Below, in pieces: positions 1-64,000 of a DNA stretch of 64,000 nt. Location of the stretch: positions 656,672-720,671 of the forward strand of contig CAVYQE010000002.1 of NCBI GenBank assembly GCA_963770565.1, written 5' to 3'. The position numbers and the translations under genes are program-made. The stretch comes from an uncultured Actinomycetota bacterium (GTDB lineage: Bacteria; Actinomycetota; Actinomycetes; JAFAQI01). The notes under the pieces are model-generated. The model did not search any database. It was not told where the DNA came from and saw only the letters and a list, made by a program, of their open reading frames with translations. Within the stretch, counting starts at the first letter, position 1. The number at the start of each line of letters is the position of its first letter.

Positions 1-231
1 AGGCATGGCGATGCAGGCGACGCCTTTTGCGTCGGTGAACAGCTCATAGCCGGCATTCTCGGCGCGTTGCAGATTGCGATAGCGCCCCATGGCCTTGCGA
101 AGCGCGGTGAGCCCGGAGGTCTTGTGTGCGCCGGCCGGGCGGGATGAGCTGTGGGTGTAGGCCACCGCTGCCCCACCGGACAGCAGCAGGGCGGAGACGG
201 TGAGAGCGGCAATTGCGGTGCGACGAATCAT
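1..231 (-). CDS. Secreted hypothetical protein, N-terminal part (runs off the window start)
   Basis: Reverse translation gives MIRRTAIAALTVSALLLSGGAAVAYTHSS..., a signal-peptide-like N-terminus. GGAGGG lies 4 nt upstream of the ATG at 231. ATGA start/stop overlap with the neighbouring gene. Not in the ORF track because it has no stop inside the window. Confidence 0.4.
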   Translation of the reverse strand, partial: MIRRTAIAALTVSALLLSGGAAVAYTHSSSRPAGAHKTSGLTALRKAMGRYRNLQRAENAGYELFTDAKGVACIAMP

Positions 232-479
232 GATCCCTCCTGCACTTCGAGCACCTGATCGGCCACGAGGCCGTGCGCTTCGCGGTGGACCGCCGATGCG
301 GCCGCGGCGTTCGGCGCCTCGACGAGGCAGAAGACGTTGCCTTCGGCCTCGTTCACCCAGTAGCGCAGGTACTTCACGTCGTAGGCGTCCTGCGTCTGCA
401 GGTCGGCCTGATGAGCCTTGGCAACGTCGTCGACAGTGACACCATCGCCAAGTCGGTGAACATCCATGAACAACGGCAC
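228..479 (-). CDS. DUF4242-family small protein
   Basis: Sequence ...PLFMDVHRLGDGVTVDDVAKAHQADL...YLRYWVNEAEGNVFCLVEAPNAAAASAVHREAHGLVADQVLEV matches my recollection of DUF4242. The 5' end of the track ORF is probably over-extended; GTG/ATG start near 479/467. Confidence 0.55.
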   Translation of the reverse strand: MPLFMDVHRLGDGVTVDDVAKAHQADLQTQDAYDVKYLRYWVNEAEGNVFCLVEAPNAAAASAVHREAHGLVADQVLEVQEGS

Positions 480-662
480 GGGTTCTCCTCCGGTCTGATT
501 GGGACCGGGCAAACGTAGGTTCGGGCGGGTGCCGGGCACATCGGCGTCAGATGCCCAGATTTCACCCCCGGATACCTATAAATCGGCGCCGCCGAGCGCG
601 CGGCGATTCCGCCCGGGCCGGGTCCGTCTCGATCGGCAAAACTCTGCACCCCGAAGCGCTGT

Positions 663-3350
663 TTGCTCGCCTACGATCGCCTCGTGATCGGGGCTGGATG
701 CAGCGCCGCTGCAGGCTCCACATCGAGCGGATCGCGAGGCGGCGTCGTGCTGATCGAGCGAGAGGAGCACCTGGTCGCGCTGCGGCATGCCCATGACGAG
801 GTACGCGGTGGCGAGGACGGGCGGCTCATCCTCGTCGCCGGTGAGGCCGGTGCGGGCAAGAGCGCGCTGGTCCGTGCACTCGCCGAAGAACTGGATCCCG
901 GCACTGCGGTCCTTATCGGCCGTTGCGATGCCCTGTTTACGCCGGCGCCGCTCGGGCCGTTTCTCGACATCGTCAGCGAGCTCGGCAGCGAAGTGCAGGA
1001 ACTCGTCGGCGGAGGCGGCCGGCCCCACGAGGTCACATCCGGGTTGCTCGAGGCACTTGCAGCGAGGCCGTCCGTCCTTGTTCTCGAGGACTTGCATTGG
1101 GCCGACGAGGCCAGCCTCGACGTCCTCCGGATGATGGCCCGCCGCCTCGGTGGGACACCGGTTCTTGTCGTGGCCACCTACCGCGAAGACGAGCTCGGCC
1201 CGACCCATCCGCTCCGGCTGATCCTCGGGGACCTGGCCACCCAGCCCGACGTGACCCGCCTCGCGGTAGGCCCACTGTCGCGCGACGGCGTCGCCCAGCT
1301 GGTCGGTGCTCGCGGGTTGGACGTCGACGAGCTGCATCGCCGCACCGGCGGCAACGCGTTCTTTGTGACCGAGGTCATCGATGCCGGCGCCGGGCCGGTC
1401 CCGCTGACCATTCGCGACACCGTCCTGGCCCGGGTAGCTCGCCTCGACGAACCGGCGCGGGCCGTGCTCGACGCGGTCGCCGTCGTACCGCGGGATTGCG
1501 AATACTGGCTGCTGGAGGCGGTCGTACCAGGCCTCCGCGGACTCGACGAATGCCTAGCGGCGGGCATCCTGTCCGACGCGGGCGAGTCGGTCCGGTTCCG
1601 GCACGAGCTCGCCCGAATCACCGTGCACGACGCCGTGCCGCCGGTGCGCCGGCGCGCGTTGCATCAACTCGTGCTCGAAGCGTTGAGTGCGGCGCCGGCG
1701 CCAGATCCGGCCCGGCTGTCACACCACGCGCACGGGGCCGGCGATGCCCGCGCAACGTTGCGGTTCGCCCCGCAGGCGGCCGAGGCCGCGGCTCGGCACG
1801 GGTCGCACCGCGAGGCGGCCAGGCAGTATGCCCGGGCGATCGACGTTGCCGTGGTCGAGGACCCGTCGCTGCTCGGCGATCTGTACGACGGCCGGGCGTA
1901 CTCGTGCTACTTGACCGGGGACTTCCCCAGCGCGGTCGCCGCTCAACGGCAGGCAGTCGAGCACCACCGCGCGGCTGGCGACCGGCGGCGCCAGGGCGAC
2001 GCGGCCCGCGTGCTGTCCCTGCTGGTTCGGTACGAAGGCGACCTCGACGCCGCCTGGCAGATCGGCTTCGAGGCGGTCGAGGTGCTGAAGGGATTGCCCG
2101 CGAGCCGCGAGGCCGCGCTCGCGTATGCCAACCTGTCGCATCTCGCGACCAACGCTGAGGACGCGGACGCCTCGCGATCGTGGGCCAGCAGGGCACTGGA
2201 CGCCGCGGATCGCGCTGATGACGTCGAGGCGCACATCTACGCTGAGCTCAACCTGGCCAGCCTGGAAGCCCTCACGGGTGATCCGGCGGCATCGGGGCAT
2301 CTCGAGGACCTGCTCGCGCGCGCGAAGCAGAACGAGTTGGAAGAGCAGGCCGGGCGCTGTTACGTGAGCCTGGTCTGGTGGTCCTTCCGCGGCCGCCGGT
2401 ATGCCGAGGCCGACCGGTATGTCGAGGCCGGGCTCGCGTTCTGCGACGAGCGGGGTCTCGACTTGTGGCAGGCATATCTACTGGCCTACCAGGCCCGTTC
2501 GGCGCTCGACCGCGGGCGGTGGGATGACGCGGTCGCTTCTGCGACGACAATCCTGATGAACCCGCGGACCTCGCCGGTGCCACGGTCGTCGGCGCTCGCC
2601 GTTGTCGGGCTGGTGCGGGCGCGACGTGGTGAGCCCGACCCTTGGGCGCCGCTCGACGAGGCGTGGGAGTTGGTTCGTGAGTCGGGTGAACTCCAACGAA
2701 TCGAGCCGGTCGCCCTTGCCCGAGCCGAAGCGCTGTGGCTCGCTGGACGGTCTGACGAGATTCATGCCGCGACCGGCCTCGCCCTCGGCCTGGCGGTCGA
2801 CCGCGGTGTTCCGTGGATCGCGGGCGAGTTCATGCTTTGGCGCCGGCGAGCGGACGCAGCGACCGGCGGACCTGACGACCTTGCCGGAGACCTACCGGAG
2901 CCCTTCCGGAGCGAGCTCGACGGCGAGTGGCGGCGGGCGAGCGACCTGTGGCGAGATCTCGATGCGCCGTACGAGGCAGCGCTCGCCCTGGCGTCGTCCA
3001 CTGGCGAAGCCGACCTCCGGCAGGCTCTTGACGAGCTCCGAACGCTCGGCGCCGAGGCCGCGACGGCGATCACGGTGCGGCGGATGCGTGAACTTGGGTT
3101 GCGCGGGCTCCCGCGCGGACCCTACGCGGCAACAAGGAACAACCCTGCCCAGCTCACAGCTCGCGAGATCGAAACCCTAGGGCTCCTCGCGACCGGGCTT
3201 CGCAACCAGGAGATCGCGACGTCGCTGTTCATTTCGCAGCGCACGGTCGACCACCATGTCGCGGCGATCCTGCGCAAGCTCGACGTCCGCAACCGCGAGG
3301 ACGCGATCAAGAAGGCCGCGGACCTCGGCATTCTCGCCGAGGGCGGATAG
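663..3350 (+). CDS. LAL-type transcriptional regulator: N-terminal AAA ATPase with Walker A ([10 protein letters not shown]), C-terminal LuxR HTH
   Basis: 895-aa ORF. P-loop GEAGAGKS near the N-terminus. C-terminal [45 protein letters not shown] is a LuxR/GerE-type HTH. Exact start uncertain (possibly near 740). Confidence 0.85.
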
Positions 3351-3417
3351 TCGCGATCACACCGCGACCAGCCCTCTCGGCCTGAGACCGAGAAGGCTGT
3401 TCGGGAAGTCAGGGTGG

Positions 3418-3445
3418 CCGGGTCCGACCGCGACCGCGGACCCGG
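3418..3445. terminator. GC-rich hairpin between convergent genes (putative bidirectional terminator)
   Basis: CCGGGTCCG (3418-3426), 10-nt loop, CGGACCCGG (3437-3445). Lies between the LuxR stop (3350) and the stop of the minus gene at 3489. No U-tract. Confidence 0.25.
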
Positions 3446-3488
3446 CAACCCTGTTCGCGCTGCGATGTCGTTCAGCGCGGGCTTGCGG

Positions 3489-3779
3489 CTAGGCAGTGGC
3501 AGGGGCGTGTGCCTGCGCGCGACCGCGAAGCCTGGCGGCGAGCTGCGCGACCACAACGCCGACCAACATCGCAGCCACCGCGATCAGCAGAATCGCCCAC
3601 GCACTGACTCCGGCGTTGGAAACGGTATGCACGACCGTCGGCGCTGAGTTGCCCGACGTGATGGCACGTCGAGCGCCCCGCGGCGGGAACGGGACATCCG
3701 CCAGAGCGATCTGGCTGGGCACCACGATCGCAGCGACCAACGTGGTCAGCAGAGCGGCTGCACGAGTGAAGCGAGACAT
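3489..3779 (-). CDS. Small membrane/secreted hypothetical protein
   Basis: MSRFTRAAALLTTLVAAIVVPSQIALA... N-terminal signal-like helix and a C-terminal TM (AWAILLIAVAAMLVGVVVAQLAA). GGAGG lies 7 nt upstream of the ATG at 3779. Upstream part of the track ORF is low-GC3 and probably non-coding. Confidence 0.4.
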   Translation of the reverse strand: MSRFTRAAALLTTLVAAIVVPSQIALADVPFPPRGARRAITSGNSAPTVVHTVSNAGVSAWAILLIAVAAMLVGVVVAQLAARLRGRAQAHAPATA

Positions 3780-3994
3780 TGCGAACCTCCGAGATAAGGG
3801 CAAACTTGCGGGCAGTCGAAAGCTAAGTCGCCCGCCCATGCGCCCACATCGGTGATGGCTACCTACATTTGCCGGGCCCTTACCCAGATCTCCGCCACGG
3901 CGCTAGCGGTCCACCATCGTGGCTCTCGCAGCAACCCACGGGTTGCGGTATGCCCGACACCGCTGCTCAGCAGTCGACCTTCACACCGAATCTG

Positions 3995-4067
3995 CGCGCT
4001 CGGAGGGATTCGAACCCCCAACCTCTTGATCCGTAGTCAAGTGCTCTATCCGTTGAGCTACGAGCGC
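3995..4067 (-). tRNA. tRNA-Arg (anticodon ACG)
   Basis: Reverse complement GCGCTCGTAGCTCAACGGATAGAGCACTTGACTACGGATCAAGAGGTTGGGGGTTCGAATCCCTCCGAGCGCG folds as a cloverleaf: 7-bp acceptor stem, GGTTCGAATCC T-arm, anticodon loop CTACGGA. CCA not encoded. Confidence 0.9.
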
Positions 4068-4415
4068 TGGGTGCCGACGTACCAGCCGCCGGACAACGAG
4101 CCAGGCTACCGGACTGAGTGCCGGTGTGGCCGAGCCTCAGCGCCGCTCGCTTCGGCGCCGGTCGCTGACCCCTGACTGACTCGCCGAACAGATCCGGCCG
4201 GGCGGTGTCGCGACACCCCGCTGATGATCCTCAACCTGCGCTGTAGGTCGCGACCGTGATCGGATCGCCGACCTCCCGGCCACGTAGGGTGGCGAAGAAA
4301 ACCTTTGCAGATCAAGAAAAAACTTGGTGTTGCTCTTTCAACACAACCAAACACCCCCTACTGTCGTCTGACTAGGCGTACGCACTTCCCCCTTCCGTTC
4401 CGACGAAAGCCTGAT

Positions 4416-5531
4416 ATGCCGCGCAACGAGTTCAACTGGACTCCGGCTGGCCGCTCCAAGGGCCGCGACCTCACCCGTCGCGGCCTGCTTGGTGCCGCCG
4501 CCGTGATCACTGGCGCCGGCATCGCCGACTTCCTGCACCGCTCGGCCACGCACAGCCCGGCGAAGGTGGCCGGCAACACCTCGCCGCAGCTCACCACGCA
4601 CACCGTGACCGGCAACGAGCCCCGCGTCGTACCGAGCAAGCTGTCGCGCTCGCACGCGGCGCCGACGCCCACGAGCCACGGCGACCCGCCCGCGCACCAC
4701 GGCCATGGCCACCACGGCGGCACGGTCCCCGACACGCACGGGCGGCCGGGCGAGATCGACCACCTGCGCACGCTCGATCGAGTTCAACTGCCACCGGCGA
4801 AGACCCGGGTGCGCACCAAGCCGGTTTTCTACATCGATGACCTGATCCACGACGCGCCCAAGCACGCGATCGCGCTCACGGTCGATGATGGCCCCGACCC
4901 CGAATACACCCCGAAGGTGCTCCGGCTGCTCGACAAGTACCGGATGCAGGCCTCGTTCTGCGTCGTCGGCGCGCACGCCGAGGCCTACCCCAAGCTGATT
5001 CGAGACATTCACCGGGCCGGTCATGTAATCGTCAACCACACCTTTACCCATGTGCAGCCGTTCAACCGGCAGTCCGAGAGCCGGATCGTCGGCGAGATCA
5101 CCCGGACTCAGCGCACGCTCGAGAAGGTCGCCAAGGTCACGCCGCAGCTGTTCCGCGCCCCGGGTGGCGCCTGGTCGCCGTTCATCTTCAAGGCGGTCGC
5201 GGCGTACGACCTGATCCCGCTCGACTGGGACGTCGACCCGGTCGACTGGTCGCTGCCGGGCACCCGCAAGATCGAGCGCGCCATGCTCCGAGGCCGGCCG
5301 AACGACATCGTGCTCTGCCACGACGGCGGCGGCAACCGCACCGAGACCGTCCGCGCGCTCCGCCACGTCTTGCCCGAGTGGAAGCACCGCGGCTACATCA
5401 CGATTCCGCTCATCGTGCCGTCGAAGGATCTCAACAACCCGCCGCCATCATCACCGCCGCCCACCCAGAGCCCGATCGTCACACCGTCGACGAACCCCTC
5501 CGACACCACCGGCGCCACACCGAGTCCGTAA
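4416..5531 (+). CDS. Secreted polysaccharide deacetylase (NodB homology domain) with Pro/Thr/Ser-rich C-terminal tail
   Basis: Tat-like RRGLLGAAAVITGAG. NodB motifs TVDDGPDP and HxxxH (NHTFTH). The track ORF starts at 4305, but the first 37 codons are AT-rich and non-coding-like; start taken at ATG 4416. Confidence 0.8.
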   Translation: MPRNEFNWTPAGRSKGRDLTRRGLLGAAAVITGAGIADFLHRSATHSPAKVAGNTSPQLTTHTVTGNEPRVVPSKLSRSHAAPTPTSHGDPPAHHGHGHHGGTVPDTHGRPGEIDHLRTLDRVQLPPAKTRVRTKPVFYIDDLIHDAPKHAIALTVDDGPDPEYTPKVLRLLDKYRMQASFCVVGAHAEAYPKLIRDIHRAGHVIVNHTFTHVQPFNRQSESRIVGEITRTQRTLEKVAKVTPQLFRAPGGAWSPFIFKAVAAYDLIPLDWDVDPVDWSLPGTRKIERAMLRGRPNDIVLCHDGGGNRTETVRALRHVLPEWKHRGYITIPLIVPSKDLNNPPPSSPPPTQSPIVTPSTNPSDTTGATPSP

Positions 5532-5541
5532 CCTTCCGCCT

Positions 5542-8145
5542 GTGGCGGCGGACAGCGACTCCGGCTTCAAGCCGCTTCACGACGATGTCCGCCGCCTCGG
5601 TGCTTTGCTCGGCCAGGTCGTCAGCGAGTTCGGCGGGCCCGATCTGTACGACGACGTCGAACGGCTCCGACGCGCGACCCGCGACGTCCGCCGCGACACC
5701 CCCGGCGCGATCGACCCGCAACAGCTCGTCGACGACCTCGACCTGGCCCAGGCCGAGCGGGTGGCCCGCGCCTTCACGGTCTTGTTCCACCTGGTCAACC
5801 TGGCTGAGGAGCGGCACCGGGTCAGGGTCCTGCGCAGCCGCGACCGCATCACCCTCGCGCCGGCCCGCGACTCGCTCGCCGGGGCGGTCGCTGAGCTGAC
5901 CCCGGACGTCTCCGCGGAAGCGCTCTTGGGCGTCGAGGTCCACCCGGTGCTGACCGCGCACCCGACCGAGGCCCGCCGCCGGGCCGTCGTTACCGCGCTG
6001 CACCGGATCGCCGCGGAGCTCGACCGCTTCGACGACCCGCGGCTCGGCGACAGCGAGCGAGCCGACGCCGACCGCCGGGTCCGCGAGGAGATCTCCACCC
6101 TCTGGCGGACCGCCCTGATCCGGTCAACCCGGCTTGACCCGCTCGATGAGGTCCGGGCCACGATGGCGGTCTTCGACGAGACGCTCTTCCGGCTCGCGCC
6201 GAGCCTCTACCGCGCGACCGCGCGGGCGTTGGGTGGCGACGGCACCGCGCCACCGCGCACCCCGGCGTACCTCGTCCTCGGCTCCTGGGTCGGCGGCGAC
6301 CGCGACGGCAACCCGCACGTCACGGCCGAGGTGACCCGCCAGGCGGTCGAGATCCAGGCCGACCACGTCCTGCGGGCGTTGGAGAACGCCGCAGATCGGA
6401 TCGGGCGCAGCCTCAGCCAGGCCGCCGACATGACCCCGCCAAGTCCGGCCCTCGCGGCCGCGCTCGACGACGACGCGAGGGCGCACCCCAAGGCCACCGC
6501 CGGGGTGGCCAGGGCGGCGGGCGGCCAGCCGCACCGGCAGAAGGTGCTGTTCGCCGCGGCCCGGATCCGCGCGACCCGGTTGCGCGACGTCGACCTCGCC
6601 TATCGTTCGCCCGCCGAACTGCTCGACGACCTCAGGCTCGTACAGGCCTCGCTCGACGCCGCGGGCGCGAGCCGCAGCGCGTACGGCGAGCTGCAGAATC
6701 TCACTTGGCAGGTGGAAACGTTCGGGTTCCACCTCGCCGAGCTCGAGATTCGCCAGCACAGTGAGGTGCACGCGGCCGCGCTGCGCGACCTCGACGCGCA
6801 CGGTGGCGAACCGGCCGAGGACATGACCCGCGAGGTGCTCGAGACGCTGCGCGCAATGGCAGCGCTGCAGGAGCGCTGGGGCGAGCGCGCCTGCCACCGT
6901 TACGTCGTCAGCTTCTGCGCCTCCGCCGCCGACATCGAGGCTGTCCCGCGGCTCGCCAGGCACGCGCTCGGGGAGCGCGTCGACCGGCTCGCGCTCACCG
7001 TCGTACCGCTGTTCGAGACCGGCGAGGACCTGCGGCGCTGCACCAGCATCCTCGATGAATGGGTCGCCGCGAACGGCCGGCCCGAGCAGCTGGAGGTGAT
7101 GCTCGGCTACTCCGACTCCGCCAAGGACGTCGGGCCGCTGTCGGCGAACCTCCTGCTGTACGACGCGCAAGCACGGCTCGCCGACTGGGCCCGGCAGCAC
7201 GGCGTCGCGCTCACGCTCTTCCATGGCCGCGGCGGCTCACTTGGGCGCGGCGGTGGGCCGGTCAACCGTGCGATCCTGGCCCAGCCGCCGGGCAGCGTGG
7301 CCGGCCGGTTCAAGGTGACAGAGCAGGGTGAGGTCGTCTTCGCCCGATACGGCAACCCGCGGATCGCCGAGCGCCACCTCGAACAGGTGACGGCCGCGGT
7401 CCTGCTCGCCGACACTCCGGCGGTCAGCGCGGCAATCTCTCGGGCCGCGGTCCGGTTTGCCGACCTCGGGCGGGTGATGGAGGAAGCCAGCCGGCTCGCA
7501 TACCGCGACCTGGTCGAAACCGACGGCTTCGCCGACTTCTTCGCCCGGGTCAGTCCGCTCGAGGAGCTCTCCGATCTTGCGCTTGGCTCGCGTCCGGCCC
7601 GTCGCGGCGGCGGCTCATCGGGCCGGGGTCGCACGCTCGCCGACCTGCGGGCGATCCCGTGGGTGTTCGCCTGGTCGCAGACCCGCTGCAACCTGACCGG
7701 CTGGTACGGCCTCGGCAGCGGGCTCGCGGCCGCTCCTGACGTCGACGAGTTGCAGACGGCGTACCGGGAATGGCCGCTGTTCACCGCGCTGATCGACAAC
7801 GTCGAGATGTCGCTCGCGAAGACCGACCGGGTCGTCGCCGAGCGCTACCTCGCCCTCGGCGACCGGCCCGACCTCACCGCGCGGATCCTCGCCGAGCTCG
7901 ACCGCACGACCGACCTGGTGCTGACCGTGCTCGGCACCGGCCGGCTGCTCGAACGCCGGCACATCTTGGCGGCGGCGGTCGACCTGCGCAACCCGTACGT
8001 CGACGCGCTCTCGCACCTCCAGCTGCGCGCGCTCCGCGCGCTACGCGGCCATGACTACGCCGACGCGGGCGAGGAGGAGCGGCTGCGCAAGCTGCTTCTG
8101 CTCAGCGTCAACGGCGTCGCGGCCGGCCTGCAGAACACCGGCTAA
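5542..8145 (+). CDS. ppc: Phosphoenolpyruvate carboxylase
   Basis: 867 aa with canonical PEPC motifs VLTAHPTE, GYSDSAKDVG, FHGRGGSLGRGGGP and C-terminal ...NTG. Confidence 0.95.
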   Translation: MAADSDSGFKPLHDDVRRLGALLGQVVSEFGGPDLYDDVERLRRATRDVRRDTPGAIDPQQLVDDLDLAQAERVARAFTVLFHLVNLAEERHRVRVLRSRDRITLAPARDSLAGAVAELTPDVSAEALLGVEVHPVLTAHPTEARRRAVVTALHRIAAELDRFDDPRLGDSERADADRRVREEISTLWRTALIRSTRLDPLDEVRATMAVFDETLFRLAPSLYRATARALGGDGTAPPRTPAYLVLGSWVGGDRDGNPHVTAEVTRQAVEIQADHVLRALENAADRIGRSLSQAADMTPPSPALAAALDDDARAHPKATAGVARAAGGQPHRQKVLFAAARIRATRLRDVDLAYRSPAELLDDLRLVQASLDAAGASRSAYGELQNLTWQVETFGFHLAELEIRQHSEVHAAALRDLDAHGGEPAEDMTREVLETLRAMAALQERWGERACHRYVVSFCASAADIEAVPRLARHALGERVDRLALTVVPLFETGEDLRRCTSILDEWVAANGRPEQLEVMLGYSDSAKDVGPLSANLLLYDAQARLADWARQHGVALTLFHGRGGSLGRGGGPVNRAILAQPPGSVAGRFKVTEQGEVVFARYGNPRIAERHLEQVTAAVLLADTPAVSAAISRAAVRFADLGRVMEEASRLAYRDLVETDGFADFFARVSPLEELSDLALGSRPARRGGGSSGRGRTLADLRAIPWVFAWSQTRCNLTGWYGLGSGLAAAPDVDELQTAYREWPLFTALIDNVEMSLAKTDRVVAERYLALGDRPDLTARILAELDRTTDLVLTVLGTGRLLERRHILAAAVDLRNPYVDALSHLQLRALRALRGHDYADAGEEERLRKLLLLSVNGVAAGLQNTG

Positions 8146-8187
8146 GGGCGGCATCCAACCCGACCGGCCCATCGGGCTGGCGCCGTA

Positions 8188-8272
8188 CCAAGCAATGTCA
8201 CATTGCCCCGGGAAACCCGGGGGCAATGTGACACCACCCCCTCAAAGTGCAGGGCAATGTCACATTGCTTGG
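8188..8272. repeat. Family-1 composite palindromic element, copy A
   Basis: CCAAGCAATGTCACATTGCCCCGGGAAACCCGGGGGCAATGTGACACCACCCCCTCAAAGTGCAGGGCAATGTCACATTGCTTGG. Three GCAATGTSACATTGC-like cores; the outer two form a 22-bp terminal inverted repeat. Sits between the convergent 3' ends of ppc and the 8276..9505 gene. Same element at 28291 and 34916. Confidence 0.8.
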
Positions 8273-8275
8273 CTG

Positions 8276-9505
8276 CTAGCAGGCGGGGACGCGGGGCAGG
8301 GCGTCGGGCCGGCGCAGGGTGGCAACGCCATACCGCACCAGCGGGGCCGAGACCTTGTGCCACGAGCTACCGCCGAGGTTTTCGGCGAGCGGCACAAAGG
8401 GGGTCGGGTGCGCCACACCGCACTCACCGTTGCGCGACCACTGACCCACGGCCGCGCCGCCAGCACTCGACACGCTGATCGCGTTCAGCTGCGAGTCATG
8501 GCCCGGCGAGGCCGCGTGCCCGTTTCGCCACTTTCCGCCGCTGTAGACCAGGACGTACGCCGAGCTCACGGTGCCCGTCTTCGCGCTGCTAGTGCCGGCG
8601 AGGTAGGCATGAGAGCCGGATGCCGACAGGGCCGAGGTCTGCGCGTAATAGCCCGGCGAGGCGACCTTGACCCGTGACCACTTCTTGCCGTTCCAGTGCT
8701 CGGTGAACGGCTGGGGGTGCAGGGTCGTCGTGCCCACCGAGATCGATCCGGCCACCCAGGTGTTCTTCGAGGAGGTGGTCGCGATCCGGTTGACCGACGC
8801 GCCGGACGGCAGCGTGAGCTGCATCACCTTGAACTTGTGACCGTTCCAGAACGTGACCACAACGCCCTTGACGTCAGTGCCGAGGATCCACACGTTCTTC
8901 GCGCTCGAGGTGCTGACCGCGCTGTCGTTGAACCCGGTCTGCTTGGTGTCCTTCAGCACAGCCCACTTGTGACCGTTCCAGTGCGCGATCAACGGGGTCG
9001 ACGTTGGCAGCCCGTCACCGACCGCCCAGGCATTCGACGCCGACGAGGCCGACACCGAGAGGAACTGGCCCTGCCCGATCGAGGTCTTCTCCGGCTTGAA
9101 GCCGCCGCCCGTGGAGTGCTCGATCAGGGTCGTGTCCGATGTACCGCCGAAGACGTCGCCGACGATCCAGGCCGAATGCGGCGATCCGGCCGCGACGTCG
9201 AACAGCTGGTCGCTCGTGACAGGGCTCGGCAGCTTCACGGTCACCTTCGACCAGTGCGAGCCGGATCGGCGCAGCGCGTACGGCGTCGACCCCGCGTTGG
9301 TCGACTGCATGCCAAGGGCGAACGCAGTGGTGGAGTGCGGCGCGACCGACACCGCGCTCAGCGATGCGGTCGTTATCTTGGCATTCGAGTGGGCCGCCGG
9401 GTGGCGGGTGGCACCGGACGCCGCGGAGCCGCTAGCGACCGCAGCCACGACGAGGCCTGACGCGATCGAAACGAGGGCAGCCCGACGGGCCAGCGAAGTC
9501 AGCAT
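8276..9505 (-). CDS. Secreted repeat protein (beta-propeller-like)
   Basis: Signal peptide MLTSLARRAALVSIASGLVVAAVASGSAAS. Roughly 45-50 aa periodic repeats with HWNGHKW / FWNGHKF / EHWNGKKW / NAWAVGD / NVWILGTD / NTWVAGS signatures. Family assignment uncertain. Confidence 0.55.
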   Translation of the reverse strand: MLTSLARRAALVSIASGLVVAAVASGSAASGATRHPAAHSNAKITTASLSAVSVAPHSTTAFALGMQSTNAGSTPYALRRSGSHWSKVTVKLPSPVTSDQLFDVAAGSPHSAWIVGDVFGGTSDTTLIEHSTGGGFKPEKTSIGQGQFLSVSASSASNAWAVGDGLPTSTPLIAHWNGHKWAVLKDTKQTGFNDSAVSTSSAKNVWILGTDVKGVVVTFWNGHKFKVMQLTLPSGASVNRIATTSSKNTWVAGSISVGTTTLHPQPFTEHWNGKKWSRVKVASPGYYAQTSALSASGSHAYLAGTSSAKTGTVSSAYVLVYSGGKWRNGHAASPGHDSQLNAISVSSAGGAAVGQWSRNGECGVAHPTPFVPLAENLGGSSWHKVSAPLVRYGVATLRRPDALPRVPAC

Positions 9506-9612
9506 GCGGAGGACCCTAGTGCAACGCTTAGCGGCCCTGCAGGCGATCCGCCAGACCAGCCCGAATCACCACTCCGCACCGACCTCATGCAGCGTGAAAC
9601 GTGCCGCGTGGG

Positions 9613-9635
9613 CCAAGCAATGTCACATTGCTTGG
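9613..9635. repeat. Solo 23-bp perfect palindrome of family 1 (CCAAGCAATGTCACATTGCTTGG)
   Basis: Equals the left and right terminal inverted repeats of the 85-bp family-1 element fused without the internal part. Lies 110 bp upstream of the start of gene 8276..9505 and 21 bp from the island attR-like repeat. Confidence 0.8.
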
Positions 9636-9653
9636 GCGACGGGGTGGGGCGTG

Positions 9654-9712
9654 GCCGAGGCTCCGGGATTTGAACCCGGGATGGGCGCGAACCCAAACCG
9701 CATTAGCAGTGC
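9654..9712 (-). repeat. Duplicated 3' portion of tRNA-Ser(GCU) (attR-like partial tRNA)
   Basis: 9657..9712 is identical over 56 bp to 26632..26687 (59 bp with one mismatch if extended to 9654/26629). The copy covers the anticodon stem through the T-arm and acceptor 3' strand of the tRNA at 26630..26718, in the same orientation. Confidence 0.85.
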
Positions 9713-10528
9713 TCCGTGAAGCTGTCCGTAGGTGGCCGCCGATGACCACCGATGACCGGCCTGGAAAGCGTTGATGCAGGTCAGGGCCTTGCGCCGGCCC
9801 GCGACGCACTTTGGCGGACAATCGCGGACGCCGCAACGTTGTGCGAGAACTGCAACTGAAACTGCAACTGGTGGCAACCGAGACAGTGACCCAGGCGACG
9901 ACGCCGGATGTGCGTCTGACAGCCCTCTCGTGGGTGAGGATCGAACCCATCGAGCAGGCCCAGGCTAAAGAGTGCCCGTGAACCCGCGCGGGCAGGCTCC
10001 TGACCTGCAACTTCACCGCAGAAGGCAGGATTTGAGCGTGGCTTCCTTACCGACCTGAACCGTGGCGAACATTTCCTGGCAGACGCTGATGCCCTGTGCA
10101 TCGAAATCACAATGGAGGTGCGGCGGCTCAGAACGGCACGCCCGCTCGGTGCGCGGTACGTACGCCGGAGGCTGCGGCGGCCAGCCATCGCTGGACGCCG
10201 CGGCGGAGTCCACGAACCCAGAACATGCCCCCGGGCGCTGGTGGGGCGCTCATGCGAGAGACGAGGTCGAGCATCAGAGGCGGCCTTTGTCGAAGCGGTC
10301 GGGGTCCGATGTGCCGGCCGCCTCGCTGACTCAGCGAGGGACCGCGACAGCCCAACAGTGCGAGTCGTTGACCGCGAGGAGCTCGACTCCGAGCAGGCTT
10401 GAACGCCAGACGGCGCTGCTTCCGCTCCCGCTCCGAGGCCGATGCATCCATCAAGTCCAGCAGATGCCGGTCAGATCAGCAACCGGTTGGGACGCCCGCA
10501 GCCGCGTCCTAACCCGCCCGGTCTCGCC

Positions 10529-12736
10529 TTAGTGCGAGAACCGCACCGTCGGCAGCGCGCGGCGTAGCCACCGCGGGCTGTACCAGGCGTTGTGACCTGT
10601 CAGGCGAAGGATCACAGGCAGGATGATCAACCGGATCGACAACGCGTCAAGGAAGACTGCCACCGCCAGGATGACGCCCATCTCCTTGGGTGCGAGCGGG
10701 CCGGACAGCGCGAATGTGAGAAAGACCGCAACCATGACGCCGGCAGCCGCGACGACTACCCGCCCCGAGGTCCGCAACGCGGTGCGCATCGCGTCGTACG
10801 GGTCGCCGGTCGCGTCGTAGTGCTCACGCGCGGCGGACAGCAAGAACAGCGTGTAGTCCATCGCGACGCCCGAGAGCATCGCTCCGAAGAACAGCGGTGC
10901 CCAGGCGTCCACAAACCCCTGCGGCTGGAAGTGAAGCAGCCCGGACAGGTGGCCGTCCTGGAAGATCAGCCGGGCGACACCGAACGCGGCTGCGATCGAG
11001 GCGAGGTTGGTGATCACACCGGCAAACGCGACAAGCGGGCTACCGAGCGCGACGAGCAGTAGCAGGAACCCGAGCAAGATCAGCAGACCGAAAACCAACG
11101 GCGTGCGTGCGCTGAGGACCTTCTGCAGGTCGTGGTTCTCGGCAGCAGCACCGCCGATCAGCGTGCCGGCCGGGAGCTCGGTACGGATCCGGTCGATGGT
11201 CGCTCCGGTCGTCGCGCTGGAAGCGTCTGTGGTTGGGACCGCAAGAAGCATCTCGTACCCGTGACTGGTGCCGCCTGGCATCACAGCAGCGATGCCTCGA
11301 TCGGCGCGAAGCGCACTGGTTGCCTCGCCGACCGACGAGCTCGGCGCCACGATTTGCAGGGTGCCCGGTGCGCCAGGACCGAACGCGCTCACGACCTGTT
11401 CATAGCCGGCGCGTGCCGACTGGTCCGCGGGCACGATCGCGATACTCGGCATCCCGGTGCGCAGGCCCAGCACGGGCCAGGCGAGCATCGCGAGAAGTGC
11501 GACCACAAACGACGCGGCCAGCCAGGGACGGCGGTGCAGCAGACCGCCCCACCGATGGAGCAGATTCTCCAGGCCGCGCGGGAGATGCGGCTCGTGGAAG
11601 TGTCGCCGTTCGAACGCCTTGATCTGCCTTCGCGCCTCGCCGAACGGGAGTGCTCCATTGTTGATCCGCGGGCCGAGTCGGCCGAGCACGGCGGGCAGCA
11701 GCGTCAGCGTCGCGGCAAGTACGGCGACAACGGCGAGCATGATCCCGAGCGCCATACTGCGGAACGCCGGGCTGGGCACGATCAGCACGGTCGACAGCGA
11801 CACGAGGACGGTCAGGCCGCTGAACGCGACCGCCTTGCCAGCGGTTGCCATCGTCTCGCCGACGGCACCAATCGCGTCGTCGCCACCACGGCGGGCCATC
11901 GCGTGACGAAACCGTACGACGATGAACAAGGCGTAGTCGATGCCGAGCGCAAGTGCAAACATCATGGCGAAGTTCAAGGCCCAGATGCTGATCGGTGCCA
12001 CCCTGGTCGCCACTACGAGAGCTCCCGCGGCGCTCAACAGCCCGACGAGGGTCAACATCAGTGGCAGGCCTGCTGCAACGAGGCTGCCGAAGGCAAGCAC
12101 GAGGACGGCCAGCGTGACCGGCCAGGAAAGGATCTCTGAGCGAATCATCGCCGAGTGATTCACCTTGTTGAAGTCCGACCACAACGCGCTGTCACCGGTG
12201 AGCTCCACTGACACCGACGAACTCGACAGCTTCGACAGGGGACCGGTCAGCGCGTCTGCGGCGCGAACCATGTCATTGGCGCCGGCTGCGGCACCGGCTT
12301 GGATCACCCCGGTCCGGCCATCACGTGAGAGGCTTACACCCGCAGTCGGACCGACCACTGTGCTCACTCGAGGGTCGGCGCGCAAGAGTTTCTCGACGCG
12401 GCTCACTGCCGCTTGAGCGGCCGGGTCCGTCGCGATTGGCCGGGTCGAGTCATGAACGACAACCTGCAGTGCAGTGGCGCTCAAACCGGCGAAGTCGCGG
12501 GCGATCACCGCACGAGCCTGGACCGACTGGCTCCCGTTCGCCTGCCACCCGGCTCCCGCTAAGGACGAGTCCACCTTAGGCGCGAACGCGCCGAAGCCAA
12601 CAAGAACGACCAACCAGCCGAGGAGCACGATCCGGAAGTGAGTGGCAGCCCACACGCCCAGCCGGGCCAGCCACGCCGGGCTCGGTGTCGCTGCGGGGCT
12701 CGGCGGGGTCGTCGCGCGCGGGGCGACGGTTGTCAT
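10529..12736 (-). CDS. MMPL-family (RND superfamily) membrane transporter
   Basis: 735 aa. N-terminal TM followed by a large periplasmic loop, twice-repeated six-TM bundles, typical MmpL architecture. Last gene of the cstB-like/cstR-like operon; AAGGAG RBS at 12741-12746. Confidence 0.85.
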   Translation of the reverse strand: MTTVAPRATTPPSPAATPSPAWLARLGVWAATHFRIVLLGWLVVLVGFGAFAPKVDSSLAGAGWQANGSQSVQARAVIARDFAGLSATALQVVVHDSTRPIATDPAAQAAVSRVEKLLRADPRVSTVVGPTAGVSLSRDGRTGVIQAGAAAGANDMVRAADALTGPLSKLSSSSVSVELTGDSALWSDFNKVNHSAMIRSEILSWPVTLAVLVLAFGSLVAAGLPLMLTLVGLLSAAGALVVATRVAPISIWALNFAMMFALALGIDYALFIVVRFRHAMARRGGDDAIGAVGETMATAGKAVAFSGLTVLVSLSTVLIVPSPAFRSMALGIMLAVVAVLAATLTLLPAVLGRLGPRINNGALPFGEARRQIKAFERRHFHEPHLPRGLENLLHRWGGLLHRRPWLAASFVVALLAMLAWPVLGLRTGMPSIAIVPADQSARAGYEQVVSAFGPGAPGTLQIVAPSSSVGEATSALRADRGIAAVMPGGTSHGYEMLLAVPTTDASSATTGATIDRIRTELPAGTLIGGAAAENHDLQKVLSARTPLVFGLLILLGFLLLLVALGSPLVAFAGVITNLASIAAAFGVARLIFQDGHLSGLLHFQPQGFVDAWAPLFFGAMLSGVAMDYTLFLLSAAREHYDATGDPYDAMRTALRTSGRVVVAAAGVMVAVFLTFALSGPLAPKEMGVILAVAVFLDALSIRLIILPVILRLTGHNAWYSPRWLRRALPTVRFSH

Positions 12737-12803
12737 GGTTCTCCTTACATTGCCCGGTAGGGTATCTGTGATCCACTAACGATCAGCTGCGTATTGAGTC
12801 CGA

Positions 12804-13079
12804 TCAGGCCAAGCTGAGAAAGAGCTTCTCCATCTGGTCCGGGCTCAACGGCTCAACCTCACCCGCGGCGGCCGCCGACATGCACTGCCGCATCCCAGAG
12901 GCGAGCAACTTGTAGCCGGCGCGGTCGAACGCCTTGCTCACCGCGGCCATCTGGGTCACGATGTCGGCGCAGTCCCGGCCGTCCTCGAGCATCCGGATCA
13001 CACCGCCGACCTGTCCCTCGATTCGGCGCAGGCGCTTGACGATCTCGTCGGTCGCGCCGTTGTCGAGCTCCATGTGCAT
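12804..13079 (-). CDS. CsoR/CstR/RcnR-family (DUF156) repressor, CstR-like (two Cys, no metal-ligand His)
   Basis: MHMELDNGATDEIVKRLRRIEGQVGGVIRMLEDGRDCADIVTQMAAVSKAFDRAGYKLLASGMRQCMSAAAAGEVE...: conserved RxxGQxxGxxxM, a first Cys in ...DC.DIV.Q..A and a second Cys 29 residues later; no His four residues before the second Cys. GGAAGGA RBS. The upstream part of the track ORF 12804..13367 is not coding. Confidence 0.85.
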   Translation of the reverse strand: MHMELDNGATDEIVKRLRRIEGQVGGVIRMLEDGRDCADIVTQMAAVSKAFDRAGYKLLASGMRQCMSAAAAGEVEPLSPDQMEKLFLSLA

Positions 13080-13107
13080 TTCCTTCCTCAGCGATGTCGA
13101 TCTGACC

Positions 13108-14484
13108 TCACGTCGCGACCAACTGGCACCACGCCGTGTAGCCACCGAGCAGATCCGAGACGTCACGGGCACCGGCGCGCGCAAGGACGCTCGACGCCAC
13201 GATCGAGCGCCAACCAGTCGCGCAGTACACGAGGATAGGTTTGTCGAGGTCGAGTTCCGCGACCCGGCTCGGCAACTCGGCCAGCGGGATCGCGACGGCG
13301 CCGGAGAGCATGCCAGCGGCACGCTCGGTGGGGTTGCGCAGGTCGACAAGTTGAAGCTCGTCGACATTGTCGATGGCGTTCAGCGCCTCGGCGACGGTCA
13401 ACCGGCTCGAACGCGCAGTCTGTGCCGGGTCGGCACCCAGGAGACCGATCGGGTCGGCGACGTAGCCAATGACGTTGTCGTATCCGATCCGGGCGAGCCG
13501 CATCGCGTCACGTTGCTCCGCGCCGGTGGGACTGAGCAAGATCACCCTCGTTTCGGGTGGGAGCACGGACCCCACCGTCTCCGCGAGCCTGCCCTCGCCG
13601 CTCACGTTGACGGATCCGCTGAGATGCCCGGCGGCGTACTCCCCCGGCTCGCGGGTATCGAGCACGACGGCACCGGTCACCCGTTCTGCCTCGACGGTGG
13701 CCAGGTCCAGCGCCGGAACGGTCCGTGCGCCGTCTAGGCGTTCGTGATCCTGCCGGTTGAGCAGGGCGTTGAAGCCGAAATAGCCGGGTGCCGCCGGTTG
13801 GTCGGCGGTGACGATCGCGACGAACTGGTCCTCGGCCATCGGCCGGCATGCGTAGTTGAGAACTCGCTGCTCACCGATGGTCGACTGGCGCTCGGTCGAG
13901 AGGTTCTTGCCGCAGGCTGAGCCCGCACCGTGGGCAGGGAAAACGCGCACGGAATCGGGCAGACCCATGAGCTTGACCTGCACCGACTGGTACAGCCGGC
14001 GGGCGAGCTCGTCGGCGGTCACTCCCACCGAGGCCAGCAAGTCGGGTCTTCCGACATCGCCGATGAACAGCGCGTCGCCGGTGAGGACGCCCCACGGCAC
14101 CTCGTCAACAGCATGTTCGTAGACCAGCACGCTGATTGATTCCGGGGTGTGGCCTGGAGTCGCCATGATCTCGAGCGTCACGTCGCCGAGGTCGATCCGC
14201 TCACCATCGCGAAGGGCGCGGAACGCGAAGTCCGGCGCCGCCTCCTGACCGAAGCCGATCCAGGCACCCGTCGCAGCGGCGAGCTCCAAGTGCCCCGCGA
14301 CGAAGTCGGCGTGGAAATGGGTGTCGATCACCCCGACGATGGTCAGCCCCGCGCTGGCCGCCTCGGCGAGGTAGTCCTCGACGTCCCGACGCGGGTCGAC
14401 GACGACGGCGTGACGAGACGCCTCGTCAGCGATGAGGTACGACGCCTGCGACAGGCACTCGATGTAGTGCTGCGTAAAGATCAC
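13108..14484 (-). CDS. CstB-like persulfide dioxygenase (MBL fold) fused to two rhodanese domains
   Basis: The N-terminus VIFTQHYIECLSQASYLIADE... aligns with the CstB/ETHE1 start. Metal motif THFHADFVAGH. C-terminal rhodanese with active Cys (VYCATGWRS) preceded by an inactive rhodanese-like domain. GTG start at 14484 with GGAGG 5 nt upstream; the alternative is a leaderless ATG at 14505. Confidence 0.85.
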   Translation of the reverse strand: MIFTQHYIECLSQASYLIADEASRHAVVVDPRRDVEDYLAEAASAGLTIVGVIDTHFHADFVAGHLELAAATGAWIGFGQEAAPDFAFRALRDGERIDLGDVTLEIMATPGHTPESISVLVYEHAVDEVPWGVLTGDALFIGDVGRPDLLASVGVTADELARRLYQSVQVKLMGLPDSVRVFPAHGAGSACGKNLSTERQSTIGEQRVLNYACRPMAEDQFVAIVTADQPAAPGYFGFNALLNRQDHERLDGARTVPALDLATVEAERVTGAVVLDTREPGEYAAGHLSGSVNVSGEGRLAETVGSVLPPETRVILLSPTGAEQRDAMRLARIGYDNVIGYVADPIGLLGADPAQTARSSRLTVAEALNAIDNVDELQLVDLRNPTERAAGMLSGAVAIPLAELPSRVAELDLDKPILVYCATGWRSIVASSVLARAGARDVSDLLGGYTAWCQLVAT

Positions 14485-14503
14485 TTCTGCCTCCGCTGCT
14501 ACC

Positions 14504-14520
14504 ATACCCCGTGAGGTATA
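14504..14520. promoter_or_regulatory. CsoR/CstR-type operator op1 (ATACCCCGTGAGGTATA), 20 bp upstream of the cstB-like start
   Basis: TACCC-N4-AGGTA palindrome (right half-site 4/5). Same family as op2-op6. Overlaps the alternative ATG at 14505. Confidence 0.7.
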
Positions 14521-14745
14521 TGTTGTCGACTCGAAGGAGCTTCTTGTGTGCATGCCCACTACGTGCCGTGATTGCGGCAAGACGACCTGGCGCGGCTGTG
14601 GCCAGCACGTCGACGCCGTCATGGCCGGTGTGCAAACGTCCCAACGCTGCACTTGCCCCCGGTCGACCCGCTCATCGCGGTCAGTGCTGACCCGACTGAT
14701 CGGTCGGACCTCCGCGTAGGCGATGGCGGGCCTCGACGGAGTGTG

Positions 14746-15912
14746 CTACTCGAGCTTGAGCAACGCCATCAGCCGTTCGGCAACCTGACCGCCCGCGTCG
14801 ATCGCGACGTCAACCGCATCGCTCACCCGCAGGTCGTCACGCAGCAACGAGCGGACCTCCGCCATTGTCGTGTCAGCGGCCGCGTTGGGGCGGCCGGCGG
14901 CGGACCGCAGCGCCTCGAGACGATCTGCGGCGCGCACCAGGCACGACCGGTCGTACTGCCAACTCTCAGACCACGGGCGGTCAAGCAACATGGTGCGAAT
15001 GACGCCAGCCGAGTGATCCGCGAGCAGGTCGCGCACTAGCACAAGGTTTCCCACGGACTTCGCCATCTTCACGCCGTCGACATTTACCACTCCGACGCGA
15101 AACCATCGGCGCGCGTAGGGTCGCACTCCGGTCAACGCCTCACCGATCGCCGCCTCGAATGCGTGATGGGGGTAGCGCAGGTCGGCACCGCCGGCGTGGA
15201 TGTCGACGCCCAGCCCGAACGTGCTGAGCACCATCGCAGTGCACCCGGCGTGCCAGCCTGGACGGCCCGGACCCCATGGGCTGTCCCATCGCTGGTCGGC
15301 CCCGGTCGAGGCCTGCCACAAAGCAGCGTCCAGCGGCTGCCGCTTCGCCGGGTCGGCCAGGTTGCCGCCGTACTCCGCGGCGAGCGCGAGCGCATCGGCC
15401 TCGGATAGACCTTCGGACTCGGCGATTCCCGTACCGGGCAGGTAGACGCTGCCCTCGCTGACGTAGGCGGCTCCACTCTCAACGAGGGCCGCCGCGAGCG
15501 CCACCACCTGGCTGATGTGGTGACGAGCGCGAGGCTCGTGATGCGGCCGGGAGACCCGCAGCGCTGCCATGTCAGCATCGAAGTGGTACTGCTGCAGGTA
15601 GGCGAAGGTGTCGTTCGGGGTGCCCGCACGGTCGGCCGCAGCGCTGAGCACGTCGTCGATGTCGGTGACGTTCCGGCAGACGATCGGGGTGGTGCGACTG
15701 TCGGCGAGCACGGCCGTGAGGACGTCGACCCAGACGTACGTCGCGGCGTGACCCAGATGCGTGACGTCGTAGGGGGTGATCCCGCAGACGTAGAGGCGCG
15801 CCCGGTCGATCATGGGCAGCGGCGATCCGGCGATCGACATCGGTTCTGGCGGGGCGGCGGTCGGGTAGACGATCTGCACGCCCCCATGATCCTCCGCGCC
15901 GCGGCGGCTCAT
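14746..15912 (-). CDS. MshC-like cysteine ligase (class I aminoacyl-tRNA-synthetase-like, CysRS paralogue lacking an anticodon-binding domain)
   Basis: HIGH-type motif CGITPYDVTHLGHAATYV and KMSKS-type motif KMAKSVGN. 388 aa. Strong local similarity to my recollection of mycobacterial MshC (FGPGRPGWH..., DMAALRV...). Start overlaps the Nudix stop (ATGA coupling). Confidence 0.75.
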   Translation of the reverse strand: MSRRGAEDHGGVQIVYPTAAPPEPMSIAGSPLPMIDRARLYVCGITPYDVTHLGHAATYVWVDVLTAVLADSRTTPIVCRNVTDIDDVLSAAADRAGTPNDTFAYLQQYHFDADMAALRVSRPHHEPRARHHISQVVALAAALVESGAAYVSEGSVYLPGTGIAESEGLSEADALALAAEYGGNLADPAKRQPLDAALWQASTGADQRWDSPWGPGRPGWHAGCTAMVLSTFGLGVDIHAGGADLRYPHHAFEAAIGEALTGVRPYARRWFRVGVVNVDGVKMAKSVGNLVLVRDLLADHSAGVIRTMLLDRPWSESWQYDRSCLVRAADRLEALRSAAGRPNAAADTTMAEVRSLLRDDLRVSDAVDVAIDAGGQVAERLMALLKLE

Positions 15913-16364
15913 CGACCGGTCGACGTACTTGGTACGGCAGTGAGGAGGAACTCGCGCTGCTCATCGTGCATCAGTGGCGGGAGCTCGCGGAACCAGCCGT
16001 AGGCCCGGGCCGCGTCATCCAGCTCGATCGTCCCGGTCCATTCGGTGACCTTGAAAGCGATGCCCACCGGGCTGTCCAGGTTGTTGTTGTAGTGGCTGGG
16101 GTACTCGATGTACCCGAGGAGCTCGGCGCGATCCACCGATATCCCGAGTTCCCCCCTCGCGACCCGGGCGACCGCGTCGGTCAGCGGCTCTCCGAATCGG
16201 ACCGTGCCGCCCGGCAGGTGCCACAAGCCTCGGCAGGGCTCGGCATCGCGTCTGGTGAGGAGAACCCCGCGCTCGGAGACCAGCACGACTTCCACAGTCA
16301 GCCGGGGAACCTTGCGGTAAATCGTCCAGAACTCCCGCTCGGACAGCGGGTGGTCCACGTCCAT
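15909..16364 (-). CDS. NUDIX hydrolase
   Basis: Nudix box GLWHLPGGTVRFGEPLTDAVARVARGELG. About 151 aa from the ATG at 16364; the longer track ORF would place the operator inside the coding sequence. First gene of a two-gene operon with the MshC-like ligase. Confidence 0.7.
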   Translation of the reverse strand: MDVDHPLSEREFWTIYRKVPRLTVEVVLVSERGVLLTRRDAEPCRGLWHLPGGTVRFGEPLTDAVARVARGELGISVDRAELLGYIEYPSHYNNNLDSPVGIAFKVTEWTGTIELDDAARAYGWFRELPPLMHDEQREFLLTAVPSTSTGR

Positions 16365-16415
16365 CTCATCAGTCAACGCTCGTTCGCCCCTCGCGTAATA
16401 GGGTCTTAGGTCTCT

Positions 16416-16431
16416 ATACCCACAGGGGTAT
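16416..16431. promoter_or_regulatory. CsoR/CstR-type operator op2 (ATACCCACAGGGGTAT) in the divergent nudix / sqr intergenic region
   Basis: Perfect TACCC-N4-GGGTA palindrome. 52 bp upstream of Nudix ATG 16364 and 74 bp upstream of SQR ATG 16505. Confidence 0.8.
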
Positions 16432-16504
16432 CCCTGGTAGACCGGGGGCATCGTGAGGAAAGCCTGCCCGTTGGACGGTTGGCTCGTCCGCCAAGGAGCA
16501 CCTG

Positions 16505-17965
16505 ATGGCTCGTGTCGTTGTCCTCGGCGCTGGGATCTCCGGCCACACCGCCGCACTCCACCTTCGCCGGCTCCTCGCTCGGCGCCACGAGGTCGTCGTC
16601 GTCTCACCGAATGCCGACTACAACTGGATCCCTTCAAACATCTGGGTCGGCGTCGGACGGATGGATGTTGACCAGGTCACCTTCCCGCTTGCGCCCGTGT
16701 ACCGGAGAAAAGGTATCGACTTTCGGCAAGCCCGGGCGGTCGAGCTCTGGCCAGAAGGCGACGACTCGAACGCCCAAGGTGCGGTCGAGATCGAGTACAC
16801 CCTTCCCCATCGGTCCGGCGAGCATGAACGACTCGCCTACGACTTCCTGATCAACGCGACCGGCCCCAAGCTGAACTTTGCGGCGACGCCGGGCCTCGGC
16901 CCGGAAGGAGGACACTCCCTGTCCGTTTGTACGGCACAGCATGCATCGGCCACCGCGGCCAAGTTCGCCGAGGTCATCGCGGCGCTTGAACGCGGCGAGA
17001 CCCGGCGCCTCGTGATCGGGGTAGGCCACGGCACGTGCACGTGCGAGGGCGCCGCTTTCGAGTACGCCTTCAACGTCGAGCACGAGCTACGGTCCCGCGG
17101 CCTCCGCGAGCGCGCCGAGGTGACCTACCTCACCAACGAGCACGAACTCGGTGACTTCGGCGTCGGCGGCATGACGTTCGCGCAGCACGGCTTTCTCACG
17201 ACCAGTCAACTGTGGACGGAGTCGCTGTTCATGGAGCGCGACGTCAAGGCGGTCGTCGGCGCACATGTGCAGCGGGTCGAGCCGGGCAAGTTGTTCTACG
17301 AAACCCTCGACGGCGAGGAGGGCGCGCTGGAGTTCGACTTCGCGATGCTGCTGCCGCCCTTCCGCGGCCAGGATCTCAAGGCGTACGACCACAGGGGCGC
17401 CGACATCACGAGCGAGATGTTTGCCCCGAACGGTTTCCTGAAAGTCGACGCTGACTACAGCCCAAAGCCGTACAACGAGTGGAAGGCGGCAGACTGGCCG
17501 AGGACGTACGTGACTCCGAAGTACCCGAACGTGTTCGGTGTGGGGATCGCATTTGCCCCACCGCACCCGATTTCGAAGCCACGAACCTCACCCGGCGGCA
17601 CCGTGATCTCGCCGGCTCCGCCCCGCACCGGAATGCCGTCAGGGCTGATGGGACGTCAGGTGGCACGCAGCATCGCGGACATGATCAACACCGGCGCGAC
17701 GACGCCCACCCACACTGCGTCGATGGCGGACATGGGTGCGGCCTGTGTGGCATCGGCCGGCGCTGGCTTTCGCAAGGGCACGGCGGCCTCCATGACGATG
17801 TACCCAGTCGTCCCGGACACCGACCGGTTCCCCGGCTACGGCCGCAGCCTCACCGATACGACCGGCGAGCTCGGACTAGCCGGGCACTGGATCAAGCACA
17901 TGCTGCACGTGATGTTCATCTACAAGGCCAAGGGCCGTCCAGGCTGGTCCCTGATCCCGGAGTGA
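16505..17965 (+). CDS. sqr: Sulfide:quinone oxidoreductase (FAD-dependent pyridine nucleotide-disulfide oxidoreductase family)
   Basis: N-terminal Rossmann VVVLGAGISGHTAA; conserved SQR Cys region GTCTCEGAAFEYA; 486 aa. AAGGAG RBS. Confidence 0.85.
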   Translation: MARVVVLGAGISGHTAALHLRRLLARRHEVVVVSPNADYNWIPSNIWVGVGRMDVDQVTFPLAPVYRRKGIDFRQARAVELWPEGDDSNAQGAVEIEYTLPHRSGEHERLAYDFLINATGPKLNFAATPGLGPEGGHSLSVCTAQHASATAAKFAEVIAALERGETRRLVIGVGHGTCTCEGAAFEYAFNVEHELRSRGLRERAEVTYLTNEHELGDFGVGGMTFAQHGFLTTSQLWTESLFMERDVKAVVGAHVQRVEPGKLFYETLDGEEGALEFDFAMLLPPFRGQDLKAYDHRGADITSEMFAPNGFLKVDADYSPKPYNEWKAADWPRTYVTPKYPNVFGVGIAFAPPHPISKPRTSPGGTVISPAPPRTGMPSGLMGRQVARSIADMINTGATTPTHTASMADMGAACVASAGAGFRKGTAASMTMYPVVPDTDRFPGYGRSLTDTTGELGLAGHWIKHMLHVMFIYKAKGRPGWSLIPE

Positions 17966-17973
17966 GGAGCCCG

Positions 17974-18192
17974 ATGACCGAGAACAATGCCGCGGCCTCG
18001 TCCGCGCAGCCCACAGCGGGCGGGTCCGCGACGGATCACGTGCGCGCGGTCGGCGAGGTCGCTGACTCCCTGGCGCCGATGCCGACCAGACGGACGATTC
18101 GGATCCGAACGTTCCTGCCCTATCAGGCGTACCGCTTCGGTGTCATCAACCTCAAGATGCTCAAGGTGACCCGTCGCTCCCAGTCAAGGTGA
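17974..18192 (+). CDS. Small hypothetical protein translationally coupled to sqr
   Basis: 72 aa. GAGGAG lies 5 nt upstream of the ATG at 17974, 8 nt after the sqr stop. No recognisable domain. Confidence 0.4.
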   Translation: MTENNAAASSAQPTAGGSATDHVRAVGEVADSLAPMPTRRTIRIRTFLPYQAYRFGVINLKMLKVTRRSQSR

Positions 18193-18270
18193 GCCTGGCG
18201 ACCCCGGGTCTCGACCTAATGTTCGGACATTTCCTTGACCCGAGCGAGTAAATGTCCGTACATTGAGTGA

Positions 18271-19104
18271 ATGAGGCAGGAGTCACACCCACCGGGCCTG
18301 GCCCGAATCGACCGAACCGGGTCGGTGTCGCTGTGGGCGCAGGTCCGCGCTGATCTGGAGCGACGGCTCGCGGTCGATGAGTTCGACGGTGACTTCCCCG
18401 GCGAACTGGAGCTGACCGCGCAATACGCGGTCAGCCGGCACACCATTCGGGAGGCGTTGCGTCACCTGCGCGCGGAAGGCCTCGTCATCAGTGAGCGCGG
18501 ACGCCGCTCTCGCCTCGCCGACCACGCTGAAATCGAGCAACCGCTCGGCGCGCTCTACAGCCTGTTCGCCTCGGTCGAGGCCGCCGGTCTGGAGCAGCGC
18601 AGCGTCGTCCGCGCCCTTGATCTCCGCGCCGACGGAGTCATCGCGCCGCGACTCGACGTCGAGGAGTCCACCCCACTGCTCTATCTGGAACGGCTCCGTC
18701 TGGCCGGCGAGAAGCCGTTCGCGATGGACCGCGTCTGGCTCCCCGCGTCAGTCGCCGAACCGCTGCTCGACGCGGACTTCACCCACACTGCCCTGTACGA
18801 CGAACTCGCCGCGCGCTGCGGATTCCGCCTGACCGGCGGCCGGGAACACATCCGCGCGGTCCTTCCGACCACGGCCGAACGCAGACTGCTCGAACTCGAC
18901 GACACCACCGCACTGTTCGCGATCGAACGCCTTGGTGAACGGGCCGGCCAGCCAATGGAGTGGCGCCACACCCTGGTCCGTGGCGACCGATTCGCCCTCA
19001 CTGCCGACTTCACCGCCCACACCGGCTACCGGCTCGAGCTGTCCGGCCCCGAACGACAGGCTTCCAACCTCGCGACCGCATCGCAAGGACACGCCCATGG
19101 CTGA
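18271..19104 (+). CDS. GntR-family regulator with UTRA effector domain (HutC/FarR subfamily)
   Basis: N-terminal GntR HTH (...ELELTAQYAVSRHTIREALRHLRAEGLVISERGRRSRLA), C-terminal UTRA-like domain. 277 aa. Embedded in the sqr-rhodanese-tauE gene string. Confidence 0.8.
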   Translation: MRQESHPPGLARIDRTGSVSLWAQVRADLERRLAVDEFDGDFPGELELTAQYAVSRHTIREALRHLRAEGLVISERGRRSRLADHAEIEQPLGALYSLFASVEAAGLEQRSVVRALDLRADGVIAPRLDVEESTPLLYLERLRLAGEKPFAMDRVWLPASVAEPLLDADFTHTALYDELAARCGFRLTGGREHIRAVLPTTAERRLLELDDTTALFAIERLGERAGQPMEWRHTLVRGDRFALTADFTAHTGYRLELSGPERQASNLATASQGHAHG

Positions 19105-19450
19105 CCCCTTCGATCCGCAGACTCGGGTCGACGAAGTCAGCCCGGCCGCAGCGCGGGACCTCGCCGATGCCGGTGCCGTGCTCGTCGATGTCCGTGAGCC
19201 GGACGAATGGGCCGCGGGCCACATCGCCGACGCACAGCACATCCCGCTCGGCGACCTCGACCCTGACCTGTTCGTCGGCGGCCCGCTCGTAGTCGCTGTG
19301 TGCCGCTCGGGGCACCGCTCCGGCACCGCGGCGCTGCGATTGCACGACGCGGGAGTCGACGTCCGCAACATGACGGGCGGAATGAAGGCCTGGCAGGCCG
19401 ACGGCCTGCCCGTCACCCGCGACGACGGCACCACCGGCTCAGTCGCGTGA
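19097..19450 (+). CDS. Single-domain rhodanese sulfurtransferase
   Basis: 117 aa with active-site loop CRSGHRS. Overlaps the gntR stop by 8 nt and the tauE start by 4 nt. Confidence 0.8.
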   Translation: MADPFDPQTRVDEVSPAAARDLADAGAVLVDVREPDEWAAGHIADAQHIPLGDLDPDLFVGGPLVVAVCRSGHRSGTAALRLHDAGVDVRNMTGGMKAWQADGLPVTRDDGTTGSVA

Positions 19451-20370
19451 CGCTCGCCTTGGCACTTCTCCTCGGTGCCGTCATCGGGCTCAGCCTGGGG
19501 GCCCTTGGTGGTGGCGGTTCGATCCTCACCGTCCCGGCGCTCGTGTATGCGCTCGGCGAGAAGGCGTCGGCAGCCACGACCGGCAGCCTGATCATTGTCG
19601 GGATCACCGCGCTCGTTGGTTCCTTCGGCCACGCACGAGCGGGCCGGGTGCGCTGGCGCGCCGGGTTCGGTTTCGGTCTCGCCGGGGTCGCCTCGAGCTC
19701 CCTCGGGACAGCGCTCAACCGTCATATCAACCCGGATGTGCTGCTGCTCGCCTTCGCCGGCCTGGTGGTGATCGCAGCGTCAGGTATGTGGCGTCATGCC
19801 GGGGCTGCCATCGCGGTATCTGGTGATCAGCTCGAGCTTCGCGTCGCCGAGCCTGCTTTGGCGGTGGACGGCTCAAACGCTTCGAGGAGCGCAGCGGTCG
19901 AACTACCCGGCGACCGAGGCATCCGTCCCACACCGGCCAGCCAGCCGGAGGGATCGATCGACTTCCCCGGTGGCTCAACCACCCACGATTCCCTGAGAAC
20001 CGTCCTCAAGGTGGTCGCCGCCGGTCTTATCGTCGGCTTTCTCACCGGGTTCTTCGGTGTTGGCGGCGGCTTCGTCATCGTGCCCGCCCTGGCCCTCGTA
20101 CTCGCCTACCCGATGCCTGAGGCGATCGGAACGTCCCTGCTGATCATCGCCATCAACTCAGCAGCCGCCCTCGGCGAACGAGCCGGCCAACATCAGACAG
20201 TTCATTGGCACGTGATCGCGCCGTTTACGGTCGCGGCTGTTGCCGCCAGCCTCGCCGGCAAGCAGGTCGCCGACCGAGTCGACGGACCAAGGCTGACGCG
20301 CGCCTTCGTCATTCTTCTGATCGCGGTCGCGATCTACACCGCGGTCCGCAGCATCGTCGGCCTCAGCTGA
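19447..20370 (+). CDS. TauE/SafE (DUF81) sulfite/sulfur-compound exporter family membrane protein
   Basis: Duplicated 4-TM halves, each with a glycine-rich motif: LGALGGGGSILTVPAL and FFGVGGGFVIVPAL. GTG start overlapping the rhodanese stop. Confidence 0.8.
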   Translation: MTLALALLLGAVIGLSLGALGGGGSILTVPALVYALGEKASAATTGSLIIVGITALVGSFGHARAGRVRWRAGFGFGLAGVASSSLGTALNRHINPDVLLLAFAGLVVIAASGMWRHAGAAIAVSGDQLELRVAEPALAVDGSNASRSAAVELPGDRGIRPTPASQPEGSIDFPGGSTTHDSLRTVLKVVAAGLIVGFLTGFFGVGGGFVIVPALALVLAYPMPEAIGTSLLIIAINSAAALGERAGQHQTVHWHVIAPFTVAAVAASLAGKQVADRVDGPRLTRAFVILLIAVAIYTAVRSIVGLS

Positions 20371-20495
20371 GCAGACGGGAGACACCTGCTGTCACACGAC
20401 ACGACGGGCAAGGGTGGAGACTTCAACTGGGCACTAGCGGGGACTTCCAACTGGCCATAGTTGGGAATAGACGCCGGGCGAGTGCCGTTGAATCC

Positions 20496-20513
20496 TATAC
20501 CCCTAGGGGTATA
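20496..20513. promoter_or_regulatory. CsoR/CstR-type operator op3 (TATACCCCTAGGGGTATA)
   Basis: Perfect 18-bp palindrome of the form TACCC-N4-GGGTA. 17 bp upstream of the GGAGGAG RBS and ATG 20530 of the DUF2892-like gene. Confidence 0.85.
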
Positions 20514-20529
20514 CTGGAGGAGAAACGCC

Positions 20530-20739
20530 ATGGAACTCGTACGCTTTATGCAGACTTCGATAGGAAGAAGCCTTCGGGCCGTGCTCGGGGTGGTCCTGAT
20601 CGCCGTCGGTGTCGTCCTTGGTGGTGCCTGGCTAGCGCTGGCTGGTATCGGTCTCGTTCCCCTTATCGTCGGATCGGCGGGTCTTTGCCTCATCGCCCCT
20701 CTACTCCACGCTCCGATCCGTGGAGCTCAGAGATCATGA
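20530..20739 (+). CDS. Small two-TM membrane protein, DUF2892/YgaP-C-terminal-like
   Basis: 69 aa: MELVRFMQTSIGRSLRAVLGVVLIAVGVVLGGAWLALAGIGLVPLIVGSAGLCLIAPLL; two hydrophobic helices and a Cys near the second. Strong RBS. This family commonly partners rhodaneses. Confidence 0.45.
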   Translation: MELVRFMQTSIGRSLRAVLGVVLIAVGVVLGGAWLALAGIGLVPLIVGSAGLCLIAPLLHAPIRGAQRS

Positions 20740-20794
20740 GTGAGGCGCGCTCCGATTTCGGCAACTCACACATGACAGTTGACGGGACACGAGC

Positions 20795-21400
20795 GTGACC
20801 ACGCTGGACCGGCAAGGGTGGGATGAGCGGTACCGGGACACCGAGCTGGTGTGGGGCTCTGGCCCCAACCGATTTCTCGTGGACCATGTGACGAACCTGA
20901 CGCCAGGGACTGCGCTGGACGTGGCGTGCGGTGAGGGTCGCAACGCCATCTGGCTTGCGCATCAGGGATGGCGGGTGGTCGGGGTCGACTTCTCGTCCGT
21001 TGGTCTTGACAAGGCGCGAGGGCTGGCAGCGGAGACTGGTGTCACGGCGGAGTGGGTGCAGGGTGACCTCACCACATGGGAGCCACCGAAAAGCTATGAC
21101 CTCGTCGTTGTCATGTACCTGCATTTGCCAGGCGCTGTGCGTCACAGTGTCTTTGCGCGGATGGCAAAGTCGGTGGCACCGGGCGGGACCATGCTCGTGG
21201 TAGGTCATGACATGTTGAACCTCACCGAGGGAACCGGCGGTCCACAGAATGCTGCCGTTCTCTACGGGCCTGAGGACGTTGTCGGCGATATCGGCTCGGT
21301 ACTTGCGATCGAGAGAGCGGAGCGTGTTCACCGGCCGGTCTCCGGTTCGGAGGGCGAGGCGATGGCCATCGACGTCCTGGTTCGCGCTCACCGATCCTGA
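20795..21400 (+). CDS. Class I SAM-dependent methyltransferase (TehB/thiopurine-methyltransferase-like)
   Basis: Motif I LDVACGEGRNAIWLA, motif post-I VVGVDFS. 201 aa. Downstream of op3 in the same orientation. Confidence 0.8.
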   Translation: MTTLDRQGWDERYRDTELVWGSGPNRFLVDHVTNLTPGTALDVACGEGRNAIWLAHQGWRVVGVDFSSVGLDKARGLAAETGVTAEWVQGDLTTWEPPKSYDLVVVMYLHLPGAVRHSVFARMAKSVAPGGTMLVVGHDMLNLTEGTGGPQNAAVLYGPEDVVGDIGSVLAIERAERVHRPVSGSEGEAMAIDVLVRAHRS

Positions 21401-21413
21401 ACCTTTACAGGCC

Positions 21414-22127
21414 TTAGGCGGTGGCAGATGGCGCACGGAGCCACCGCAACCATTCGGTGTCGCCCATTAGGTCCAGCCGGCGCCAGAGCACGGGGTTATC
21501 CGTAGCCTGGCTTGCGTGGAGGGCGATGGCGCGATGCTGAATAGAACGGTCGACATGAAGCACGATGTCGACCTCGTCCTCGCTGCAGCCGGCAAAGCAG
21601 GTGCCGAAGGCGGCGTTGAGGGAATCGGCCACCGAGTCCGGGATCGACCAAGCAATCACAGGCAGATCAAGTAACTCGGCCGCACGCAAGGCTGCTTCTG
21701 TCGCCCGTTGATGGTCGCGGTGTCCCGTGATCCCACCGAGATCGAAGACAAGTAGCCCATGAGCACCAACCGCGTTGACATATCCAACGACATCGTCGAC
21801 CAGGATGTCGAGTTCGATGGAGTCGAGACTTCCATCAGCGTGGTCCAGCAGCCGCACATCGCTGACCGTGAGTGCATCGGCGGCGGCGGCAAGCTCGGCG
21901 ACCCGGACGACACGAAGGTCACCTGACGTCCCGTGCAGGGCTGACGCCTCGCCGTGAGTGAAACTGAGCACGGCGGTCGATGTGCCGGCGGCCGTCAAAC
22001 TAGCGATGACAGCGCCCAAGCCGAAGGACTCGTCGTCGGGGTGGGCGCACACAGCAACTACGGACGGCAGCCCCACAGCATCCAGCGTCATATCGCAATC
22101 TGACGCGCTGGGACGCCGCGCGGTCAT
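21414..22127 (-). CDS. LmbE/PIG-L-family N-acetylglucosaminyl deacetylase (MshB/Mca-like)
   Basis: Signature AHPDDE (VCAHPDDESF) and HxDH (GHRDHQ). 237 aa. Start overlaps the thioredoxin stop (ATGA), so co-transcribed with trx. Confidence 0.8.
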   Translation of the reverse strand: MTARRPSASDCDMTLDAVGLPSVVAVCAHPDDESFGLGAVIASLTAAGTSTAVLSFTHGEASALHGTSGDLRVVRVAELAAAADALTVSDVRLLDHADGSLDSIELDILVDDVVGYVNAVGAHGLLVFDLGGITGHRDHQRATEAALRAAELLDLPVIAWSIPDSVADSLNAAFGTCFAGCSEDEVDIVLHVDRSIQHRAIALHASQATDNPVLWRRLDLMGDTEWLRWLRAPSATA

Positions 22128-22492
22128 GACACGACGTTGGACTTGGCGACGAGGCGGTGGATCTCGTCCATGTCGAGGTCACGCACCTTCCCAATGAGCT
22201 CGTCCAGTGCAGCAGCCGGCAGTGCTCCGGGCTCCCTGTAGACGATCACCTCGTCGCGCAAGATCATGAGGGTCGGGATCGACATGATGCCGAACCCAGA
22301 GGCCATCTCTTGCTCGCCCTCAATGTCCACTTTGGCGAACAAGAGATCCGAGTGAGTTTCAGAGGCCTTCTCGAACACGGGGGCGAATGCCCTGCAGGGT
22401 CCGCACCACGACGCCCAGAAGTCCACCAGCACGATCTCATTGCTGGTCACCACCGTGTCGAAATCCCCTTTGGTAACAGTCACCGTGGCCAC
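22124..22492 (-). CDS. trxA: Thioredoxin
   Basis: WCGPC active site (WASWCGPCRAF). 122 aa. GTG start with GGGAAGGG RBS. op4 lies 18 bp upstream. Confidence 0.9.
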   Translation of the reverse strand: MATVTVTKGDFDTVVTSNEIVLVDFWASWCGPCRAFAPVFEKASETHSDLLFAKVDIEGEQEMASGFGIMSIPTLMILRDEVIVYREPGALPAAALDELIGKVRDLDMDEIHRLVAKSNVVS

Positions 22493-22509
22493 TGGCGCCC
22501 TTCCCTGGG

Positions 22510-22525
22510 TACCCCCTGGGGTATA
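22510..22525. promoter_or_regulatory. CsoR/CstR-type operator op4 (TACCCCCTGGGGTATA) upstream of trx-lmbE
   Basis: TACCC-N4-GGGTA palindrome 18 bp upstream of the trx GTG. Confidence 0.8.
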
Positions 22526-22575
22526 GTCTACAAGGACGGCCCGCCTGGTGTCATTCCCCCTCGCACCACAATGAG

Positions 22576-22588
22576 ATACCCGGGGTAT
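22576..22588. promoter_or_regulatory. Weak/atypical operator-like palindrome op5 (ATACCCGGGGTAT)
   Basis: Half-sites present but the spacer is 1 instead of 4. Lies 51 bp from op4 in the same intergenic region. Could be an auxiliary site or coincidence. Confidence 0.25.
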
Positions 22589-22648
22589 GACCGGGGTGGG
22601 GTCGCGTTGGACCGGTCGCTCGGTGGCGCTGATGGCGTCGTCTTGCTG

Positions 22649-23278
22649 CTATTGCGACGGACTAGCCGGATTCGCGGCCACGCCGAGGGTGAACCAGCTC
22701 CACGGTTTCGGTCCGTTGGCGTAGCGCCGCTCGATCCGCTCGATCACAAAGCCGGCATCGCCGACGAGAGCCGGAGCATCACGTGTGAGGTGGCAACCAT
22801 CTCCCAGTCGGCGCTGCCACGGGTCGAGACGGTATTGCCACCGGGCCACCGAGGCGTCGGGAGAGAGTCCGTGTTCGAGGAAATGGAAGCGGCCTCCCGG
22901 CCGGAGCACCCGGCGGAGTTCGGACAGAACCTTGGTGGGGTCGGCGACGGTGCAGAGCGTGAACGTAGAGAGCGCTGCGTCGCAGCTGGCGTCGTCAAGG
23001 GGGATCGCCTGGCCGTCGAGACCGATGTGCTCGACGGGTGTCCTGCCGGCCATGACCCGCTTCGTAGCCAATCTTCGTGCGAGCGCGGCCGGTTCGACTG
23101 CTAACACCTTCTCCACTTCTGGTGGATAGTGCTCGACGTTGAGACCGGAACCGAATCCGATCTCGACGACCCGGCCAGCGAGTCCCTCCGTCACCTCGGC
23201 GCGCCAGCCTCGCAGAGCGCCCGTGCTACATGCCCGGTCTACCAGGCGGGGAAGGACCTGCTCGCGGTAGAAGCTCAC
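22649..23278 (-). CDS. Class I SAM-dependent methyltransferase (UbiE/Methyltransf_11-like)
   Basis: Motif I VVEIGFGSGLN, motif II/III region PGGRFHFLEH. The first ~240 codons of the track ORF 22649..23998 are Arg/His/Pro-rich wrong-frame sequence. No ATG; GTG start assumed at 23278. Confidence 0.65.
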   Translation of the reverse strand: MSFYREQVLPRLVDRACSTGALRGWRAEVTEGLAGRVVEIGFGSGLNVEHYPPEVEKVLAVEPAALARRLATKRVMAGRTPVEHIGLDGQAIPLDDASCDAALSTFTLCTVADPTKVLSELRRVLRPGGRFHFLEHGLSPDASVARWQYRLDPWQRRLGDGCHLTRDAPALVGDAGFVIERIERRYANGPKPWSWFTLGVAANPASPSQ

Positions 23279-23397
23279 GGTCGCGACGCTACCGGTGCCG
23301 CCGGAGGACAACACCGCTGTGAGTGTCCGTGATCGAGGCGGGCGTCGTTTGGAGACTCCCTTGCGGTTGGCGTAGCGCGGATCTGCGCAACAAACCG

Positions 23398-24084
23398 TCA
23401 AGCGACGCGGATTGCCGCCTCGATCTCGACTCGGGCCAGCTCCTTGGTGCAGAAGAACCAGTCCTCGCACTCGATGCCGTCGATCCCGTCGTCCATGCGC
23501 TCCTTGGCGGTGCCGCATGATCCGGCGGTGGGGACGATGACCCGCTCGCCGGGCTGCCAGTCGGCGGGGGTGGCGACTGAGAAATGGTCGGCGGTCTGCA
23601 GCGCCTTGACCACCCGCAACAGTTCGGGGAAATTGCGCCCGATGCTGAGCGGGTAGTAGATGATCGTCCGGATCACGCCCTCGGGGTCGATGACAAACAC
23701 CGCGCGTACCGCCTTGGTGGAGTCCTCGCCGGGCATGATCATCCCGTACTTGCGGGCCACCTCCATCGTGATGTCCTCGATGAGGGGGAAGGTGACCTCG
23801 ACGTTCTTCATGTCGCGGTAGGTGATCTTGTCCTTGATGGTGCGCAGCCAGGCGATGTGGCTGTAGAGGCCGTCGACCGACAAGCCCACGAGGTCGGTGT
23901 TGTAGGCCGCGAACTGCTCTTGCATCGACGCGAAGGTCATGAACTCGCTGGTACAGACCGGCGTGAAGTCGGCTGGGTGCGAGAACAAGATGACCCACTT
24001 GCCGACGTAGTCGGACGGGAAGTTGATCTCCCCTTGTGTCGTCACGGCGGTAAAGGATGGCGCCGGGTCGCCGATGCGCGGCAT
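23398..24084 (-). CDS. 1-Cys peroxiredoxin (Prx6-like, AhpC/TSA family)
   Basis: Peroxidatic Cys motif FTPVCTSEF; MPRIGDPAPSF N-terminus; 228 aa from ATG 24084. The track extension to 24186 has low GC3. Confidence 0.85.
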   Translation of the reverse strand: MPRIGDPAPSFTAVTTQGEINFPSDYVGKWVILFSHPADFTPVCTSEFMTFASMQEQFAAYNTDLVGLSVDGLYSHIAWLRTIKDKITYRDMKNVEVTFPLIEDITMEVARKYGMIMPGEDSTKAVRAVFVIDPEGVIRTIIYYPLSIGRNFPELLRVVKALQTADHFSVATPADWQPGERVIVPTAGSCGTAKERMDDGIDGIECEDWFFCTKELARVEIEAAIRVA

Positions 24085-24185
24085 CGTCGGGACAAGGGCA
24101 GGCGTCTCAATACTGGTCACGGTGCGGCTTCCTCTGTTCAAATCGTCGGTGGCCCCGCAAAAGGGGGATCTACTATGACCAACCA

Positions 24186-24202
24186 ATACCCATGGGGGTA
24201 TA
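24186..24202. promoter_or_regulatory. CsoR/CstR-type operator op6 (ATACCCATGGGGGTATA) upstream of the peroxiredoxin
   Basis: TACCC-N4-GGGTA palindrome about 100 bp upstream of prx ATG 24084. Confidence 0.7.
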
Positions 24203-24990
24203 TTCCGCGTGATCGCCAGTTCCGTGACGCCCGCATCCGCATCTTTGCCCCCTGCTCGTCCAGCGTTCTACGTGGCGCGGCTCCGCGGCTCTCCCCGCGG
24301 GTCAGCACTGGCTGATCCAGGCGCCCGCGGTGGTGTTCGCGGCCCTTCGTCGGGTCGCGCAGCACGATCCGCTGCTGCTGGCCAACGGGGTCAATCTGGC
24401 CGAAGCTGAGGCCGGCTTCGACGGTTTGAACCCAAGCCCACTCTGGGATAGTGCACCTGTGGTCTGGTCAATGCGGTTCGGCGCAGCGACGGCCAGGATC
24501 CCGTCGTTGAGTCGATCTGCTGCATTCGATGGACACGCGCCGACGCTGCGCGACGGCAGGCGCTGTGGCGCCGTCGTGCTTCTCGTCGTGGCACTAGCGC
24601 TCTTCGTCCGTGACGTTCCTGCGCTTACGACCGACAGCGGCGGTGTTCATCCGGCCGTGAGCCATGCGCAGTTCGTCGCACATGGCGCCCTCGGCGTCGA
24701 CGCCGCCACCCTCACACGCAGCCTGGATCGCGGCGGCGCCCGCTCCGCGGAGCCCGCCGTTCAGGCCGATTCGCTCAGAGAACGCCCGGTCGATGCACCT
24801 TGGGCGAAACTGCCCGCGACCCAATGGGTGCCACCGCCTCGATCGTTGCCAACCGCCCGCGCACGCGCGCCCTGAAGCCGGTCTTCCTCCCTTCGTACTT
24901 AGTCACTGCGGCACTGCACGCGCACCTTCGGCCTTGGTAACGGCCAGCGTCCGCGCGGCCGGTGAATCAACTTCGCAGAAAGGACCGGGC

Positions 24991-25800
24991 GTGTCAGCTA
25001 GCAACACCACATCCCCGACGACAGACAGAATCGCACGTAGCGCAGCTATCTCCGAGCCCGAGCGGAGCCCGACCGGTGTCTCGTCCCGCCTCGCCGCCAT
25101 CCGCCGGGCCGCTCCGGAGGCGCTACTCGTTGTGGCCTTGTACATGGCATACACCGCGACCCGAAATCTCCTCCCGTCAGCACGTCGGAGCGCGATCGCG
25201 CGAGGACTGGCCGTGGAAAGGTTCGAGGGTTCGCTGCACCTTGACCCTGAACGCGCGCTCAACCAATTCGTGGCAAATCACGCCGTGTTGGCGAGCACGT
25301 GTGATTACTACTACGCGGTCGCCCACTTCGCGGTGACCCTCGCGGTGATGATGCTTCTATACCGACGAAGTCGGCCGACGGCACGTCGACTGGCAGCGGC
25401 CTGGTACGTCACCAACCTGCTGGCGCTGCTGGGCTTCTGGCTCTACGCGCTGGCGCCACCCAGGCTCCTTCCCGGCCGCGCATACGTCGACACTGTCGTC
25501 GTGTTCCATACCTGGGGGAGCTGGGGGACGGGTGCGGTGGCGTCGGCCTCGAACCAATACGCCGCGATGCCCAGCCTGCACCTCGCCTGGGCGAGTTGGT
25601 GCACGGTCGGAATCTGGCACCTGACCCGACGCCGCTCGGTGCGACTCCTTGGCGTCGCGTATCCCCTGGCGACGCTGTTCGTCGTGCTCGGCACCGCAAA
25701 CCACTATCTGCTCGACGCCTTCGCGGGGGTCGTGGCGATGGCCATCGGGCTTGCGGTGGTGTGGTACGCACAAGAAACGATGGGGGGCTCGATCGGATGA
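24991..25800 (+). CDS. PAP2-superfamily membrane protein (AUR1/IPC-synthase-like phosphatase fold), island paralogue
   Basis: Motifs NQYAAMPSLHLAWA and ANHYLLD. Paralogous to 36671..37588 (NQYAAMPSLHVGWA, ANHYLLDVVAG). GTG start at 24991 with AAAGGA RBS. Confidence 0.65.
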   Translation: MSASNTTSPTTDRIARSAAISEPERSPTGVSSRLAAIRRAAPEALLVVALYMAYTATRNLLPSARRSAIARGLAVERFEGSLHLDPERALNQFVANHAVLASTCDYYYAVAHFAVTLAVMMLLYRRSRPTARRLAAAWYVTNLLALLGFWLYALAPPRLLPGRAYVDTVVVFHTWGSWGTGAVASASNQYAAMPSLHLAWASWCTVGIWHLTRRRSVRLLGVAYPLATLFVVLGTANHYLLDAFAGVVAMAIGLAVVWYAQETMGGSIG

Positions 25801-25806
25801 GAGGGG

Positions 25807-26235
25807 GTGGGCCGCACTGACGATTTGCCAGGTGTGGTCGGGCCAATGCCCCCGACACACAGACACAGAATCCACGGACCTACCGAAGTGACCGCCCCGC
25901 AGGACACGTCCCAACAAGCGATCAAACCGTTGCCCGGGTGGCGTACCGGCGATCTCTCTTTCCGGGCGCTCGCGCTCGGTTACCTCCTGTTGGCGACTGC
26001 TGTGCTAGCTCTGGCCGCATCCGGCTCGTGGGTGGGCATGGCGGGCGCCGGCCTCGTCACCGCAGGCGAGATCGCCCTCGTCATCGTCTGGTCGGGCGCG
26101 CCGAATGCTGGTCAATTTGCCCGCTCCTCGCGACGGCCAGGCTTACCTCGTGGCGCCAAGCGGTCGCACCGAACTACCGGGTCGGGCGCCGATGCACCTG
26201 ACGATCCGACAAGGGGCGGGTCGAGCCCCACCTGA
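25807..26235 (+). CDS. Hypothetical small membrane protein
   Basis: Two predicted TM helices (LALGYLLLATAVLALAASGSWVGMAGAGLVTAGEIALVIVW). Mixed codon bias; weak support. Confidence 0.25.
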   Translation: MGRTDDLPGVVGPMPPTHRHRIHGPTEVTAPQDTSQQAIKPLPGWRTGDLSFRALALGYLLLATAVLALAASGSWVGMAGAGLVTAGEIALVIVWSGAPNAGQFARSSRRPGLPRGAKRSHRTTGSGADAPDDPTRGGSSPT

Positions 26236-26629
26236 GCGAGTCGCGTCGGAATGTCGCGGCCGTCAGCGTAGGTGGCCGGCACGGGCAGCTCGACGGTCAC
26301 GTTGGCGACGCTCTATGACTACGAGGCGCGGCCGGTCGGACGCACCATTGCGCCGGTGGGTCATCTCATTGCCCGGCCGAGGTTGAGCAGAACCGGCAAA
26401 TTGTCGGTCGACGTCTGCTGCCGGGCGCCTCGCCATGCGGTCGCTGCCGTCGCTTGCCCGGTCTAATAGCGTATAGAGGCGGGGCCGATTCATCGAGTGC
26501 CCGGATCGCTCACGAAACCTCGGATGCCGGTTCCGGATCGGTCCGGGCCGATCAGGTGAAGATGATCTGGCCGCCGGCGGCCTGCAAGCGAGTTACATCA
26601 GTGTGTTCAGCGAAAGCGCAGGTCAGCAG

Positions 26630-26718
26630 CGGAGGCTCCGGGATTTGAACCCGGGATGGGCGCGAACCCAAACCGCATTAGCAGTGCGGCGCCATAGACC
26701 GGACTAGGCGAAGCCTCC
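26630..26718 (-). tRNA. tRNA-Ser (anticodon GCU), type II with long variable arm
   Basis: Reverse complement GGAGGCTTCGCCTAGTCCGGTCTATGGCGCCGCACTGCTAATGCGGTTTGGGTTCGCGCCCATCCCGGGTTCAAATCCCGGAGCCTCCG. Anticodon loop CTGCTAA, long variable arm, T-arm CCGGGTTCAAATCCCGG. Its 3' 56 nt are duplicated at 9657..9712. Confidence 0.9.
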
Positions 26719-26748
26719 TCGCGGCGTTTATCGGCCGCGTCGAAGAGG

Positions 26749-28194
26749 TTATCCCAGCGCGGTTTGCTGGTCCCGCGCCAACAACCGCTTGCCGGGCAGG
26801 CCCAGCGGGTTCCACTCGTCGATCCCTCCGTTGTTGGTCACGAACACCACCCCGCCCGCGGGGTCGGCCGTCATGCCCTCGGCCTGGAGCAGGCCGTCGA
26901 GCCGGGCGGTCGGCACCGGATTCCGCGACCGCAGCGCGGCCGGCGAGTAGTACACGAGGTACGGGTCGTAGTGGAACGGGTTGTCGCTGCGCAGTGCGAC
27001 GTACACGCCGTGCGTCGGATCGCCCGTCACAGACCCCACCTCGAGCGGCAACCGGAGGGTCACACTCGGTGGCTCGTCGATCCGCGTCTGGTAGGTCAGC
27101 ACCCGCCCCCGAGCGATCCAGATCCCGTACGACGGGGCGGGTGCCATCAGGGTCAGGCCGGTCAGCCCGAGGTAGACGAACTGGCCGCTCGGCAGCACGC
27201 GCATGGTGCCGCTGCGGCCCGCGACCAGGACCGAGGTCGCACTGAGCGGGATGACGAACCGCGCGCCTGCGACGGTCGACTCGCGGTCCGCACCAAGCAC
27301 GCCGTCGTGCACCGCCACCACACGGTTGACCGTCGGCTCAGTCAGCCAGGCGAAGTCCTTGGTGAAGGCCATGTCGTCGATCGCGACCGGTGGCGACGAG
27401 CGCAATGTGGTGATGGTGCCAACCGGAGTCACGGTCGCGATCGCGGTGTAGTGGAAGTCGGCCTCATTGTGCCAGGCCCAGACCTTGCCGAAGCCATAGC
27501 TGATGTGGTCGTCGGGCTGCGGCACGCGGTCGCGGCTCTGGATCGCGCCGGTCACCGGATTGCGCCCGACGACGTAGGAAATCGAGCCGCTCCTGGTCGC
27601 CCGGCTCTCGATCGTCCAGATGAGGCCGCCGCCGGTCGTCACCCCGCTCGCGAAGTCGATCAACCGCTTCGGGAACACCGCCTCGGTGACCGGCACAGCC
27701 CTGCGGACATGGTGCGGCTTGGGCGTGCGCGTCGACCCCGACCCGGACGAGCCCGCGGTCACCGCGACTGCAATCACCACCACGGCCGCGACCAACCCGG
27801 TCAGCACGCGGCGCTGTCTCACCAGCCGCAGCCGGCGAGCCAGGATCGCCAGCACCTGGTCGGCACCGAGCATCGCCGGCTCGACGACCACGGTCTCGGT
27901 CGCCTCGTCGACGTGTACGCCGGCTACCCCGACCTCCATCAGCTGGAAGTCGAGCGGCTCCTGCGGCTCCCGAGCCCGGTCGTGCATCCGGCAAGCGCGC
28001 GCCAGCGCCCGGCGTACCAAGGGAGCTGGGTCGTCCTTATCGCGGGCAAACCGCCAGCGCGCGGCGACCCGGGTCAATGCCGAGAGCGCAAGCTCCTGCG
28101 CGGTCCTCGAGTCTGCGTCGTCACAGCGCCGCGCCGCGTCCCGGACGAGATCGGGCCAGCGCTCCCGCACATAAGAGGTCAGCCGCTCGTCCAC
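26749..28194 (-). CDS. Membrane-anchored protein: cytoplasmic sigma-70/ECF-like N-terminus, one TM, large extracytoplasmic domain
   Basis: The N-terminus MDERLTSYVRERWPDLVRDAARRCDD...LALSALTRVAARWRF resembles sigma region 2. TM VLTGLVAAVVVIAVAVTAG. About 300-aa extracellular domain. Family-1 element B lies just upstream. Confidence 0.55.
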   Translation of the reverse strand: MDERLTSYVRERWPDLVRDAARRCDDADSRTAQELALSALTRVAARWRFARDKDDPAPLVRRALARACRMHDRAREPQEPLDFQLMEVGVAGVHVDEATETVVVEPAMLGADQVLAILARRLRLVRQRRVLTGLVAAVVVIAVAVTAGSSGSGSTRTPKPHHVRRAVPVTEAVFPKRLIDFASGVTTGGGLIWTIESRATRSGSISYVVGRNPVTGAIQSRDRVPQPDDHISYGFGKVWAWHNEADFHYTAIATVTPVGTITTLRSSPPVAIDDMAFTKDFAWLTEPTVNRVVAVHDGVLGADRESTVAGARFVIPLSATSVLVAGRSGTMRVLPSGQFVYLGLTGLTLMAPAPSYGIWIARGRVLTYQTRIDEPPSVTLRLPLEVGSVTGDPTHGVYVALRSDNPFHYDPYLVYYSPAALRSRNPVPTARLDGLLQAEGMTADPAGGVVFVTNNGGIDEWNPLGLPGKRLLARDQQTALG

Positions 28195-28290
28195 GCTGTC
28201 CCTCCGCTCCGGACCGGCCGCCTACGGATCAATCGTTTTCGGCCCGAAGTCGGTTCATTCGTACAACCCGACCGCGCCCACGGCAACCGC

Positions 28291-28372
28291 CCAAGCAATG
28301 TCACATCGCCCAGCCCTTTGTGGGGGTGATGTCACGTTGCCCCCACGAAGTGCGGGGCAATGTGACATTGCT
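28291..28372. repeat. Family-1 composite palindromic element, copy B (degenerate)
   Basis: CCAAGCAATGTCACATCGCCCAGCCCTTTGTGGGGGTGATGTCACGTTGCCCCCACGAAGTGCGGGGCAATGTGACATTGCTC. Lies between the stop of 28372..30078 and the start of 26749..28194. Confidence 0.75.
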
Positions 28373-30078
28373 CAGAGCGTGGTGACGTCGAGCTCGCCGT
28401 CCGCGTAGGCCTTGCGGAGTACCTTCTTGTCGAACTTCCCGACGCTGGTCTTCGGCACCGTCTCGATGATCGCCCAGCGCTCCGGCAGCCACCACTTCGC
28501 GACCCGGTCCGACAGCCACGCCCGCACCTCGTCCGGGTCGATCGACTGGCCCTCCATCGGCACCACGCACGCAAGCGGCCGCTCCTGCCAACGATCGTCC
28601 GGTACGCCGACCACGGCCGCCTCGAGGATCGCCGGGTGCGCCATCAGTTCGACCTCGAGCTCGACCGAGGAGATCCACTCGCCGCCCGACTTGATCACGT
28701 CCTTCGAGCGGTCGGTCAGCGTGATGTAACCCTGCGGGTCGATCGTCCCGACGTCTCCGGTCCGCAGCCATCCGTCGTCGAACTTCGCCGGGTCGTCGTC
28801 CTTGTAGTACGCGGCCGTGACCCACGGCCCGCGCACCTCCAGCTCGCCGACCGCCTTGCCGTCGCGCGGCATGATCTGGCCGGCGTCGTCCACGATCCGG
28901 CCCTCGACGCCGAACAGGAACCGGCCGGCCTTCGACTGGTAGTCCCACGCCCGCTCACCCGTGAGGCCGGCCGGCGGTTTCGCCACCGACGCGACCGGCG
29001 AGGTCTCGGTCATCCCCCAACCCTGAATGATCGTGATGCCGAACTCCTGCTCGAACGCACTGATCAACGCCCGCGGCACCGCCGAGCCACCGCACAGCAC
29101 GGCCCGCACCGTCGACAGGTCGTGCCCGGGATTCGCGCGCAGGTATTGCAAGATGTCGTTCCAGATCGTCGGCACCGCCGCCGACACCGTCACCTTCTCG
29201 GCCTCGATCAACCCGACCAGCGGCTCGGCCTGCAGGTGCCGGTCCGGCATGATCAGGTCCGCGCCGGCCATCACGGCGGCGTACGGCGTACCCCATGCGT
29301 TCGCGTGGAACATCGGAACGATCGGCATTGTCCGGTCGTCGGCACCGAGGCCGTTGTTGTTGGCGGTGCTGACCGACATCGAGTGCAACCAGCACGACCG
29401 GTGCGAGTAGGCAACCCCCTTCGGGTTGCCGGTCGTTCCGCTGGTGTAACACATCGCGGCGGCCGATCGCTCGTCGATGTCTTCCGGCCAGTCGAACGAG
29501 CTCGAGGCATCAGCCAGCACGGACTCGTACGACAGGACCTGCTTGCCGGTCTCCTTCAGCGCACTGACATCGCCGTCACCCGTGACCAGCACGGTGTGCA
29601 CCGCCGGCATCTCACCGAGCACCTTCGCGAGCAACGGCACGAGTGAGCAGTCGGCGATGATCACCTGGTCATCGGCGTGATTGGCGATGTAGACGACCTG
29701 CTCGGGGAACAACCGGATGTTCAAGGTGTGCAACACCGCGCCCATCGAGGGGATCGCGAGGTACGCCTCGAAGTGCTCGGCGTTGTTCCACATGAACGTC
29801 CCGACCCGCTGGTCGCCATCGATGCCAAGCGACCGCAAGCCGTTCGCCAGCTGGGCCGCGCGAGTCGCCGTCTCGGCGTACGAACGCCGCCTGCGCACCC
29901 CGCCCTCGCCCAGCGTCACGACCTCGCTGTCGCCGAAGACCTCGGCACCGAAGCGCAGGATCGAGCCGGTCGTGAGCGGAAAGTCCTGCATGGTGCTTCG
30001 CACTCGGGCCCCCAAAGGTCGCTGGCTGGACGCTCGCGCGTGAAGTACGCGCACTGACATTGTGCGGTCAGGCGCCAA
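28372..30078 (-). CDS. Long-chain fatty-acid-CoA ligase / acyl-CoA synthetase (AMP-binding family)
   Basis: AMP-binding signature YTSGTTGNPKGV; 568 aa. Confidence 0.9.
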   Translation of the reverse strand: MAPDRTMSVRVLHARASSQRPLGARVRSTMQDFPLTTGSILRFGAEVFGDSEVVTLGEGGVRRRRSYAETATRAAQLANGLRSLGIDGDQRVGTFMWNNAEHFEAYLAIPSMGAVLHTLNIRLFPEQVVYIANHADDQVIIADCSLVPLLAKVLGEMPAVHTVLVTGDGDVSALKETGKQVLSYESVLADASSSFDWPEDIDERSAAAMCYTSGTTGNPKGVAYSHRSCWLHSMSVSTANNNGLGADDRTMPIVPMFHANAWGTPYAAVMAGADLIMPDRHLQAEPLVGLIEAEKVTVSAAVPTIWNDILQYLRANPGHDLSTVRAVLCGGSAVPRALISAFEQEFGITIIQGWGMTETSPVASVAKPPAGLTGERAWDYQSKAGRFLFGVEGRIVDDAGQIMPRDGKAVGELEVRGPWVTAAYYKDDDPAKFDDGWLRTGDVGTIDPQGYITLTDRSKDVIKSGGEWISSVELEVELMAHPAILEAAVVGVPDDRWQERPLACVVPMEGQSIDPDEVRAWLSDRVAKWWLPERWAIIETVPKTSVGKFDKKVLRKAYADGELDVTTL

Positions 30079-30096
30079 GAAGGGCCAGTAGGCGTT

Positions 30097-31734
30097 CTAG
30101 CGAACGGTGAGCTGCAACCGGTGCGAGTGCCCGGCGCCGTGCCGCTGTGTCGCCGCGACCACGATCCGGTAGACGTCGACGGTCTTGAGCGTCGGCCGGA
30201 AGCGGAAGATGTAGCGGCCATGCGGACCGATCCGGGAGGTCGCCCACACGTGCCACGCGCCGTCGAAGAATCCTTCGCGCTCGACCCGCTGCCCGGCCCG
30301 GAACGGCGCCGCCCGGCCGCCGATCGTGACCATGCTGCCCGACCGCACGGTGGTCGCCGAGATCGAGGCTGCGACCGTCGGCCGGACCACGTAGTTCTCG
30401 AACGCCTCGGATCGCGCGACGCCGGATCCGCCCGGGAAGACCGCCTCGAGCTCCGCATTGCGCTTCGGATGCAGGACCGCCGACGCCAGCCCGTTGCGGT
30501 CGGTCCTCAGCTTGCGGACCCGCACCCAGTTGCGGTCGGGCGCCTCGCGCCGGTAGATCAACACCCGCCGGTTGGGCAATGCGGTGTGGGTGTCCGCGCG
30601 TTGCAGGGTCGCCTGCAGTGGAAGCGCCGTACCGAAGGTGGCTGCCGATTTCACCTTTGCGGCGAGCGTGGTCGGGATCGCGGGGGTGACGGGCGCAGTC
30701 GGTGCAGTGGCCGGACTTGTACCCACGCTGTTGGTCGCGGTAACCGTGAAGGTGTAGGCCTGCGTGGTCGAAAGCCCGGTGACGGTCGCCGACATGGTCG
30801 AGCCACCGACCGTCATGACCTGCCCGCCGGGTGACGTTGTCACTTGGTAGCTGGTCACCGGGCTGGTGCCGGCGTCGCCGGGCATCCACGCAACCGTCAC
30901 CGAAGTGCCGTTGACCACGGTGCGCACCGAAAGCGGTGCAGCCGGAGCCGAGGCAACCCAAGGCGTTGCGACCGTTCCGTTCGACAAGGTCGCCCACGGC
31001 AGGCCGCTCGTGCCGACAAACCTCGACTCGTCGACCCGCCCCACAATTCCCTTGATCCGGGCGGACGACGTGTACTGCCAGAGGTCGGAGACCGGGCCCT
31101 TCCGTACGCCGTACTCAGCCATCCACATCGGGTAGCGCGCCAGCGCCGACGGGTCGTTGATGTCGTTGGTCCAGAACGACGGATAGGTATAGAGCATCGG
31201 CGTCCGGCCGGTCAGCGTGCGCATCTCGAGGAGGAAGTCCTGCGCCCACGTCACGAGCTGGCCGGGGTTGAGGCCACCGGTCACCTCGAGGTCGAGCGCC
31301 GGCGGAAGCGTCCCCGCCACGTTCACCGGTCCGATGGTCTGCGCGAAGAAATTCGCCTGCGCTCGTGCGGTAACACCAACCGGAAGGCCGGGCCGCGCGA
31401 AGTGGTACGAGCCGTGCACCAGGCCGGCCGCAGCCGCATCGGCGTAGTCATTGGAGTAGGGCCCGGCGAAGTAGGGATTGACGTACGACGTGCCCTCGGT
31501 GGCCTTGACGATCGCGAACTCCTTGCCCGCCCTCTTCACCTGCTTCCAGTTGATCGGCTGGCCGTGCGGGTGCGCCTTTGTTGGGTGCGGGTGCTGGTAG
31601 GACGCGACGTCCGGGCCGTCGTACACCTTCCCGGCGGACGCTGAGGACATCGAGCCGGTCGCCACCGGAACCGCGACCGCCGCCACGACGGCGGCGGTGG
31701 TGAACACGCGGACGAGGGTGGCGCGACGGTGCAT
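30097..31734 (-). CDS. Secreted GH25 lysozyme (muramidase) with fibronectin type III and C-terminal Ig-like domains
   Basis: Signal peptide MHRRATLVRVFTTAAVVAAVAVPVATGS. GH25 region (DVASYQ..., GKEFAIVKATEGTSYVNPYF..., YPMWMAEYG). FN3 segment TSYQVTTSPGG...YTFTVTATNSVGTSPAT. Confidence 0.8.
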   Translation of the reverse strand: MHRRATLVRVFTTAAVVAAVAVPVATGSMSSASAGKVYDGPDVASYQHPHPTKAHPHGQPINWKQVKRAGKEFAIVKATEGTSYVNPYFAGPYSNDYADAAAAGLVHGSYHFARPGLPVGVTARAQANFFAQTIGPVNVAGTLPPALDLEVTGGLNPGQLVTWAQDFLLEMRTLTGRTPMLYTYPSFWTNDINDPSALARYPMWMAEYGVRKGPVSDLWQYTSSARIKGIVGRVDESRFVGTSGLPWATLSNGTVATPWVASAPAAPLSVRTVVNGTSVTVAWMPGDAGTSPVTSYQVTTSPGGQVMTVGGSTMSATVTGLSTTQAYTFTVTATNSVGTSPATAPTAPVTPAIPTTLAAKVKSAATFGTALPLQATLQRADTHTALPNRRVLIYRREAPDRNWVRVRKLRTDRNGLASAVLHPKRNAELEAVFPGGSGVARSEAFENYVVRPTVAASISATTVRSGSMVTIGGRAAPFRAGQRVEREGFFDGAWHVWATSRIGPHGRYIFRFRPTLKTVDVYRIVVAATQRHGAGHSHRLQLTVR

Positions 31735-31908
31735 CAGGCTTTCTCCGACCGTGGGGACGAGGCGGGAGCATGCGGCTTTGTCACACGCTCTCCTGTTTGT
31801 ACGGCACCCCAGCCACACCACTTAACCGGATGGACCAAGGTCATCTCCAGAACTATTAGGTCTGCAAAACAGTTTGATTGTACGAAGCAATTGTTGTACC
31901 GTGTTCGG

Positions 31909-34895
<2,987 letters not shown>

Positions 34896-34915
34896 ACCCA
34901 GGACCGTAACAAGGA

Positions 34916-35000
34916 CCAAGCAATGTCACATTGCCCCCCACTCCGTGGGGGCAATGTGACACCACCCCAGGAAAGACCGGGGCAATGTGACATTGCTTGG
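34916..35000. repeat. Family-1 composite palindromic element, copy C
   Basis: CCAAGCAATGTCACATTGCCCCCCACTCCGTGGGGGCAATGTGACACCACCCCAGGAAAGACCGGGGCAATGTGACATTGCTTGG. Its 22-bp termini are exact reverse complements of each other. Lies between the ptsI stop (35006) and the hydrolase start (34895). Confidence 0.85.
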
Positions 35001-35005
35001 CAGGG

Positions 35006-36667
35006 TCAGACGGCGGGGTCGAGAGCGGCTCGGACCCTGGCTCGCGCCTCGGACGGCCCGTCGGCCGAGACCGCGGCGGCCGCGAAGCCGACGCAGTCGT
35101 CGTAGCTGTGCCGGGCCAGCGTCATCCGCACGTCCGCGAGCGCCCGCGGCGTCATCGACAACGCCGCCGCGCCAAGCCCGACCAGCACCAGCGCCAGCAG
35201 CGGATCGCTCGGTGCCTCACCACACACCGTCACCGGTCGGCCCGCCATCGCGCCGGCGCGGAGCACGGTCGCGACCAGGTCGAGGAAGGCCGGCTGCCAC
35301 GGGTCGAGCAGGTCGGAGAGCTCGCTGTCGGCCCGATCCGTCGCGAAGGTGTACTGCGCGAGGTCGTTGCTTCCGATCGAGACGAAGTCGACCACCCGCA
35401 GCAGATCGCCGGCCCGAAGCGCCGCGGCCGGCACCTCGACCATCACCCCCGTCGTCGTGACGCCGGCCTCGTGCGCCTGCGCGGCGAACCACGCCGCCTC
35501 CGCCGCGGTCGCGACCATCGGCGCCATGACCCGCACCTGCGCCGCGGACCCGCGCGCGGCACTCGCGATCGCGGTCAGCTGGTCTGTGAGCAGCTCGGGG
35601 TGCCGGCGCGCGACCCGCAGCCCGCGGACCCCGAGCGCCGGGTTCGACTGCTCCCCCAACCGCACGTACGACGCCGGCTTGTCGGCCCCGATGTCGAGCG
35701 TCCGGACCGTGACCTGCCGTGCCGGGAAGGCGTCGAACACCTCCCGGTATGCCGCTGACTGCTCGGCCACGCTCGGCGGTTCGATCCGGTCGAGGAAGGC
35801 GAACTCGGTGCGGAACACCCCGACCCCTTCGGCGCCCGCCTCGATCGCGTCAGCGACGTCGAGGCTGCTGCCGACCGCGGCCATCAGCTGCACGGGGCGG
35901 CCGTCGCGGGTGCGCCCGGGACCGCGACTGGTCGCGACCGATCCGGCCGGGGCCGACTCGGCCCCGCGGTTCGCCGCGCCGAGGGCGGCCTGGTCCGGGT
36001 CGGCAGTCACCTGGCCCGCGGAACCGTCCACGAGCACCCGCTGCCCACTGCGCAGCGAGGCCACCCCCGGACAGCCGACCACCGCCGGGATGCCCAGCGA
36101 CTTGGCCAGCACGGCGGTGTGGCTGGTCGGCCCGCCGCGCTCGGTGACGATCGCGAGCACCTGCTGCGGGTCGAGGCCGGCGGTCACCGCCGGCGACAGG
36201 TCGCGCGCCACCAGCACGTACGGCGAACCGGTGTCCGGGATGCCGGGCGGCGGCTCACCCAACAAGCGGGCGACGACGCGGTCGCGGATGTCGTCGAGCT
36301 CCACCCGGTCCGGCACCGCGCGCATCGGGTCCGCCGCGCGCATGTCCCGGTAGGCGCTGAAGCCCTCCCAAGCGGCTCGGGGCGCCGCCCGGCCGGAGCT
36401 GACGAGCTGGGTCACCAGGGACGCGAGCGAGGGGTCGCGCGAGATCCTGGCCTGCCGGACGAGGACCGCGCCGGAGGCGCCGGCCCGCTGCGCGAGCGCC
36501 TCGAGCTCACCGCCGACCGCGTCGAGCGCGTCAGCGGCCCGGTCGGCCTCCACGTCGATGTCGATCGGCGCCCCGTCCCGCGGCGGGAGCACCGGGCCGT
36601 GCACGCGCGCGACCGGTCCGGCCGCGACGCCCGCGCTGACGCCGATGCCGGAGTAGGTGGACGGCAA
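35006..36667 (-). CDS. ptsI: Phosphoenolpyruvate-protein phosphotransferase (PTS enzyme I)
   Basis: PEP-utilising enzyme signature ...VSIGSNDLAQYTFA...; 553 aa. Confidence 0.85.
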   Translation of the reverse strand: MPSTYSGIGVSAGVAAGPVARVHGPVLPPRDGAPIDIDVEADRAADALDAVGGELEALAQRAGASGAVLVRQARISRDPSLASLVTQLVSSGRAAPRAAWEGFSAYRDMRAADPMRAVPDRVELDDIRDRVVARLLGEPPPGIPDTGSPYVLVARDLSPAVTAGLDPQQVLAIVTERGGPTSHTAVLAKSLGIPAVVGCPGVASLRSGQRVLVDGSAGQVTADPDQAALGAANRGAESAPAGSVATSRGPGRTRDGRPVQLMAAVGSSLDVADAIEAGAEGVGVFRTEFAFLDRIEPPSVAEQSAAYREVFDAFPARQVTVRTLDIGADKPASYVRLGEQSNPALGVRGLRVARRHPELLTDQLTAIASAARGSAAQVRVMAPMVATAAEAAWFAAQAHEAGVTTTGVMVEVPAAALRAGDLLRVVDFVSIGSNDLAQYTFATDRADSELSDLLDPWQPAFLDLVATVLRAGAMAGRPVTVCGEAPSDPLLALVLVGLGAAALSMTPRALADVRMTLARHSYDDCVGFAAAAVSADGPSEARARVRAALDPAV

Positions 36668-36670
36668 GGG

Positions 36671-37588
36671 TCAGCCCGGCGCAGCGGGTGGCGGAGGCGC
36701 CGGACCCACCTTCAACAACCGACGCGACCACCAGCCGATGTGACTGAACAGGCGGGCGAGGATCACACCGACACCCACGACGGCGAACCCAGCGACGACG
36801 TCCAGCAGGTAGTGGTTCGCGGTGGCGATCACATCGACCGAGAGCACGAACGGGTATGCCACGCCGAGATAGCGGGTGATCCGGTGCTTGCCGAACCGCA
36901 GGAGCTGCCAGCCCGACCAGACCGCCCAGCCGACGTGCAGCGAGGGCATCGCGGCGTACTGATTGGTGTCCTTGCCGAAGCCGCGCGGCGCGCTCGCCGC
37001 CTTCCCCCACCAGCCGTAATGGGAGTAGCGCGCCATCGTGTCGATGAACCCCGGCAGGAGCCGGGGCGGCGCGATCGGCAGCAGGCTGAAGCCGACCAGG
37101 CCCACGATCGTCGTGAACATCAGGACGGTGCGCGCGCTGGTGTAAGCGGGACCGTGCCGCCGCCACAGCCAGATCAGGACCAGCGGCGTCACGAGGTAGT
37201 GCAAGGTCGCGTACATGTAGTCCGCCGGCACCGCCAGCAGGACATGCGGCGAGACCGCGTGGTTGAGCCAGTGCTCGGGCGCGATCTTGAGCCGTTGCTC
37301 GAACCGGAGCAGCTGGGCGCCGTGCGAAACCGCACCGACGTGGTCGCCCTCGACGAAATACCGCGTGACGTCGTAGAGCGAATAGACCGCGCCGATCAGC
37401 ACGATCTCGTGGAAGCCGCGAATCGCCATCCAGGCCCTGCGGTGAGCCTGCAGATTGTCGATCCAGCCGCCGAGCCGGCTCCGGGTGTGCTCTGCGGTGG
37501 CGGCGCTGGTGACGAAGTCGAGGCGCTGCTCAGTCACAGAGCTCTCCCCTCGCCGCTTGCCACGCCGCCGTATGAGCCAGTTTGTCAC
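36671..37588 (-). CDS. PAP2-superfamily membrane protein, chromosomal paralogue of 24991..25800
   Basis: NQYAAMPSLHVGWAVW and ATANHYLLDVVAG; 305 aa; Pro-rich C-terminus. Confidence 0.7.
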   Translation of the reverse strand: MTNWLIRRRGKRRGESSVTEQRLDFVTSAATAEHTRSRLGGWIDNLQAHRRAWMAIRGFHEIVLIGAVYSLYDVTRYFVEGDHVGAVSHGAQLLRFEQRLKIAPEHWLNHAVSPHVLLAVPADYMYATLHYLVTPLVLIWLWRRHGPAYTSARTVLMFTTIVGLVGFSLLPIAPPRLLPGFIDTMARYSHYGWWGKAASAPRGFGKDTNQYAAMPSLHVGWAVWSGWQLLRFGKHRITRYLGVAYPFVLSVDVIATANHYLLDVVAGFAVVGVGVILARLFSHIGWWSRRLLKVGPAPPPPAAPG

Positions 37589-37701
37589 GCTGAACGGAGT
37601 CTTCCCCAGGTAGCGTCAGCCGACCCCTGTGCTATTCCACGCGACCCTAGACCGCGCTCCGGGGAGGCTGTCCAGCGGAAATTCTGGATCGGTTGCCGAC
37701 T

Positions 37702-38015
37702 TCAGCCGGTCTTGGCGGATTTGGCGGACGAGGCCGGGCTCGTACCGACGGAGTTGGTCGCGGTTACCGACAGGTAATAAGTCGAATGGCGCTTCAGGCC
37801 GGCCACCGTCACCGTCAGCTTGGACGGTTTGACGTGCTGCGTCTTCACCTTCTCCAGCGTGCACTTCTTGTGGTGAGGCTTGCAGCGGGACACCGTCAGC
37901 AGATAGCTCGTGATCGTCGCGTCGCCGGCGCCGACCCCGAGACCGGACCGAGGCACGACAGCCCGGCGATCGCAAGGATCGCGATCACGCTGCTGCCGGG
38001 CCAAGGCCGGCGCAT
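37702..38015 (-). pseudogene. Frameshifted small secreted FN3-domain gene
   Basis: ATG at 38015 opens a signal peptide MRRPWPGSSVIAILAIAGLSCLGPVSG that terminates after 44 codons. An FN3 segment (...TVTVAGLKRHSTYYLSVTATNSVGTSPAS...) continues in the +1 frame to 37702. The FN3 is similar to that of the GH25 lysozyme. Confidence 0.35.
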
Positions 38016-38018
38016 CGG

Positions 38019-39455
38019 CTAGCTCTTGACCTTGAGCGAGTGCCCCGATGAGTAGCCGAACATCACGTAGCCGGCGTGGTCGTCGGCCATCGCGCGGTAT
38101 TTGAACGTGCCGACCGCGCTTCCCTTGATCGTGAAGGAGAACGCGCCGCTGGATGACTCCTTGGTCGAGGCGACGTTGTACCAGCGGCCCTTCCGCTCGA
38201 CCTGCAGCCAGACCTTGCGGCCCTTCGCGGCCTTGCTGACCTTGCCCTTGCCGGTGACCTTGTGGCCCTTCTTGATGCTCGACTTCGACAACGAGAACGA
38301 CACGCTCTGGGGGGCAAGCACCGGGTATCCACGGGCGTCGGTCGAGCCGCCCGCCCCGACGCCGAATACGAGCCCACTGCCGTTCGCGTCGAGACCGGCG
38401 TTGAAGGTCGTGTCCTTGATCGCGTTGCCCAGGTCGGTCGGGTGGGTCCAGTGCGTGCCCTTCGTCGTGGAGACCTCGAGCAGGTGGTAGATCGGAGCGA
38501 CAAACTCGGATTCGAAGAACAGGTGGGTGACGCCCGAGGAGTCACGATCGATCGTCGCCCACAGGCCGAGCGTGCTGCCTTTGTAGCCCGGCACGGTGTG
38601 CGCCGAGCCGAAGCTCGAGCCGTTGAAGAAGCGAAGCAGGATGTGGTTCTTCCCCTTGGTCTGGATGGTCAAGAGCGCTTTGCCGGACATCCCGAGCAGC
38701 TCCTCGTGCGGGAAACTCGCGACCGACGAGTACGACGACGGCGAGTTGAAGTCCATGCCCGACGGTGCGTACTGGACCTTCGTCGTGTCGTCCGAACCGA
38801 GGATGTCGTCTGCGACGAGCAACCCGCTCTGGTAGGTGCCGAGCGCCTCGGTTGTCGGCTCGGTTGCCTCGACCGTCGCCGGGCCGGCCGACGGGGAGCT
38901 CGCGTTGTCGGGGATGCTCTCGATCTCGGTCCCGAACGTCGGCGAGGCGCCGACGAAGACGATGTTGCCTCCGATTCGGACCGCGGCATTGACATCGATC
39001 GCGCTGACCTTCACACCCGGTCCGAACGCATGTCCGCCATCGGTCGAGGTGTACAGGACATCGCCGTTCGGGTCGGCGTCGCAGCAGGCAGCCTGAAGGA
39101 CGACGACGGTGTCCGAGGACAACGCGAAGACCTGCGTGACGTCGAAGATGTCATTCGTGCCGACTGGAGCGAGCTTCACATCGCTCGTGCAGGAGTGGCC
39201 ACCTCGGGCGAGCACGCACACCCTCGCCGCGCCCTGGTGATTCTTGGTCGCGACGCCGTAGGCCACGACAAGGTCGCCGTTAGCGAGGATGGCGACGTTG
39301 CCGGCCGTCTCCGACGAGCCGATCTTGAACGGCTTCAGCTCAGGCTGCGGCTCGCCCTTGATCCCCTTGGCGTGGGCCGAGGCCGCGCCGGACATCAGCG
39401 GTACGACGCAGAGCACGCCGGCGGCGAGAGCGATGAGGGGTCGTCGTGTGCGCAT
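38019..39455 (-). CDS. Secreted protein with C-terminal Ig-like domain; possibly a longer membrane-anchored HTH-XRE protein (start 39749)
   Basis: Signal peptide MRTRRPLIALAAGVLCVVPLMSGAASAHA with AAGGGAG RBS at ATG 39455. The same frame stays open upstream and encodes an XRE-type HTH (LRAFRDRLGVGQAQLAHQVLGSFATVKRWEAGRHR). C-terminal ~90 aa resemble the C-termini of 30097..31734 and 41560..42834. Confidence 0.55.
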   Translation of the reverse strand: MRTRRPLIALAAGVLCVVPLMSGAASAHAKGIKGEPQPELKPFKIGSSETAGNVAILANGDLVVAYGVATKNHQGAARVCVLARGGHSCTSDVKLAPVGTNDIFDVTQVFALSSDTVVVLQAACCDADPNGDVLYTSTDGGHAFGPGVKVSAIDVNAAVRIGGNIVFVGASPTFGTEIESIPDNASSPSAGPATVEATEPTTEALGTYQSGLLVADDILGSDDTTKVQYAPSGMDFNSPSSYSSVASFPHEELLGMSGKALLTIQTKGKNHILLRFFNGSSFGSAHTVPGYKGSTLGLWATIDRDSSGVTHLFFESEFVAPIYHLLEVSTTKGTHWTHPTDLGNAIKDTTFNAGLDANGSGLVFGVGAGGSTDARGYPVLAPQSVSFSLSKSSIKKGHKVTGKGKVSKAAKGRKVWLQVERKGRWYNVASTKESSSGAFSFTIKGSAVGTFKYRAMADDHAGYVMFGYSSGHSLKVKS

Positions 39456-39802
39456 CTTGGGACTCCCTTTGTGTGCGGCCGTGAGGCCGGCCGCCGATCT
39501 GCGGTGCCGGCCGGCTTCCCACCGCTTGACGGTGGCGAAGGAGCCCAGCACCTGGTGGGCGAGCTGTGCCTGGCCGACCCCAAGGCGATCACGGAACGCC
39601 CGAAGCCGGTTGGCCTGCTCGCTGTGGAGCGGTTCAACGGCATGCAGCCGCCGCGGCACCGTGGCTCCTGTCTCGACCCGCGGACACATCTGCGCCGAGC
39701 CGCACCCCCGGATTGTTATAGCACCCCGGACCGGGGTGGCGCCGCGCAACCGTCGCGCCCGTCGGGCCGTCGGGCCGTCACGTCGGGATTAGCCTCTGGC
39801 GC

Positions 39803-40741
39803 ATGACCTTACGGATATTCACCGAGCCTCAGCAGGGGGCGTCGTACGACCAACTCCTTGCCGTTGCGACGACGGCGGAGGAGTGCGACTTCGGCGCGTT
39901 CTTCCGCTCGGACCACGTGCTCAAGATGGGTTCAGTCACCGGACTACCGGGCGCCACGGACGCATGGATCACCCTCGCCGGCCTGGCCCGCGACACCGCC
40001 TCGATCCGGCTCGGAACTCTGGTCACGCCGGTGACCTTCCGCCAACTCGGGATGTTCGTGGTCGCCGCGGCTCAGGTCGACCAGATGAGCGGCGGCCGGG
40101 TCGAGGTCGGCCTCGGCGCCGGTTGGTACGACGCGGAACACCGCGCCTTCGGCATACCGTTCCCGCCGATCGGAGCGCGCTACGACCTGCTCGAGGACCA
40201 GCTGACGATCCTGCACGGCGCGTGGACCGCGCCGGCCGGGACCACCTTCGACCACGAGGGCTTCACCTGCGGAGTGTCGATCAACCCCGACACGGTCCGG
40301 CCGGCGCAGCGCCCCCATCCGCCGATCGTGCTCGGCGGCCGCGGCCAGCAGCGCTCGGCCCGGCTCGCGGTCGCCTACGCCGACGAATACAACACTGCGT
40401 TCGTTCCGGTGGAGACGATGCGCGAGGTCCACGACCGGGTTCGTCAGGCTTGCGATGCGTCCGGGCGCGATCCCGACTCGCTCGTGTATTCGGTCGGGCA
40501 GGTCTTGTGCTGCGGCGAGGACGAAGCCGAGATCAAGCGGCGGGCGAAGGCGATCGGCCGCGACGTCGCCGAGCTCCGCGAGAACGGCCTCGCCGGCACA
40601 CCGGCTGAGGTCCTCGACAAGATCGGCACGTTCGCCGATGCCGGCGCCGAGCGCTTCTACCTTCAGGTGCTCGACCTGAGCGACCTCGACCACCTGCGGC
40701 TGGTCGCCGAGCAGGTCATGCCACACGCGCCGGGCCGCTGA
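39803..40741 (+). CDS. LLM-class F420-dependent oxidoreductase (luciferase-like monooxygenase family)
   Basis: Typical TIGR03560-like N-terminus MTLRIFTEPQQGASYDQLLAVA...FFRSDHVL...; 312 aa. Confidence 0.85.
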   Translation: MTLRIFTEPQQGASYDQLLAVATTAEECDFGAFFRSDHVLKMGSVTGLPGATDAWITLAGLARDTASIRLGTLVTPVTFRQLGMFVVAAAQVDQMSGGRVEVGLGAGWYDAEHRAFGIPFPPIGARYDLLEDQLTILHGAWTAPAGTTFDHEGFTCGVSINPDTVRPAQRPHPPIVLGGRGQQRSARLAVAYADEYNTAFVPVETMREVHDRVRQACDASGRDPDSLVYSVGQVLCCGEDEAEIKRRAKAIGRDVAELRENGLAGTPAEVLDKIGTFADAGAERFYLQVLDLSDLDHLRLVAEQVMPHAPGR

Positions 40742-40748
40742 GCCTCGC

Positions 40749-41489
40749 TCAGCTGAAGAGTTCGCCGAGCGGGCAGGTCGGCACCGCGATCCAGCCTTCG
40801 GTCGCGGCCGCGACCGCCTGCTCCGGATCCGGCGTCGTGACCCGGCCGAGCGCAGCGGCCCGCGCGATGAACGCGCACAGGACCGCGTCCAGCGCGTCGT
40901 CGGAGCGGCTGCATAGCGCTGCCTCCGCTGCGCCGAGCCGAAGGCCGGGTGCCGCGCCGAGTAAGTCTCGGATCAGCTCGTCGCGGGTGGCCGCGCTGCC
41001 GGCCCCTTTGTAGCGCGGCCGGTAGAGCCCCCATTGTCGCAACGCAGCGGCCGGGTAGGACTCGACCACCAGGCCGGAGCCTGCTCGGTCGACCGGGCAG
41101 CCGGCGTCGGCGAGCGCTGAGAGGAGGCCGGCGGCGCGCATCGCGGCGTGACCGATCAGGTCGGCCGAGACGCTGAGTGGTCTGATCCCGAACTGAGCGA
41201 TCACGGCGAGGTCGGTCGTGCGGTAGGCGAGCCGGCGACGAGCGGCCAAGTCGGTCGGCGGGATCGGCTGGCCGGCGCGATGGGCGTTCAGGAACTCGAC
41301 GAACGGCTCCGGCCAGCCGAGTGGGCAGTCGATCCCTACCTTCTCGGCGTCGCCGAGTGCCGCGACGATTTGCTCGTCGGTCTGCCCGACCACGAGCCGC
41401 TCGACCTCAGCCGAGCCGTCGCGCCAGGTGATCGCGGCAAGCGCCGTACGACGCGGCTCGGCCGCGAGGTCAACGCCGACCGTTCGCAC
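40749..41489 (-). CDS. DUF429-family protein (RNase H-like fold)
   Basis: MRTVGVDLAAEP...GIDCPLGWP... matches the DUF429 pattern; 246 aa. Confidence 0.65.
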   Translation of the reverse strand: MRTVGVDLAAEPRRTALAAITWRDGSAEVERLVVGQTDEQIVAALGDAEKVGIDCPLGWPEPFVEFLNAHRAGQPIPPTDLAARRRLAYRTTDLAVIAQFGIRPLSVSADLIGHAAMRAAGLLSALADAGCPVDRAGSGLVVESYPAAALRQWGLYRPRYKGAGSAATRDELIRDLLGAAPGLRLGAAEAALCSRSDDALDAVLCAFIARAAALGRVTTPDPEQAVAAATEGWIAVPTCPLGELFS

Positions 41490-41559
41490 CGCGCCATCGT
41501 CGCAGCGCCCGGGCGCTTACGGGTTCGGGCCGGACCGGAACGTCAGGCTCAAGCGTCAC

Positions 41560-42834
41560 TCAGCAGGCGAAGGTCTTCGTGGCCTGGCCGGCGAGGTGGG
41601 TCGGGTCGCCCGGATAGCGCGCGACGATCCGGCACTTGCCGGCCGACTGGCGCCTGAAGGTGGCCGACAGCTTGCTGCTGTGGCTCAGGACCTTGTGCAG
41701 CGCGGAGACCTTGCGGAACTTGCCACCCCGCTTACGCAGCAGCGTCACCACCGCGTGCCGGCCGGCCCGGCTCGGCTTGACGGTCGCCGAGACGGTCAGA
41801 CTGGCCGCGGTCTTCGTCACGTTCGCGGACACAGCGGTGCCCAGGACCTTGTGCGTGATCGGTGGGCTCAGTCCGCCACTGCCGTCGACGACCTGCAAGG
41901 TCACGGTGTAGGTCCGCACCCGCGACGGCGATGCGGGATAGACGTGCTTCACCTTCGGGGTCATCGTGGTTGCGGTCTTGCCATCGCCGAACGTCCACTT
42001 CCACTTCGCGATCTGCCCGCCCGGACTTGCCGCCGACGACCCCGATCCGTTGAAGCTCGCGGTCGATCCGGACAGCGACTGGCTGAACTTCGCCGTCGGT
42101 GGGAACAACGCGAGGTTGAGCGACACCGTGGCCGACTCGGAAACCGCCTTGGGCTCACCGGGCAGGACGTCGTCGACCTCGGTCGAGTATTCGACCGCGA
42201 GCTCGATCTCGTCGTCGGCGGGCAGAGTGAACGACTCCGCCCAGCCCTGCGAATGCGGCTTGGTCGGCGTGCACTCACCACTGAACACGTGGAAGTGCCG
42301 GTGGATGGTCGAGCCGATGAGGTCGACCGTCACCGATGCGCACGAGTCGTTGGGGTCGGTGTTGGTCGCCTGGATGAAACCACTGAAAAACACCGGCACG
42401 GGCACCGTGGTCGTGAGGTCGACGCTGAACGAGCCGTCGGAGTCTGCGTCCGGCACCGCCGGGCCGTTCCCGGTCGCGGTCGCGTGCGAGGTCGACGTAC
42501 CGTCCATCGCGATGTCGTTGATCGGGCTGATCGGGAACGGCGGCTGACCAGAGGTCTCGAGGCTGGACGCCTGGCTGATGAACGCCTGCGCCGTCCCCTC
42601 TTGCGCCGAGGAGGCCTTAGGCGCACGGTGCGTCCCGAAGGTCAGGAAGTTGTCACCGGATACGTCGTCCTGCGCCTGATGGTTGTCGTCGGCGAACTGG
42701 AAGTAGTCGAGATCGGCTGAGTCACTCTCGACCTGCACCGGCGGGTCCGGCGCCGCCATCGCCGGGATGGCCGAGAGCGCGGGCAGGCACAACCCCGCCG
42801 CAAGCAGAATCGCGATCCTTCGACGTCCGCGCAT
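41560..42834 (-). CDS. Secreted PKD-domain protein
   Basis: Signal peptide MRGRRRIAILLAAGLCLPALSAIPAMA. PKD motif WKWTFGDGKTATTMTPKVKHVYPASPSRVRTYTVTLQVVDGSG. C-terminal Ig-like domain shared with other secreted proteins in the window. Confidence 0.75.
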   Translation of the reverse strand: MRGRRRIAILLAAGLCLPALSAIPAMAAPDPPVQVESDSADLDYFQFADDNHQAQDDVSGDNFLTFGTHRAPKASSAQEGTAQAFISQASSLETSGQPPFPISPINDIAMDGTSTSHATATGNGPAVPDADSDGSFSVDLTTTVPVPVFFSGFIQATNTDPNDSCASVTVDLIGSTIHRHFHVFSGECTPTKPHSQGWAESFTLPADDEIELAVEYSTEVDDVLPGEPKAVSESATVSLNLALFPPTAKFSQSLSGSTASFNGSGSSAASPGGQIAKWKWTFGDGKTATTMTPKVKHVYPASPSRVRTYTVTLQVVDGSGGLSPPITHKVLGTAVSANVTKTAASLTVSATVKPSRAGRHAVVTLLRKRGGKFRKVSALHKVLSHSSKLSATFRRQSAGKCRIVARYPGDPTHLAGQATKTFAC

Positions 42835-42936
42835 ACCGGCCCCTCACCTAGGACCGAGCCCCCCGGCTCGCTGCGGGCAGGATAACCGCGCGGGGACCAA
42901 GACGCACTACGTTCACTCAGATCACCCGGTGCCCGA

Positions 42937-42997
42937 GTTGATCATGGCGATCCGAGCGGTCTGGCTAACGAAACGCGCGCTTTTCGCCATGATCAAC
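42937..42997. repeat. Family-2 palindromic element, copy D1 (61 bp)
   Basis: GTTGATCATGGCGATCCGAGC...GCGCTTTTCGCCATGATCAAC: 13-bp terminal inverted repeats GTTGATCATGGCG / CGCCATGATCAAC. Lies about 100 bp upstream of the PKD-protein start. Second copy at 45820..45880. Confidence 0.75.
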
Positions 42998-43007
42998 TCG
43001 TCGTGGG

Positions 43008-43388
43008 CTAGCGGCCTTCGAGCCAGCCGCCGAACGACATCACCGACCAGCCTCCGACCGGTGTCTGCGGCGTCAGCGGCTCGGGCGGGGTCATCGGCGT
43101 CTCAGGCGTCATCGGGGTGATCGGCCGGACCGGCGGCGTCGGGGTCACCGGGATCGCGGTGCCTTCCGGCTTCTGATCCGACCCCCACGCGACCACGCAG
43201 CCCTGCCGGTCCAGACAGGTGGTTCCGTCGACCGGGCCGCACCAGCGATCGCCTTCGACCGACCAGGCGTTGCCGTCCACGACGTAGGCCACCCAGTGCA
43301 TCGTCGGATCCCAGATGTCGGCCGTGGTCGGGTCGTACCAACCCACGAGATTCGCGCCAGCGTCGTACAACGCCCTCATGGCCTGCAC
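43008..43388 (-). CDS. Hypothetical protein with Pro/Thr-rich C-terminus
   Basis: Good GC3 bias but no recognisable domain and no signal peptide. MRALYDAGANLVGWYDPTTADIWDP... Confidence 0.3.
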   Translation of the reverse strand: MQAMRALYDAGANLVGWYDPTTADIWDPTMHWVAYVVDGNAWSVEGDRWCGPVDGTTCLDRQGCVVAWGSDQKPEGTAIPVTPTPPVRPITPMTPETPMTPPEPLTPQTPVGGWSVMSFGGWLEGR

Positions 43389-43401
43389 CCTAGACGACGC
43401 G

Positions 43402-44496
43402 TTACCCGGCGCTTCCGGACTTGAGGTACGGCGTTAAGTCGAGTCCGCCGGCGGCGAGGATGTGACCGTTCGCGACGTCTTGGCACCCCCGGGCGCGATA
43501 CCAGAGATCGACGTCCGGCCCGGCGGGGTAGTGGAAGGCCACGATATCGATCGAGCCGTCGTCCATCGGGCAATAGAACACGGCGCCATCGATGTGCCCG
43601 AGCCGGATCTGCAATGCCTGCCGCGACAGTCGCGCCGCGCTGCCGGTCGACAGGACGATGCGTCGGGCCAGGCTCAACCGCGCCTTCGCGTTGAGTCCGC
43701 CGTACTCGCAGATCACAGCCGAGCTCGGGCGGGCCGACGGGAGCAGCGCCTGGTCGAGCCCTGGGCCCGGGTTGGTGACCCCGACGTCGCCCTGGTCGCT
43801 GCGCGGGCATCCGCCGGACACTGTGACCCGCAGTCTCGGGCCGGTCGCGATGTCGCGCACTGGTCGCGGGTCGATCCAGTTGCCCTCGCCATCAGCTCGG
43901 ATGATCGTTCCGCCTCGGACCGTCGCGAGACCGACGTCGAGCTGCAACTCCTGGGCGTATGAGCGGTCGGGCTCGTTCCAAGCCATTCCCTCAGTGGTGA
44001 TGCCGCCGGTCACCGTTCCGCCACTCGACGTACCGCTCTGTTCGAGACCGGCCGGCGGGTGCGCCTTGAGATAGGCGAATACGGTCGCCATCGGCATCGT
44101 CGTCCGCCAGAAGCGATGCCGGTCGACCAACGACGACCCCTGTGGGATGCCCACCGCGGGTCCCGCCAACTGCCGTTGCGGGCCCTTGATCGGCGTGATG
44201 CCGGACGGCAACCGCGCGAGGCGGAGCAACCGGGCCGCCTCCTTGCGGGTCGCCGCCCGGTTCTGCGCGGCGGTCGCCGTCGAGATCGGTTGAGTCGAGG
44301 CCTCGGCGCTGGCGGAGGGGCCGGTCGACGATCCGGGCGGCACACCCTCAGCGCCCGACGACCCGGCCGTGCACCCCACGCAGGCCAAGACGGTCGCCGC
44401 AGCGGCCACGCCGAGACTCAGCCTCACAGCACTTGGACGCGGCGGAGCATCACTCGGTTCCCACTGGCGGGCCTTTCTCAGTATCGGCCGGTGCAC
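43402..44496 (-). CDS. Secreted/lipoprotein-like hypothetical protein
   Basis: N-terminal hydrophobic segment LGVAAAATVLACVGCTAGSSG followed by a Ser/Thr/Ala-rich linker; 364 aa. Confidence 0.5.
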   Translation of the reverse strand: MHRPILRKARQWEPSDAPPRPSAVRLSLGVAAAATVLACVGCTAGSSGAEGVPPGSSTGPSASAEASTQPISTATAAQNRAATRKEAARLLRLARLPSGITPIKGPQRQLAGPAVGIPQGSSLVDRHRFWRTTMPMATVFAYLKAHPPAGLEQSGTSSGGTVTGGITTEGMAWNEPDRSYAQELQLDVGLATVRGGTIIRADGEGNWIDPRPVRDIATGPRLRVTVSGGCPRSDQGDVGVTNPGPGLDQALLPSARPSSAVICEYGGLNAKARLSLARRIVLSTGSAARLSRQALQIRLGHIDGAVFYCPMDDGSIDIVAFHYPAGPDVDLWYRARGCQDVANGHILAAGGLDLTPYLKSGSAG

Positions 44497-44501
44497 GAGT
44501 C

Positions 44502-45680
44502 TTACGGCGTTGCGCCGGCCGCCGTGGCGATCACGCCGACCAGTCCGGCAGCGATAAGTGTGAGCACGAGGTTGCGTCGCAACGGGATCAGCGCGACCGC
44601 CGCCGCCGCGAGCACGCCGTATTGCCAGGGCTGGGTCAGGGCGCGCGCGAGTGGCACCGCCGAGCCGAGGATGGCACCGATCGCGGCGGGTCCGGCGCCT
44701 TCGAGGAAGGCGCGGGCACGCTTGTCGTTACGAACCCGGCCGAAGCGGTCGGCGCCGAGCAGGACGAAGCCGAACGACGGCGCGAAGGCGACGAGGGCAG
44801 CAAGGAGTCCGCCGCCGCCGACGGCTGCGGCGTACCCGACCACGGCAACGGTCTGCACCACCGGGCCGGGAGTGATCTGGCCGAGCGCGACGGCGTTGAG
44901 AAACTGCCCGCCGCTCATCCAGTGGTAGTGGCTCACCGCGTCGGCCTGCATCAGCGGGATGATCACGAAGCCGCCGCCGTACGACAGCGCACCGACTTTG
45001 AACGCCACCCAGCACAGGCTGAGCAAGGCTCCGCTCCCGACCGCGCCGGCAACAAACGGCAACGGCGCGATCGCGAGGGTGCGCGCCGACGGTGAGACGG
45101 CCCGCCGCGCGACGATCTCGATGAGACCGCACGCAAGAAGCACGACGACCAGCCAGGGACCGACCGTCGCGGCCGCGACGCCGCCGGCGACGAGGTAGCC
45201 GATCCAGCGAACCCGGTGACTGCGCCGGGCCCAGCTGGACGGGATCAAACCGGTGCCCGCCTGTACGGCGACGGCCGCAACCGCTGCCCCGGTTCCGGCG
45301 CCGGCCCCGAGAACCCAGCGAGGTGGCGAGCCGGACAGGAACAGCGCGCCAAGGGCGAGGATCACCACCAGCCCCGGGACGATGAACGCGGCACCGCCGA
45401 CAAGTGCGCCCACTCGCCCGCGCAGCCGCCACGCGCAGTAGATCGCGAGCTGGGTCGAGGCCGGTCCCGGCAACAGGTTGCAGGTTGCAATCGCGTCCTC
45501 GAAATCCGCGGCGTCGATCCAGCCTCGTCGGTCGACACAGAGCTGTCTCAGCAGCTTGATGTGAGTGGGCGGCCCGCCGAACCCGATGCACCCGATCCGG
45601 CCCCACTCGCGAGCGACCGTGAGCAGTGCCGGCGCGGCAGCAGTCCCGCCATCGACGAGCTCGCGTTCACTCACCGGCAC
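44502..45680 (-). CDS. chrA: Chromate ion transporter (CHR family)
   Basis: Duplicated CHR halves with GFGGP..H and FKVGALSYGGGFVIIPLM motifs. The track start (45716) would overlap tRNA-Ser(UGA) by 25 nt; start moved to an in-frame GTG near 45674-45680. Confidence 0.8.
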   Translation of the reverse strand: MPVSERELVDGGTAAAPALLTVAREWGRIGCIGFGGPPTHIKLLRQLCVDRRGWIDAADFEDAIATCNLLPGPASTQLAIYCAWRLRGRVGALVGGAAFIVPGLVVILALGALFLSGSPPRWVLGAGAGTGAAVAAVAVQAGTGLIPSSWARRSHRVRWIGYLVAGGVAAATVGPWLVVVLLACGLIEIVARRAVSPSARTLAIAPLPFVAGAVGSGALLSLCWVAFKVGALSYGGGFVIIPLMQADAVSHYHWMSGGQFLNAVALGQITPGPVVQTVAVVGYAAAVGGGGLLAALVAFAPSFGFVLLGADRFGRVRNDKRARAFLEGAGPAAIGAILGSAVPLARALTQPWQYGVLAAAAVALIPLRRNLVLTLIAAGLVGVIATAAGATP

Positions 45681-45691
45681 CGTCGCATTTG

Positions 45692-45780
45692 CGGAGGGCG
45701 TGGGATTCGAACCCACGATGACGCTTCCGCGCCATAGCGGTTTTCAAGACCGCCGCCATCGGCCACTAGGCGAGCCCTCC
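45692..45780 (-). tRNA. tRNA-Ser (anticodon UGA), type II
   Basis: Reverse complement GGAGGGCTCGCCTAGTGGCCGATGGCGGCGGTCTTGAAAACCGCTATGGCGCGGAAGCGTCATCGTGGGTTCGAATCCCACGCCCTCCG. Anticodon loop CTTGAAA, long variable arm. Confidence 0.85.
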
Positions 45781-45819
45781 GAGTCGTGAGGCTACGGGAT
45801 CGAGCTCAGGTCCACCCGG

Positions 45820-45880
45820 GTTGATCATGGCGATCCGAGCCGATTTTGGATCGGAGACCGCGCTCTTCGCCATGATCAAC
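45820..45880. repeat. Family-2 palindromic element, copy D2 (61 bp)
   Basis: GTTGATCATGGCGATCCGAGCCGATTTTGGATCGGAGACCGCGCTCTTCGCCATGATCAAC. Same termini and length as D1 with a different centre (internal CCGAT/ATCGG sub-palindrome). Lies 40 bp upstream of the tRNA-Ser(UGA) 5' end and abuts the corA stop. Confidence 0.75.
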
Positions 45881-46883
45881 GTGTCCCGATGTCTCCCTCT
45901 GGTGGCTGCCGACGAAACCACGCGAGCAAAATCACGCACGGAACGACGAGACCACCGAATCCGAGAACGGCGAACTCCCGCACGCTGTCCATGTGGCCGA
46001 CCAGCCACCCGAAGTTCTGCCCGAAGAAGCCGGTGACGAACGTCAGTGGCAGGAACACGGTGGCGATCTTCGTGAGCTGCTCCATGGACGCGTTCTGCCG
46101 GACGCTGACCCGGGTCTGCTCGACCGAGACCACGGCGATGTTCGCTTCGAGGATCGTGGTCAGCAGGTCGCGCTGCGCAGCGACCTCCTCGTTGATCAGC
46201 AGCAGGTGGTCATGGACGTCGCGGAAGTACGGCACCAGCTCGGTCTCGCGAACGGCGCGCTCATTGATCGAAAGCACGGCGAGCAGCGGGTGCACTGCCC
46301 GGTAGAAGTCGGTCACCTCGCGGCGCAGGAAGTAGATCCGCTCGGTGGGAGCGACGGTGCCTGAGAAGACGGTGGCCTCGACCTGCTCGATGTCGCGTTC
46401 CAGCTCGGCAACGACGGGCGCGTAGCCGTCGACGATCTGATCGAGGATGGCCCACAGCGCGGAGTAGGGCCCGACCTCGAGCAGTTCGGGGCGTTGTTCG
46501 AGTCGTTGCCGTGCATCTCGCAACTCGGACGCGACTCCCTGGCGGACGGTGATCACGAAGCTGGGGCCGATGAACACGCTGATCTCGCCGAAGTCGACTT
46601 CCTCGCGCTCATCGTCGTAACGTGCCGTGCGCAGGATTACCAGATGCACACCGCCGTCGTACGGCTCAACCTTCGGCCGTAGATGCAGCGACTGCGCGTC
46701 CTCGACCGCGAGTTCGTGCAGGCCGAAGCTCTCGCTCACCAACGCAAGCTCGTCGGCGGAGGGCTCGAACAGGCCTAGCCAGACGAACCCTCCGTCGCGA
46801 CACCGCTGGGCCGCCTCTTCGAGGGACATCGGCGGGCTCTCTTGGCGACGCCCGTCACGGTAGTGAGCACAGTCGATGATCAT
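45876..46883 (-). CDS. corA: CorA-family magnesium/cobalt transporter
   Basis: Two C-terminal TM helices with a GxN-type loop (FFGQNFGW); soluble N-terminal domain; 335 aa. Confidence 0.8.
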   Translation of the reverse strand: MIIDCAHYRDGRRQESPPMSLEEAAQRCRDGGFVWLGLFEPSADELALVSESFGLHELAVEDAQSLHLRPKVEPYDGGVHLVILRTARYDDEREEVDFGEISVFIGPSFVITVRQGVASELRDARQRLEQRPELLEVGPYSALWAILDQIVDGYAPVVAELERDIEQVEATVFSGTVAPTERIYFLRREVTDFYRAVHPLLAVLSINERAVRETELVPYFRDVHDHLLLINEEVAAQRDLLTTILEANIAVVSVEQTRVSVRQNASMEQLTKIATVFLPLTFVTGFFGQNFGWLVGHMDSVREFAVLGFGGLVVPCVILLAWFRRQPPEGDIGTR

Positions 46884-47113
46884 GGCAAACCGCCCCGGTG
46901 TAGCAGCGTGGATCCGTCCCGCTGATCGTCCCCCATGAGCGGCCCGGCTCCTAGCTCGGGAATCGGTCGCCCGTCAGGGTCGAGTCAGGGCGCCGGCGTA
47001 GCCCTGGACGGGCACCGAGAACAAGTTCACTCGGTTTCTGACTACCCATCAGAAAGATTGGGCAGTACGTTCCCATGAGAACAGGTTCTCGTTTTCGAGA
47101 CGACGGAGGATCT

Positions 47114-47590
47114 ATGCGGATCAGCAAGTTCATGGCGGTCGGCGCCGCCGGATGCGCCATCACGGCCGCGCTCACGATTCCTGCTGCCGCCGGCCCCGCC
47201 CATCACGCCGCCAAGCCGGCCGCGGCCACGCCGGCCAGGACGAAGCAGTTCCCCTCCACGCTGACCCCCCACACGGTCAAGCCGGGCACACACATGGTGC
47301 TCAAGGGCCACGGCGCGAAGAAGAGCACGTCCTACAGCTGCGTCTTCGTCGTGATCAAGGGCTCCGACTACGCGATCGGTCCGATCAAGAACATCAAGTC
47401 GACGAAGTCCGGCAAGGTCACCTGCAAGCTGACGTTCCAGCCCTACAAGGCGTCTGACTTCGCCAACGGCAAGACCCACCACTGCCCGTTGACCGCGAAG
47501 GACAAGAAGGCGCACTGGAGGTGCGGGGTCGCGGTCTCGACGATCGACAAGTCATCCGCGACGATCCAGTACTTCACGGCCAAGAAGTAA
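47114..47590 (+). CDS. Small secreted Lys-rich hypothetical protein
   Basis: Signal peptide MRISKFMAVGAAGCAITAALTIPAAAG. GGAGGA RBS. 158 aa, four Cys, unusually Lys-rich for this genome. Confidence 0.5.
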   Translation: MRISKFMAVGAAGCAITAALTIPAAAGPAHHAAKPAAATPARTKQFPSTLTPHTVKPGTHMVLKGHGAKKSTSYSCVFVVIKGSDYAIGPIKNIKSTKSGKVTCKLTFQPYKASDFANGKTHHCPLTAKDKKAHWRCGVAVSTIDKSSATIQYFTAKK

Positions 47591-47611
47591 GGACCGGCGA
47601 TCCCGCCTCGA

Positions 47612-48154
47612 TCACCCCGATCGAGGCGGGATCCAATCTTCGGCCAGCAAACCCATGACGAGCTCGTCCACGAACGCGCCACTGACCCAGGCCGAGGCCC
47701 TCAGCGTGCCTTCCGGCACGAAACCTGAGTTGCGCGCGGCTGCGATCATCGCCGCATTGTCGGCAAGTGTGTCGACCTGCAACCGGTGCAGCCCGCGAAC
47801 CACGAACCCGTAGTGGCACATCACCGCGACGACGTCGGCGCCGTATCCCTTACCGCGGCAGGCCGACAGCAATGACACCCCGACGTGCGCACAGCGATTG
47901 AAGGTGTCGATCCCCCAGAGCAACGCGTCACCGGCGATCTCGTCGTCGGCCAGCGTCACGACCGTGAAGGTCGCGGTGTCGCCCGGCCGGGACTCCACGG
48001 CGTACGGCGACGCACCTGAGTCCACCGAGATCGGCCGCCAGGGCCGCGAGTCGGCGCGAGACCTGGTCACCACGTCGTCATAGAGGGCGGCATGCAGGAT
48101 CGGGACGTCGGACGTTTGGCGGGCCCGCAGCCCGACCAGCTCTCCGTGCAACAT
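47612..48154 (-). CDS. GNAT-family N-acetyltransferase
   Basis: Acetyl-CoA binding region ...HVGVSLLSACRGKGYGADVVAVMCHYGF...; about 180 aa. The first ~290 codons of the track ORF 47612..49021 are wrong-frame. Confidence 0.75.
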   Translation of the reverse strand: MLHGELVGLRARQTSDVPILHAALYDDVVTRSRADSRPWRPISVDSGASPYAVESRPGDTATFTVVTLADDEIAGDALLWGIDTFNRCAHVGVSLLSACRGKGYGADVVAVMCHYGFVVRGLHRLQVDTLADNAAMIAAARNSGFVPEGTLRASAWVSGAFVDELVMGLLAEDWIPPRSG

Positions 48155-48193
48155 CGCTGTCGCTCCTGCCCTCGGGTGTGATGAGAATGCGGC

Positions 48194-50224
48194 GTGCATC
48201 TTCCCACTCGAAGGATCCTCGCCGCCCTCGCGCTCGCCACCGCGGCCACCGTCGCCGCGGCGCCGGCCGGTGCCGCCCATCCCAGTACGGCGGCAAAACC
48301 CGCGCCCACGACGCTCACGGTCGGCTCGCTGTCGGTGCATCGGTGCAAGCTCGCGCTCGGTGTCCGCCTGACCTACTGCGGGTCGCTGAAGGTGCCACTC
48401 GACTACAACTCGGCCAAGGACGGCCTGATCACGGTCGGCTTCGGCTGGATCCCGGCCGCGAATCCCGGCACCGGCGAGATGCCGCGCACGATCGTCGCCG
48501 AGGAAGGCGGCCCGGGCTACCCGTCGACCGGCACCGCGCCTGACTACGTCGCGATGATCGGCAACAAGCTGCTCGACCACAACAACCTGCTGCTCGTCGA
48601 TGAGCGCGGCACCGGCCGCTCCACCCCGATCGACTGCAAGGCGATGGAGCACCTTTACATCGTCACGACCACGCCCGCGTTCCTGCACACCGTTCACCAG
48701 TGCGGCGAGTCGCTCAACCACCGGTTCCCGCGCGCCGGCGGTGGGTTCGTCCACGCATCCGACCTGTTCACGACCGCGAACGGCGCGCGCGACTTGGTCG
48801 AGGTGCTGAAGGCGCTCAAGACCGGTCCGGTCGACCTGTACGGCGACTCCTACGGGACCTACTTCGCCCAGTCGTTCCTGTCCCGCTTCCCGACCATGTT
48901 GCGGTCGGTCACCCTCGACTCGGCGTACGAAGCGCGCGACCTGAGTCCCTGGTATCACTCGACCCTGACGACCGCGCGGCGCGCGTTCGACATTGCGTGC
49001 AACCGCAGCGCGGCCTGCCACAGCGCCGCACCGGGCAAGTCATGGAAGCGGATCGCGAAGCTGGCAAGGCTCCTGCGCGCCCACCCCTTCAGCGGCACGG
49101 CACCCGGGGTGGACGCAACCGACGTACCGGTCACGATGACCATCACGTCGCTGGTCAACATCGTCAACGACGCCGGGTATGACTTCGACCCCTACCGCCA
49201 GCTCGACGCAGCGGTCCGTGCCTACCTCGACCACCGCGACGGCACGCCGCTGCTGCGGCTCTACGCGCAGGACATCGGGTACGACTACAGCGACTACAAC
49301 GCGACCGCGACCTACTACTCCGACGGCCAGTACTTCGCGGTCGGCTGCTCGGACTATCCGCAGCTGTTCGACATGCGCGCGACGCCCACCACGCGCAAGG
49401 CGCAGTTTGCAAAGGCTGAGAGCCACTATCCGGCGCATGCCTTCGCGCCGTTCACGGTGAAGGAGTGGGTCGCGGTCAACCCGTTCACCGAGACCTACCA
49501 CGCCTGCACGGCCTGGCCGAAGACGATCCATCGCGCCGACCCGCCGGTGCCGGCCCACGTCTCGATGGACGCGACCCACGTGCCGGTGCTCATCCTCAAC
49601 GGAGCGCTCGACTCGCTGACGCCGGCTGCCGGCGGCGCCCACATCCACCGCCAGATCGGCTCGGCGTCACGATCGATCGTGACCGCCAACACCGTTCACC
49701 TGGTCGCGCTCGATGATCGCTACGGCTGCGGCGCAAGCCTGTATCGCCGGTTCATCACCGCGCCGAGCACCCTGCACTCACTCAACGCCGCCTGTGCCAA
49801 ACAGGTGCCGGCAGTTCAAACGGTCGGCAACTTCCCGCTCACCGTCGCGGCAGCTGCGCCGGCCCACGGCCCGGGTGCTCGACTGATGCGGCAACGCGCC
49901 GCGGTTGCGCTCGAGGCGGCCGGCGACGCGGCGATTCGGTGGAACTACGTCGACGGAAACCGCGACGTGGGGCTTCGGGGCGGGAAGATCCGCTACCACG
50001 CCGCGCCCGGTACGTCGTACACGGCGGTGCTGGATCAGGTTCGCTGGACGGAGGACTCGACCGTGTCGGGTCACGTGACGTTCTCACCCAACGCGCTGTC
50101 TGCGAAGGGGACGGTCATCATCACCGGACCCAGCGGTGAACCGCTGCGCTGCCGTCTGCAATGGCACGGCTCCACCGCAACCCTCATCGTCGGTGGCCGC
50201 ATCCTGCACGCACCATCGCCCTAG
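48194..50224 (+). CDS. Secreted alpha/beta hydrolase, tripeptidyl-aminopeptidase (S33) family
   Basis: Signal peptide MHLPTRRILAALALATAATVAAAPAGA. Oxyanion GGPGYPS; nucleophile elbow LYGDSYGTYFA; 676 aa. Confidence 0.8.
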   Translation: MHLPTRRILAALALATAATVAAAPAGAAHPSTAAKPAPTTLTVGSLSVHRCKLALGVRLTYCGSLKVPLDYNSAKDGLITVGFGWIPAANPGTGEMPRTIVAEEGGPGYPSTGTAPDYVAMIGNKLLDHNNLLLVDERGTGRSTPIDCKAMEHLYIVTTTPAFLHTVHQCGESLNHRFPRAGGGFVHASDLFTTANGARDLVEVLKALKTGPVDLYGDSYGTYFAQSFLSRFPTMLRSVTLDSAYEARDLSPWYHSTLTTARRAFDIACNRSAACHSAAPGKSWKRIAKLARLLRAHPFSGTAPGVDATDVPVTMTITSLVNIVNDAGYDFDPYRQLDAAVRAYLDHRDGTPLLRLYAQDIGYDYSDYNATATYYSDGQYFAVGCSDYPQLFDMRATPTTRKAQFAKAESHYPAHAFAPFTVKEWVAVNPFTETYHACTAWPKTIHRADPPVPAHVSMDATHVPVLILNGALDSLTPAAGGAHIHRQIGSASRSIVTANTVHLVALDDRYGCGASLYRRFITAPSTLHSLNAACAKQVPAVQTVGNFPLTVAAAAPAHGPGARLMRQRAAVALEAAGDAAIRWNYVDGNRDVGLRGGKIRYHAAPGTSYTAVLDQVRWTEDSTVSGHVTFSPNALSAKGTVIITGPSGEPLRCRLQWHGSTATLIVGGRILHAPSP

Positions 50225-50361
50225 GAGACTGCTGAACAACGCCGTCCGTCGCGAGCGACGATCCGATCCGGGCGGCGCGCAGCAGGACAGCGCGTTGTTC
50301 GGCAGCCTCCTAGCGCTCAGCCTGCTACGACGCCGCAACGTGGCCGAATCGTGACCGCAAC

Positions 50362-51408
50362 GTGCTGTCGCAAGCCTGCGTCGACGTTAGTTTCAGGCAA
50401 CCGGATTCGTCGGAGGGTGTCGCGATCAGCCGCAGGCATCTCGTAGTCGTCGCTGGTATGGCGGCGGCCGTACTCTCGGCATGTGGTGGCTCCGGTTCCG
50501 CTGCTGTCTCACCGCAGCCCAGCGCCGCAACCCCGAGTGCCAGCAGCACGTCGAGCCCGGCTTCGGCCAGCCGGTACATCGAGGCGACCGTTCACATCGG
50601 CGCTCAGCCGTGCGCGGTGGAAGGTGGCTACGGCTCGATCTGGGTGAGCGTCTACGGCGCGAACAGAGAACTGCGGATCGACCCCGCCACTCACAAGCTG
50701 CTAGCAAGTTTTCATACCGGCAAGGCGCCGTGCGGCATCGCAGTGGGTGCCGGCTCGGTCTGGGTGGAGAACTACCTAGGAAACTCGGTGACCCGGATCG
50801 ACCCGCGCACGAACAAGGTGTCAGCGACGATCCGAACCGGGATTGCGCCATACGACGTGACCTATCTGGCCGGCGCCGCGTGGGTGACGAACTACTCCGA
50901 TGACACGGTCACCCGCATCGATGCAGCCAGCAACCGGACCACCACCATCAGGGTCGGATCACAACCGACCGGAATCGCTCCAGCCGGCGGCGCAGTGTGG
51001 GTGACCAACAAGACGGACGGCACAATCTCGCGCATCACGCCGAGCACCTTGACGGTGCGAACGACGAAACTCGGTGAATCACCGAGTTGGACCGCCTGGG
51101 GCGGAGGTCGGCTGTGGGTGTCAGACGCCGGTTCGATCGATCAGGTCGACCTCGCCACCGGCAGGTTGTCCCACCAGACCGCGCTCGGCGGTCAGGCCAA
51201 TGACGGAGACATTTCGGACGGCCACGTGTGGGTGAGCGACTCGTCCGGAACCTTGCATGAGGTGGACGCAGCCACTGGCAAGGTGCAGGGGTCGTGGCCA
51301 CTCGGCCTGAACAACCCGTTCGTCCTCGCGGCTTACGCCGGCCGCTTATGGGTGGTCGACTTCAAGGGCACCGACCTCGAAGAGATCGACCCGGCCGGAT
51401 TGACCTGA
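50362..51408 (+). CDS. YVTN-family beta-propeller repeat lipoprotein
   Basis: Lipobox-like LSAC. Seven or eight ~40-aa repeats with the pattern G..P.GIA..G..VWV.N...(T/S)V(T/S)RID. Confidence 0.75.
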   Translation: MLSQACVDVSFRQPDSSEGVAISRRHLVVVAGMAAAVLSACGGSGSAAVSPQPSAATPSASSTSSPASASRYIEATVHIGAQPCAVEGGYGSIWVSVYGANRELRIDPATHKLLASFHTGKAPCGIAVGAGSVWVENYLGNSVTRIDPRTNKVSATIRTGIAPYDVTYLAGAAWVTNYSDDTVTRIDAASNRTTTIRVGSQPTGIAPAGGAVWVTNKTDGTISRITPSTLTVRTTKLGESPSWTAWGGGRLWVSDAGSIDQVDLATGRLSHQTALGGQANDGDISDGHVWVSDSSGTLHEVDAATGKVQGSWPLGLNNPFVLAAYAGRLWVVDFKGTDLEEIDPAGLT

Positions 51409-51675
51409 CCAGGACAACCACCACGGTCGGTGGCAACACCCTGCATGCGCCCGCGCCCTAATCGGGCAGCGAGGGCGATGCAGGGCGGGCCAGCAACGCA
51501 GAGTTGTTATCGGCTGCTACGGCGCGTACGCCGGTAGCAACGGACGACCGCGTTGTCGCGGTCGCGCTTGGCCTGCTCGCGCAACTCATGCGTGCGTGCG
51601 GCAGCTGCCGCTGCCATCACACTTGCGTGCATCGTCTGTCACCTCCTTCACGTTTCTCGTCGGGCATCTCTAGTC

Positions 51676-52449
51676 CTACCGAACACCTACGACAGCCGCG
51701 TCGGTGTAGCCGCGCCACACCAGTCCGGCCTCGACGAACCCGGCTTCTCGCAGTGCCGCGACATGCCACGCCGAGGACATCGTCGACTCGGTGTGTCCCG
51801 AACCGCCGCGGTCGGCGAATCGGGCGTCACGTGCGGCCACGGCATCGGCCAACGCCGGCTCGGTGCGCAACCGTACCCACCAGCCGTCCCAGTCGGTCGC
51901 CCCCGGCACCAATTGGGCCTGCTCCTGCCGCTTCTCAGTCAACGCTGAAAGGGCTCCGGATAATCCGGTCAGACCCTCGTCCGGCATATGGTCGGCGTTG
52001 GCGAAGATCCCGCCCTGGCGAAGCACCGAGGCGGCCTCGGCATACACCCCGGCCACCCGCTCCGGCGTCAGCCAGTGGAGCGCGGTCGCGGTAAGCACCG
52101 CGTCGAACTCCGCGTCGTCGCCGAGCGCCTGCCGCCAGTCCCGGGAGGCGAGATCAGCGGTCAGGACCTGCGCCCGCTCGTCGCCCTCAAAGGTGCCCGC
52201 GGCGATCGCCAACAGGGCAGCATCGACGTCGAGGACGACCGAAGTCGCCTTCGGGAACCGGTCCAGCGCCCGGATCGTGATCGAACCGGTGCCGCCGGCC
52301 AGGTCGAGGATCCGCGGCTCATTGCCCACGGTCGCCTCGACCGCGTCGAGGATGGCGGCGAACCGCTCCTCGCGGTCGGGAAGATAGGTCATCTGCTGGC
52401 TGTCCCACTCCTGCTGGAGGGCGTTCCAGTCCACGTTTGACCTCCTCAT
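51676..52449 (-). CDS. Class I SAM-dependent methyltransferase
   Basis: Motif I ILDLAGGTGSITIRAL; 257 aa. Confidence 0.8.
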   Translation of the reverse strand: MRRSNVDWNALQQEWDSQQMTYLPDREERFAAILDAVEATVGNEPRILDLAGGTGSITIRALDRFPKATSVVLDVDAALLAIAAGTFEGDERAQVLTADLASRDWRQALGDDAEFDAVLTATALHWLTPERVAGVYAEAASVLRQGGIFANADHMPDEGLTGLSGALSALTEKRQEQAQLVPGATDWDGWWVRLRTEPALADAVAARDARFADRGGSGHTESTMSSAWHVAALREAGFVEAGLVWRGYTDAAVVGVR

Positions 52450-52533
52450 ACAGTCATCTTCGGCACGAAGTCCGGTAATAGTTAGCGTTCCTTGTTAGCA
52501 CTTACTCTACCTGAGTGTGAGTAATATGTACAC

Positions 52534-53055
52534 ATGGACTTTGGTCATTACGCCGAACGAGCGGCCGACCTGGCGAATGCCGACCTCAGCACGGTCGAGA
52601 CCCTGCAGTCCTACCTGGACGACCGGGACTGGCTCAGCCAGCGCGTGACCGACGCCGATCTGCGTCCGCTGCGCCGGTTCACCAGCGAGCTCAGCGTCGT
52701 GATCGACGACTCGGCCGCGGGCGACGAGGTCGCCGTGGTCGACCATCTGAACGCCCTGCTCGAGCAGCACCCAGTGCGGCCCCGGATCTCCGGGCACGAC
52801 TCCGAGGACTGGCACCTACACGTGAACGACCGCAACGACGCGGTCGCGGCGATCCTGATCGGCGAGGCGCTGCTCGGGATGACCCTGGCGGTCACCGAGG
52901 TGGGCGCCGACCGGTTCGGCCGTTGCGCCGATCCGACCTGCCGTGGCGCGTTCTTCGACGGCACGGCCAACCACTCCAAGCGCTTCTGCTCCTCGCGCTG
53001 CGCCACCCGCACCAACGTCGCGGCCTACCGGTCGCGGCGGGCCCCGTCGGCTTGA
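52534..53055 (+). CDS. ABATE-domain protein with C-terminal CGNR zinc finger
   Basis: CGNR motif FGRCADPTCRGAFFDGTANHSKRFCSSRC; 173 aa. Confidence 0.8.
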   Translation: MDFGHYAERAADLANADLSTVETLQSYLDDRDWLSQRVTDADLRPLRRFTSELSVVIDDSAAGDEVAVVDHLNALLEQHPVRPRISGHDSEDWHLHVNDRNDAVAAILIGEALLGMTLAVTEVGADRFGRCADPTCRGAFFDGTANHSKRFCSSRCATRTNVAAYRSRRAPSA

Positions 53056-53140
53056 CCGGACCGGCCGGCAGCTCGCCGGGCAAGTCGGGAATGTACGGCG
53101 TCCGAACCGTGTCGTTGCAAGGTGAAACGATAGGGAGGAC

Positions 53141-56100
53141 GTGACCGTTCAACCCGCTCTCCCCGCAACCGCAGACGGCGACCGCAGCGCCGGCTGGCTG
53201 CGGCTGATCTGGAGCTTCGTCGGGCCGGCCAAGCGGCTGCTGCTGGTCAGCTTCGGCGCGGCGCTGCTCACCACCGCGATCATCACCGCGACGCCCCTAG
53301 TGTCCGCCATCATTGTCGACCGCGGTCTCGACCCGCACCACAAGAGCGTGACCGGCTGGCTGGCGGTTCTGTTCGCGCTCGGCGTGCTGCGGTTCTTCGC
53401 GACCCGGGCCCGGCGCTGGCGGGCCGGCCGGGTCAGCTACGACGTACAGTTCCGGCTCCGCACCCGGCTCTACGAGCACCTGGTCGCGCTCGACCCGAGC
53501 GCGCTCGACCGGCTGCGGACCGGGCAGATGGTGTCGCGGGCGAGCGCCGACCTGACCCTCGTCCAGCAGTTCCTGGCATGGGGGCCGCAGGTCGTGGCCA
53601 ACGCGCTACAGCTGGTCGCCAGCATCGTCGCGATGCTCTTCCTGTCCTGGCCGATCGGCCTGGTCGCGCTCGTCACGGTGCCGCTGACCACCTTCATCGG
53701 GATGAAGTCGCGGGCCGGTGTCTTCGCCGCCAGCTGGGACGCCCAGCAGCGCGAGGCCGAGCTCACCAACGGCGTCGAGGAGGCGGTCACCGGTGTCCGG
53801 GTGGTCAAGGGCTTCGGCCAGGAAGCCGCCGAGACCCAGCGGGTCATGGGCGCGGTCCGAAGCATGTACGCCGGCCGGATGCGGGCCGCCCGCCAGCGCG
53901 CGTCGTTCACCTCGACCCTGCAGAGTGTGCCCGCGCTCGGTCAGTTCGGGGTGCTGCTGATCGGCGGCTATCTCGCCCTGCACCACCGGCTCTCGCTCGG
54001 TGACTTCCTGGCCTGTACGACCTACCTCGTCCAGCTCGCCGCACCGGCCCGGATGATCGGCGCGGTCATGGCGCTCGGGCAGCAGGCCCGCGCCGCCGTC
54101 GAGCGGCTGGTCTCGGTGCTCGACACCTCCGCCACGCTGACCGAGTCGCCGACCGCCCGTTCCTTGCCGGCTGGACCGGGTGCGGTCAGCTTCGGCGACG
54201 TGTCGTTCCGCTACTCGGCGGACGGGCCGCTCGTCCTCGACGGTCTCGACTTCGAGCTCGCTCCGGGCGAGGTGGTCGCTGTGGTCGGGCCGTCTGGCTC
54301 GGGCAAGTCGAGCCTGGCCATGTTGCTCCCTCGCTTCTACGACGCGACTGCGGGAGCGGTGCGCATCGACGGCCTCGACGTCCGCGACGTGACCTTCGAC
54401 TCCTTGCGCTCCCGGGTCGGGATGGCGTTCGAGGAGGCATTCCTCTTCTCCGACACGATCCGGGCCAACATCGCCTACGGCAGACCGGACGCCACCGAGG
54501 CCGATGTGCTCGCCGCGGCCGCGGCCGCACAAGCAGCGGAGTTCATCACCGAGCTTCCGGACGGGTACGACACGATCGTCGGCGAGCGCGGGCTGACCCT
54601 TTCCGGCGGCCAGCGGCAGCGGATCGCGCTGGCCCGGCTGCTGCTCGCCGACCCGGAGATCGCCATCCTCGACGACGCGACGAGTGCGGTCGATGCGGCG
54701 GTCGAGGCCGACATCCACGCCGAGCTCCGCCGGTGGAACACCGACCGCACGATCTTGCTGATCGCACACCGCGAGTCGACCGCTCGGCTCGCCGACCGCG
54801 TGGTCCTGCTCGAAGCCGGCCGGATCACGGCGAGTGGCACCCACGACGAGCTGATCGCCGCCAGCCCGCGCTATCGCGAGCTGCTCGAAGCCGCTCCGGT
54901 CAGCAGCCCGCTGCTCAGCCCGGTCACCAGCCGGGCCGACACCCCGCGTCGGCGCGGCGTACAGGCATCTGCCCCGCGCGGCGGACGTCCCGGAGCGGTC
55001 GGCCGGTTCGGTGCGACCTCGGGCGCGGCGAACCGCTGGATCGGACTGATGGCGCCGAGCGCCAACCTGCAGGCCCAGCTCGACGCTTTGCCGCCAACCG
55101 TCGACGAGCTTCCGGACGGGCTGATCGAGGAGGCGGCTGAGGACCAGGCGCCCCTGACCCTGCGACGACTGCTTCATCGCCAGCGAGTAGTCCTCGCCGT
55201 CAGCCTCGCCCTGGTCGTCGCCGACGCGCTCGCGACCCTGGCCCAACCGGAGCTGATCCGGCTCGGCGTCGACAACGGCGTCGCGCGCAACTCGCTGCAC
55301 GCGCTCTTGTTGGTGTCGTTGGGCTTCGCGGTGGTGTCGCTGTTCGACTGGTGGGTGATGTGGGCCGGCGCGATCACCACCGGCCAGGGCAGTGAGCGGC
55401 TGCTCGCGGCGCTTCGGGTCCGGGTCTTCGCCCAGCTGCAGCGGCTCGGGATGGACTTCTACGAGTCCGAGCTGACCGGCCGGATCCTGACCCGGGTCAC
55501 CAGCGACGTCGACACCCTGTCGAGCCTGGTGCAGAACGGCCTGCTCAACGCGGTCGTATCGATGGCAACCCTGGTCGGGATCGCCGTCCTTCTGCTGGCC
55601 ACCGACCTGCGGCTCGGGCTGGCCGCGATGTCGGTCCTGCCGGTGATGGTGGTCCTGACGATCTGGTACCAGAAGCGCTCGACCGTCGCCTACGACCGGC
55701 AACGGGACACGATCGCGACCGTCAACGCGTCGTTCGCAGAGTCCCTCGCCGGCGTCCGGGTCACTCAGGTGCACAACCGTGAGCGCGTCGACATCGCCAA
55801 CTACACCGAGCTCGGCCAGGCGAACTGTGACGCGGGCCTGCGCGCCCTTTCGATCCAGATCTGGTACGTCGCATCGACCGAGCTCATGCAGCAGTTCGCG
55901 ACCGCGCTGGTGCTGACGTTGGGGATCGGGCGGCTGCGCAACGATCCGGGTTTCGCCGGCGTACTGATCGCGTTCGTGCTCTACCTCACGCTGTTCTTCG
56001 CGCCGATCCAGCAGCTCTCGCAGGTCTTCGACTCCTACCAGCAGGCCAGGGCGGGGATGCGAAAGCTCCGGACCCTGCTCAACGAGCCGATCGCGACCCC

Positions 56101-56878
56101 GACCGCTGCCGAGCCGGTCGACGTCGGTGACCTCGACGGCGAGCTGCGGTTCGAGAACGTGCACTACCGCTATCGCCGGGCCAGCACCGAGGCGCTGCGC
56201 GGCGTCGACCTCGTGATCCCGGCCGGCGAGCGGGTTGCGCTCGTCGGCCGCACCGGCGCCGGCAAGAGCACGCTGATGAAGCTCGCCGCGCGCTTCCACG
56301 ACCCGACCGAAGGGCGGGTGCTGGTCGACGGCCACGACCTGCGTGACCTCGACCCGACGGCGTACCGGCAGCAGCTGGGCTACGTGCCGCAGGAGCCGTT
56401 CCTCTTCACCGGGACGATCCGCGACAACGTCGGCTACGGCCGGCCGGACGCGACCGATGCCGAGGTCGAGCAGGTCTGCCGCGAGGTCGGGCTCGCGACC
56501 TGGGTCGACACGCTGCCCGACCGCTACGACACCGAGCTCACCGAGCGCGGCCGCTCGTTGTCGGCCGGCCAGCGCCAACTGGTCTGCCTGGCCCGCGCGT
56601 TGCTCGTCGACCCGGCGATCCTGCTGCTCGACGAGGCAACCGCGACCCTCGACCTGTCCGCAGAGGCGGTCGTCACCCGCGCCATCGATGTAGTGGCCCG
56701 GGGCCGTACGACGATGGTGATCGCGCACCGGTTGCAGACCGCGCGGACCGCGGATCGGATCCTCGTGGTGGACGCCGGACTGGTCGTCGAGGACGGCACT
56801 CACGACGAGCTGATCGCGGCTGGCGGCTTCTACGGCAGAATGTGGAACGCCTTCACCGCCGCGTCGCGCGTGGCCTGA
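53141..56878 (+). CDS. Fused ABC exporter (TMD-NBD-TMD-NBD in one 1245-aa polypeptide)
   Basis: Two Walker A motifs (GPSGSGKSS, GRTGAGKST), two ABC signatures (LSGGQRQR, LSAGQRQL) and two six-helix TMDs joined by a Pro/Arg/Ala-rich linker. Confidence 0.9.
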   Translation: MTVQPALPATADGDRSAGWLRLIWSFVGPAKRLLLVSFGAALLTTAIITATPLVSAIIVDRGLDPHHKSVTGWLAVLFALGVLRFFATRARRWRAGRVSYDVQFRLRTRLYEHLVALDPSALDRLRTGQMVSRASADLTLVQQFLAWGPQVVANALQLVASIVAMLFLSWPIGLVALVTVPLTTFIGMKSRAGVFAASWDAQQREAELTNGVEEAVTGVRVVKGFGQEAAETQRVMGAVRSMYAGRMRAARQRASFTSTLQSVPALGQFGVLLIGGYLALHHRLSLGDFLACTTYLVQLAAPARMIGAVMALGQQARAAVERLVSVLDTSATLTESPTARSLPAGPGAVSFGDVSFRYSADGPLVLDGLDFELAPGEVVAVVGPSGSGKSSLAMLLPRFYDATAGAVRIDGLDVRDVTFDSLRSRVGMAFEEAFLFSDTIRANIAYGRPDATEADVLAAAAAAQAAEFITELPDGYDTIVGERGLTLSGGQRQRIALARLLLADPEIAILDDATSAVDAAVEADIHAELRRWNTDRTILLIAHRESTARLADRVVLLEAGRITASGTHDELIAASPRYRELLEAAPVSSPLLSPVTSRADTPRRRGVQASAPRGGRPGAVGRFGATSGAANRWIGLMAPSANLQAQLDALPPTVDELPDGLIEEAAEDQAPLTLRRLLHRQRVVLAVSLALVVADALATLAQPELIRLGVDNGVARNSLHALLLVSLGFAVVSLFDWWVMWAGAITTGQGSERLLAALRVRVFAQLQRLGMDFYESELTGRILTRVTSDVDTLSSLVQNGLLNAVVSMATLVGIAVLLLATDLRLGLAAMSVLPVMVVLTIWYQKRSTVAYDRQRDTIATVNASFAESLAGVRVTQVHNRERVDIANYTELGQANCDAGLRALSIQIWYVASTELMQQFATALVLTLGIGRLRNDPGFAGVLIAFVLYLTLFFAPIQQLSQVFDSYQQARAGMRKLRTLLNEPIATPTAAEPVDVGDLDGELRFENVHYRYRRASTEALRGVDLVIPAGERVALVGRTGAGKSTLMKLAARFHDPTEGRVLVDGHDLRDLDPTAYRQQLGYVPQEPFLFTGTIRDNVGYGRPDATDAEVEQVCREVGLATWVDTLPDRYDTELTERGRSLSAGQRQLVCLARALLVDPAILLLDEATATLDLSAEAVVTRAIDVVARGRTTMVIAHRLQTARTADRILVVDAGLVVEDGTHDELIAAGGFYGRMWNAFTAASRVA

Positions 56879-56917
56879 GGGATCGCCGTTGCATCTTCCG
56901 TCCTGGAAAGGCAGACC

Positions 56918-57859
56918 ATGCCGCTCGACCCGCAGATCGCCGGAATCCTCGCCCTGCTCGAGCAGATGGGCGCGCCATCGGTAGCGAGCGGCACGCCGGA
57001 GCAGGCCCGCGCGCTCTTCCGGGCCTCGACGGTCGGCTTGCGCGACCCCGCGTCGAACGCGGTCGTTCGCTCGGTCGAGGACTCCACCATCCCTGGGCCG
57101 GTCGGCGACATCCCGATTCGGACCTACCGCCCCGAGGTCGACGGTCCGACCCCGACGATCGCCTTCTTCCACGGCGGCGGGTTCGTGATCGGCGACATCG
57201 AGACCCACGACGACCAGGCCCGTTTGCTCTGCCGCGATGTCGGCATCGTCGTGGTCAGTGTCGACTACCGACTGGCGCCGGAGAACAAGTTCCCGGCCGG
57301 GTTTGAGGACTGCCTGGCCGCGACGCGTTGGGTGAGTGACCACGTCGGTGAGCTCGGCGGCGACCCCGCCCGGATCGTGGTGGGCGGCGACAGCGCGGGC
57401 GGCAACCTCGCGGCCGCGGTTGCGCTCGCGGTCAGGGACACCGGCCCACGGCTGGCCGCCCAGTTCCTGATCTATCCCGGCGTGGACTTCGTCGAGGACG
57501 CCGACTATCCGTCGCGGGTGGAGAACGCCGAGGGTTACTACCTGACCGCGGAGGAGATGACGTGGTTCGGCAACCACTACATCGACCCGTCAACCGACCT
57601 CAACGACCCGCGTGCCTCGCCGATCCGCGCCGCCGACTTGTCCGGGGTCGCGCCCGCAGTGATCGGTACGGCGGAGTACGACCCGCTTCGCGACGAGGGC
57701 GAGGCCTACGCCAAAGCGCTCGCCGATGCCGGCGTCGACGTCAGGTTGCAGCGCTACGACGGCATGATCCACGGCTTCTACGGCCTCGGCGTACACAGCG
57801 CGGCCGCAGCTGCCGCGGTCACAGACCTGAACCGCACCCTGCGTGACCTCCTGAGCTAA
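56918..57859 (+). CDS. Alpha/beta hydrolase, hormone-sensitive-lipase-like esterase/lipase
   Basis: HGGGF oxyanion motif and GDSAGGNLA nucleophile elbow; 313 aa. Confidence 0.85.
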   Translation: MPLDPQIAGILALLEQMGAPSVASGTPEQARALFRASTVGLRDPASNAVVRSVEDSTIPGPVGDIPIRTYRPEVDGPTPTIAFFHGGGFVIGDIETHDDQARLLCRDVGIVVVSVDYRLAPENKFPAGFEDCLAATRWVSDHVGELGGDPARIVVGGDSAGGNLAAAVALAVRDTGPRLAAQFLIYPGVDFVEDADYPSRVENAEGYYLTAEEMTWFGNHYIDPSTDLNDPRASPIRAADLSGVAPAVIGTAEYDPLRDEGEAYAKALADAGVDVRLQRYDGMIHGFYGLGVHSAAAAAAVTDLNRTLRDLLS

Positions 57860-57861
57860 CC

Positions 57862-58947
57862 GTGGACACTGAGCAACCTTTTGGCGATCACGCCGAGCGA
57901 GCCGCTCGCACCTTCGGTGCCGCAGCCGACCACTACACGCTGGCGACGCTGGGGTTCTGGGACCGGTTCGGGTCCGCGACCGTGTCGCGGCTGCCGCTGG
58001 CCCCAGGGATGGCCGTGCTCGATCTCTGCTGCGGCGCCGGAGCATCGGCAATACCCGCTGCGCATGCAGTGGGACCAGGAGGGCGGGTGCTCGGTGTCGA
58101 TCTCGCGGCGCCGCTCCTGGATCTCGCCCAGGCCAGAGCCGCTCGCGAAGGGCTGTCCAATCTCGAGTTCCGGTGTGGCGATGCCACCCGGACCGGACTG
58201 CCGGACGGCAGCTTCGATGCCGTGGTGTGCGTCTTCGGCGTGTTCTTCGCGCCGGACATGACGGGGTTCGTCCAGCAGATGTGGCGGCTGGTGCGGCCCG
58301 GCGGCGTTCTCGCGGTCACCACCTGGGGTCCTGGCTTGTTCGAGCCCGCCAACAGCTGCTTCTGGAGTTGCGTCGGTGCGCTCGAGCCCAGGTTGTACAA
58401 GACGTTCAACCCGTGGGACCAGATCACCACCCCTGCGGCGCTGGCCGACCTGCTCGCTCGAGCCGGCGTGCCCACACCTGCCGTAACGGCCGAAGCGGGC
58501 CGCCACGAGTTGGATCACCCGGACCACTTCTGGGACATCGTGCTCGGGTCCGGCTTCCGGGCCACCGTCGATGCCCTCAGCGCGGATCAGCGCGACCAGG
58601 TCCGGGCGAACCTGCTCGCCGAGCTTCGTTCACGTGAGGTCACTGTCGTACGAACCGATGTCGTCTTCGGCACCGCCACCCGCTCACCACGCCGGAACGC
58701 ACCCTCCGCGGCCCCCGCAAGGCCGGTCGGTGAAGCTAAGCGCTACATCGCGCTGCGCCGGCGCAGCTTGTCCAGGCGCACCCGCATCGCGTCCAGCGGG
58801 CGCTTCGCCCAGGCGTACTCGGTCGCGAGGACGGCAAGACCGCCGACGATCACCAGCAGCCCAGGACCGGGCAGCACCAGCATCGCGGCGCCGACGAGCA
58901 GCAGCGAGACGCCGACCACGGTAATAGCAGTACGACGAAGGACCTGA
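57862..58947 (+). CDS. Class I SAM-dependent methyltransferase with an aberrant Arg/Ala-rich C-terminal extension
   Basis: Motif I LDLCCGAGASAIPAA. No stop until 58947, so the ORF overlaps the convergent TerC gene by 205 nt. The tail is low-complexity and may reflect a lost stop or frameshift. Confidence 0.65.
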   Translation: MDTEQPFGDHAERAARTFGAAADHYTLATLGFWDRFGSATVSRLPLAPGMAVLDLCCGAGASAIPAAHAVGPGGRVLGVDLAAPLLDLAQARAAREGLSNLEFRCGDATRTGLPDGSFDAVVCVFGVFFAPDMTGFVQQMWRLVRPGGVLAVTTWGPGLFEPANSCFWSCVGALEPRLYKTFNPWDQITTPAALADLLARAGVPTPAVTAEAGRHELDHPDHFWDIVLGSGFRATVDALSADQRDQVRANLLAELRSREVTVVRTDVVFGTATRSPRRNAPSAAPARPVGEAKRYIALRRRSLSRRTRIASSGRFAQAYSVARTARPPTITSSPGPGSTSIAAPTSSSETPTTVIAVRRRT

Positions 58948-59738
58948 CGCATCGTGATTCCTCTCTCGTCGATCAGCGACGCGCCGATCGAGCCAGCCAG
59001 GCAGGCCGCGACCGCGGCCGGCGAGACCCACGACGGAACGTGGGTGAAGTGCTCCACGGCAAGGTCGGCGCCGATCGCGACGAGCAGAATGCCGATCCCG
59101 GCCCGCAGGTAGCGGAACCGCGCCATCGCGCCGGCGAGGACGACGTACAGCGATCGCAGGCCGAGCACCGCGAAGACGTTGGCCGCGATGATCGGGAACG
59201 GTCTCGTCGTGATCGCGAACGCGGCCAGGATCGAGTCGGCGGCGAACGCGAGGTCGACGATGACGATCGTGAGCAGGGTCGCGGCCAGAACGTTTCGGCG
59301 CAGCCGCTCCGGCATCCACCGTGACGGCCCGGTCGTGCCGGGCTCCCTCTCCGCTCGCATCATCTGCACGCCGCTCGCGACCAGTACGACGGCGAACCCG
59401 AGCAGCACCGCGTGGACCGCGCCCACCAGCGCAAGGCCTGCGGTGATGAAGACGATCCGCAGCACCAACGCGCCGAGCAGCCCGCCGGTCAGTGCCTTTC
59501 GTTCGGCCCGGATCGGCAACGCCGCGGCGCCGAGAACCGCGGCGAACATCGCCACGTTGTCGAGCGACAGCGCCTTCTCGAGCGCGAGGACCGAGAGGTA
59601 GGAGGTCGCGTCCGATCCGCCGCTGACCGCCCAGACGACCGGCGCGAAGGCCAGCCCGAGCAGCGTCCAGCCGAGGGAGGCCGCGAGTGCCCTGCGGGTA
59701 GTGGGTGGCAAGAGGACCGTTTCCCTCCGGTGCTGCAC
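58743..59738 (-). CDS. terC: TerC-family integral membrane protein
   Basis: TerC motifs ...LSLDNVAMFAAVL... and repeated TM helices; 331 aa. Confidence 0.8.
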   Translation of the reverse strand: MQHRRETVLLPPTTRRALAASLGWTLLGLAFAPVVWAVSGGSDATSYLSVLALEKALSLDNVAMFAAVLGAAALPIRAERKALTGGLLGALVLRIVFITAGLALVGAVHAVLLGFAVVLVASGVQMMRAEREPGTTGPSRWMPERLRRNVLAATLLTIVIVDLAFAADSILAAFAITTRPFPIIAANVFAVLGLRSLYVVLAGAMARFRYLRAGIGILLVAIGADLAVEHFTHVPSWVSPAAVAACLAGSIGASLIDERGITMRQVLRRTAITVVGVSLLLVGAAMLVLPGPGLLVIVGGLAVLATEYAWAKRPLDAMRVRLDKLRRRSAM

Positions 59739-59915
59739 CAGGCAGCTTCCGAAGGTCTCTTCCGCTCAGCCGAACTGAGCCGGTACGCCGGGCCCGGACA
59801 CCGAGCCGTACTGACGACGCAACCGCGGAGGAATACTCCCCTTCACGCTCGAGGCTAGCCGGCTCACCTGAGTGTCACCTGTGTGCGCCTTCAGCTCTGC
59901 GGCCGGCTCGCGCAA

Positions 59916-59971
59916 CCCCACCGATGGGCCATCGGTGGGGCTATTGCCCCACCAATGGGCCATGCGTGTGG
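59916..59971. promoter_or_regulatory. Tandem 25-bp palindromes (CCCCACCGATGGGCCATCGGTGGGG, then a degenerate copy) upstream of terC
   Basis: First copy is a perfect inverted repeat (12-bp arms) at 59916..59940. Second copy CCCCACCAATGGGCCATGCGTGTGG at 59947..59971. Lies about 180 bp upstream of the terC start and just after the phosphotransferase stop. Confidence 0.35.
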
Positions 59972-60002
59972 CACCGATGTCGGCCAGTTCTCGGTGGGAC
60001 GC

Positions 60003-60995
60003 TCACCCGGCAAGGAACCCGCGGGCGCGGTCGGCGATGTGCTCGGCGAGGTCCTCGAGCGGGTCGAGCCGCTCGACGGCGGTCGCCCAGGCCACCCGAC
60101 CATGGGCCGCCGACCAGCAGTCGAGCGTCAACGGGCGGGCCCTGATCGCGTCGGGCAATCGTTCGAGCTCGGCGGGCGTGAGGTCGACATGCCGCCGGTA
60201 GTACTCCAGGACCGCATCGACGAGCGCGAGGTTATGGGCACCGGCGGCGTAGAGCAGGAAACCAATAGACCACAGTCGCGGTCCGCGCCCGGAACCGACC
60301 CAGTCGACGATGGTCAGGCCACCCTCGGGAGATCGGATCGCGTTGACGGGAACGAAGTCCGGATGGACGAAACCGTACGGAAGGTCGCCGTAGTCGTCCA
60401 AGGCCCGAAGCTCGTCGCCGAGCGTCTGCCGGGCAGCAGGGTCGCCGTCGGCGTTCTCGACCATCGACAACGCGGCCGCGATCTCGTCGCGAACGGTGCC
60501 CTGCGGGACGAGGTGGTGCCAGCCGCCGCCCGGCGGCATCGTCGTGGCTGCGCGCGCGTTCAACGCCCCGAGCAGGCCGCCCAACCCGGCGAACACCCGC
60601 CGAGTCGGTGGTGCGTGCGCACCCGGCACGAACTCGGTGACCAGGACCGGGTGATCGTCGAAGACGCTGACCGGCTCATCGTGGGCAAGGCGTTCCGCCG
60701 GGAACGGAGTGGCCGCTAGCCGGCGGAGCGTCTCGGCCGTGCTCGACACAGCCTCGACCGCTTCCGGCGGGAATCGCCGCGCAACCCATGACGGGCCATC
60801 GACCCGGAACACCTCGTGATCAAGCTCGACGAGACGCTCGACGGGTACGCCGTACCGATCGGCGAGATGAGCCGCCAACCCGTCCACGCTGAAAGTGTCG
60901 CAGTCGGCAGGCGGAACAATCGGTCGTGTACCTCGGAAGGTCAGCTCTGCCGATCCGAACCTGGATGACCGGAACCCTGGCCTACCGTCACACAT
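60003..60995 (-). CDS. Aminoglycoside-phosphotransferase-fold kinase (APH/choline-kinase family)
   Basis: Brenner motif region HPDFVPVNAI and DWVGSG; about 330 aa from ATG 60995. The upstream 150 codons of the track ORF are low-complexity. Confidence 0.7.
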   Translation of the reverse strand: MCDGRPGFRSSRFGSAELTFRGTRPIVPPADCDTFSVDGLAAHLADRYGVPVERLVELDHEVFRVDGPSWVARRFPPEAVEAVSSTAETLRRLAATPFPAERLAHDEPVSVFDDHPVLVTEFVPGAHAPPTRRVFAGLGGLLGALNARAATTMPPGGGWHHLVPQGTVRDEIAAALSMVENADGDPAARQTLGDELRALDDYGDLPYGFVHPDFVPVNAIRSPEGGLTIVDWVGSGRGPRLWSIGFLLYAAGAHNLALVDAVLEYYRRHVDLTPAELERLPDAIRARPLTLDCWSAAHGRVAWATAVERLDPLEDLAEHIADRARGFLAG

Positions 60996-61076
60996 TCTGG
61001 GACCACGACGTGGCCGGCTTGCGCGACCGTCAGTGACCCAATCACGGTGGTGGCTGAGCCGCCGTAGGCTTCGCTC

Positions 61077-61538
61077 GTGTTCGCGTTCCCGGCGTTCGGA
61101 GCCTTCTTCGTCTTCTTCGGGCTGATCTGGCTCGCGGGAGTCGGTGGGTTCATCCTCGGCATCTGCGCGCTGATCAGTGTCGGGCGCACCCCGACCGAAT
61201 GGTTCGGGCCGTGGTGGGACAACACCAAGCAGATCTGGATGATCGGGATCGCGGTCGGCTTCGTCATACCGTTCGGCACCTTGGTCGCCGGCTACCTGTG
61301 GTTCCACTCCGGCCGGGCCCCGCTGCGGGCGGGCTACGGCGTCGCGGCTCGGCCGTTCTGGGCCGGCCCGCCGAGGCCGGTGCCCCCACCACCGCCACCG
61401 GGGTGGCCCGGCTACAACCCGGGGCCGTACGCCCAACCGCCGCAGCAACCGCCGCCGCCGGCGCCGGCCCAGTCTCCGGGCCCGCCCCAGCCGCCGGCAC
61501 CACCCGACCCGATCGCCCCCACCCCACCTCCGGTCTGA
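61077..61538 (+). CDS. Membrane protein with proline-rich C-terminal tail
   Basis: Four predicted TM helices, then PPRPVPPPPPPGWPGYNPGPYAQPPQQPPPPAPA...; 153 aa. Confidence 0.5.
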   Translation: MFAFPAFGAFFVFFGLIWLAGVGGFILGICALISVGRTPTEWFGPWWDNTKQIWMIGIAVGFVIPFGTLVAGYLWFHSGRAPLRAGYGVAARPFWAGPPRPVPPPPPPGWPGYNPGPYAQPPQQPPPPAPAQSPGPPQPPAPPDPIAPTPPPV

Positions 61539-61572
61539 AGCCGGGTCGTCTCAGAGCGACGCGGTCGCTACG

Positions 61573-62562
61573 GTGGCCAGCATGTACGCCGTCGAGTGTC
61601 AGGGACACGGCGACGTCGACGTCCTGCGCTGGGAGGCCGTCGACGACCCGAGCCCCGCTCCCGGCGAGGTGCTGGTCGACGTCGTCGCGAGCGCGGTCAA
61701 CCGGGCCGACCTGTCGCAGCGGATGGGCTTCTACCCGCCACCGACCGGGATCACCGAGGTGCTCGGGCTCGAGTGCAGCGGCCGGGTCAGCGCGCTCGGC
61801 AACGGCGTCATCGGATGGTCATTGGGTGACGAGGTCTGCGCGCTGCTGGCGGGCGGCGGACAGGCGGAGAAGGCGGTCGCGCCGGCCGGGCAGTGCATGC
61901 CGCTTCCAGCCGGCGTCGACCTGGCGACCGCCGGTGCGCTGCCCGAGGTCGCCTGCACGGTCTGGTCGAACCTGGTCCTGATCGCCGAACTCCGCGCCGG
62001 CGAGGTGCTGCTCGTCCACGGCGGCGCCAGCGGCATCGGCACGTTCGCGATCCAGGTCGGCAAGGCGCTCGGCGCCACCGTGATCGTCACTGCCGGCAGC
62101 CCTGAGAAGCTCGAGCGTTGCCGGGCGCTCGGTGCCGACCGCGCGATCAACTACCACGACGAGGACTTCGTCGCGGCGGTCCAGGACGAGACCGCCGGCC
62201 ATGGCGCCGATGTCGTGCTCGACATCATGGGAGCGGCCTACCTCGAGCGAAACCTGAAGGTGCTCGCGTCGGGCGGCCGGCTGGTCTGCATCGGCATGCA
62301 GGGCGGCACCCGGGCCGAGCTCGACCTCGGCGCCCTGATGCGCAAGCGCGGCACGGTCCACGCCACCTCGCTGCGCACCCGCCCGTTGGCCGAGAAGGCC
62401 TCGATCTGCCGAGCGGTGGTCGAGGGCCTGTGGCCGCTGATCGCCGACGGGCAGGTGGTGCCCGTCATCGGCGCGTCGTACCCGATGGATCGGATCGCTG
62501 AGGCGCACACCCTGGTCGCCGAAAGCGGACATATCGGAAAAGTACTGCTGACCGTCCCATGA
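61573..62562 (+). CDS. NAD(P)H:quinone oxidoreductase, zinc-type alcohol dehydrogenase superfamily (Qor-like)
   Basis: GroES-like N-terminus; Rossmann LVHGGASGIGTFAIQ; 329 aa. Confidence 0.85.
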   Translation: MASMYAVECQGHGDVDVLRWEAVDDPSPAPGEVLVDVVASAVNRADLSQRMGFYPPPTGITEVLGLECSGRVSALGNGVIGWSLGDEVCALLAGGGQAEKAVAPAGQCMPLPAGVDLATAGALPEVACTVWSNLVLIAELRAGEVLLVHGGASGIGTFAIQVGKALGATVIVTAGSPEKLERCRALGADRAINYHDEDFVAAVQDETAGHGADVVLDIMGAAYLERNLKVLASGGRLVCIGMQGGTRAELDLGALMRKRGTVHATSLRTRPLAEKASICRAVVEGLWPLIADGQVVPVIGASYPMDRIAEAHTLVAESGHIGKVLLTVP

Positions 62563-63107
62563 ATGAGGACCAACCATCGGACGAGGTGGTCCGTCTTAGC
62601 AGCGTGGATGTTGCGGTGCTCGGTGCCTGGGAGGCTGCGGAAGTGGATGCGGCGCAGCCTGCTGACGCCCTGTTCCGCCTCCACTACGCCCCGCTCGCCG
62701 GCTGGTGCCGACGGATGGTCGGCGACGAGGAGGCCGCCCATGACATCGCGGCCGAGGCATTCGTCCGCCTCCTCGGCCGTTGGACGACCGTTACCGACCC
62801 GCGCGCCTATCTCTATACGACCGCGCTGAACCTGGTCCGCGACCGCTGGCGCCGCAGTGAGCGGGAGCGAGTGGCGCTGCGCAAGACCGTCATGACGATG
62901 ACGACGGCTGCCGCGCCCGCGCCCGAGTTGCGGATGGTGGTCGCGAGCCTGCCGAAGCGGCTACAGCAGGTCGTGGTGCTTCACTACTTCGCCGACATGT
63001 CCGTTGACGCGGTCGCGCACGCCCTCGGGGTCGCGCCGGGCACCGTCAAGCGCGACCTGTACGACGCTCGCGCCAAGCTCCACGTCCTGCTGGAGGGGAC
63101 GCAGTGA
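62559..63107 (+). CDS. ECF-subfamily RNA polymerase sigma factor
   Basis: Region 2 (LFRLHYAPLAGWCRRMVGDEEAAHDIAAEAFVRL) and region 4 HTH (LPKRLQQVVVLHYFADMSVDAVAHALGVAPGTVKRDLYDARAKL); 182 aa. Confidence 0.85.
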   Translation: MNEDQPSDEVVRLSSVDVAVLGAWEAAEVDAAQPADALFRLHYAPLAGWCRRMVGDEEAAHDIAAEAFVRLLGRWTTVTDPRAYLYTTALNLVRDRWRRSERERVALRKTVMTMTTAAAPAPELRMVVASLPKRLQQVVVLHYFADMSVDAVAHALGVAPGTVKRDLYDARAKLHVLLEGTQ

Positions 63108-64000
63108 GCACGCCCCGCGACGAGTTCGACATCGACGCGCTGCTGAGGCAGGCGACCGAGCGCCTCGCGCCGCCCGATGGCAGCTGGGAGTTGATCAGCC
63201 GTCGGGCCCGGCGCCGTAAGTGGGCGAAGGCCAGCGTCGCCGTCACGGCCGGCGTGATCGTGCTGGCGGGCGCCGTGCCTGCGGTCATTGCGGTGCGCCA
63301 CAACGGCGGGGAGCAGAGCGTCGCCATCGGCAAGAGCCCGACCCCGCCGACCCAACAGCGCCACCATCACGCGAGCACCCAGCCGGTGCCGACCGTCAGC
63401 ACACCGTCGACGTCGCCAAGCGCGACTGCTCCGACCTCGCTCGCCGGCTTCGTCCCGGACTCGTTGACCTTCGTCTCAAAGACGGACGGATATCTTTGGG
63501 GCACGCTGCCCGGGTCGCACGCCGGCGTCGTCGCGCACACTGAGGACGGCGGCCAAACCTGGACCGGCATGCAGGCCCCGCCCGTAATGGACTCCGCAAG
63601 CGCCGACGGCATCGCCGGCGACGATCAGATCCGGTTCGGCAACGGCGAGGTCGGCTTCGTCTACGGCGCCGTCTACTACGTCACGACCGATGGCGGGCAG
63701 AGTTGGCACCAGTACGCCGCGCCCGGCTACATCGACGACCTCGAGACGGTCCACCAGCAGGTATGGGCCCTGGTAAGGCCGTCTCAACTGTCGCGGACTG
63801 TGGAGTTGTACTCAGCGACGACGGCAGACCCGACCCTTCGGCGGGTCACCTCGGTCACGCTTGCGCCCAGCACGCCGGGCGCTGACTCGATCGCGATCAA
63901 TGGCGGACTCGGCACCGAGGTCAGCGTCAGCGTCATCGCCGGCAAGTCGTCGTTCTGGTTCTCGCCCAACGGCGCCACCTGGAAACGGCGCACGGATCCT
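63104..64000 (+). CDS. Putative anti-sigma factor partner: cytoplasmic N-terminus, one TM, extracellular BNR/Asp-box-like domain; runs off the window end
   Basis: GTG at 63104 overlaps the sigma stop. TM ASVAVTAGVIVLAGAVPAVIAV. Extracellular repeats TEDGGQTWTG and TTDGGQSWHQ (S/T-x-D-G-G-x-T/S-W). Not in the track because it has no stop. Confidence 0.5.
   Translation, partial: MSTPRDEFDIDALLRQATERLAPPDGSWELISRRARRRKWAKASVAVTAGVIVLAGAVPAVIAVRHNGGEQSVAIGKSPTPPTQQRHHHASTQPVPTVSTPSTSPSATAPTSLAGFVPDSLTFVSKTDGYLWGTLPGSHAGVVAHTEDGGQTWTGMQAPPVMDSASADGIAGDDQIRFGNGEVGFVYGAVYYVTTDGGQSWHQYAAPGYIDDLETVHQQVWALVRPSQLSRTVELYSATTADPTLRRVTSVTLAPSTPGADSIAINGGLGTEVSVSVIAGKSSFWFSPNGATWKRRTDP

What the first reader, a model, noticed from the sequence alone, without database searches (positions are those of the whole stretch)
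42937..45880. Family-2 61-bp palindromic element present twice
42937..42997 and 45820..45880 have identical length, identical 21-bp left ends (GTTGATCATGGCGATCCGAGC) and near-identical right ends (GCGCTYTTCGCCATGATCAAC) with different centres. The 13-bp termini GTTGATCATGGCG / CGCCATGATCAAC are inverted repeats containing TGATCA. One copy is about 100 bp upstream of the PKD-protein gene. The other is 40 bp upstream of the tRNA-Ser(UGA) 5' end and touches the corA stop. This is a second independent small repeat family in the same window.
Basis: seen in the sequence. Interest (0 to 1): 0.55.

Follow-up and report, generated by a model that had tools for sequence, protein, structure and literature searches.

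The report
Palindromic repeats paired with a nuclease
The two 61-bp palindromes are solo copies of a chromosomal repeat family of soil Actinomycetota, and the same palindromes always bracket the gene of an uncharacterised DNA-binding nuclease (AbiEi-like + DUF559), an arrangement like REP/RAYT but with an unrelated enzyme, and one I found no description of.

Summary
Positions 42937-42997 and 45820-45880 are 61-bp hairpin palindromes with identical 13-bp end boxes (GTTGATCATGGCG / CGCCATGATCAAC) and different centres. Each lies just 3' of a minus-strand gene; copy 2 supplies corA's TGA stop.

They are not a private pair. An exact-box scan found 94 copies in 18 of 185,579 species genomes (Jiangellaceae, Nakamurella, Frankiaceae, Micromonospora, uncultured Actinomycetota), at most 19 per genome and none in viral contigs. 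The boxes are invariant. The centres are lineage-specific and covary as a stem. There is no target-site duplication, no U-tract and no Rfam match.

Where two copies lie about 1 kb apart, the gap is one gene of about 295 aa: an AbiEi-like DNA-binding module fused to a Vsr/EDxHD-type (DUF559) nuclease. All seven such genes first examined are bracketed this way. So are 38 of 67 distant relatives from metagenomes, whose boxes differ by lineage and track the protein. The window's organism probably encodes its own copy (P0005).

Best reading: non-autonomous partners of a REP/RAYT-like system with a different enzyme. Binding, cleavage and how solo copies arise are inferred, not shown. No empty site was found.

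The parts
42937..42997 (.). Element copy 1: a 61-bp palindrome. The perfect palindrome runs 42934-43000, a 17-bp arm that includes 3 flanking bases.
   Evidence: The orthologous copy in a related Frankiaceae MAG (L085) has flanks about 93% identical, boxes identical and core 27/35 identical.
42937..42949 (+). Left box of copy 1, GTTGATCATGGCG.
   Evidence: Invariant in all 51 aligned 61-nt copies, which were selected on this box.
42985..42997 (-). Right box of copy 1, the same 13-mer on the minus strand.
42950..42984 (.). Variable, partly self-complementary core of copy 1.
45820..45880 (.). Element copy 2: a 61-bp palindrome in the same orientation as copy 1.
   Evidence: It is 100% identical in an independent assembly of run ERR11594399 (L174).
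45820..45832 (+). Left box of copy 2.
45868..45880 (-). Right box of copy 2. It contains the corA stop codon (TGA at 45876-45878, minus strand).
45876..46883 (-). corA (CorA Mg2+ transporter). Its non-conserved C-terminal tail ends in the element's TGA.
45691..45780 (-). tRNA-Ser(tga). Its 5' end is 39 nt beyond copy 2.
43008..43388 (-). Bflower-domain ORF whose stop lies 10 nt from copy 1.
41560..42834 (-). PKD-domain gene. Its start is 102 nt beyond copy 1.

Best explanation
The two sequences are solo, non-autonomous copies of a low-copy dispersed palindromic element family of Actinomycetota chromosomes. Each element has two invariant 13-bp boxes in inverted orientation around a 35-46-bp core. 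The core only has to stay self-complementary. A C-rich tract lies on the 5' side and a G-rich tract on the 3' side. The elements are the DNA partner of a protein of about 295 aa that joins an AbiEi-type winged-helix DNA-binding module to a Vsr/EDxHD-type (DUF559) endonuclease domain. The gene for that protein is itself bracketed by two copies of the element. Proposed working, by analogy with REP/RAYT and with EDxHD homing endonucleases: the AbiEi-like module recognises the boxes, the nuclease domain nicks or cuts at or between them, and copying repair maintains and occasionally spreads the elements and moves the gene between them. In the window the copies sit directly after corA and after a Bflower ORF. 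As side effects they provide corA's stop codon and a very stable 3' hairpin. What is shown: the family, its anatomy, its position relative to genes, its vertical persistence, and the bracketing of the nuclease gene. What is inferred: binding, cleavage, and the route by which solo copies arise.
For: Family: 94 exact-box copies in 18 genomes, 61/62/72-nt length classes, lineage-specific cores. Hairpin: 11 of 24 mirrored pairs change on both sides; covariation score 0.215 against 0.097 in shuffles (0 of 500 as high); 89% of cells paired against 25-52% when the partner is slid. Box constraint: in the 8-kb blocks that hold a second copy, that copy is also perfect (L017, L018, L021, L088 and the window), and there are no 1-2-mismatch relics in about 0.7 Mb. 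At 13 orthologous sites the cores are 78% identical, like the 100-nt flanks at 74%. Nuclease link: in 3 of 4 close pairs the whole gap is a DUF559/MTES_1575 ORF, and a fourth case is cut by a block edge. Three further homologs reached through the protein are also bracketed (L091, L092, L093), one of them by variant boxes GCGATCATGG. In 38 of 67 metagenome loci the upstream and downstream flanks are more alike than any mismatched control pair, and the palindromes sit at fixed distances, about -150/-105 and +30/+75. Box similarity tracks protein identity: same-box pairs 63% against 38% for other pairs, and 0 of 2000 Mantel-type permutations as high. At one syntenic locus (purM/DUF3073) different nuclease variants carry different boxes. 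Protein: AF2 pLDDT 95; the N-terminal part matches AbiEi 6y8q (E 8e-4); the C-terminal part matches I-Bth0305I 3r3p (probability 1.0, TM 0.69 on the target) and DUF559 3hrl; PADLOC AbiEi E 2e-6; E188, E192, D225, E236, D238, H242 and D249 are invariant in 54 homologs. Gene polymorphism: L018 has element-gene-element where L051 has one element between the same flanks. The window's organism: run ERR11594399 holds both a contig 100% identical to the window and the bracketed nuclease gene P0005. I-Bth0305I is a homodimer that footprints about 60 bp (PMC3239194). AbiEi-family proteins bind inverted repeats (PMC7319586).
Against: No binding or cleavage data exist. No empty site was found, so the mobility of solo copies is inferred only from their presence at non-homologous sites. 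There is no TSD. Copy numbers are modest, at most 19 exact copies per genome. Dispersal is shown only for the GTTGATCATGGCG family: in 14-21 kb around three nuclease genes with other flanking palindromes I saw no solo copy of the palindrome that flanks that gene. Nucleases next to identical boxes are only 30-40% identical across orders, while a 58%-identical relative has altered boxes, so the link between box and protein is not simple. The copies that bracket the gene are mostly direct repeats, unlike the inverted REPs around RAYT genes. That the nuclease gene and the window come from the same genome rests on a shared sequencing run, not a shared assembly record.
Confidence: 0.6

Rival explanations
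1. The elements are host features that spread or arose by other means, and the DUF559 gene is a free-standing homing-endonuclease-type parasite. It targets them as safe landing sites and does not mobilise them.
For: The catalytic domain resembles an EDxHD homing endonuclease. The gene is present or absent at a site that keeps one element (L018 against L051). Nuclease-plus-box variants replace each other like cassettes at the purM/DUF3073 locus. Very divergent nucleases sit next to identical boxes. The flanking copies are direct repeats, which fits insertion next to, or duplication of, a resident element.
Against: In most lineages sampled the palindromes were seen only around the gene, which fits 'the gene brings its own sites'. 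The box tracks the protein even at a constant locus. This reading does not explain who spreads the solo copies or why their boxes stay perfect.
Confidence: 0.2
2. The palindromes are operator sites of an AbiEi-like transcription factor, used for autoregulation at its own gene. The dispersed copies form a small regulon or act as roadblock/insulator sites, and no DNA is mobilised.
For: AbiEi-family proteins autoregulate through inverted repeats in their promoters (PMC7319586). An upstream palindrome lies at a fixed distance from the gene in many lineages. Perfect box conservation at orthologous solo sites suggests host-level selection.
Against: Solo copies lie just after stop codons rather than at promoters. 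A second copy always follows the gene. The nuclease catalytic residues are invariant. Copies at non-homologous sites share lineage-specific cores, which requires copying.
Confidence: 0.1
3. They act at the RNA level only, as factor-independent terminators, mRNA 3' stabilisers or a small RNA, and were amplified because hairpins at gene ends are useful.
For: They are very stable hairpins, lie 3' of genes, and are enriched between convergent genes (22 of 81 classified sites).
Against: There is no U-tract or terminator-like match and no Rfam family. Wobble-type mismatches show no bias to the transcribed strand: G-U 5 against A-C 13 in tandem contexts. A 13-nt invariant box conserved across orders is not explained by stem stability. 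14 of 81 sites were called divergent, although the gene calls are crude.
Confidence: 0.06
4. A classical MITE: an internal-deletion derivative of a DDE-type insertion sequence with 13-bp terminal inverted repeats.
For: Perfect terminal inverted repeats, small size and a dispersed distribution.
Against: There is no TSD. No long element with single boxes at its ends was seen among 179 loci. The associated gene is flanked by whole palindromes, not half ones, and is not a transposase family. Copies persist at orthologous sites across species.
Confidence: 0.03

Closest known systems
REP / REPIN elements with their RAYT genes (Proteobacteria)
   Same: Both are short extragenic palindromes dispersed in the chromosome, mostly at gene 3' ends. 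Both persist and are inherited vertically at orthologous sites. In both, one cognate protein gene is flanked on both sides by the repeats, and the repeat sequence differs with the lineage of that gene.
   Different: The cognate protein here is an AbiEi-like wHTH fused to a Vsr/EDxHD (DUF559) nuclease, not a Y1 HuH transposase. There is no GTAG head. The elements are longer (61-72 nt) and have two invariant boxes. Copy number is tens, not hundreds. The copies flanking the gene are mostly direct, not inverted. The hosts are Actinomycetota.
EDxHD (Vsr-like) homing endonucleases, prototype I-Bth0305I (PMC3239194)
   Same: The catalytic domain has the same fold, and conserved E..D..H..D residues are present. 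The protein is multidomain. I-Bth0305I is a homodimer that footprints about 60 bp around a pseudopalindrome, the size of these elements. The gene shows presence/absence at a fixed site.
   Different: The gene here is not in an intron or intein and is not phage-borne. It is free-standing between chromosomal genes. The DNA-binding module is AbiEi-like. The putative target is a multi-copy palindrome that remains intact on both sides of the gene.
AbiEi antitoxins of type IV AbiE toxin-antitoxin systems (6y8q; PMC7319586, PMC3985639)
   Same: The N-terminal two-domain module matches by fold and by sequence. AbiEi proteins bind inverted repeats upstream of their own gene.
   Different: There is no AbiEii (DUF1814) toxin gene next to it. 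A nuclease domain is fused instead. The repeats also follow the gene, and in this family they are dispersed around the chromosome.
MITEs with terminal inverted repeats (e.g. Correia, Nezha)
   Same: Small size, terminal inverted repeats, intergenic position, capacity to fold.
   Different: No TSD, no transposase-bearing parent with the same ends, and long persistence at orthologous sites.

Membership tests
REP/REPIN-RAYT | Short imperfect palindromes, extragenic, at several non-homologous sites per genome | tested here: met
   94 copies in 18 genomes; 6 of 96 fell inside a called ORF by a crude gene call
REP/REPIN-RAYT | Cognate gene flanked by the repeats | tested here: met
   7 of 7 genes first examined and 38 of 67 metagenome loci
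REP/REPIN-RAYT | Cognate gene is a Y1 (HuH, IS200/IS605-like) RAYT | tested here: not met
   The flanked gene hits DUF559, MTES_1575 and AbiEi only
REP/REPIN-RAYT | Conserved GTAG-type tetranucleotide at the 5' end of the REP | tested here: not met
   The elements start GTTGATCATGGCG; other families start TAGTCCGGACTA, GTGATCTTGACG and so on
REP/REPIN-RAYT | Tens to hundreds of copies per genome | tested here: inconclusive
   1-19 exact-box copies per assembly; most assemblies are fragmented MAGs and only exact boxes were scanned
MITE | Terminal inverted repeats | tested here: met
   13-14 bp perfect
MITE | Target-site duplication | tested here: not met
   0 direct flank repeats of 3 nt or more in 95 copies, about 1 expected. 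A palindromic GATC duplication hidden inside the boxes cannot be excluded.
MITE | Autonomous parent with the same ends and a transposase | tested here: not met
   No unpaired boxes spanning a long element in the loci fetched up to that call. The only linked gene is bracketed by complete palindromes.
AbiE type IV toxin-antitoxin | AbiEi-like two-domain protein | tested here: met
   Foldseek 6y8q E 8e-4; PADLOC AbiEi E 2e-6; PF09407 in homologs
AbiE type IV toxin-antitoxin | Adjacent AbiEii (DUF1814) nucleotidyltransferase toxin in an operon | tested here: not met
   The neighbours are purM, DUF3073, AMP-binding, sigma factor, ProS and others
EDxHD / Vsr-like homing endonuclease | Vsr-fold catalytic domain with conserved acidic and His residues | tested here: met
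   3r3p probability 1.0, TM 0.69 on the target; 3hrl by sequence E 8e-5; E236, D238, H242 and D249 invariant
EDxHD / Vsr-like homing endonuclease | Gene embedded in an intron, intein or phage intergenic site, and cleaves the allele that lacks it | not testable with these tools
   The gene is free-standing and chromosomal, with no viral copies of the element. One site shows gene presence/absence. Cleavage is untested.
Intrinsic terminator | GC-rich hairpin followed by a U-tract | tested here: not met
   Hairpin yes; no T-run and no terminator-like site in 42700-46000
Any Rfam RNA family | Match to a curated covariance model | tested here: not met
   Only tRNAs at the gathering score; nothing on the elements at E up to 10

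The most novel reading that the evidence does not exclude
A previously unrecognised class of chromosomal selfish or co-operating element, widespread in soil Actinomycetota. Each lineage carries an AbiEi-wHTH/Vsr-fold (DUF559) nuclease gene bracketed by lineage-specific palindromes of about 55-75 bp. In at least one clade the nuclease maintains a population of solo palindromes at gene ends. This would be a REPIN/RAYT-like replicator built on a PD-(D/E)xK-type enzyme, and it would give a first function to a very large family of 'DUF559 / AbiEi-like' proteins.
Probability: 0.45. Interest if true: 0.8.

Novelty: new variant of a known kind. Interest (0 to 1): 0.7.

Why it matters
Until now REP/RAYT has been the only well-described case in bacteria of short repeats kept for long periods by a single-copy, vertically inherited enzyme. 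A second, mechanistically unrelated pairing would show that this lifestyle evolved more than once. This pairing uses a Vsr-fold nuclease with an AbiEi DNA-binding module in high-GC Gram-positive bacteria. It would also give a testable function to the abundant and unexplained actinobacterial DUF559/AbiEi-like proteins. Each nuclease would come with its natural target of about 60 bp, which is directly usable for biochemistry and possibly as a programmable-specificity scaffold, since the boxes change with the protein. For annotation, the elements explain odd stop codons (corA here) and conserved 'non-coding' boxes at gene ends.

Tried and rejected
1. Rfam, at gathering scores and at E up to 10: nothing on the elements.
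2. Promoter and terminator consensus scan: nothing.
3. Literature. The box sequences match only unrelated primers. Searches for 'DUF559' alone or with 'palindromic', for RAYT/REPIN with Actinobacteria, for EDxHD/AbiEi, and for extragenic palindromic + Actinobacteria + endonuclease gave no paper linking such nucleases to repeats.
4. Empty-site search. CorA relatives of 80-86% identity are not syntenic. The Bflower protein has only a same-species hit, and its site is occupied. All cross-genome flank alignments that span the junction turned out to be occupied sites.
5. The idea that the element is ATGGCG...CGCCAT inserted into a GTTGATCAAC palindrome with a GATC duplication. There is no exact GTTGATCAAC in the window, and the near-matches look coding. 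Left open.
6. Copy-specific outer stems. An element's own flanks pair hardly better than swapped flanks (-19.9 against -18.9 kcal/mol), so the C-rich/G-rich flanks are a composition feature.
7. RNA-level pairing on the mRNA strand: no wobble bias.
8. Viral contigs: no copy.
9. Solo copies of other box families within 14-21 kb of three other nuclease genes: none seen.
11. An exact look-up of the 335-aa CorA ORF failed because the recorded gene starts later. This was solved through P0121.
12. An integrase next to the duplicated tRNA-Ser(gct) fragment: not found.
Full report
**1.

Window 42937-42997 and 45820-45880 are both 61 nt. They share the first 21 nt, and their last 21 nt differ at one base. 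Both start with GTTGATCATGGCG and end with its reverse complement. The box occurs exactly four times in the window, all at these ends. With up to 2 mismatches there are 10 matches against 1.67 expected, and no shuffle of 100 reached 10. A profile made from copies in other genomes finds only these two in the window. Each folds as one long hairpin of -35 to -39 kcal/mol.

Both copies lie in a run of minus-strand genes:
- corA (45876-46883)
- copy 2
- tRNA-Ser(tga) (45691-45780)
- a chromate transporter
- an unknown ORF
- a Bflower ORF (43008-43388)
- copy 1
- a PKD-domain gene (41560-42834)

Copy 2 contains corA's TGA stop. The CorA tail that runs into it is not conserved among homologs. Copy 1 begins 10 nt after the Bflower stop.

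**2. It is a dispersed family**

A scan of one genome for each of 185,579 species, for box-N20-50-box, gave 90 stretches holding 94 copies in 18 assemblies:
- Nakamurella: 19 in one MAG, mostly a 72-nt form
- several Jiangellaceae MAGs: 8-9 each, 61-62 nt
- a Frankiaceae MAG: 9
- uncultured Actinomycetota MAGs: up to 14, with a second inner TGATCA pair
- Micromonospora sp. NPDC047074: 2
- a Mycobacteriales MAG
- one unexplained hit at a Methylobacterium contig end

None occurs in viral contigs. L085 of the Frankiaceae MAG is the ortholog of window copy 1. Its flanks are about 93% identical, its boxes identical and its core 27/35 identical. A Logan contig of run ERR11594399 is 100% identical to the window across copy 2.

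**3. Anatomy**

- The 13-nt boxes are invariant.
- The 35-46-nt core is specific to each lineage but stays self-complementary. On 51 aligned 61-mers, 11 of 24 mirrored pairs change on both sides. The covariation score is 0.215 against 0.097 in shuffles (0 of 500 as high). 89% of cells pair, against 25-52% when the partner is slid.
- Outside the boxes there is a C-rich tract at -14..-3 (50-64% C) and a G-rich tract at +3..+14. This is a matter of composition and is not specific to each copy.
- There is no target-site duplication.
- There are no 1-2-mismatch relics in the roughly 0.7 Mb fetched. Every second copy found in a block is perfect.
- At 13 orthologous sites between species, the cores have diverged about as much as the flanks (78% against 74% identity) while the boxes are intact. 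That comparison is biased by the exact-box search. The second-copy result is not.
- One orthologous pair (L034 and L067) has the core inverted relative to the flanks.

**4. Position relative to genes**

I used a crude GC3-based gene call, so these counts are approximate.
- 45 sites are tandem, 22 convergent, 14 divergent and 6 'inside' a called ORF.
- In tandem contexts the element hugs the stop of the upstream gene, typically -5 to 30 nt.
- In about a dozen cases the stop is the TGA inside the box, as for corA.
- There is no U-tract and no terminator or promoter consensus, and no Rfam match.
- Wobble-type mismatches are not biased towards the transcribed strand.

This argues for a DNA-level feature that may have secondary effects on RNA.

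**5. The link to a nuclease gene**

Two copies lie 0.9-1.1 kb apart in L088 (Frankiaceae), L017 (Nakamurella) and L018 (Jiangellaceae). In each case the whole gap is one ORF of about 290-310 aa with DUF559/REase_MTES_1575 hits. A fourth case (L079) is cut by the block edge. No such gene lies anywhere else in the 90 blocks or in the window.

The family has more than 550 homologs, with domains PF09407, PF04480 and PF18741. Three homologs reached through the protein rather than through the DNA are also bracketed:
- L091 (91% identical to the Frankiaceae protein)
- L092 (67%)
- L093 (58%), with variant boxes GCGATCATGG...CCATGATCGC

L091 comes from the same sequencing run as the window's exact CorA contig, so P0005 is probably the window organism's own copy.

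**6. Generality**

A metagenome scan with the protein alignment returned 80 loci of 35-100% identity.
- 67 of them have both flanks. In 38 of those, the upstream and downstream flanks resemble each other more than any mismatched control pair.
- The shared segments are 54-66-nt palindromes at fixed distances. Box pairs sit at about -150/-105 and +30/+75 from the protein match.
- The end sequences are lineage-specific, for example GTGATCTTGACGT, CGATCATGCA, CGTGAACTCGACG, GACTGCGACGTTG, TAGTCCGGACTA, TAGTCGCGACTA and TTTGCCGGCAAA.
- Box similarity tracks protein identity: same-box pairs are 63% identical against 38% for other pairs, and 0 of 2000 permutations were as high.
- At the same purM/DUF3073 locus, different nuclease variants carry different boxes. 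This argues for a functional pairing and not only shared descent.

Two caveats apply. Nucleases next to identical boxes in different orders are only 30-40% identical. And solo copies are demonstrated only for the GTTGATCATGGCG family: in 14-21 kb around three nuclease genes with other flanking palindromes I saw none.

**7. The protein**

- The AF2 model is confident (pLDDT 95).
- The first roughly 200 residues match AbiEi (6y8q). The last roughly 100 match the catalytic domain of the homing endonuclease I-Bth0305I (3r3p) and the DUF559 structure 3hrl.
- PADLOC AbiEi models hit the N-terminal part.
- Acidic and His residues of the Vsr/EDxHD type are invariant in 54 homologs.
- No AbiEii toxin gene is adjacent.
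- From the literature: I-Bth0305I is a homodimer that footprints about 60 bp around a pseudopalindrome (PMC3239194). AbiEi-family proteins bind inverted repeats at their own promoters (PMC7319586).

**8. Gene presence or absence**

L018 has element-gene-element. L051, from another Jiangellaceae species, has a single element between the same flanks. This fits either homing of the gene next to an element, or loss of the gene by recombination between the two direct copies.

**9. Interpretation**

The window's two palindromes are solo members of a repeat family whose boxes are most likely the recognition sites of the bracketed AbiEi-DUF559 nuclease. The logic is that of REP/RAYT. It is not a member of that family, because the enzyme class, the GTAG head and the flanking orientation all fail the test. 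It is also not a classical MITE, an AbiE toxin-antitoxin pair, an intron- or intein-borne homing endonuclease, or an intrinsic terminator.

Which partner drives which is open. The nuclease may spread the palindromes, or the gene may parasitise them. Binding, cutting and the origin of solo copies are all inferred.

I found no paper that connects DUF559/AbiEi-like nucleases with dispersed palindromes in the searchable library. That library lacks most subscription journals.

Noticed in passing
It carries two or three boxes GCAATGT(C/G)ACATTGC, and each box is itself a palindrome, like the boxes of several nuclease-linked families. It is also present in the related Frankiaceae MAG. No DUF559 gene lies in the window, so whether it has its own nuclease is unknown.
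   Followed up: partly
window 9654-9712 and 26629-26687: A 59-nt copy (98% identical) of the 3' part of tRNA-Ser(gct) lies 17 kb from the intact gene. This looks like the attL/attR scar of an integrated element. The adjacent ORFs are MMPL and PAP2, and no integrase was seen next to either end.
   Followed up: partly
L034 2975-3046 and L067 1680-1751 (two Nakamurella species): The site is orthologous and the flanks are collinear, but the 46-nt core between the two boxes is in opposite orientation. Either the core flipped in place between the inverted boxes or the element was inserted again.
   Followed up: no
L088/L091/L092/L094, L104 and L134 (purM / DUF3073 intergenic locus): The same chromosomal locus holds nuclease variants of 45-100% identity. 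Each has its own flanking palindrome: GTTGATCATGGCG, CGCCGAGCC or GAGTGCGACG. The gene and its sites appear to be replaced together, like a cassette.
   Followed up: partly
L088, L091, L092, L093, L095, L104: 10-20 nt after the upstream palindrome: A motif (C/T)TGTGGA(C/T) is conserved between the upstream palindrome and the nuclease start, even where the boxes differ. It may be a promoter or a second binding site.
   Followed up: no
all copies, positions -14..-3 and +3..+14; extreme in L093/L181 around 9830-9890 and 10990-11040: C-rich runs lie 5' and G-rich runs 3' of every element, including on the inner sides of the copies that bracket the gene. In L181 the G-runs are long enough to look like G-quadruplex motifs. 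It is unknown whether they are part of the element or a target preference.
   Followed up: partly
L069 6473-6534 and the tRNA at 6585-6671: In an unrelated MAG an element sits 50 nt upstream of a tRNA-Ser gene, much as window copy 2 does. The left neighbour is not corA.
   Followed up: no
L061 5043-5091 (Methylobacterium iners, contig end): A 49-nt palindrome with the same 13-nt boxes occurs in an alphaproteobacterial assembly, at the very end of a 5-kb contig. It could be contamination, chance or transfer.
   Followed up: no
L056 about 2478-2560 (Micromonospora sp. NPDC047074): Tandem repeats of GCGATGATCAACGGGGCGGTGCCTGAGG follow the element directly, so the right box and its G-rich flank have been duplicated.
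   Followed up: no
L181 14425-14502: A solo 78-nt palindrome with other boxes (CGCGCTGATCTTCGC) lies between two genes, 3.5 kb from a nuclease gene whose own boxes are GCGATCATGG. Its core resembles the Nakamurella core (GGCGTGTCG). This genome may hold a second family.
   Followed up: no
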